A stretch of 19,520 nt of DNA from Candidatus Latescibacterota bacterium (GCA_038279365.1 JAYODI010000097.1:1-19520); one strand, 5' to 3'. Shown: positions 1 through 19,520, counted from the stretch's first letter. Notes: generated by a model from the sequence alone, not told the origin. Numbers and translations are program-made.

Positions 1-56
1 CCGTTTGCCGTTTGCCGTTTGCCGTTTGCCGTTTGCCGTTTGCCGTTTGCCCTTTC
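1..56. repeat. Heptamer tandem repeat (CCGTTTG)7 plus one degenerate copy CCCTTTC; probably continues beyond the left edge
   Basis: Seven exact CCGTTTG units at 1-49, then CCCTTTC at 50-56. It lies just downstream of the msrP stop codon. Confidence 0.95.
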
Positions 57-68
57 CCCTCTCACGCC

Positions 69-1031
69 CTACCCATACATCTGCGCCACAAAATCCCCAT
101 ACCCATTATACATATGCGTCGGCACCCGCTCACCCGTATCAATCAACCGTTCACTCGCCTGTGACCAGCGCGGGTGTGGTACCTTGGGATTTACATTCGC
201 ATAAAAATCGTATTCATCAGGTGCCAGTTTGTTCCAAAATGTAGGTGGTTGTCGTTTTACAAACTCAATTTTCACAATCGACTTAATGCTCTTATACCCA
301 TACTTCCAAGGTGTAACCAAACGAATAGGCGCACCGTGTTGTTTTGGCAACGCATGGCCATAAATACCCGTGGCCAACAAAGTCAGTTCATTCGTCGCCT
401 CAGCCATCGTCAAACCTTCAAAATAAGGCCACGGATACCAAGATTGGCTTTTGATGCCCGGTGCCTGTTCGGGGCGGTTAAAGGTAAACATTCGCAAAAA
501 CTTGGCACCCGACTTGGGTTGTACATGGTCAATTAAAGCCTTAAGCGGAAACCCCGTCCAAGGCACCGTCATTGCCCACGCCTCCACACATCGAAACCGA
601 TAAACGCGTTCTTCCAAAGGCATTTTTTTGAGCAAATCATCCAAATCATAAACACCAGGCTTCTCCACCTCGCCAGCAATCTCAATCTGCCAAGGATGAA
701 TTTCAAATTTACCCGTCAACTTATGCACACGCGCTTTATCAGTCGTAAATTCATAAAAATTATTATACTGAGCCGCAATCTTTTCAGGTGTTAAAGCCCG
801 ATCAACCGTGTATTTGGTATTGCGCGTTGCCGGATACAACCCTGGCATCGACTCGGGCACCTCCACCACAAAATCTTCGGCAGCTTCACAACCAGAGGTG
901 GCCCCAATCAAAGCCCCCGCCCCCACAAGCCCCATCGCTTTCATAAAATAACGACGGTTCATATAAACATTTTCTGGCGTTGCCAAGCGTTCGGACAAAG
1001 CCCAATCTTTTTTGATATGAATAAATGCCAT
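69..1031 (-). CDS. msrP: Protein-methionine-sulfoxide reductase catalytic subunit MsrP (YedY), molybdopterin-dependent, Tat-exported
   Basis: Motifs TPENVYMNRRYF (Tat twin-Arg), YNNFYEF, ERVYRFRCVEAWAM (Mo-ligand Cys), LPKQHGAPIRLVTPWKYGYKSIKSIV and ANVNPKVPHPRWSQASER. AGGAG RBS upstream. Confidence 0.95.
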   Translation of the reverse strand: MAFIHIKKDWALSERLATPENVYMNRRYFMKAMGLVGAGALIGATSGCEAAEDFVVEVPESMPGLYPATRNTKYTVDRALTPEKIAAQYNNFYEFTTDKARVHKLTGKFEIHPWQIEIAGEVEKPGVYDLDDLLKKMPLEERVYRFRCVEAWAMTVPWTGFPLKALIDHVQPKSGAKFLRMFTFNRPEQAPGIKSQSWYPWPYFEGLTMAEATNELTLLATGIYGHALPKQHGAPIRLVTPWKYGYKSIKSIVKIEFVKRQPPTFWNKLAPDEYDFYANVNPKVPHPRWSQASERLIDTGERVPTHMYNGYGDFVAQMYG

Positions 1032-1081
1032 ATTGCACTCCTTAGAAGACAGTGACCACGCAATAGTCCTTATACCTCTAT

Positions 1082-1110
1082 AGTATATATTTTTCTTTCA
1101 CGAGAATCAA
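1082..1110 (-). promoter_or_regulatory. Putative sigma70 promoter for msrP
   Basis: The minus strand reads TTGATT-N17-TATACT, about 50 nt upstream of the msrP start and just after the gltA terminator. Confidence 0.55.
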
Positions 1111-1171
1111 CCACCCAAAAGTCACAAATTCATCACATTTTGATCACAACACCCGTCCTTCTTCCTACATC

Positions 1172-1206
1172 AAAAAAGCGCAAGCCCCACGAATGGTGCT
1201 TGCGCT
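1172..1206 (-). terminator. Rho-independent terminator after citrate synthase
   Basis: Minus strand AGCGCAAGCACCA-TTCG-TGGGGCTTGCGCT followed by a T tract: GC-rich stem with one mismatch and a UUCG loop. Confidence 0.85.
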
Positions 1207-1232
1207 CTCACTATATCCAGAAAAGTGCTACT

Positions 1233-2540
1233 TTACCGATTGGCCATCTCTGGCACATCACGCACATCTTCACCCGTATACACTTGACGTGGGCGGGCAA
1301 TGCGTTGTTCGCCGTCTGCCAACAATTCACGCCATTGTGCCAACCAACCCGACGTGCGCGGAATGGCAAACAACACCGGATACATATCCACAGGCAAACC
1401 CATAGCCTGATAAATGATGCCCGAGTAAAAATCAACATTTGGATACAAATTGCGCGACACAAAATAATCGTCTTCTAAGGCAATGCGTTCCAATTCCAAG
1501 GCAATATCAATCAGCGGGTTTTTACCCGTCACTTCAAAAACTTCATAAGCTGTCTTTTTGATAATGGTTGCACGAGGATCGTAGCTTTTATAAACCCGAT
1601 GCCCAAATCCTTGCAACAACACTTCCTTTTTCTTTACCCGTTCAATATAACTGGGCACATTGTCAATGTTGCCAATGGTTCTCAGCATTTTTAATACCGC
1701 TTCATTGGCCCCACCGTGCAATGGACCATACAAGGCTGCCGCAGCACCCGCAATGGCCGAATAAGGATCGGCATGGCTGCTGCCAATACCCCGCATCGTG
1801 CTCGTACTGCAATTTTGCTCATGATCGGCATGTAAAACAAACAACACTTCCAAAGCGCGTTCCAAAATAGGATCGGGCTGATAGGTTTGCCCTGGGTGTG
1901 CAAAAAGCATGTTGAGCATATTGGCCGTATAGCTTAAATCGGGGTTGGGGTAGATATAAGGCAACCCACGACTATGACGAAAGCCAAATGCTGCAACCGT
2001 TGCCACTTTGGCCACCAAACGACGGGTATGCAATTCAACGGCTTCAGGGTCTTCAATATTGCGAGAATCTTGATACAGTGTCGACTTAGCACCCAAAATC
2101 CCCACCAACATACCCATGGTATGGGCATTATAGCGATAACCACCCAAAACCTGCTTAATGCTTTCGTGTACCATAGAGTTTGAAACAATATCTTTTTCCC
2201 AGGCATCCAATTCTGCCTGATTGGGCAATTTGTCATACAAAAGCAAATGTGCCACTTCCAAATACGTGCACTGCTCTGCCAATTGCTCAATGGGATACCC
2301 GCGGTATCTCAAAATACCCTTTTCACCATCAATAAACGTGATCGAACTCTTACACGACGCCGTATTGCCATACCCTGGATCATAGGTCATCAGACCAAAA
2401 TCATCATCACCCACCTTAATGGCACGCAATGCTGCAGCAGGAATTGCCGCACCATATTTAGGATATGTACCATAAGCAATTGGCACCTCATATGTCTGAC
2501 CTGTTCTGTTGTCCGTAATTGTGAGGGAGTCTTTACCCAT
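1233..2540 (-). CDS. gltA: Citrate synthase
   Basis: Motifs YDPGYGNTASCKSSITFIDGEKGILRYRGYPIEQLA, LHADHEQNCST, GPLHGGANE, GFGHRVYKSYDPRA and YPNVDFYSG. Confidence 0.97.
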   Translation of the reverse strand: MGKDSLTITDNRTGQTYEVPIAYGTYPKYGAAIPAAALRAIKVGDDDFGLMTYDPGYGNTASCKSSITFIDGEKGILRYRGYPIEQLAEQCTYLEVAHLLLYDKLPNQAELDAWEKDIVSNSMVHESIKQVLGGYRYNAHTMGMLVGILGAKSTLYQDSRNIEDPEAVELHTRRLVAKVATVAAFGFRHSRGLPYIYPNPDLSYTANMLNMLFAHPGQTYQPDPILERALEVLFVLHADHEQNCSTSTMRGIGSSHADPYSAIAGAAAALYGPLHGGANEAVLKMLRTIGNIDNVPSYIERVKKKEVLLQGFGHRVYKSYDPRATIIKKTAYEVFEVTGKNPLIDIALELERIALEDDYFVSRNLYPNVDFYSGIIYQAMGLPVDMYPVLFAIPRTSGWLAQWRELLADGEQRIARPRQVYTGEDVRDVPEMANR

Positions 2541-2585
2541 CCCACAGCTCCTTTCTAATCCTACCCATCCATTGGAGGAGAAATG

Positions 2586-3245
2586 TTAAGCACGTGCCTG
2601 ATAGACCATACACATCTGATTTTTACCTGTTGCATCTGTATCAATAACGGGCACAGCTTCCACTTCAGCAAAATGTATTTTTAATGCCCGTTCATAAGAA
2701 GGAGTCAGTTGCGACGCGCGGGTGGCCAATGCACCACCCGATCGCAATCGCGATTGCAAAACCTGCAACATCTTCAAACTATACACACGCCGATTTTCAA
2801 CCCGCATGACCCGATCAGGACCTTCATCAATATGTAATACAATACCGTGATAATTGCGTGGCGTGCCTTGTACATAGTCGCAAAAATCACCCACAATCAA
2901 TTCAACACGAGGGTCATCTAACAAATCGGCATTGCCCAAATATTCGCGATTCCAATCCACCACACGCGGTTCCAGTTCAACCACACAAACAGACCGCACA
3001 GATTCATGGGCCAATATATGGCGCAATGTAACCCCCAAACCCAATCCACCCACCAAAACCTCGGCATGTCGCCCAGTCACACCCAACAATGCCGCTTGGG
3101 CCAGTTGTTGGGCCAAATTTGCAAAATAGGTTGCCATGAGCAACGCATCATGAGCAAACAATTCAAAATGTGTTTCCGCACCGACATCAATAGCCGAGAG
3201 GCGAAACATGCCATTTTTAGTGGTGGCAACCACCCGCTGAGCCAT
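2586..3245 (-). CDS. Spermidine-synthase-like class I SAM-dependent methyltransferase fold protein (likely start ATG 3245, MAQRVV...)
   Basis: Motif I VLVGGLGLGVT, acidic VVELE, GD(F) motif and DEGPD. A GGAG RBS precedes 3245. The ORF track extends it to 3275. Confidence 0.75.
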   Translation of the reverse strand: MAQRVVATTKNGMFRLSAIDVGAETHFELFAHDALLMATYFANLAQQLAQAALLGVTGRHAEVLVGGLGLGVTLRHILAHESVRSVCVVELEPRVVDWNREYLGNADLLDDPRVELIVGDFCDYVQGTPRNYHGIVLHIDEGPDRVMRVENRRVYSLKMLQVLQSRLRSGGALATRASQLTPSYERALKIHFAEVEAVPVIDTDATGKNQMCMVYQARA

Positions 3246-3364
3246 AGATATCCATCTCCACAACACCATCACCAAATAAGAAACAAGCCCTTACAATATA
3301 TATGAGAATTGGATTTTTCCAAACAGATTTGGCAACTGCGTGTCATCTTGCCATCCCAAAATTC

Positions 3365-3393
3365 TTGACATTTGTATAGGACAAGGTTAAATA
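3365..3393 (+). promoter_or_regulatory. Possible sigma70 promoter for the HAD hydrolase gene cluster
   Basis: Perfect TTGACA at 3365-3370 in the divergent intergenic region. The -10 candidate TAAATA at N17 is imperfect. Confidence 0.3.
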
Positions 3394-3481
3394 TCTCGCC
3401 CAATAGACACAATCACCACAAACATATGCCTACAAATCAAATCCAAACACCACTCCTACCAGTAACCCAAATGGATACAAT

Positions 3482-4309
3482 ATGTTAAAAACAAGCACCA
3501 TCGAACAAATATCTCAATCCATCCAACAAGGGGGCTATCGCTCCGTTGTATTCGACTTTGATGGCACCCTCTCACTCATTCGCCAAGGCTGGCGAGAAAT
3601 CATGATTCCCATGATGGTTGACATACTCACCCAGCTCAAAACCCCAGAAACCAAAACCGAGCTTGAAACCTTGGTTGCAGACTATGTCGATCGCCTCACT
3701 GGCAAACAAACCATTTATCAAATGATCCAATTATGTGAAGAAATTCAAAAACGTGGGGGCACCCCCAAAGAACCGCTCCACTATAAAAAACAATTTAACG
3801 ACCTCCTCAATAACCACATCAAAAAACGCATACAAGGGCTTCAGTCTGGTCAAATATTGGCCGATGACCTCATGCTTTTAGGCACACGAAATCTTCTCGA
3901 CAACCTGATCAATCGCAATTTGGTACTCTACCTCGCCAGTGGCACCGACGAAGTTTTTGTACGTCAAGAAGCCAACCTCTTGGGCATTACCTCTTATTTT
4001 GAAGACCGCATTTTTGGTGCGCAAGATCAATATCAAAGTTTTTCCAAAGCCCAAGTCATCCAAAACATCCTCAAAACCCATGCCATCAATGGCAACGAAT
4101 TACTTGGTTTTGGCGATGGATATGTCGAAATCGAAAATGTCAAAGCCGTTGGTGGCACCACCATTGGCGTAGCATCCGACGAAGTCCAACGTGAAAACCT
4201 TAATGCATGGAAGCGAGAACGCCTCATCAGCGTAGGAGCCGACATCATCATTCCCCATTACAACGAGCAGGAAACACTTATTTCTTACTTATGTGATATA
4301 GACGAATAA
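3482..4309 (+). CDS. HAD-superfamily hydrolase (phosphatase-like)
   Basis: Motif I VVFDFDGTLS, motif II LASGT, motif III Lys (FSKA) and motif IV GFGDGYVE. Confidence 0.85.
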   Translation: MLKTSTIEQISQSIQQGGYRSVVFDFDGTLSLIRQGWREIMIPMMVDILTQLKTPETKTELETLVADYVDRLTGKQTIYQMIQLCEEIQKRGGTPKEPLHYKKQFNDLLNNHIKKRIQGLQSGQILADDLMLLGTRNLLDNLINRNLVLYLASGTDEVFVRQEANLLGITSYFEDRIFGAQDQYQSFSKAQVIQNILKTHAINGNELLGFGDGYVEIENVKAVGGTTIGVASDEVQRENLNAWKRERLISVGADIIIPHYNEQETLISYLCDIDE

Positions 4310-4574
4310 ACGAACCTGCGGGTGCGCGAAGCGCAAGTTCTCGAAGAGAACGCACCGAACCAGTGGGTGACGCGATGCGGCATAATTCCCGAAGGGAATG
4401 CAGCGTAGCTGCCTCACTGCTCACGAACGAAGTGAGTAACATAGGTGCCCCGCTGCTCACGAGCAAATCGAGTCATAAACGAATAGACGAGACAGGTTTT
4501 GATCCGCAATATCGCAGTTTCGCTGATTCGTTGATTCGCTCGTTTTAGACTTCGCCTGTGCGCTATTTCGCCAC
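4299..4574. other. Structured intergenic element: nested hairpins with C-GNA-G triloops, flanked by short octamer repeats
   Basis: Hairpins TGCGC-GAA-GCGCA (4323-4335), GTTCTC-GAA-GAGAAC (4337-4351), ATTCCC-GAA-GGGAAT (4385-4399) and GCAGC-GTA-GCTGC (4400-4412). Further stems are CAGTGGG/CTCACTG and GCGGG/CCCGC. Octamer units TAGACGAA/TAAACGAA at 4299-4314 and 4476-4491, and TTCGYTGA-like units at 4519-4574. Confidence 0.7.
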
Positions 4575-4592
4575 TTTTCCCGAGACCAACCC

Positions 4593-5570
4593 ATGCCCTA
4601 CAAAACCTTTGACCGTTCCAAACTTAAACTCCGTCCACTCGCCGAGCGCGACCACGACATCACCATCGCCCAATTTCCCAATTTAAACACACCCATCCCC
4701 CCATTTCACAACCCCAAATTCGATATTGTCACAGACCGCATTGTCAAAGCCCGCCAAAACAACCGCCCCGTCATCCTCATGATCGGTGCTCATGTCATCC
4801 GCTCGGGCGCAGCCCCTTATCTCATCAATCTCATGGAACAGGGCCTCATCACCCACATCGCAGGCAATGGGGCGTGTGCCATTCACGATTATGAACTCGC
4901 TCTTGTGGGTGCCACCACCGAAAGCGTGGCCCGTTACATTCGCACCGGAGAATTTGGCCTTTGGACAGAATCAGGTGCCCTCAACACCATCGCCCAAGAA
5001 GCCGTCGATCACAAAATGGGCTTGGGTGAAGCCGTGGGACATCACATCATCAATAACAATTTACCTCATACCAGCATCAGTGTGTTTGCTGCCGCCGTGC
5101 GCCTCAGCATTCCCATCACCGTTCACGTGAGCCTCGGTTACGACATTGTTCACGAACATCCCAACTGTGATGGCGCAAGCATTGGTGCATCCAGTTACAC
5201 AGATTTTTTGGTTTTTACCGAATCGGTTTCGCACCTCGAAGGCGGCGTGTTGCTCAACATTGGCACCGCCATTATGGGGCCCGAAGTCTACCTCAAAGCC
5301 CTCTCCATGGTGCGCAATGTGGCCCATCAAGAAAACCGCACCATTGCCCAATTTACCACCGCCGTTTTTGATCTCATCCCCTTAGGTGACGACATTGACA
5401 CCGAAGCACCCAAAACCGATCCGCGTTATTATTATCGCCCCTTTAAAACCATTTTGGTGCGCACGGTGCGCGATGGTGGCGAAAGCTATTACATCCAAGG
5501 CGATCACAAAGTCACAATCCCCAATCTTTATCACCAAGTGACCACCAAATATGCAAAACATTCTCGCTGA
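4593..5570 (+). CDS. Conserved hypothetical protein with deoxyhypusine-synthase-like fold (GSU2086-like)
   Basis: Pattern ILMIGAHVI..G..PYLINLM, AGNGACAIHDYE, P(I)TVHVSLGYDIVHEHP, EGGVLLNIGTAIMGPEVYLKALS. Recognised from memory; function unknown. Confidence 0.6.
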   Translation: MPYKTFDRSKLKLRPLAERDHDITIAQFPNLNTPIPPFHNPKFDIVTDRIVKARQNNRPVILMIGAHVIRSGAAPYLINLMEQGLITHIAGNGACAIHDYELALVGATTESVARYIRTGEFGLWTESGALNTIAQEAVDHKMGLGEAVGHHIINNNLPHTSISVFAAAVRLSIPITVHVSLGYDIVHEHPNCDGASIGASSYTDFLVFTESVSHLEGGVLLNIGTAIMGPEVYLKALSMVRNVAHQENRTIAQFTTAVFDLIPLGDDIDTEAPKTDPRYYYRPFKTILVRTVRDGGESYYIQGDHKVTIPNLYHQVTTKYAKHSR

Positions 5571-6294
5571 AGTCTGTGTCGAATCGCTCATCGGTGCACA
5601 GGTCGCTCAAGAAGCAGGTGCGCACCGAATAGAATTGTGTAGCAGCCTCTCAGAAGGTGGGCTTACCCCCAGTGCAGGTCTCATCAAACAAGTTTGCAAA
5701 CACAGCCATCTCCCCATTCATGTCATGATCCGCCCCAGGAGAGGTGATTTCTGTTACACACCCACAGAAATAGACACCATGATCAACGACATCACCTATG
5801 CAAAAGAGCAAGGTGCAAATGGCATTGTGCTGGGCCTTCTCAACCCCAACGGAACCATCGACAACAGCAACACCCAACACCTCATCAAAACCGTCCATCC
5901 GCTTGCCATCACCTTCCACCGCGCCTTTGACCTCACCCATGACCCATTTGAAGCACTCGAAACACTCATAGACTTGGGCATCCATCGTGTGCTTACATCT
6001 GGGTGCGTGCCATCTGCAGAACAAGGTGTGAATACCCTTCAAAAACTCATTAAACACGCACAAGATCGCATCATCATAATGCCAGGTGGTGGCATCACCG
6101 AACAAAACGTTAAAACCATCATCCAAAAAACAAATGCCACAGAAATCCATTTTTCAGGACGCATCCAAATAGAAAGCGTCATGCAACATCGCAATGAAAA
6201 ACTGGCATTTTCATCCCCTTCACAATCAGAATACACACACCACGTAACCGATCTCAATCGCATTCGCGCCATATTAAAAGCCACAAAGGAATAA
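5551..6294 (+). CDS. cutC: Copper homeostasis protein CutC
   Basis: Motifs EVCVES, GAHRIELCSSLSEGGLTPS, VMIRPRRGDFCY, TFHRAFD, RVLTSG, IMPGGG and EIHFS. Confidence 0.95.
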   Translation: MQNILAEVCVESLIGAQVAQEAGAHRIELCSSLSEGGLTPSAGLIKQVCKHSHLPIHVMIRPRRGDFCYTPTEIDTMINDITYAKEQGANGIVLGLLNPNGTIDNSNTQHLIKTVHPLAITFHRAFDLTHDPFEALETLIDLGIHRVLTSGCVPSAEQGVNTLQKLIKHAQDRIIIMPGGGITEQNVKTIIQKTNATEIHFSGRIQIESVMQHRNEKLAFSSPSQSEYTHHVTDLNRIRAILKATKE

Positions 6295-6296
6295 CC

Positions 6297-7655
6297 ATGT
6301 CACACTTCAACGGCCCACTACGCAAATGCCCTCAAAACCCACGCTATTTTACCAACGACACAGGCAAAGCCATTTACCTCACAGGCTCGCACGTTTGGCA
6401 CAGCCTCAAAGAGATTGACAACGCAAACGCTATTAACCCCTTTAATTATGATGCCTATATAAACGTGCTCAAAAATCACAACCACAACTTTATGCGCATG
6501 TGGACCTGGGATTATGCACAACACATGCTTGAAGACAAACTGTTTCAGTCCGAACCCCACCAATGGGTTCGATCAGGTTCCGAAAATGCTTTAGATGGCA
6601 AACCCAAATTTGACCTCACGCAATTAAACGAAGCCTATTTTCAAAGACTCAGGCAACGCGTTGAAATGGCCGCATCGCGTGGCATCTATGTCTCCATCAT
6701 GCTTTTTGAAGGCTGGGCCATACATTCATCTCAAGAACCGTGGTGCAAAAATGGACATCCCATGTGCAAAGACAACAACATCAACAACATTGATGGCGAC
6801 CCCAACAACACAGGTCGCATGTATGACACACACAGCCTCAAATATCCTGCAATCACGGCCATACAAGAAACCTATGTCAAAAAAGTCATCGACACCGTTA
6901 ATGACCTCGACAACGTCCTCTACGAAATCTCAAATGAAACCGGTGCCTACTCAACCCAATGGCAATACCACTTAATCAACTTCATCCACACCTACGAAAA
7001 ACAAAAACCCAAACAACATCCTGTAGGCATGACTTTTCAACACGCCCGACATGACAAAGGTACCAACCAAGCGCTCTTCAACAGCCCTGCCGATTGGATA
7101 TCACCCAATCCAGAAGGAGGGTATAAAGACAACCCACCAGCCTCAGACGGCTCAAAAATTATTTTAACAGACACCGACCACCTCTGGGGTTTGGGCTGTG
7201 CGCCAGGTTGGGTTTGGAAAAGTTTTACACGGGGCCTCAACCCCATTCTTATGGACCCCATCAAACCCTTTCCGGGCATTGATGAGCATCCCAATTGGGG
7301 CAACATCAATCACCCCAATCATCCTTTGTGGGAACCCATTCGAAAACAAATGGGCGACACCTTACTTATGGCCAAACGCACAAACTTAGCCGCCATGTCA
7401 CCCCACAATGAGCTATCCTCCGCCACCTATTGTTTGGCCAATCCCGGCCAAGAATACATCATATACATACCCGAAGGAGATGCCGTTACCATTGACCTTT
7501 CCCATGCCTCAGGAACCCTCTACCTTGAGTGGTTAAGCGCAATCAATGGCAACACCATCGAAAAAAGTCTGGCGCTTGGCGGACAAAAACACGAGTTTAC
7601 CCCTCCATTTGATGGCGAAGCGGTTTTATACATCTATAAACAACAAAAGCAATAA
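6297..7655 (+). CDS. Putative glycoside-hydrolase-like TIM-barrel protein (DUF4038/DUF6298-like) with C-terminal beta domain
   Basis: Motifs NPRYF, YLTGSHVW, PKFDLTQLNEAYFQRL and NVLYEISNE (clan GH-A-like NE acid/base), then DTDHLWG and a C-terminal CLANPGQEYIIYIPEG...PPFDGEAVLYI domain. Confidence 0.6.
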   Translation: MSHFNGPLRKCPQNPRYFTNDTGKAIYLTGSHVWHSLKEIDNANAINPFNYDAYINVLKNHNHNFMRMWTWDYAQHMLEDKLFQSEPHQWVRSGSENALDGKPKFDLTQLNEAYFQRLRQRVEMAASRGIYVSIMLFEGWAIHSSQEPWCKNGHPMCKDNNINNIDGDPNNTGRMYDTHSLKYPAITAIQETYVKKVIDTVNDLDNVLYEISNETGAYSTQWQYHLINFIHTYEKQKPKQHPVGMTFQHARHDKGTNQALFNSPADWISPNPEGGYKDNPPASDGSKIILTDTDHLWGLGCAPGWVWKSFTRGLNPILMDPIKPFPGIDEHPNWGNINHPNHPLWEPIRKQMGDTLLMAKRTNLAAMSPHNELSSATYCLANPGQEYIIYIPEGDAVTIDLSHASGTLYLEWLSAINGNTIEKSLALGGQKHEFTPPFDGEAVLYIYKQQKQ

Positions 7656-7688
7656 CCTCCACACCACGTTTTTACAGAGGAGTTACCT

Positions 7689-8315
7689 ATGCGCTTGATC
7701 ATTGTTGGCACCGAATACACAGGCAAAACCACCCTCGCCAATGCCCTACAACAATGGGGCGCGAGCAAAGGCATTCGCCACCACATGGACGATCACTTCT
7801 CCGTACCCGATCAGCAAACCATTAAAGACCCAGCCGATCAAAAAGCCATGACGGAAGTACCTGAATCCATATTAGAACGTTTTCAACGTTTTCAAATTGC
7901 TTATCATGTGCGCCTGATTAAAAAATATGAGCACATTATTCTCACGGGTTTTCACATTGAAGAAGCTGTTTATGGCCAACGATATTATTATCCCAAATTG
8001 GCCCGTCCTATCGAACACCCACAGTCGTGGGAGCAAGACATGCCCAAAGATGCCATTCTTGTATTGCTCAATGCCAAACTCGATGTCATCAAACAACGCA
8101 TGAAAAATGATCCACACGACTATCCCATTGTGCCAGAATCAGACATCGAAGTGTGTCAAGAAGCCTTTCAAGAAGAATTTCGAAAATCACTCTTTAAAAA
8201 GAAATTTCAAATCGACACATCCGATCTCAATGCAGAAAGCCTCCTCAAAACCTTTTTAGAAAACTCCTATCAATACTTAGGCGCTGCCGATCTTGTCATT
8301 CGCATGGCCAAATAA
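7689..8315 (+). CDS. P-loop nucleoside/nucleotide kinase-like protein
   Basis: N-terminal Walker A LIIVGTEYTGKTT, LVLLNAKLDVIKQR segment and C-terminal IDTS, as in NMP-kinase folds. GAGGAG RBS. Confidence 0.65.
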   Translation: MRLIIVGTEYTGKTTLANALQQWGASKGIRHHMDDHFSVPDQQTIKDPADQKAMTEVPESILERFQRFQIAYHVRLIKKYEHIILTGFHIEEAVYGQRYYYPKLARPIEHPQSWEQDMPKDAILVLLNAKLDVIKQRMKNDPHDYPIVPESDIEVCQEAFQEEFRKSLFKKKFQIDTSDLNAESLLKTFLENSYQYLGAADLVIRMAK

Positions 8316-8320
8316 AATAC

Positions 8321-8355
8321 AGGCATCCCCAACAACTGTTGGGGATGCCTTACTT
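8321..8355 (+). terminator. Inverted repeat, probable terminator after the kinase gene
   Basis: AGGCATCCCCAACA-AC-TGTTGGGGATGCCT is a 14-nt perfect inverted repeat starting 6 nt after the stop. The T tract is weak. Confidence 0.65.
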
Positions 8356-8429
8356 AAAGCATAAAATATCACCTCATTCGCTAAAACTTCACACCCCCTC
8401 CTATCTCCACATAACACCCAAAAAGCGAT

Positions 8430-9161
8430 ATGATTGAATCTCTTCTTTTAACTGCCGTACGTGTTCTCACATTTAAAAACCAGCACCAATTGACCAATGC
8501 AAGCAGCTTCTTTTTTGCTCGCAATGAGCGATTGTTTTTGGTCACCAGCCGACATGTGATGATTGATGAACCCAGCAAACATTTTCCAAATCGCATTGAA
8601 ATAGAGCTGCACAATGATGCAAACAATATGGCACTGTCTACCCACTTTTCCATTCCCCTTTATGACAAAGAAAAGCGCCTGTGGCGTCAAGGTCTTGACA
8701 CGGCTGGAGAAATAGATGTGGCCGTCATCGAAATTGACCGCAATGCCCTTCCCGCAACCACCAGTTATTATGCCTTCACGCCCGACCATCTATACCAAAC
8801 ATCCGACCAAGTTGAAGTGGGTTCTTCACTGCTTATTGTCGGTTTTCCACTCGGGTTTCACGACACCCTACACCATATGCCCGTTGCTCGCCATGCCATT
8901 ATCGCATCATCATTTGGTTTGCGCTTCCAAGGAGAAGGCTACTTTCTCACCGATGCACGCACACACCGAGGCACCAGCGGCGCACCCATAGTTATGAGAG
9001 TTGCTGATCCTGAGCATAAATTAGGCAATCTGCCCTGGATGTTACTCGGTGTCCATTCTGCACGCCTCGATGTTGGCACCCGCGATATGGAATTAGATGA
9101 AGCATTGGGCCTCAATTGTGCTTGGTATGCCGACATATTGCTCACCCTTACAGATGGTTAA
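8430..9161 (+). CDS. Trypsin-like (S1/Trypsin_2) serine protease, no signal peptide
   Basis: Catalytic triad motifs LVTSRHV (His), DVAVIEI (Asp) and GTSGAPI (Ser). Also VGFPLG and LLGVHS. Confidence 0.85.
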   Translation: MIESLLLTAVRVLTFKNQHQLTNASSFFFARNERLFLVTSRHVMIDEPSKHFPNRIEIELHNDANNMALSTHFSIPLYDKEKRLWRQGLDTAGEIDVAVIEIDRNALPATTSYYAFTPDHLYQTSDQVEVGSSLLIVGFPLGFHDTLHHMPVARHAIIASSFGLRFQGEGYFLTDARTHRGTSGAPIVMRVADPEHKLGNLPWMLLGVHSARLDVGTRDMELDEALGLNCAWYADILLTLTDG

Positions 9162-9181
9162 TATCCATCATATATTTCCCC

Positions 9182-10570
9182 ATGTCAGATATACGCCTCA
9201 CATACGACGAAGGCACGCTCATATTGCTCGATGCCAACGAAAATTTCGATCCCCCATCCTCTTTTGTATGGGACAGTCGGGTGGGGCGTTGGCGTGCCCA
9301 AGCCCACCGCTATCGCGAAATTCTTGAAGCCATTCAAGAACAAAACCTACCCATCAAAAACACCGCACCACGCTACAATCGTCTCAAACTCATTCACAAA
9401 CCCGAACACCAACCCCACCCACATCAAACCGAAGCCCTACAAGCTTGGCAAACCTATGAAAAACGCGGTGTCGTGGTGCTTCCCACAGGTTCTGGCAAAT
9501 CACACTTGGCCCTTTTGGCCATGGCCCAAGTCAATCGCAGCACCCTCATCGTGGCTCCCACCATCGACCTTATGAACCAATGGTATGACTTGCTCACCGA
9601 TGCCTTCGACCTTGAAGTGGGCATCTTAGGCGGCGGGTATCACGAAATCAATGATCTTACCGTCACCACCTACGACAGCGCCTACATGCACATGAACCGC
9701 TATGGCAATCGGTTTGGATTTCTCATCTTCGACGAAGTCCACCACTTACCTGGTGAATCGTATAGCCACGCAGGTGAAATGAGCCTGGCACCCTATCGCC
9801 TCGGCCTCACCGCCACCCTCGAACGCCCCGATGGCCGCCACCTTATGTTACGCGATCTTGTGGGCCCCACCGTTTACGAAAAAGGTATTCGCGATCTTTC
9901 AGGAGACTACCTCTCCGACTACAATACCGAACGCATCGAAGTGGACATGATTGCCGAAGAACGCACCCAATACGAAACCGCACGCACCAACTTCAACGCC
10001 TTTCTCACCGACAAGAATATTCGTCTCGGTTCTCTCAATGGGTGGCAAAATTTTGTGCGCCTTTCTGCACGGTCCAGCAATGGTCGCCGTGCCATGAAAT
10101 CCTACCAGACCTATCGCAAGCTCGCCCTTGGAACCACTGCCAAATTGCGCGTTTTAGAAGACCTGCTCAAAAAACATCCACGCGACCGCGTGCTCATTTT
10201 CACCAACGACAACGAAACCGTTTATAACATCTCCCAAACATTTCTCATTCCTGCCATTACCCACCAAACACGCACCAAAGAACGTCGTGACATTCTCCAA
10301 GCCTTCAATCGCGGTGACATACTCGCCCTCATCACCTCCCGCGTACTCAACGAAGGTGTCAACATTCCCGAGGCCAATGTCGCCATCGTCCTGTCTGGCA
10401 CGGGCACCATTCGCGAACACGTCCAACGCTTAGGCCGTATCCTACGCCGCCGCGAAGGCAAACACGCCACCCTCTACGAAGTCATTTCTCGCAACACCGT
10501 AGAAGACCAAATCTCCAAACGTCGCCGCCAACACGATGCCTATGATGGCAAGCAGGGTGAAATATTTTAG
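9182..10570 (+). CDS. XPB/Rad25-like superfamily 2 DNA helicase (likely start ATG 9182)
   Basis: Motifs VLPTGSGKS (I), VAPTIDLMNQW (Ia), FDEVHHL (II), LGLTAT (III), VLNEGVNIP (V) and QRLGRILR (VI). The N-terminal WDSRVGRWRA segment is typical of the XPB damage-recognition region. Confidence 0.9.
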   Translation: MSDIRLTYDEGTLILLDANENFDPPSSFVWDSRVGRWRAQAHRYREILEAIQEQNLPIKNTAPRYNRLKLIHKPEHQPHPHQTEALQAWQTYEKRGVVVLPTGSGKSHLALLAMAQVNRSTLIVAPTIDLMNQWYDLLTDAFDLEVGILGGGYHEINDLTVTTYDSAYMHMNRYGNRFGFLIFDEVHHLPGESYSHAGEMSLAPYRLGLTATLERPDGRHLMLRDLVGPTVYEKGIRDLSGDYLSDYNTERIEVDMIAEERTQYETARTNFNAFLTDKNIRLGSLNGWQNFVRLSARSSNGRRAMKSYQTYRKLALGTTAKLRVLEDLLKKHPRDRVLIFTNDNETVYNISQTFLIPAITHQTRTKERRDILQAFNRGDILALITSRVLNEGVNIPEANVAIVLSGTGTIREHVQRLGRILRRREGKHATLYEVISRNTVEDQISKRRRQHDAYDGKQGEIF

Positions 10571-10594
10571 TGCCTGGATATCATATTCCCTCTC

Positions 10595-10623
10595 TTGCAT
10601 ATGTTTGTTCAATTGCGTACTTT
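10595..10623 (+). promoter_or_regulatory. Putative sigma70 promoter upstream of the DUF5069 gene
   Basis: TTGCAT-N17-TACTTT. Confidence 0.45.
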
Positions 10624-10785
10624 AGAAAAAATATGAATAGCATGCGTGACCGGCTCATACACTTCTGTTTTGACGTCAATTTTCGACGGGTTTGAAAAGC
10701 CATAACAGAAGAAATTCCCAAAGTCAAATAACACATTCAAATCATTTTGAATAAAACTTCCGAATCACACATCGAAAGGCCTCCC

Positions 10786-12078
10786 GTGGATCTGACCATA
10801 CAACCCCCACGTCGCCCATCCAACACGTCACTTTGTGGCATTGTTGCACTTGCCCGCATGACCGACAAAGCCCGTGGTCACGTTGAAGAAACCAATGGCG
10901 AATACATTTATGGTGATGCCTCTGGTTTAGACAAAAAAGTCCTCAACTTCCTAAACATTTCGCACGACGACTTTGCCGATGCCGCTTCTCGATATGCCGA
11001 TGACGAACTGTGTAATTGGATTCAAAAAGCCTCAGATGTCAACGACAGCGATATCCAAGCATTCAACAAAGACCTGCTTGCTTGGGAACCCTTTAACGAT
11101 GCCAGTCGCCAAAGACTCAAAGATCGACTCGTCAAATACAACCCGCCCCACCCCGAAAAAATCACCACAATGATCCAATCCATCGAACTCGATGATTGGG
11201 GCTGTTTTCGCAATGTCGATCTAACCACGCGCCCGCCACGCACACCCTATGATCGTTCTATTGCAGGCATCTATGGCCTCATGCGCATGGCCGACAAAGC
11301 CCGTGCCGCAAAAATAAACACACTCAACGGATATATTTATAACTGCCCCATAGATCAAGAAATCCTCACATTTTTAGGCATTTCAGCAGATGCCTTTCAA
11401 GACGCCGCATACCACAACGTCAACAACATAGAACTCAGCGATTGGGTCAAAAACAACACCTCACGCACCCAAGCCGAAATTTCACAGTTCAATTATGACA
11501 TCTCGCACAAAGGCCCTGAAGGCGAAGAACTCAAAAACATTTTCAACACCGTTCGAGAACGTGTCGCACCAGGGCGTATAGACATCACAGCGTGGTTTGA
11601 CTTACTCGACTTGGATGACGAACAAGATTACGGCATTGTCGATCTCACACGCCATGCACCGCGCAGTCCCTACAACACAAGCCTCTTAGGCCTCATTGGG
11701 CTGGCGCGTCTCATAGACAAAGGACGGGCATCTCTTAGCAACAGCCTCGGCGGATATTTTTACGGCAAAGATTCTCTGCTCGATTCTTTTATACTCAAAT
11801 TCTTAGATCTCTCTGCCGACGACTTCCTTACCATCTTAAAAAACCATGCCACCGACGAAGCCGTCATCGCACAACTTCCAACAGAAAAAAGCAAAAACGA
11901 CATCGAAAAATTCAACACCCATATTACCAGTCGAGGCGTTCGCACCACCGCACAAAAAGCTTGGTTTCGCGACCGTGTTGGCGGTCTTGACCCCAACCGC
12001 CCCGACATTGCCACACTCCTTGCCATGGTTCAACTCGACGATCAAATCACCTTTGCCCGCCAAAAAGCAGGTGTATAA
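10786..12078 (+). CDS. Protein with three tandem DUF5069-like domains (likely GTG start at 10786)
   Basis: Three repeats: DLTIQPPRRP..LARMTDKARG, DLTTRPPRTP..LMRMADKARA and DLTRHAPRSP..LARLIDKGRA, each followed by Y.Y...D...L.FL.I. GAAAGG lies before the GTG. The ORF track starts at TTG 10747. Confidence 0.75.
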   Translation: MDLTIQPPRRPSNTSLCGIVALARMTDKARGHVEETNGEYIYGDASGLDKKVLNFLNISHDDFADAASRYADDELCNWIQKASDVNDSDIQAFNKDLLAWEPFNDASRQRLKDRLVKYNPPHPEKITTMIQSIELDDWGCFRNVDLTTRPPRTPYDRSIAGIYGLMRMADKARAAKINTLNGYIYNCPIDQEILTFLGISADAFQDAAYHNVNNIELSDWVKNNTSRTQAEISQFNYDISHKGPEGEELKNIFNTVRERVAPGRIDITAWFDLLDLDDEQDYGIVDLTRHAPRSPYNTSLLGLIGLARLIDKGRASLSNSLGGYFYGKDSLLDSFILKFLDLSADDFLTILKNHATDEAVIAQLPTEKSKNDIEKFNTHITSRGVRTTAQKAWFRDRVGGLDPNRPDIATLLAMVQLDDQITFARQKAGV

Positions 12079-12092
12079 CCCATTCCAAAACC

Positions 12093-12359
12093 ATGTCCGA
12101 TCCCATTGAAATGCCAATCAACGGCGAACTCGACTTACACACCTTTCATCCACGCGATCTGAAAACCCTCATACCAGATTATTTGGACGAATGTAAAAAA
12201 CGTGGTATCTTGCAAGTCCGCATCATTCACGGCAAAGGAACGGGCGCATTACGTGAAACGGTTCACGCCCTTTTGCAAAAACGCACAGACGTTGCCACAT
12301 TTTATCTCACCGATCACAATTGGGGTTCCACATCCGTCATGCTTAAAAAGGACCTTTAA
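12093..12359 (+). CDS. Stand-alone Smr (MutS2 C-terminal) domain protein
   Basis: Motifs ELDLHTF, VRIIHGKGTGALRETV and WGSTSV. Confidence 0.9.
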   Translation: MSDPIEMPINGELDLHTFHPRDLKTLIPDYLDECKKRGILQVRIIHGKGTGALRETVHALLQKRTDVATFYLTDHNWGSTSVMLKKDL

Positions 12360-12361
12360 TC

Positions 12362-13018
12362 ATGGACTTTGAACTCAGCCCAGTTGAAGTGCGCATTGTG
12401 GGCGCACTCATGGAAAAAGAAAAAACCACACCTGCAAATTACCCACTCTCACTCAATGCTCTCACCAATGCCTGCAATCAAAAAAGCAACCGCAACCCCG
12501 TCATGGACATTGACGAAACCATCATTGCAGGTGCCTTAGATGGTTTGGGGTTTCATCGAAAACTCACCAAACGTCTTTTATCTGACGACAACCGCGTGCC
12601 CAAATATCGCCACGACCTCACAGCCGTCTTTAACCTCACTCCCCAAGAATATGCCGCCCTGTGTGTACTCCTACTCAGAGGCCCACAAACCTTGGGTGAA
12701 ATTAGAGGCCGATCCGAACGCCTCTTTAACTTTGAAAGCCTCGAAGAGGTCGAACAAACCCTCAACCGATTGGCCGAACGTGAAGACCCACTTGTGAAAC
12801 AACTGCCTCGCCAGCCCGGTCGAAAAGAAGCGCGGTATGCACACCTGCTCTCTGGCGATATAGACATAGAAGAAATAGACATCGCCGAACCTGCCGTCAT
12901 CGAAATACGCGCTGAAAATGAACGCGTTGACAAACTGGAACAAGAAGTCGAAGCTTTACGCGCAGAACTCGTCGCCCTCAAAGAACAATTTGCCGCATTC
13001 AAACACCAATTCGAGTAA
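12362..13018 (+). CDS. yceH: YceH / UPF0502 (DUF480) family protein
   Basis: Motifs EVRIVGALMEKEKTTPANYPLSLNALTNACNQKSNRNPVM, LLLRGPQTLGEIRGRSERL and PGRKEARYAHLLSG, then a C-terminal coiled coil. Confidence 0.9.
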   Translation: MDFELSPVEVRIVGALMEKEKTTPANYPLSLNALTNACNQKSNRNPVMDIDETIIAGALDGLGFHRKLTKRLLSDDNRVPKYRHDLTAVFNLTPQEYAALCVLLLRGPQTLGEIRGRSERLFNFESLEEVEQTLNRLAEREDPLVKQLPRQPGRKEARYAHLLSGDIDIEEIDIAEPAVIEIRAENERVDKLEQEVEALRAELVALKEQFAAFKHQFE

Positions 13019-13023
13019 AAAAC

Positions 13024-13530
13024 ATGTCAGACATATCCCAACTACCCCATCTGCTCAAACTGCTCGATGACGACTCTGAAACCGTTCGCAACTCCGTTGC
13101 CCAAGCCCTTCGGGCATTTGGCCCCCAACTTGAAACCACCTTGGCCCAGTTGTCAGAAACACCCACCCAAGACCAAATGGCCCAAATCCAAAAACTCATC
13201 GGCCAAACAAATGACACACCCGAACCCACCTTCAAACCTGGGCAACTGATCAAACACAAACGCTATGGATACCGAGGCGTCATCGTAGCCGTAGACCTCA
13301 CCTGCCAAGCCACAGATGCGTGGTACCAAAGCAACCGCAGCCAACCCGACCGCAACCAACCCTGGTACCATGTGTTGGTTCACAACTCCGACCAAACCAC
13401 ATATGCTGCCCAAACCAGCCTTAAAGCAGATTTCACAGATCAAGAAATCATCCACCCTTGGCTTGATGAATTTTTCACCGATTTCATAGATGGCGAATAC
13501 ATCCGCAACAAACGCCCCTGGCTCACATAA
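13024..13530 (+). CDS. hspQ: HspQ/YccV-like domain protein with N-terminal HEAT-like helical extension
   Basis: FKPGQLIKHKRYGYRGVIVAVD, QPWYHVLV, TYAAQTSL and IIHPWLDEFF match YccV. The N-terminal LLKLLDDDSETVRNSVAQAL is HEAT-like. Confidence 0.75.
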   Translation: MSDISQLPHLLKLLDDDSETVRNSVAQALRAFGPQLETTLAQLSETPTQDQMAQIQKLIGQTNDTPEPTFKPGQLIKHKRYGYRGVIVAVDLTCQATDAWYQSNRSQPDRNQPWYHVLVHNSDQTTYAAQTSLKADFTDQEIIHPWLDEFFTDFIDGEYIRNKRPWLT

Positions 13531-13532
13531 CC

Positions 13533-14765
13533 ATGCTCACCTCCGACCTCCTCCTTGTGCGCAAACGCGGCCCCTACCTCGAACCCCGCTACATAGACCC
13601 CAAAGCCTCCGGCATACTCACCCTCGCACAAGACATCATCAACATCTTTACCGAACACCAGGGCAAAACACGCGGTGAGCTTCACGATGTGTTAGACACC
13701 CGTGCCGGTGAAGCAACAGACTATCGCATACAAAAAGGTTTGGCCAAACTCCTTGAAGACCATCGCTGTGAATTTCGCATCGACAGCATTGTCGAACCCG
13801 AAGAACTCCGCACCCACGTCTTTGCCTTGGCCCGAGAAAACCACCCCGTCGTGCGCGAACCGGATCTCATCTATCCCGTAACACGCGATCACATTCTCGA
13901 ACAAGCCGCCCTCCACTATCAAACCGCCACTGAAAATATTGAACAAAGTCTCTACGCCGATTTATCTCAAAACCATCGCTTAGACAATTTTGACGCACCC
14001 GACCCAGCTTGGCTGGTCAACCGTTATAACGTTGCCCTTGCACAAGCCATGTTCTATCGGTGTACACGCATGCGACTGTCTGTGCATCGCAACCTGCCCG
14101 TGCGCTATCAACAACTGTTCAAATTCATCAAATTCTATCGCCTCATCCACGACATCAGAGGCGACCGAGATGCAGGTTATGAAATGCACCTTGATGGCCC
14201 TGTGAGCATGTTTCGTCTCTCTCAAAAATATGGCCTCCAAATGGCCGTCTTTTTGCCCGCGCTGTTGCTCTGCACCCGCTGGAAAATGGAAGCCCACATC
14301 GAACTCAAAGACGGTCGCTCTGGTGCATTTATTCTCGACGAAAACCACAACCTCGTTTCACATTACAAAGATCAAACCGTCTACGACTCACTCCTTGAAG
14401 AAACCTTTGCCACCCGCTTCGAAAAAACCAAAACCGACTGGACCCTCGAACGGGAAACCGAAATCGTCAACCTTAAATACACCGTCTTCATTCCCGACTT
14501 TGCCTTTCGCCACCCCGATGGCCGCACCGCCCTGTTCGAAATCGTCGGCTTCTGGCACCCCGATTACCTGCGCCGCAAACTGGAAAAACTACGCCGATCA
14601 AACCGCAAAGACCTCATCGTCGCCGTTTCACGTGATCTCAATGTGGAAGAAGACGATTTCAAAGACATTCCCGGTCACGTCTTTTTCTTCAAAAACCGCA
14701 TCCAACCCAAAGATGTGATCGAACGCTTAGATCAAATCAAAATTGAAGACTGTGTGCAAGATTAA
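13533..14765 (+). CDS. DUF790 family / Bax1-like PD-(D/E)XK endonuclease
   Basis: Motifs MLTSDLL, GLAKLL, LYADL, RYNVALAQ, LDGPVSMF..SQKYGLQMA, DSLLEETFA, VFIPDF and FEIVGFWHPDYLRRKLEKL. Confidence 0.88.
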   Translation: MLTSDLLLVRKRGPYLEPRYIDPKASGILTLAQDIINIFTEHQGKTRGELHDVLDTRAGEATDYRIQKGLAKLLEDHRCEFRIDSIVEPEELRTHVFALARENHPVVREPDLIYPVTRDHILEQAALHYQTATENIEQSLYADLSQNHRLDNFDAPDPAWLVNRYNVALAQAMFYRCTRMRLSVHRNLPVRYQQLFKFIKFYRLIHDIRGDRDAGYEMHLDGPVSMFRLSQKYGLQMAVFLPALLLCTRWKMEAHIELKDGRSGAFILDENHNLVSHYKDQTVYDSLLEETFATRFEKTKTDWTLERETEIVNLKYTVFIPDFAFRHPDGRTALFEIVGFWHPDYLRRKLEKLRRSNRKDLIVAVSRDLNVEEDDFKDIPGHVFFFKNRIQPKDVIERLDQIKIEDCVQD

Positions 14766-14782
14766 TACAAGGAGCCACACGT

Positions 14783-15463
14783 ATGAATATAGAACGCATC
14801 CAAGAAGCCATCGACTCGGTCCGTTCGTTCTACGAAACCCAAGGCATTTTCATGCGCAAATTTGGCTATGGCAAACGTCCAGCTTTGCTCATTATCGACA
14901 TGGCCTATGGATGGACAGATCCAGCATATGCCACCGGCACCAAACGACTCGATGAAGCCGTTGCAGGCATTCAACAACTGCTTCCCATTGCACGCGAAAA
15001 AAACGTGCCCATCATTTATACCACCTATCCTGCACCCAGAGATGAAGAAGAACCCATGCACACCACCCACGAAGCCAAACAACGCTTTCGTCCTTGGGAT
15101 GCCCACGCCTGTGAAATTGACACTCGCCTCCAACCCCAAAAAGGCGACATCATTTTGTACAAAGAAAATGCCAGTGCATTCTTCGGAACGCATCTGGCTT
15201 CTCATTTAATCAACAATCAGGTCGATACCCTCATCATCACGGGTTGTTCCACCAGTGCCTGTGTTCGCGCCACCGCCACCGATGCCCGGGCCTACCGCTT
15301 CAAAGCCATTATCCCCAAACAAAGCGTGCAAGATCGCGCACCCGCCGCCCACGAATGGAACCTCCTTGACATTGATGCAAAATTTGGTGACGTGGTAGAC
15401 AATGGTGAGGTACTGAGTTATTTGAAAGCTTTACCCGATCAAAAGAGTTTAAATGCTTCGTAA
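14783..15463 (+). CDS. Isochorismatase-family cysteine hydrolase (N-carbamoylsarcosine/maleamate amidase-like)
   Basis: Motifs GYGKRPALLIID (Asp), KENASAFFGT (Lys) and GCSTSACVRATATDA (Cys). AAGGAG RBS. Confidence 0.88.
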   Translation: MNIERIQEAIDSVRSFYETQGIFMRKFGYGKRPALLIIDMAYGWTDPAYATGTKRLDEAVAGIQQLLPIAREKNVPIIYTTYPAPRDEEEPMHTTHEAKQRFRPWDAHACEIDTRLQPQKGDIILYKENASAFFGTHLASHLINNQVDTLIITGCSTSACVRATATDARAYRFKAIIPKQSVQDRAPAAHEWNLLDIDAKFGDVVDNGEVLSYLKALPDQKSLNAS

Positions 15464-15464
15464 G

Positions 15465-15506
15465 ATGACAACAGCCCGACAAAATAGTTTGTCGGGCTGT
15501 TGTCAT
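15465..15506. terminator. 19-bp perfect hairpin between convergent genes, probable bidirectional terminator
   Basis: ATGACAACAGCCCGACAAA-ATAG-TTTGTCGGGCTGTTGTCAT, right after the isochorismatase stop and 27 nt from the zinc-finger stop. Confidence 0.8.
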
Positions 15507-15533
15507 TTCATGGCCATAGTAAATCATCTCGAA

Positions 15534-15767
15534 TTACACAGGTAACTCCAAAATAGGTATCTGTGCAAATCGTTTGGGTTTATCTATATGTGTCAAAACT
15601 TTATCCATTGCCTGATCAACCGAAGCCTCAAAAAAAACTTCACCGCAGGCAGCGCATACCAAAGCAGGCACATTTTCAAAACGATACGTATTCCCCTCCC
15701 ATATCTGATCATGATAGGGCAACGTTTTCGGGTGGAGAGAGCCCCCACAAAACCCACATTCATCCAT
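15534..15767 (-). CDS. YgiT-type (MqsA N-terminal-like) zinc finger protein, putative antitoxin
   Basis: CGFCGG ... ENVPALVCAACGEVFF, with two CxxC motifs and no HTH domain. Confidence 0.85.
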   Translation of the reverse strand: MDECGFCGGSLHPKTLPYHDQIWEGNTYRFENVPALVCAACGEVFFEASVDQAMDKVLTHIDKPKRFAQIPILELPV

Positions 15768-15771
15768 GATG

Positions 15772-16089
15772 TTATCTCCTTCGTGTATACCAATCTATCC
15801 ATTTGTCAGGGTCAAACCAATGCACGGTTATAATAATTGCTCGTTCTTTAACCATGTTGTAACCACAAGCCACATAAAGCGGTTCGCCAAGTAAAACTGG
15901 ATGCATAAACAAACACTTAGGATGGGGATATGCATTCGAGTTTTGCTCAATAATTACACCGTGTAATATGGTCTGCAAAATATCATCTCGAATGATCCCA
16001 CGCAATCCCATACGCTGTCTCGCATGTTGAGATATGATATAATTATTCTTTGCAACTGCTGTACGGATTCCAGAAGTAAAATTGTTCAT
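15772..16089 (-). CDS. DUF4258 family protein, putative RelE-like toxin
   Basis: Motifs ISQHARQRMGLRGI, GVIIEQ, PKCL, PLYVAC and IIITVHWFDPDKW. It ends 4 nt before the zinc-finger gene. Confidence 0.8.
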   Translation of the reverse strand: MNNFTSGIRTAVAKNNYIISQHARQRMGLRGIIRDDILQTILHGVIIEQNSNAYPHPKCLFMHPVLLGEPLYVACGYNMVKERAIIITVHWFDPDKWIDWYTRRR

Positions 16090-16151
16090 AAATTTAGCTG
16101 ATAGAAGTATAAAGTCAAGGATCAGATTATTTTTGCGGTGTTTACGATTTA

Positions 16152-16421
16152 TTAAGGTCTCAATTCTGGGGTTTCACTTATAACACCACGCACATAATCC
16201 GCCATCGTCTTCACACTATCAAACAACTCCACGCGCAAATCTTCATCAGGAACCTCAATTTCAAATTCTTCTTCCAACCCAACAATAATCTCAATGGTTG
16301 CCATTGAGTTAAGCCCCATCCCACCACCAAATAGTTGATCATCATCACCAATCTCATCTGGGTCTACTTCCAAAGACAATTTTCGAATAATCACTTGTTT
16401 GACTCGATCCTCAATGGACAT
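16152..16421 (-). CDS. Stand-alone acyl carrier protein
   Basis: Acidic 89-aa protein with GMGLNSMATIEIIVGLEEEFEIEVPDED (phosphopantetheine Ser39) and FDSVKTMADYV. Strong AGGAGG RBS. Confidence 0.9.
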   Translation of the reverse strand: MSIEDRVKQVIIRKLSLEVDPDEIGDDDQLFGGGMGLNSMATIEIIVGLEEEFEIEVPDEDLRVELFDSVKTMADYVRGVISETPELRP

Positions 16422-16436
16422 ATATCCCCTCCTAAA

Positions 16437-18353
16437 TTAACCTGTAGATGCCAATACCTGTTGATCTTCTGAAAAGTATTGTATCACTGTCTCAACAGCA
16501 CGCATTTGACCATCCTCTGACAGAATTTCAACAGCAGGCACTTGAAACGTATCTTCTAATTTTTTGATATGATTTTCCAATGCGGAACGTTCCATCTTTT
16601 GAGGCGTAATCATACTGCGTCCATACGCCATCCGAATATGTTTCTCGCGATCACCCATTGCCAACAACAACGTCGGTGCTTTACAAACCGCCCGAATGCC
16701 ATCAATCGTATCGCGAATATATGCCTCTGCATCAATGCTGTTCACCACCAAAATACACGCGTCGGGTTTCACACCCAACAAAAACGCCAGCGAAGACATG
16801 GTATGTGTGCTGTGCTCCATCACGTCATATGGAATGGTTCCCGATTGAGAGCCCGTCAAAATGATATCAGGCCGTTTATGTTGGCAAATTTCTCGCATCT
16901 TATAATCCAAATACGGTACATAACTCTGCAGAGGCATTTTCAACGTCGATGCATATCCCATTGGAAACGCCACATCCATCCCCAACAAACGCGCATGATG
17001 TTCTGTACCCAACTGCCCAACCCGATATCCCGCCTGTATCAATTGCCGACGCAAAGCCATTTGCAGTGTAAACTTCCCTTGCTGGGAACTGGTACCCATC
17101 ACTGCCAACACGGGCACATCCACTGGAGATAGCGATTGAAACCCGTGAATCGCTTGTGCGACTTCTGCGGGTTGAATATGTGGATATGCCAATCTCAAAC
17201 CTTTTTGATTAGCCAACTCATATAAATCCCCATATATGTCCGGATCAAGCTCCTGAAAACAAAACACATTGCGCCCTTCATCAAGCGCAATTTGCACATA
17301 CTCACGCAGCAAATCACGTTTACGAATACGCGCCAATTGATCCACATACCCCAAAACGAGGGTATCTGCATTTGCCATCGCTTTGCGAACATTTGGACTA
17401 ATTCTCAAATTTGCAAAAGATTCATCAATCACTTCCCCAGCATCCTTTCCCACCATGCCTTTTCCCACGGGGTCACCCACCCCCACCAACTCAAAACCAA
17501 GCATATCTCGATACCGCACCAAGCTATGCATCTCTTTGTTATAGGGATACAAAGCTGCTTTTTGAATCCAAGAATAGTCGTCTTGCAAAATCAAGCGAGA
17601 TGGTTGTTGGGACACTGGTATTAATTTCTTATGTTCCGTTTTTTCTTTCAATGCTTTTTCTTGTAGCAATTTGCGAATATTTTGAGCAGAAGAATTTGGA
17701 TATTGTTTTAAAAGACGCGCAACAATACCCGTTATGTGTGGCGTGGCAAAACTGTTACCTGAAGTCATAATGTGTTTATCACCCAACCAACACACCCGTT
17801 GTTCATCTCCCCGCGCCACACATTCTATTGACTGCCCTTGCCGATAATAAAACCCATCGACCTCATGAATGGCACCACCCGTCACACCAATCACTTCCTC
17901 AAACACAGCCGGATAACTCTCTCGCCCATCATTGCTCTCTGCCGCCACCATAATCAGGCCAGCATCATATGCTTTTCGACAGATATCATGCAGTAATTCC
18001 TTAACCGCTACATCCGTCGTCCCCAAACTTAAATTCACCACATCCATCTCGTTATCCATACACCACTGAATCGCCGCAACTAAAGCCTGTCCATCCGCCA
18101 TCAATGATTCGTCAAAGATCCGAACACTATACAACAAGGCATCAGGCACTTTCTTTCGAATAATTCCCGCGCACGCCGTACCATGCCCTACACAGTCGCC
18201 ATAATCATTTGAACATTCTATCCCACCATCTTCGCCAACGTGGAAACACACACCACCATCAACACCATTTACGCCAGAATGAGAAGCCTCTATACCACTA
18301 TCCACAATGGCGATTTTAAACTTGTCTTGATCTTGTTTGTTATTTCCCGACAT
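16437..18353 (-). CDS. Fusion of subtilisin-like S8 protease (N-terminal ~235 aa) and DUF1611-like domain (C-terminal ~370 aa)
   Basis: S8 triad IAIVDSG / GHGTACAG / TSGNSFATPHITG, plus VVNLSLG and YPA. The C-terminal part has a P-loop-like VMGTSSQQGKFT, GSQSG and FLLGVKPDACILVV. No signal peptide. Confidence 0.8.
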   Translation of the reverse strand: MSGNNKQDQDKFKIAIVDSGIEASHSGVNGVDGGVCFHVGEDGGIECSNDYGDCVGHGTACAGIIRKKVPDALLYSVRIFDESLMADGQALVAAIQWCMDNEMDVVNLSLGTTDVAVKELLHDICRKAYDAGLIMVAAESNDGRESYPAVFEEVIGVTGGAIHEVDGFYYRQGQSIECVARGDEQRVCWLGDKHIMTSGNSFATPHITGIVARLLKQYPNSSAQNIRKLLQEKALKEKTEHKKLIPVSQQPSRLILQDDYSWIQKAALYPYNKEMHSLVRYRDMLGFELVGVGDPVGKGMVGKDAGEVIDESFANLRISPNVRKAMANADTLVLGYVDQLARIRKRDLLREYVQIALDEGRNVFCFQELDPDIYGDLYELANQKGLRLAYPHIQPAEVAQAIHGFQSLSPVDVPVLAVMGTSSQQGKFTLQMALRRQLIQAGYRVGQLGTEHHARLLGMDVAFPMGYASTLKMPLQSYVPYLDYKMREICQHKRPDIILTGSQSGTIPYDVMEHSTHTMSSLAFLLGVKPDACILVVNSIDAEAYIRDTIDGIRAVCKAPTLLLAMGDREKHIRMAYGRSMITPQKMERSALENHIKKLEDTFQVPAVEILSEDGQMRAVETVIQYFSEDQQVLASTG

Positions 18354-19068
18354 GATTTATCTCCCCAACCAACAACGGCGAATCCATCATATTGCATTCC
18401 ACACGCACAATTTCCTTCTTCTTCCAGTCCACCAAAACCCGCAACGTATCATCAGCCTTTCTCGGCTTCCAACAATATTCAAACACACTCAAACCATTCA
18501 CCTCCATCGCATCATACCCATAACTCCGTTTATTTTGAAGCGTGCGAATATAATCATACTTATCAAAATACGGCTGTGCATCTGGATGTTTCACAATGGA
18601 TGGCAAGTAATTCTCCATCAAAAGATTGGTTCCCGGCACCGCACGAAAACCACCACGTTTATAAAATGGTATACCTTTTCGGTTGAATGACCAGGTCGTC
18701 AATTCAACACGCTTACATATGTTTGATTCACACATTTTTCGCAAGCAAGCATTTCCAAGGGTCAAACCAAATATGCCACGCTTCTGAAAATCTGGATGGG
18801 TTTCAACATGTGAGAATATGACTATAGTTGAATCTGATTTTTGAGGTGTAATTCGCATCGCAGATATAATCTGATTATCACGGTTTAAAGTGAATATTTT
18901 GCATTTTTTTAAATCTTGGACGATATTTCTACTATTTATTAAAGGTTTTTGATCTGGCTCTCGTTGATACGCATTAGAAGTTAAAGTCCAATGATTTTTC
19001 CGAATGTTGTTTAAAAACTCAGATAGTTCTAATGCATTTTCTGATCTAAAATCAAGTACCTTGTACAT
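18340..19068 (-). CDS. GNAT family N-acyltransferase
   Basis: Motif A HVETHPDFQKRGIFG and motif B WSFNRKGIPFYKRGGF, plus a C-terminal extension. It overlaps the S8 fusion start by 14 nt. Confidence 0.85.
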   Translation of the reverse strand: MYKVLDFRSENALELSEFLNNIRKNHWTLTSNAYQREPDQKPLINSRNIVQDLKKCKIFTLNRDNQIISAMRITPQKSDSTIVIFSHVETHPDFQKRGIFGLTLGNACLRKMCESNICKRVELTTWSFNRKGIPFYKRGGFRAVPGTNLLMENYLPSIVKHPDAQPYFDKYDYIRTLQNKRSYGYDAMEVNGLSVFEYCWKPRKADDTLRVLVDWKKKEIVRVECNMMDSPLLVGEINHVGK

Positions 19069-19102
19069 ATCAATAAGATTCCATCATTTTATAGGGGCTT
19101 GG

Positions 19103-19134
19103 AGAAAGAAATACAACCGTTTGATTAAACGTTG
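19103..19134 (-). terminator. Weak stem-loop plus U-rich tract between the putative precursor gene and the GNAT gene
   Basis: Minus strand CAACGTTT-AATC-AAACGGTTG followed by TATTTCTTTCT. Confidence 0.4.
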
Positions 19135-19167
19135 CTAATTTTCGATGTAACTAAACATTTATGCAAG

Positions 19168-19518
19168 CTAATCATCTTTTTTGGGTTCCATTACATAATT
19201 GTCACCATCATTACCCAAATGACACCCTGCACATTGATAGGCAACCGCCGTACCATAAGCACCAGCACCAGCACTAAGCCCACCAGTTACAAATCCCCCA
19301 CCAGCTATCAAGCCAGTAACAACAAGACCCATTGGTCCACTTGTAGCAGCAGGAGCTACAGCTGCTGCTGCCGCTGCAGCACCTTTCATGCCACCAGCAA
19401 TACTTGCGCCTAATGTTGCCAGTGCAGCAGAATCACTATTATTAACCGTTGACGTTGCATGACCTACGGGGTTGTCGTAGACGTTAGGAATGGTTTGTTT
19501 ATTCTTTTCTTCCTCTTC
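19168..19518 (-). CDS. Gly/Ala-rich putative RiPP/bacteriocin-like precursor, 5'-truncated by the window edge (at least 116 aa)
   Basis: The frame is open from the window edge: ...EEEEKNKQTIPNVYDNPVGHATSTVNNSDSAALATLGASIAGG-MKGAAAAAAAVAPAATSGPMGLVVTGLIAGGGFVTGGLSAGAGAYGTAVAYQCAGCHLGNDGDNYVMEPKKDD*. It is co-oriented with and directly upstream of GNAT, S8-DUF1611 and ACP. Confidence 0.6.
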   Translation of the reverse strand, partial: EEEEKNKQTIPNVYDNPVGHATSTVNNSDSAALATLGASIAGGMKGAAAAAAAVAPAATSGPMGLVVTGLIAGGGFVTGGLSAGAGAYGTAVAYQCAGCHLGNDGDNYVMEPKKDD

Positions 19519-19520
19519 TT

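Follow-up and report, generated by a model that had tools for sequence, protein, structure and literature searches.

The window, i.e. the whole stretch of DNA analysed here (19,520 nucleotides), comes from Candidatus Latescibacterota bacterium. Four close-set genes were found on the minus strand at its far end, at the places where an earlier note on this DNA had put them.

16152-16421, minus strand: carrier protein gene, 89 aa
16437-18353, minus strand: S8-DUF1611 fusion gene, whole, 638 aa
16476-17576, minus strand: DUF1611 / TIGR04066-like domain of the fusion protein, residues about 260-626; PF07755 2.3e-11
17631-18323, minus strand: S8 (subtilisin-like) domain of the fusion protein, putative leader peptidase, residues about 11-241; PF00082 1.6e-25
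18340-19068, minus strand: GNAT gene, 242 aa
19168-19518, minus strand: Gly/Ala-rich ORF, the 3' part of a precursor gene, 116 codons plus stop

This contig end carries part of an uncharacterised cluster, common and multi-copy in Latescibacterota. Its probable role is to trim, chemically modify and export a glycine-rich peptide of 146 residues by means of a protease fused to an acyltransferase-like domain and a carrier protein of its own. The GNAT and fusion genes overlap by 14 nt (18340-18353), and the fusion and carrier genes are separated by 15 nt (16422-16436), where AGGAGG precedes the carrier ATG; both spacings agreed with the earlier note. Its domain calls were also reproduced, with PF00550 at 3.5e-11 for the carrier, PF00583 at 1.2e-5 for the GNAT, and the two E-values listed above for the fusion protein. 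In 64 well-flanked loci related to this one, almost all of them with Latescibacterota titles and from kin genomes that are not independent, the carrier gene adjoins the fusion gene in 49 and lies somewhere in the locus in 56, and 15 have no adjoining carrier gene. In an earlier set of loci the two genes were adjacent in 24 of 30. Each of the 11 non-self GNAT orthologues, with identities of 46% or more, has a fusion gene immediately downstream. Because of the carrier adjacency and this GNAT placement, the gene arrangement is far from chance.

The cluster had been described as truncated, and it is: since the window is the whole of one contig (C109), the break is an assembly end. Contigs from three public runs reach 84-295 letters beyond position 19520. 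The first gene had been taken for a small Gly/Ala-rich peptide gene. The composition was confirmed, but the ORF is not complete, because its frame is open to the contig end over 116 codons and comparison with orthologues gave a full gene of 146 codons. Four full-length orthologues (P0334-P0337) have 144-146 aa and are 72-97% identical. Therefore, the window precursor lacks about 30 N-terminal residues, with the leader beyond the contig end, and the ATG at 19389 is internal. The part in the window has a stretch of acidic residues, the conserved block KQTIPNVYDNPVGHATS, a Gly/Ala-rich hydrophobic region of about 65 residues and a C-terminal QCAGCH...M.P motif. The Gly/Ala-rich core has two Cys, and C126, C129, H130 and M140 are invariant among 5 orthologues. 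No Pfam or NCBIfam family matched this 116-residue part or the leader-bearing precursors of related loci.

The leader was characterised across precursors from many paralogous clusters. A leader Tyr is invariant in 24/24 aligned precursors and the third residue ahead of it is hydrophobic, which is consistent with the S1/S4 preference of subtilisins. In three iterations of a leader HMM, all matches were on the strand of the fusion gene (23/23, 26/26 and 27/27). The final HMM gave 28 same-strand matches, in only 25 of 78 loci. An ACP and a short precursor, which the earlier note had suggested looking for around S8-DUF1611 homologues, both recur there, at the frequencies given. Between paralogous clusters the mature precursor parts are hypervariable while the leader is conserved, and CxxCH is absent from other precursor types.

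The fusion protein, the carrier and the GNAT

The S8 domain is compact and has neither a signal peptide nor a pro-domain. Its catalytic Asp is residue 18; D18, H57 and S201 are invariant and N107 is near-invariant in 30 sequences. With the Asp-His-Ser triad and the oxyanion Asn in a subtilisin fold, it belongs to the S8 family (90.5 bits on PF00082, cut-off 21.8), and its fold matches those of subtilisins and of the leader peptidases of lanthipeptides (Z 24-27). Its best NCBIfam family is QhpE, with 159.6 bits against a curated cut-off of 165. By analogy, we propose that the domain may work like QhpE, of which it is not a member by the curated cut-off. A linker (residues 239-257) of low model confidence joins it to the DUF1611 domain, and the arrangement of domains is uncertain in the fusion model (pTM 0.59). 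Homologues of the fusion protein numbered 1077 at E<=1e-3 among 8000 scored candidates; its C-terminal half alone gave 467 cluster representatives at E<=1e-30.

The DUF1611 domain has a DUF1611/DgcN-like fold, which consists of a Rossmann-like N sub-domain and a P-loop C sub-domain with a GTSSQQGKF motif. G420, T421 and F428 are invariant and K427 is near-invariant. It scored 43.9 bits on PF07755 (cut-off 25) and 16.9 bits on PF17396, below the cut-off of 22.6. The nearest solved folds were 2g0t (TM0796), 2obn (Ava_3511) and 7xrj (DgcN), with VIA Z of 30.3, 28.9 and 25.0. The alignment with 7xrj covers 306 residues at rmsd 3.9 and 18% identity, and DgcN was absent from sequence searches of the PDB. 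Dethiobiotin synthetase and MinD/ApbC-type NTPases were farther fold matches (Z 14-15). TIGR04066 matched residues 265-628 (129.3 bits, E 1.7e-37) and missed its curated cut-off of 200. Judged by this score, the fusion protein is a relative and, by the curated rule, not a member; the nearest Atlas clusters of the DUF1611 part are Bacillota DUF1611/TIGR04066 proteins. We propose that the domain is a putative carrier-dependent acyltransferase or carrier loader.

The carrier belongs to the PP-binding family (43.6 bits on PF00550, cut-off 20.8) and retains the predicted phosphopantetheine-attachment Ser39, which is invariant in 18 sequences (codon at 16305-16307). NCBIfam ACP models reach 63 bits on it (PRK07081), below their cut-offs, and TIGR04069 gave 15.9 bits against a curated cut-off of 70, with general ACP models scoring higher. 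The earlier note had pointed to a link with clostridial CcpM-type clusters. Relatedness to TIGR04066 and TIGR04069 bears this out, but both scores lie below the cut-offs.

The GNAT core, which includes a QKRGIFG loop, spans about residues 1-150 and is followed by a conserved beta-rich C-terminal extension. The CoA-type loop motif is intact and is invariant in alignment A3. Its family is small (64 proteins found) and, by gene placement, dedicated to these clusters. The AF2 model (pLDDT 87.8) has acetyl-CoA GNATs as its best fold matches, namely the small enzymes PaiA, RimL, MccE and phosphinothricin acetyltransferases. The GNAT adjoins the fusion gene in 7 of the 64 related loci, as against 49 for the carrier, so the carrier cannot exist mainly to serve the GNAT. 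We read the GNAT as a probable clade-specific extra, accessory within this family. The earlier view of it as the central ACP-dependent lipidating enzyme was not sustained, given these few adjacent loci and the likeness of the model to ordinary acetyl-CoA GNATs.

Neighbouring genes and export

Neighbour ORFs were scanned in the window (17 others), in contig C10 of the same genome (6) and in related loci (15+36+109, i.e. 160). The related loci contain HlyD/ABC exporters without C39, CPBP proteins, BtrH-like proteins and PCP-condensation proteins. In many of them the carrier gene is followed by genes for BtrH_N and/or DUF4872 proteins (above Pfam cut-offs) or for PP-binding + Condensation proteins of about 900 aa. 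These proteins support a carrier thioester destined for an amine. By conserved neighbourhood, the carrier partners appear to be the fused DgcN-like domain, the BtrH_N/DUF4872 proteins and the PCP-condensation proteins. The GNAT and a BtrH-like gene both flank the fusion/carrier pair in the closest relatives, where the BtrH-like copies score 26.5 bits, below the cut-off of 29.7. Neither a BtrH-like nor a condensation gene was found in the window. The carrier gene of this genome is not followed by a BtrH-like gene either; the sole homologue (35% identical) is encoded on contig C144, where its surroundings are unrelated. In several loci the fusion and carrier genes come without a recognised transferase, and no carrier-loading enzyme was visible among the neighbours scanned. 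Up to six full-length copies occur in one genome (G024).

A transporter had been suggested as a possibility beyond position 19520. An upstream transporter was found: C10 ends in genes for an HlyD protein and a 572-aa ABC protein, which share 70% and 81% identity with their counterparts in related clusters, and such pairs also occur in related loci; the C10-C109 junction itself is inferred. No sequence overlap between C10 and C109 was found, and the ORF that begins where C10 ends encodes another precursor, not the one of the window. The ABC proteins (571-572 aa) contain only ABC_membrane and ABC_tran, without C39. Radical SAM or acyl-AMP ligase genes, which had also been guessed to lie nearby, were absent from the 17 window, 6 C10 and 160 related-locus ORFs, as were the KS, AT, KR and AMP-binding families; Lan-type enzyme families were absent from the scanned ORFs too. 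The scans of the window and C10 lie on either side of an unassembled gap between C10 and C109.

CPBP/Abi-type genes, which are typical of bacteriocin immunity, accompany related clusters. Thiol-redox genes (AhpC/TSA redoxins, MauE/DoxX, rhodanese) are also found near related loci.

Proposed function and alternatives

The earlier claim of a peptide-maturation cluster held up, on a leader-bearing precursor family, an S8 domain that is catalytically intact by its residues, and a dedicated carrier. We tentatively favour, as a quite possible reading, that the locus is the distal half of a bacteriocin-like, leader-dependent peptide maturation and export cluster, in which the S8 domain, the DUF1611 domain and the carrier cleave and modify the peptide. 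Its basis is gene content, conservation, intact catalytic and attachment residues, and folds. The 146-residue precursor would carry an N-terminal leader of about 25 residues with a basic start, next hydrophobic-x-Ala-Tyr and after it acidic residues. The pro-domain-less S8 domain would remove this leader in the cytoplasm, presumably after the invariant Tyr. The DgcN-like DUF1611 domain and the holo-carrier would then move a carrier-bound thioester group to an amine on the peptide so released. The simplest acceptor would be the N-terminus that the cut exposes ("cleave and cap"); which way the acyl group moves, what it is and what the carrier holds are inferred. In this sub-clade the dedicated GNAT may add or substitute a further N-acylation, probably of acetyl type. 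The glycine-zipper-like product would leave via the HlyD/ABC pair at the C10 end, if C10 and C109 are linked as we suppose. Several points weigh against this cleave-and-modify reading. The P-loop could mean that DUF1611 is an ATP-using carrier loader, the sequence similarity to DgcN is low (the 18% of the structural alignment), no carrier loader is visible among the scanned neighbours, and this genome has no BtrH-like gene after the carrier. Also, 15 of the 64 loci have no adjoining carrier, and leader-type precursors were detected in just 25 of the 78 loci.

A more specific form of this reading is a new class of ribosomal peptides whose hallmark would be a "cleave-and-cap" enzyme. In this enzyme a leader peptidase and a DgcN-like acyltransferase would form one protein, which would take off the Ala-Tyr leader and put the carrier group onto the freed peptide of about 120 residues in the same complex. 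We regard this form as possible but doubtful. If true, it would be a multi-copy hallmark of Latescibacterota and would give a first function for the TIGR04066/TIGR04069-type pair predicted in Bacillota. We found no published description of this system.

The P-loop may instead point to a loader, a role that we judge rather unlikely. The P-loop domain would charge the carrier with an acyl or aminoacyl group via ATP or acyl-CoA, and its transfer to the peptide would fall to BtrH_N/DUF4872 or PCP-condensation proteins, or to the GNAT in this clade. The conserved GTSSQQGKF motif and the dethiobiotin synthetase and MinD/ApbC-type matches fit such a role, as do the lack of an alternative loader gene among the scanned neighbours, the candidate transferases after the carrier gene in many loci, and the flanking GNAT and BtrH-like genes of the closest relatives. 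However, the sole named activity among the DUF1611-fold matches is that of an acetyltransferase (7xrj), not a ligase, several loci have no recognised transferase beside the fusion and carrier genes, and the window has no BtrH-like or condensation gene. The goadvionin-type reading of the earlier note, in which the GNAT moves a carrier-bound fatty or polyketide chain to the N-terminus freed by S8, seems improbable to us and is borne out only in part. In its favour, gene spacing indicates co-transcription of the GNAT, carrier and protease genes, and GNATs of this family are specific to such clusters. Goadvionin GNATs use carrier-bound acyl donors (PMC8784127), and SbzI is a carrier-dependent GNAT on record (PMC11685415). 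The central place of the GNAT did not stand, given the adjacency counts and a model closest to acetyl-CoA enzymes, nor did the biosynthetic supply: the window, C10 and the scanned related-locus ORFs yielded no gene for KS/PKS/FAS or an acyl-AMP ligase.

A non-antimicrobial role, i.e. QhpC-like maturation of a periplasmic or membrane polypeptide that binds, for example, metal or haem through the C-terminal CxxCH...M, is in our view very unlikely. The invariant C126, C129, H130 and M140, the thiol-redox genes near related loci and the closeness of S8 to QhpE favour it, and cytoplasmic leader removal followed by ABC export is the QhpC/E/F logic (PMC7876137). It is opposed by mature parts that vary while the leader is kept, the multiple copies in one genome, the CPBP/Abi-type genes and precursor types without CxxCH; partner enzyme subunits were not seen.

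Comparison with known systems

QhpE serves the maturation of the gamma subunit of quinohemoprotein amine dehydrogenase, together with QhpC and QhpF. In the cytoplasm it cuts a 28-residue leader off a polypeptide some 110 residues long, and export then proceeds by an efflux ABC transporter without C39 (PMC7876137). The S8 domain here resembles QhpE as a compact, pro-domain-less subtilisin and differs in scoring below the family cut-off, in being fused to DUF1611 and paired with a carrier, and in having hypervariable, multi-copy substrates. Moreover, no equivalents of qhpA-D or qhpG (QhpD radical SAM, QhpG, dehydrogenase subunits) were found in the window or C10.

The TIGR04066/TIGR04069/CcpM system of Bacillota is a comparative-genomics prediction, in which a DUF1611-related protein and a carrier homologue lie beside candidate precursors, as they do here. 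In contrast, DUF1611 is here fused to S8, no radical SAM/SPASM maturase was found among the neighbours scanned, and the precursors are 120-180 aa long with another leader and only two Cys, in Latescibacterota.

Goadvionins, lipolanthines and selidamides, all lipidated RiPPs, likewise combine a ribosomal precursor with a cluster GNAT, and goadvionins use a carrier-bound acyl donor (PMC8784127). No PKS/FAS or lanthionine/avionin enzymes were found here, and the GNAT is accessory and acetyl-CoA-like. The Gly/Ala-rich core with its two Cys also differs from the Cys/Ser/Thr-rich core of goadvionin-type peptides. The leader is of a short Ala-Tyr type by alignment, unlike the NHLP/Nif11 Gly-Gly leader of selidamides, which are GNAT-acylated proteusin/Nif11 peptides.

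Class II microcins and double-glycine bacteriocins are Gly/Ala-rich peptides, with few modifications or none, of about 80-120 residues with a short leader, exported by an ABC protein and an HlyD-type adaptor, with CPBP/Abi-type immunity. The present clusters share the peptide composition, the short leader, the HlyD and ABC genes and the nearby CPBP/Abi-type genes. However, the leader ends in Ala-Tyr rather than Gly-Gly, the ABC protein has no C39 peptidase domain, we attribute cleavage to an S8 domain in the cytoplasm, and a carrier and DUF1611 are added.

In butirosin biosynthesis, BtrH acylates an amine with a group taken from a carrier. The BtrH_N + DUF4872 proteins beside the carrier gene of related loci recall the BtrH/BtrI pair; the acceptor here would be a peptide and not an aminoglycoside, and the window has no BtrH-like gene. 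DgcN, a D-glutamate N-acetyltransferase, acylates an amine, that of a free amino acid, with the acyl group of a pantetheine thioester, acetyl-CoA. It has the same two-sub-domain fold as the DUF1611 domain, but DgcN is a stand-alone catabolic enzyme, whereas the domain here is fused to a protease and encoded beside a carrier and a peptide precursor.

Gene content of the cluster and the precursor family

The window makes up all of contig C109, which belongs to an assembly of 6.0 Mb and 199 contigs. The four minus-strand ORFs of the cluster occupy its final 3.4 kb.

19168-19518 (-): open frame, precursor part; 116 codons, open to the contig end
18340-19068 (-): GNAT; 242 aa, Pfam Acetyltransf_1 (1.2e-5)
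16437-18353 (-): fusion protein; 638 aa, Pfam Peptidase_S8 (1.6e-25) and DUF1611 (2.3e-11)
16152-16421 (-): carrier protein; 89 aa, Pfam PP-binding (3.5e-11)

Acetyltransf_1, Peptidase_S8, DUF1611 and PP-binding, the domains that the earlier note had named for a Pfam check, were thus all matched. The 14-nt overlap of the GNAT and S8 genes and the 15-nt gap between the S8 and carrier genes, which it had read from the sequence, are both exact by the ORF coordinates. The carrier gene is preceded by an AGGAGG of its own, and a promoter and terminator scan gave nothing usable above background. The cluster stops downstream of the carrier gene. A DUF4258-family ORF (105 aa, 1.5e-15) lies directly downstream, followed by a 77-aa Cys-rich ORF without Pfam match and then by unrelated genes. 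The two ORFs (window 15534-16089, minus strand) look like a toxin-antitoxin-type pair that forms the edge of the cluster.

Elsewhere in the window, an XPB/ERCC3-type helicase with a damage-recognition domain (9116-10570, plus strand) and a DUF790 protein (13533-14765, plus strand) are encoded 3 kb apart, with DUF5069, DUF480 and YccV-like genes between them. Irrespective of the coding strand, all 1-kb windows have a negative GC skew (-0.11 to -0.36), and the AT skew is mostly positive.

The first gene had been described as encoding a small Gly/Ala-rich peptide. The composition was right, but the frame is not complete. A protein search with the 116-residue query returned four proteins of 144-146 aa (72-97% identical), by which the frame is the 3' part of a 146-codon gene. 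The 31,684-bp contig of the closest orthologue also encodes a fusion protein (88% identical) and a GNAT (95% identical). The orthologues carry about 30 extra N-terminal residues, with a basic start and then hydrophobic-hydrophobic-Ala-Tyr-Gly-Ser-Glu-Asp. This places the ATG at 19389 inside the gene, and it was rejected as the true start. The mature part was strongly conserved across the five aligned sequences, and runs from an acidic run and a KQTIPNVYDNPVGHATS block through about 65 Gly/Ala-rich hydrophobic residues to a C-terminal QCAGCH...M.P motif. No Pfam family matched the precursor ORF. At its C-terminus (window 19168-19260, minus strand, and the full-length orthologues P0334-P0337), QCAGCH is invariant, with an invariant Met-x-Pro ten residues on. 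The CxxCH pattern resembles a c-type haem site, and other precursor types in related loci terminate with CxxxCH or CxxC..H.

In many paralogous clusters, the small ORFs after the ABC gene have unrelated mature parts and a common N-terminus, the leader. Its Tyr was invariant in all 24 aligned precursors, with Ala (or Leu, Gly or Pro) before it, Val or Ile three residues back and acidic residues after it. When a leader HMM was run for three iterations on the six frames of 78 loci, the matches fell on the fusion-gene strand only (23/23, 26/26 and 27/27). With the final HMM, tallied for this strand, there were 28 matches in 25 of the 78 loci. Subtilisins classically prefer a hydrophobic P4 and an aromatic P1 residue. 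Because the leader fits this preference, we place the predicted cleavage site after the invariant Tyr. A link between an 'AYS' leader and the presence of GNAT was set aside, as the pattern, though suggestive, has exceptions and comes from loci that are kin. The conserved leader offers a simple handle to mine further substrates.

The last 21-127 bases of the window were shared by no other contig. The contigs of four public runs were compared, and those of three reach 84-295 letters beyond position 19520; among the public runs found, none was of RNA; the assembly breaks here because the read depth of the public runs is only 2-5. Another contig of the same genome, C10, terminates in genes for HlyD and a 572-aa ABC protein, followed by the beginning of a further leader-bearing ORF. 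The two proteins share 70% (HlyD) and 81% (ABC) identity with their counterparts in related clusters, and a Pfam scan found no C39 domain in the ABC protein. C10 and C109 are likely neighbours, and with the second leader-bearing ORF the cluster would then probably have at least two precursors. This ORF covers the last 120 bases of C10 (L123 11746-11865), begins 160 nt past the ABC gene and is cut by the contig end. It was rejected as the missing N-terminus of the window's precursor, since its sequence is that of a different precursor from P0334-P0337.

Fusion protein, carrier protein and GNAT

Asp18, His57 and Ser201 were invariant and Asn107 nearly so in 30 aligned fusion proteins. With the catalytic Asp at residue 18, there is no room for a signal peptide or a pro-domain. 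In the AF2 model (mean pLDDT 84.2, pTM 0.59), both halves are well folded, and the linker between them (residues 239-257) has low confidence. In this model, the N-terminal half folds like subtilisins, the lanthipeptide leader peptidases LicP, EpiP and NisP, and PatA (Z 22-27). The C-terminal half matched TM0796 (Z 30.3), the DUF1611 protein Ava_3511 (Z 28.9) and the 'N-acetyltransferase DgcN' 7xrj (Z 25.0 over 306 residues), and much more weakly dethiobiotin synthetase and MinD-type NTPases (Z 14-15). By sequence, the sole PDB match to the DUF1611 half was 2g0t.

Both halves and the carrier fall below the curated NCBIfam cut-offs. The S8 half was nearest to the model of QhpE, the leader peptidase of quinohemoprotein amine dehydrogenase (159.6 bits versus 165), and the C-terminal half to TIGR04066, a 'peptide maturation system protein' (129.3 versus 200). 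The carrier matched TIGR04069, the carrier-related partner of TIGR04066 in Bacillota, weakly (15.9 versus 70). The Atlas neighbours of the C-terminal half are stand-alone Bacillota DUF1611/TIGR04066 clusters.

The carrier Ser39 was invariant in 18 sequences. The GNAT retains the Q-x-x-G-x-G loop. Small acetyl-CoA enzymes are nearest in fold to its model (pLDDT 87.8), apart from a beta-rich C-terminal extension without match. Its family is small (64 proteins found). All 11 non-self orthologues in relatives (at least 46% identical) are encoded immediately upstream of a fusion gene.

Distribution and gene context of the fusion gene

Some match to the fusion protein was found in 58 of 61 genomes (the own genome and 60 relatives), many of these matches being limited to the S8 region of a large unrelated protein. 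Full-length copies occur often, and one genome (G024) has six plus one split. In the protein database, at least 1077 homologues scored E<=1e-3 among 8000 candidates. The C-terminal half alone gave 1355 cluster representatives at E<=1e-3, 924 at 1e-10 and 467 at 1e-30. Among its 150 best matches, 118 are 560-730 aa long and match from past residue 200, which fits the same fusion architecture, as judged from length and match position. A scan of species-representative genomes gave 231 encoding stretches. Of the loci, 78 were kept, nearly all bearing the title Candidatus Latescibacterota and a few labelled Gemmatimonadota, KSB1 or Palauibacter. One relative (L016, G017:C1:3887300-3905300) has a tandemly expanded cluster, where TPR-CPBP units are repeated and fragments of GNAT genes and a transposase-sized ORF lie between them; this shows that duplication and decay are active in these loci.

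The carrier gene follows the fusion gene in all ten closest loci, and the GNAT gene precedes it in six of them. In 30 loci of 31-74% identity, the carrier adjoins the fusion gene in 24 and the GNAT in 6. Counts were also made in the 64 of 78 genome loci whose flanks reach 3 kb or more upstream and 1.5 kb or more downstream.

Genes found in the 64 loci counted
Carrier gene adjacent to fusion gene, same strand: 49/64
Carrier gene anywhere in locus: 56/64
GNAT adjacent to fusion gene: 7/64
GNAT anywhere in locus: 9/64
BtrH-like protein in locus: 28/64
Same-strand ABC gene like the query's: 38/64

The recurrence of an ACP beside S8-DUF1611 homologs, which the earlier note had proposed to test, was seen in 49 of these loci. 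As the 30- and 64-locus sets overlap and the genomes are related, the counts are descriptive and not independent trials.

Pfam scans of 15, 36 and 109 neighbouring ORFs in related loci found no radical SAM, PKS/FAS, AMP-binding ligase, lanthionine or YcaO enzyme. The recurrent families were CPBP/Rce1-like membrane proteins, TPR proteins, AhpC/TSA redoxins, Yip1, rhodanese, MauE/DoxX, HlyD with ABC, RND or MacB pumps, glycosyltransferases and a sulfotransferase. Thiol-redox genes (MauE/DoxX, membrane-anchored AhpC/TSA redoxins, rhodanese) recur in more distant clusters (L055 12374-12811; near L061, L075, L095 and L101), a hint that the cysteines of the peptides may be handled in the periplasm.

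Directly after the carrier gene, BtrH_N+DUF4872 proteins are encoded in at least eight loci (above cut-offs), or alternatively proteins of about 900 aa at L038 (1988-4699), L081 (10165-12885) and L096 (10300-12999). The latter have 360 N-terminal residues without assignment, then PP-binding and Condensation domains; a BtrH-like N-terminus was not detected in the L038 protein. Their domain content is that of an NRPS-type amide-forming module, here set within a ribosomal-peptide cluster. BtrH-like and condensation enzymes take in carrier-bound thioesters and release amides. Their position after the carrier gene suggests that the carrier would hold an acyl or aminoacyl group for transfer to an amine, and is the best indirect sign of this.

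Proposed maturation and comparison with known systems

We consider it rather probable that the cluster matures its peptide in a leader-dependent way, with the S8 domain as leader peptidase and the carrier as supplier of a thioester. The S8 domain would remove the precursor leader in the cytoplasm, and the fused DgcN-like domain would N-acylate the peptide in a carrier-dependent manner. An accessory GNAT step would be added in the window's clade, and HlyD/ABC would export the product. The whole cleave-and-modify package is our preferred reading but a tentative one, nearly but not quite evenly balanced. The 'transferase' role given here specifically to the DUF1611 domain is doubtful, and its service as a 'loader' of the carrier instead is unlikely.

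The earlier note had put the GNAT at the centre of a goadvionin-like lipo-RiPP pathway, with the enzyme moving an ACP-bound acyl chain to the peptide N-terminus. However, most clusters are without a GNAT, and the lipid source that this pathway needs was not found in the ORFs scanned, which makes it quite improbable. A non-antibiotic role of the peptide, like that of QhpC, the gamma subunit of quinohemoprotein amine dehydrogenase, draws on the invariant CxxCH...M motif of the precursor and the thiol-redox neighbours; we hold it at a low level.

If the cleave-and-modify reading is right, it would give a testable function to a large orphan DUF1611-like family (the 1355 representatives), extending to the related, still uncharacterised Bacillota 'peptide maturation' pair. 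It would also imply that an uncultured phylum holds a rich arsenal of peptides that has been duplicated again and again, one genome having six full-length copies.

The literature searched had no description of the Ala-Tyr leader family, of the pairing with a carrier or of the fusion to a DgcN-like domain, and the search for DUF1611 returned unrelated papers only. The most relevant Latescibacter/RiPP paper among those listed gives antiSMASH classes only, and the D-glutamate/DgcN papers found only cite the pathway. The S8 leader peptidase, carrier protein, GNAT and ABC export are already known kinds, while the chemistry stands a fair chance of being new; if the reading holds, it would be a new way to join carrier-protein chemistry to ribosomal peptides without a PKS or NRPS assembly line.
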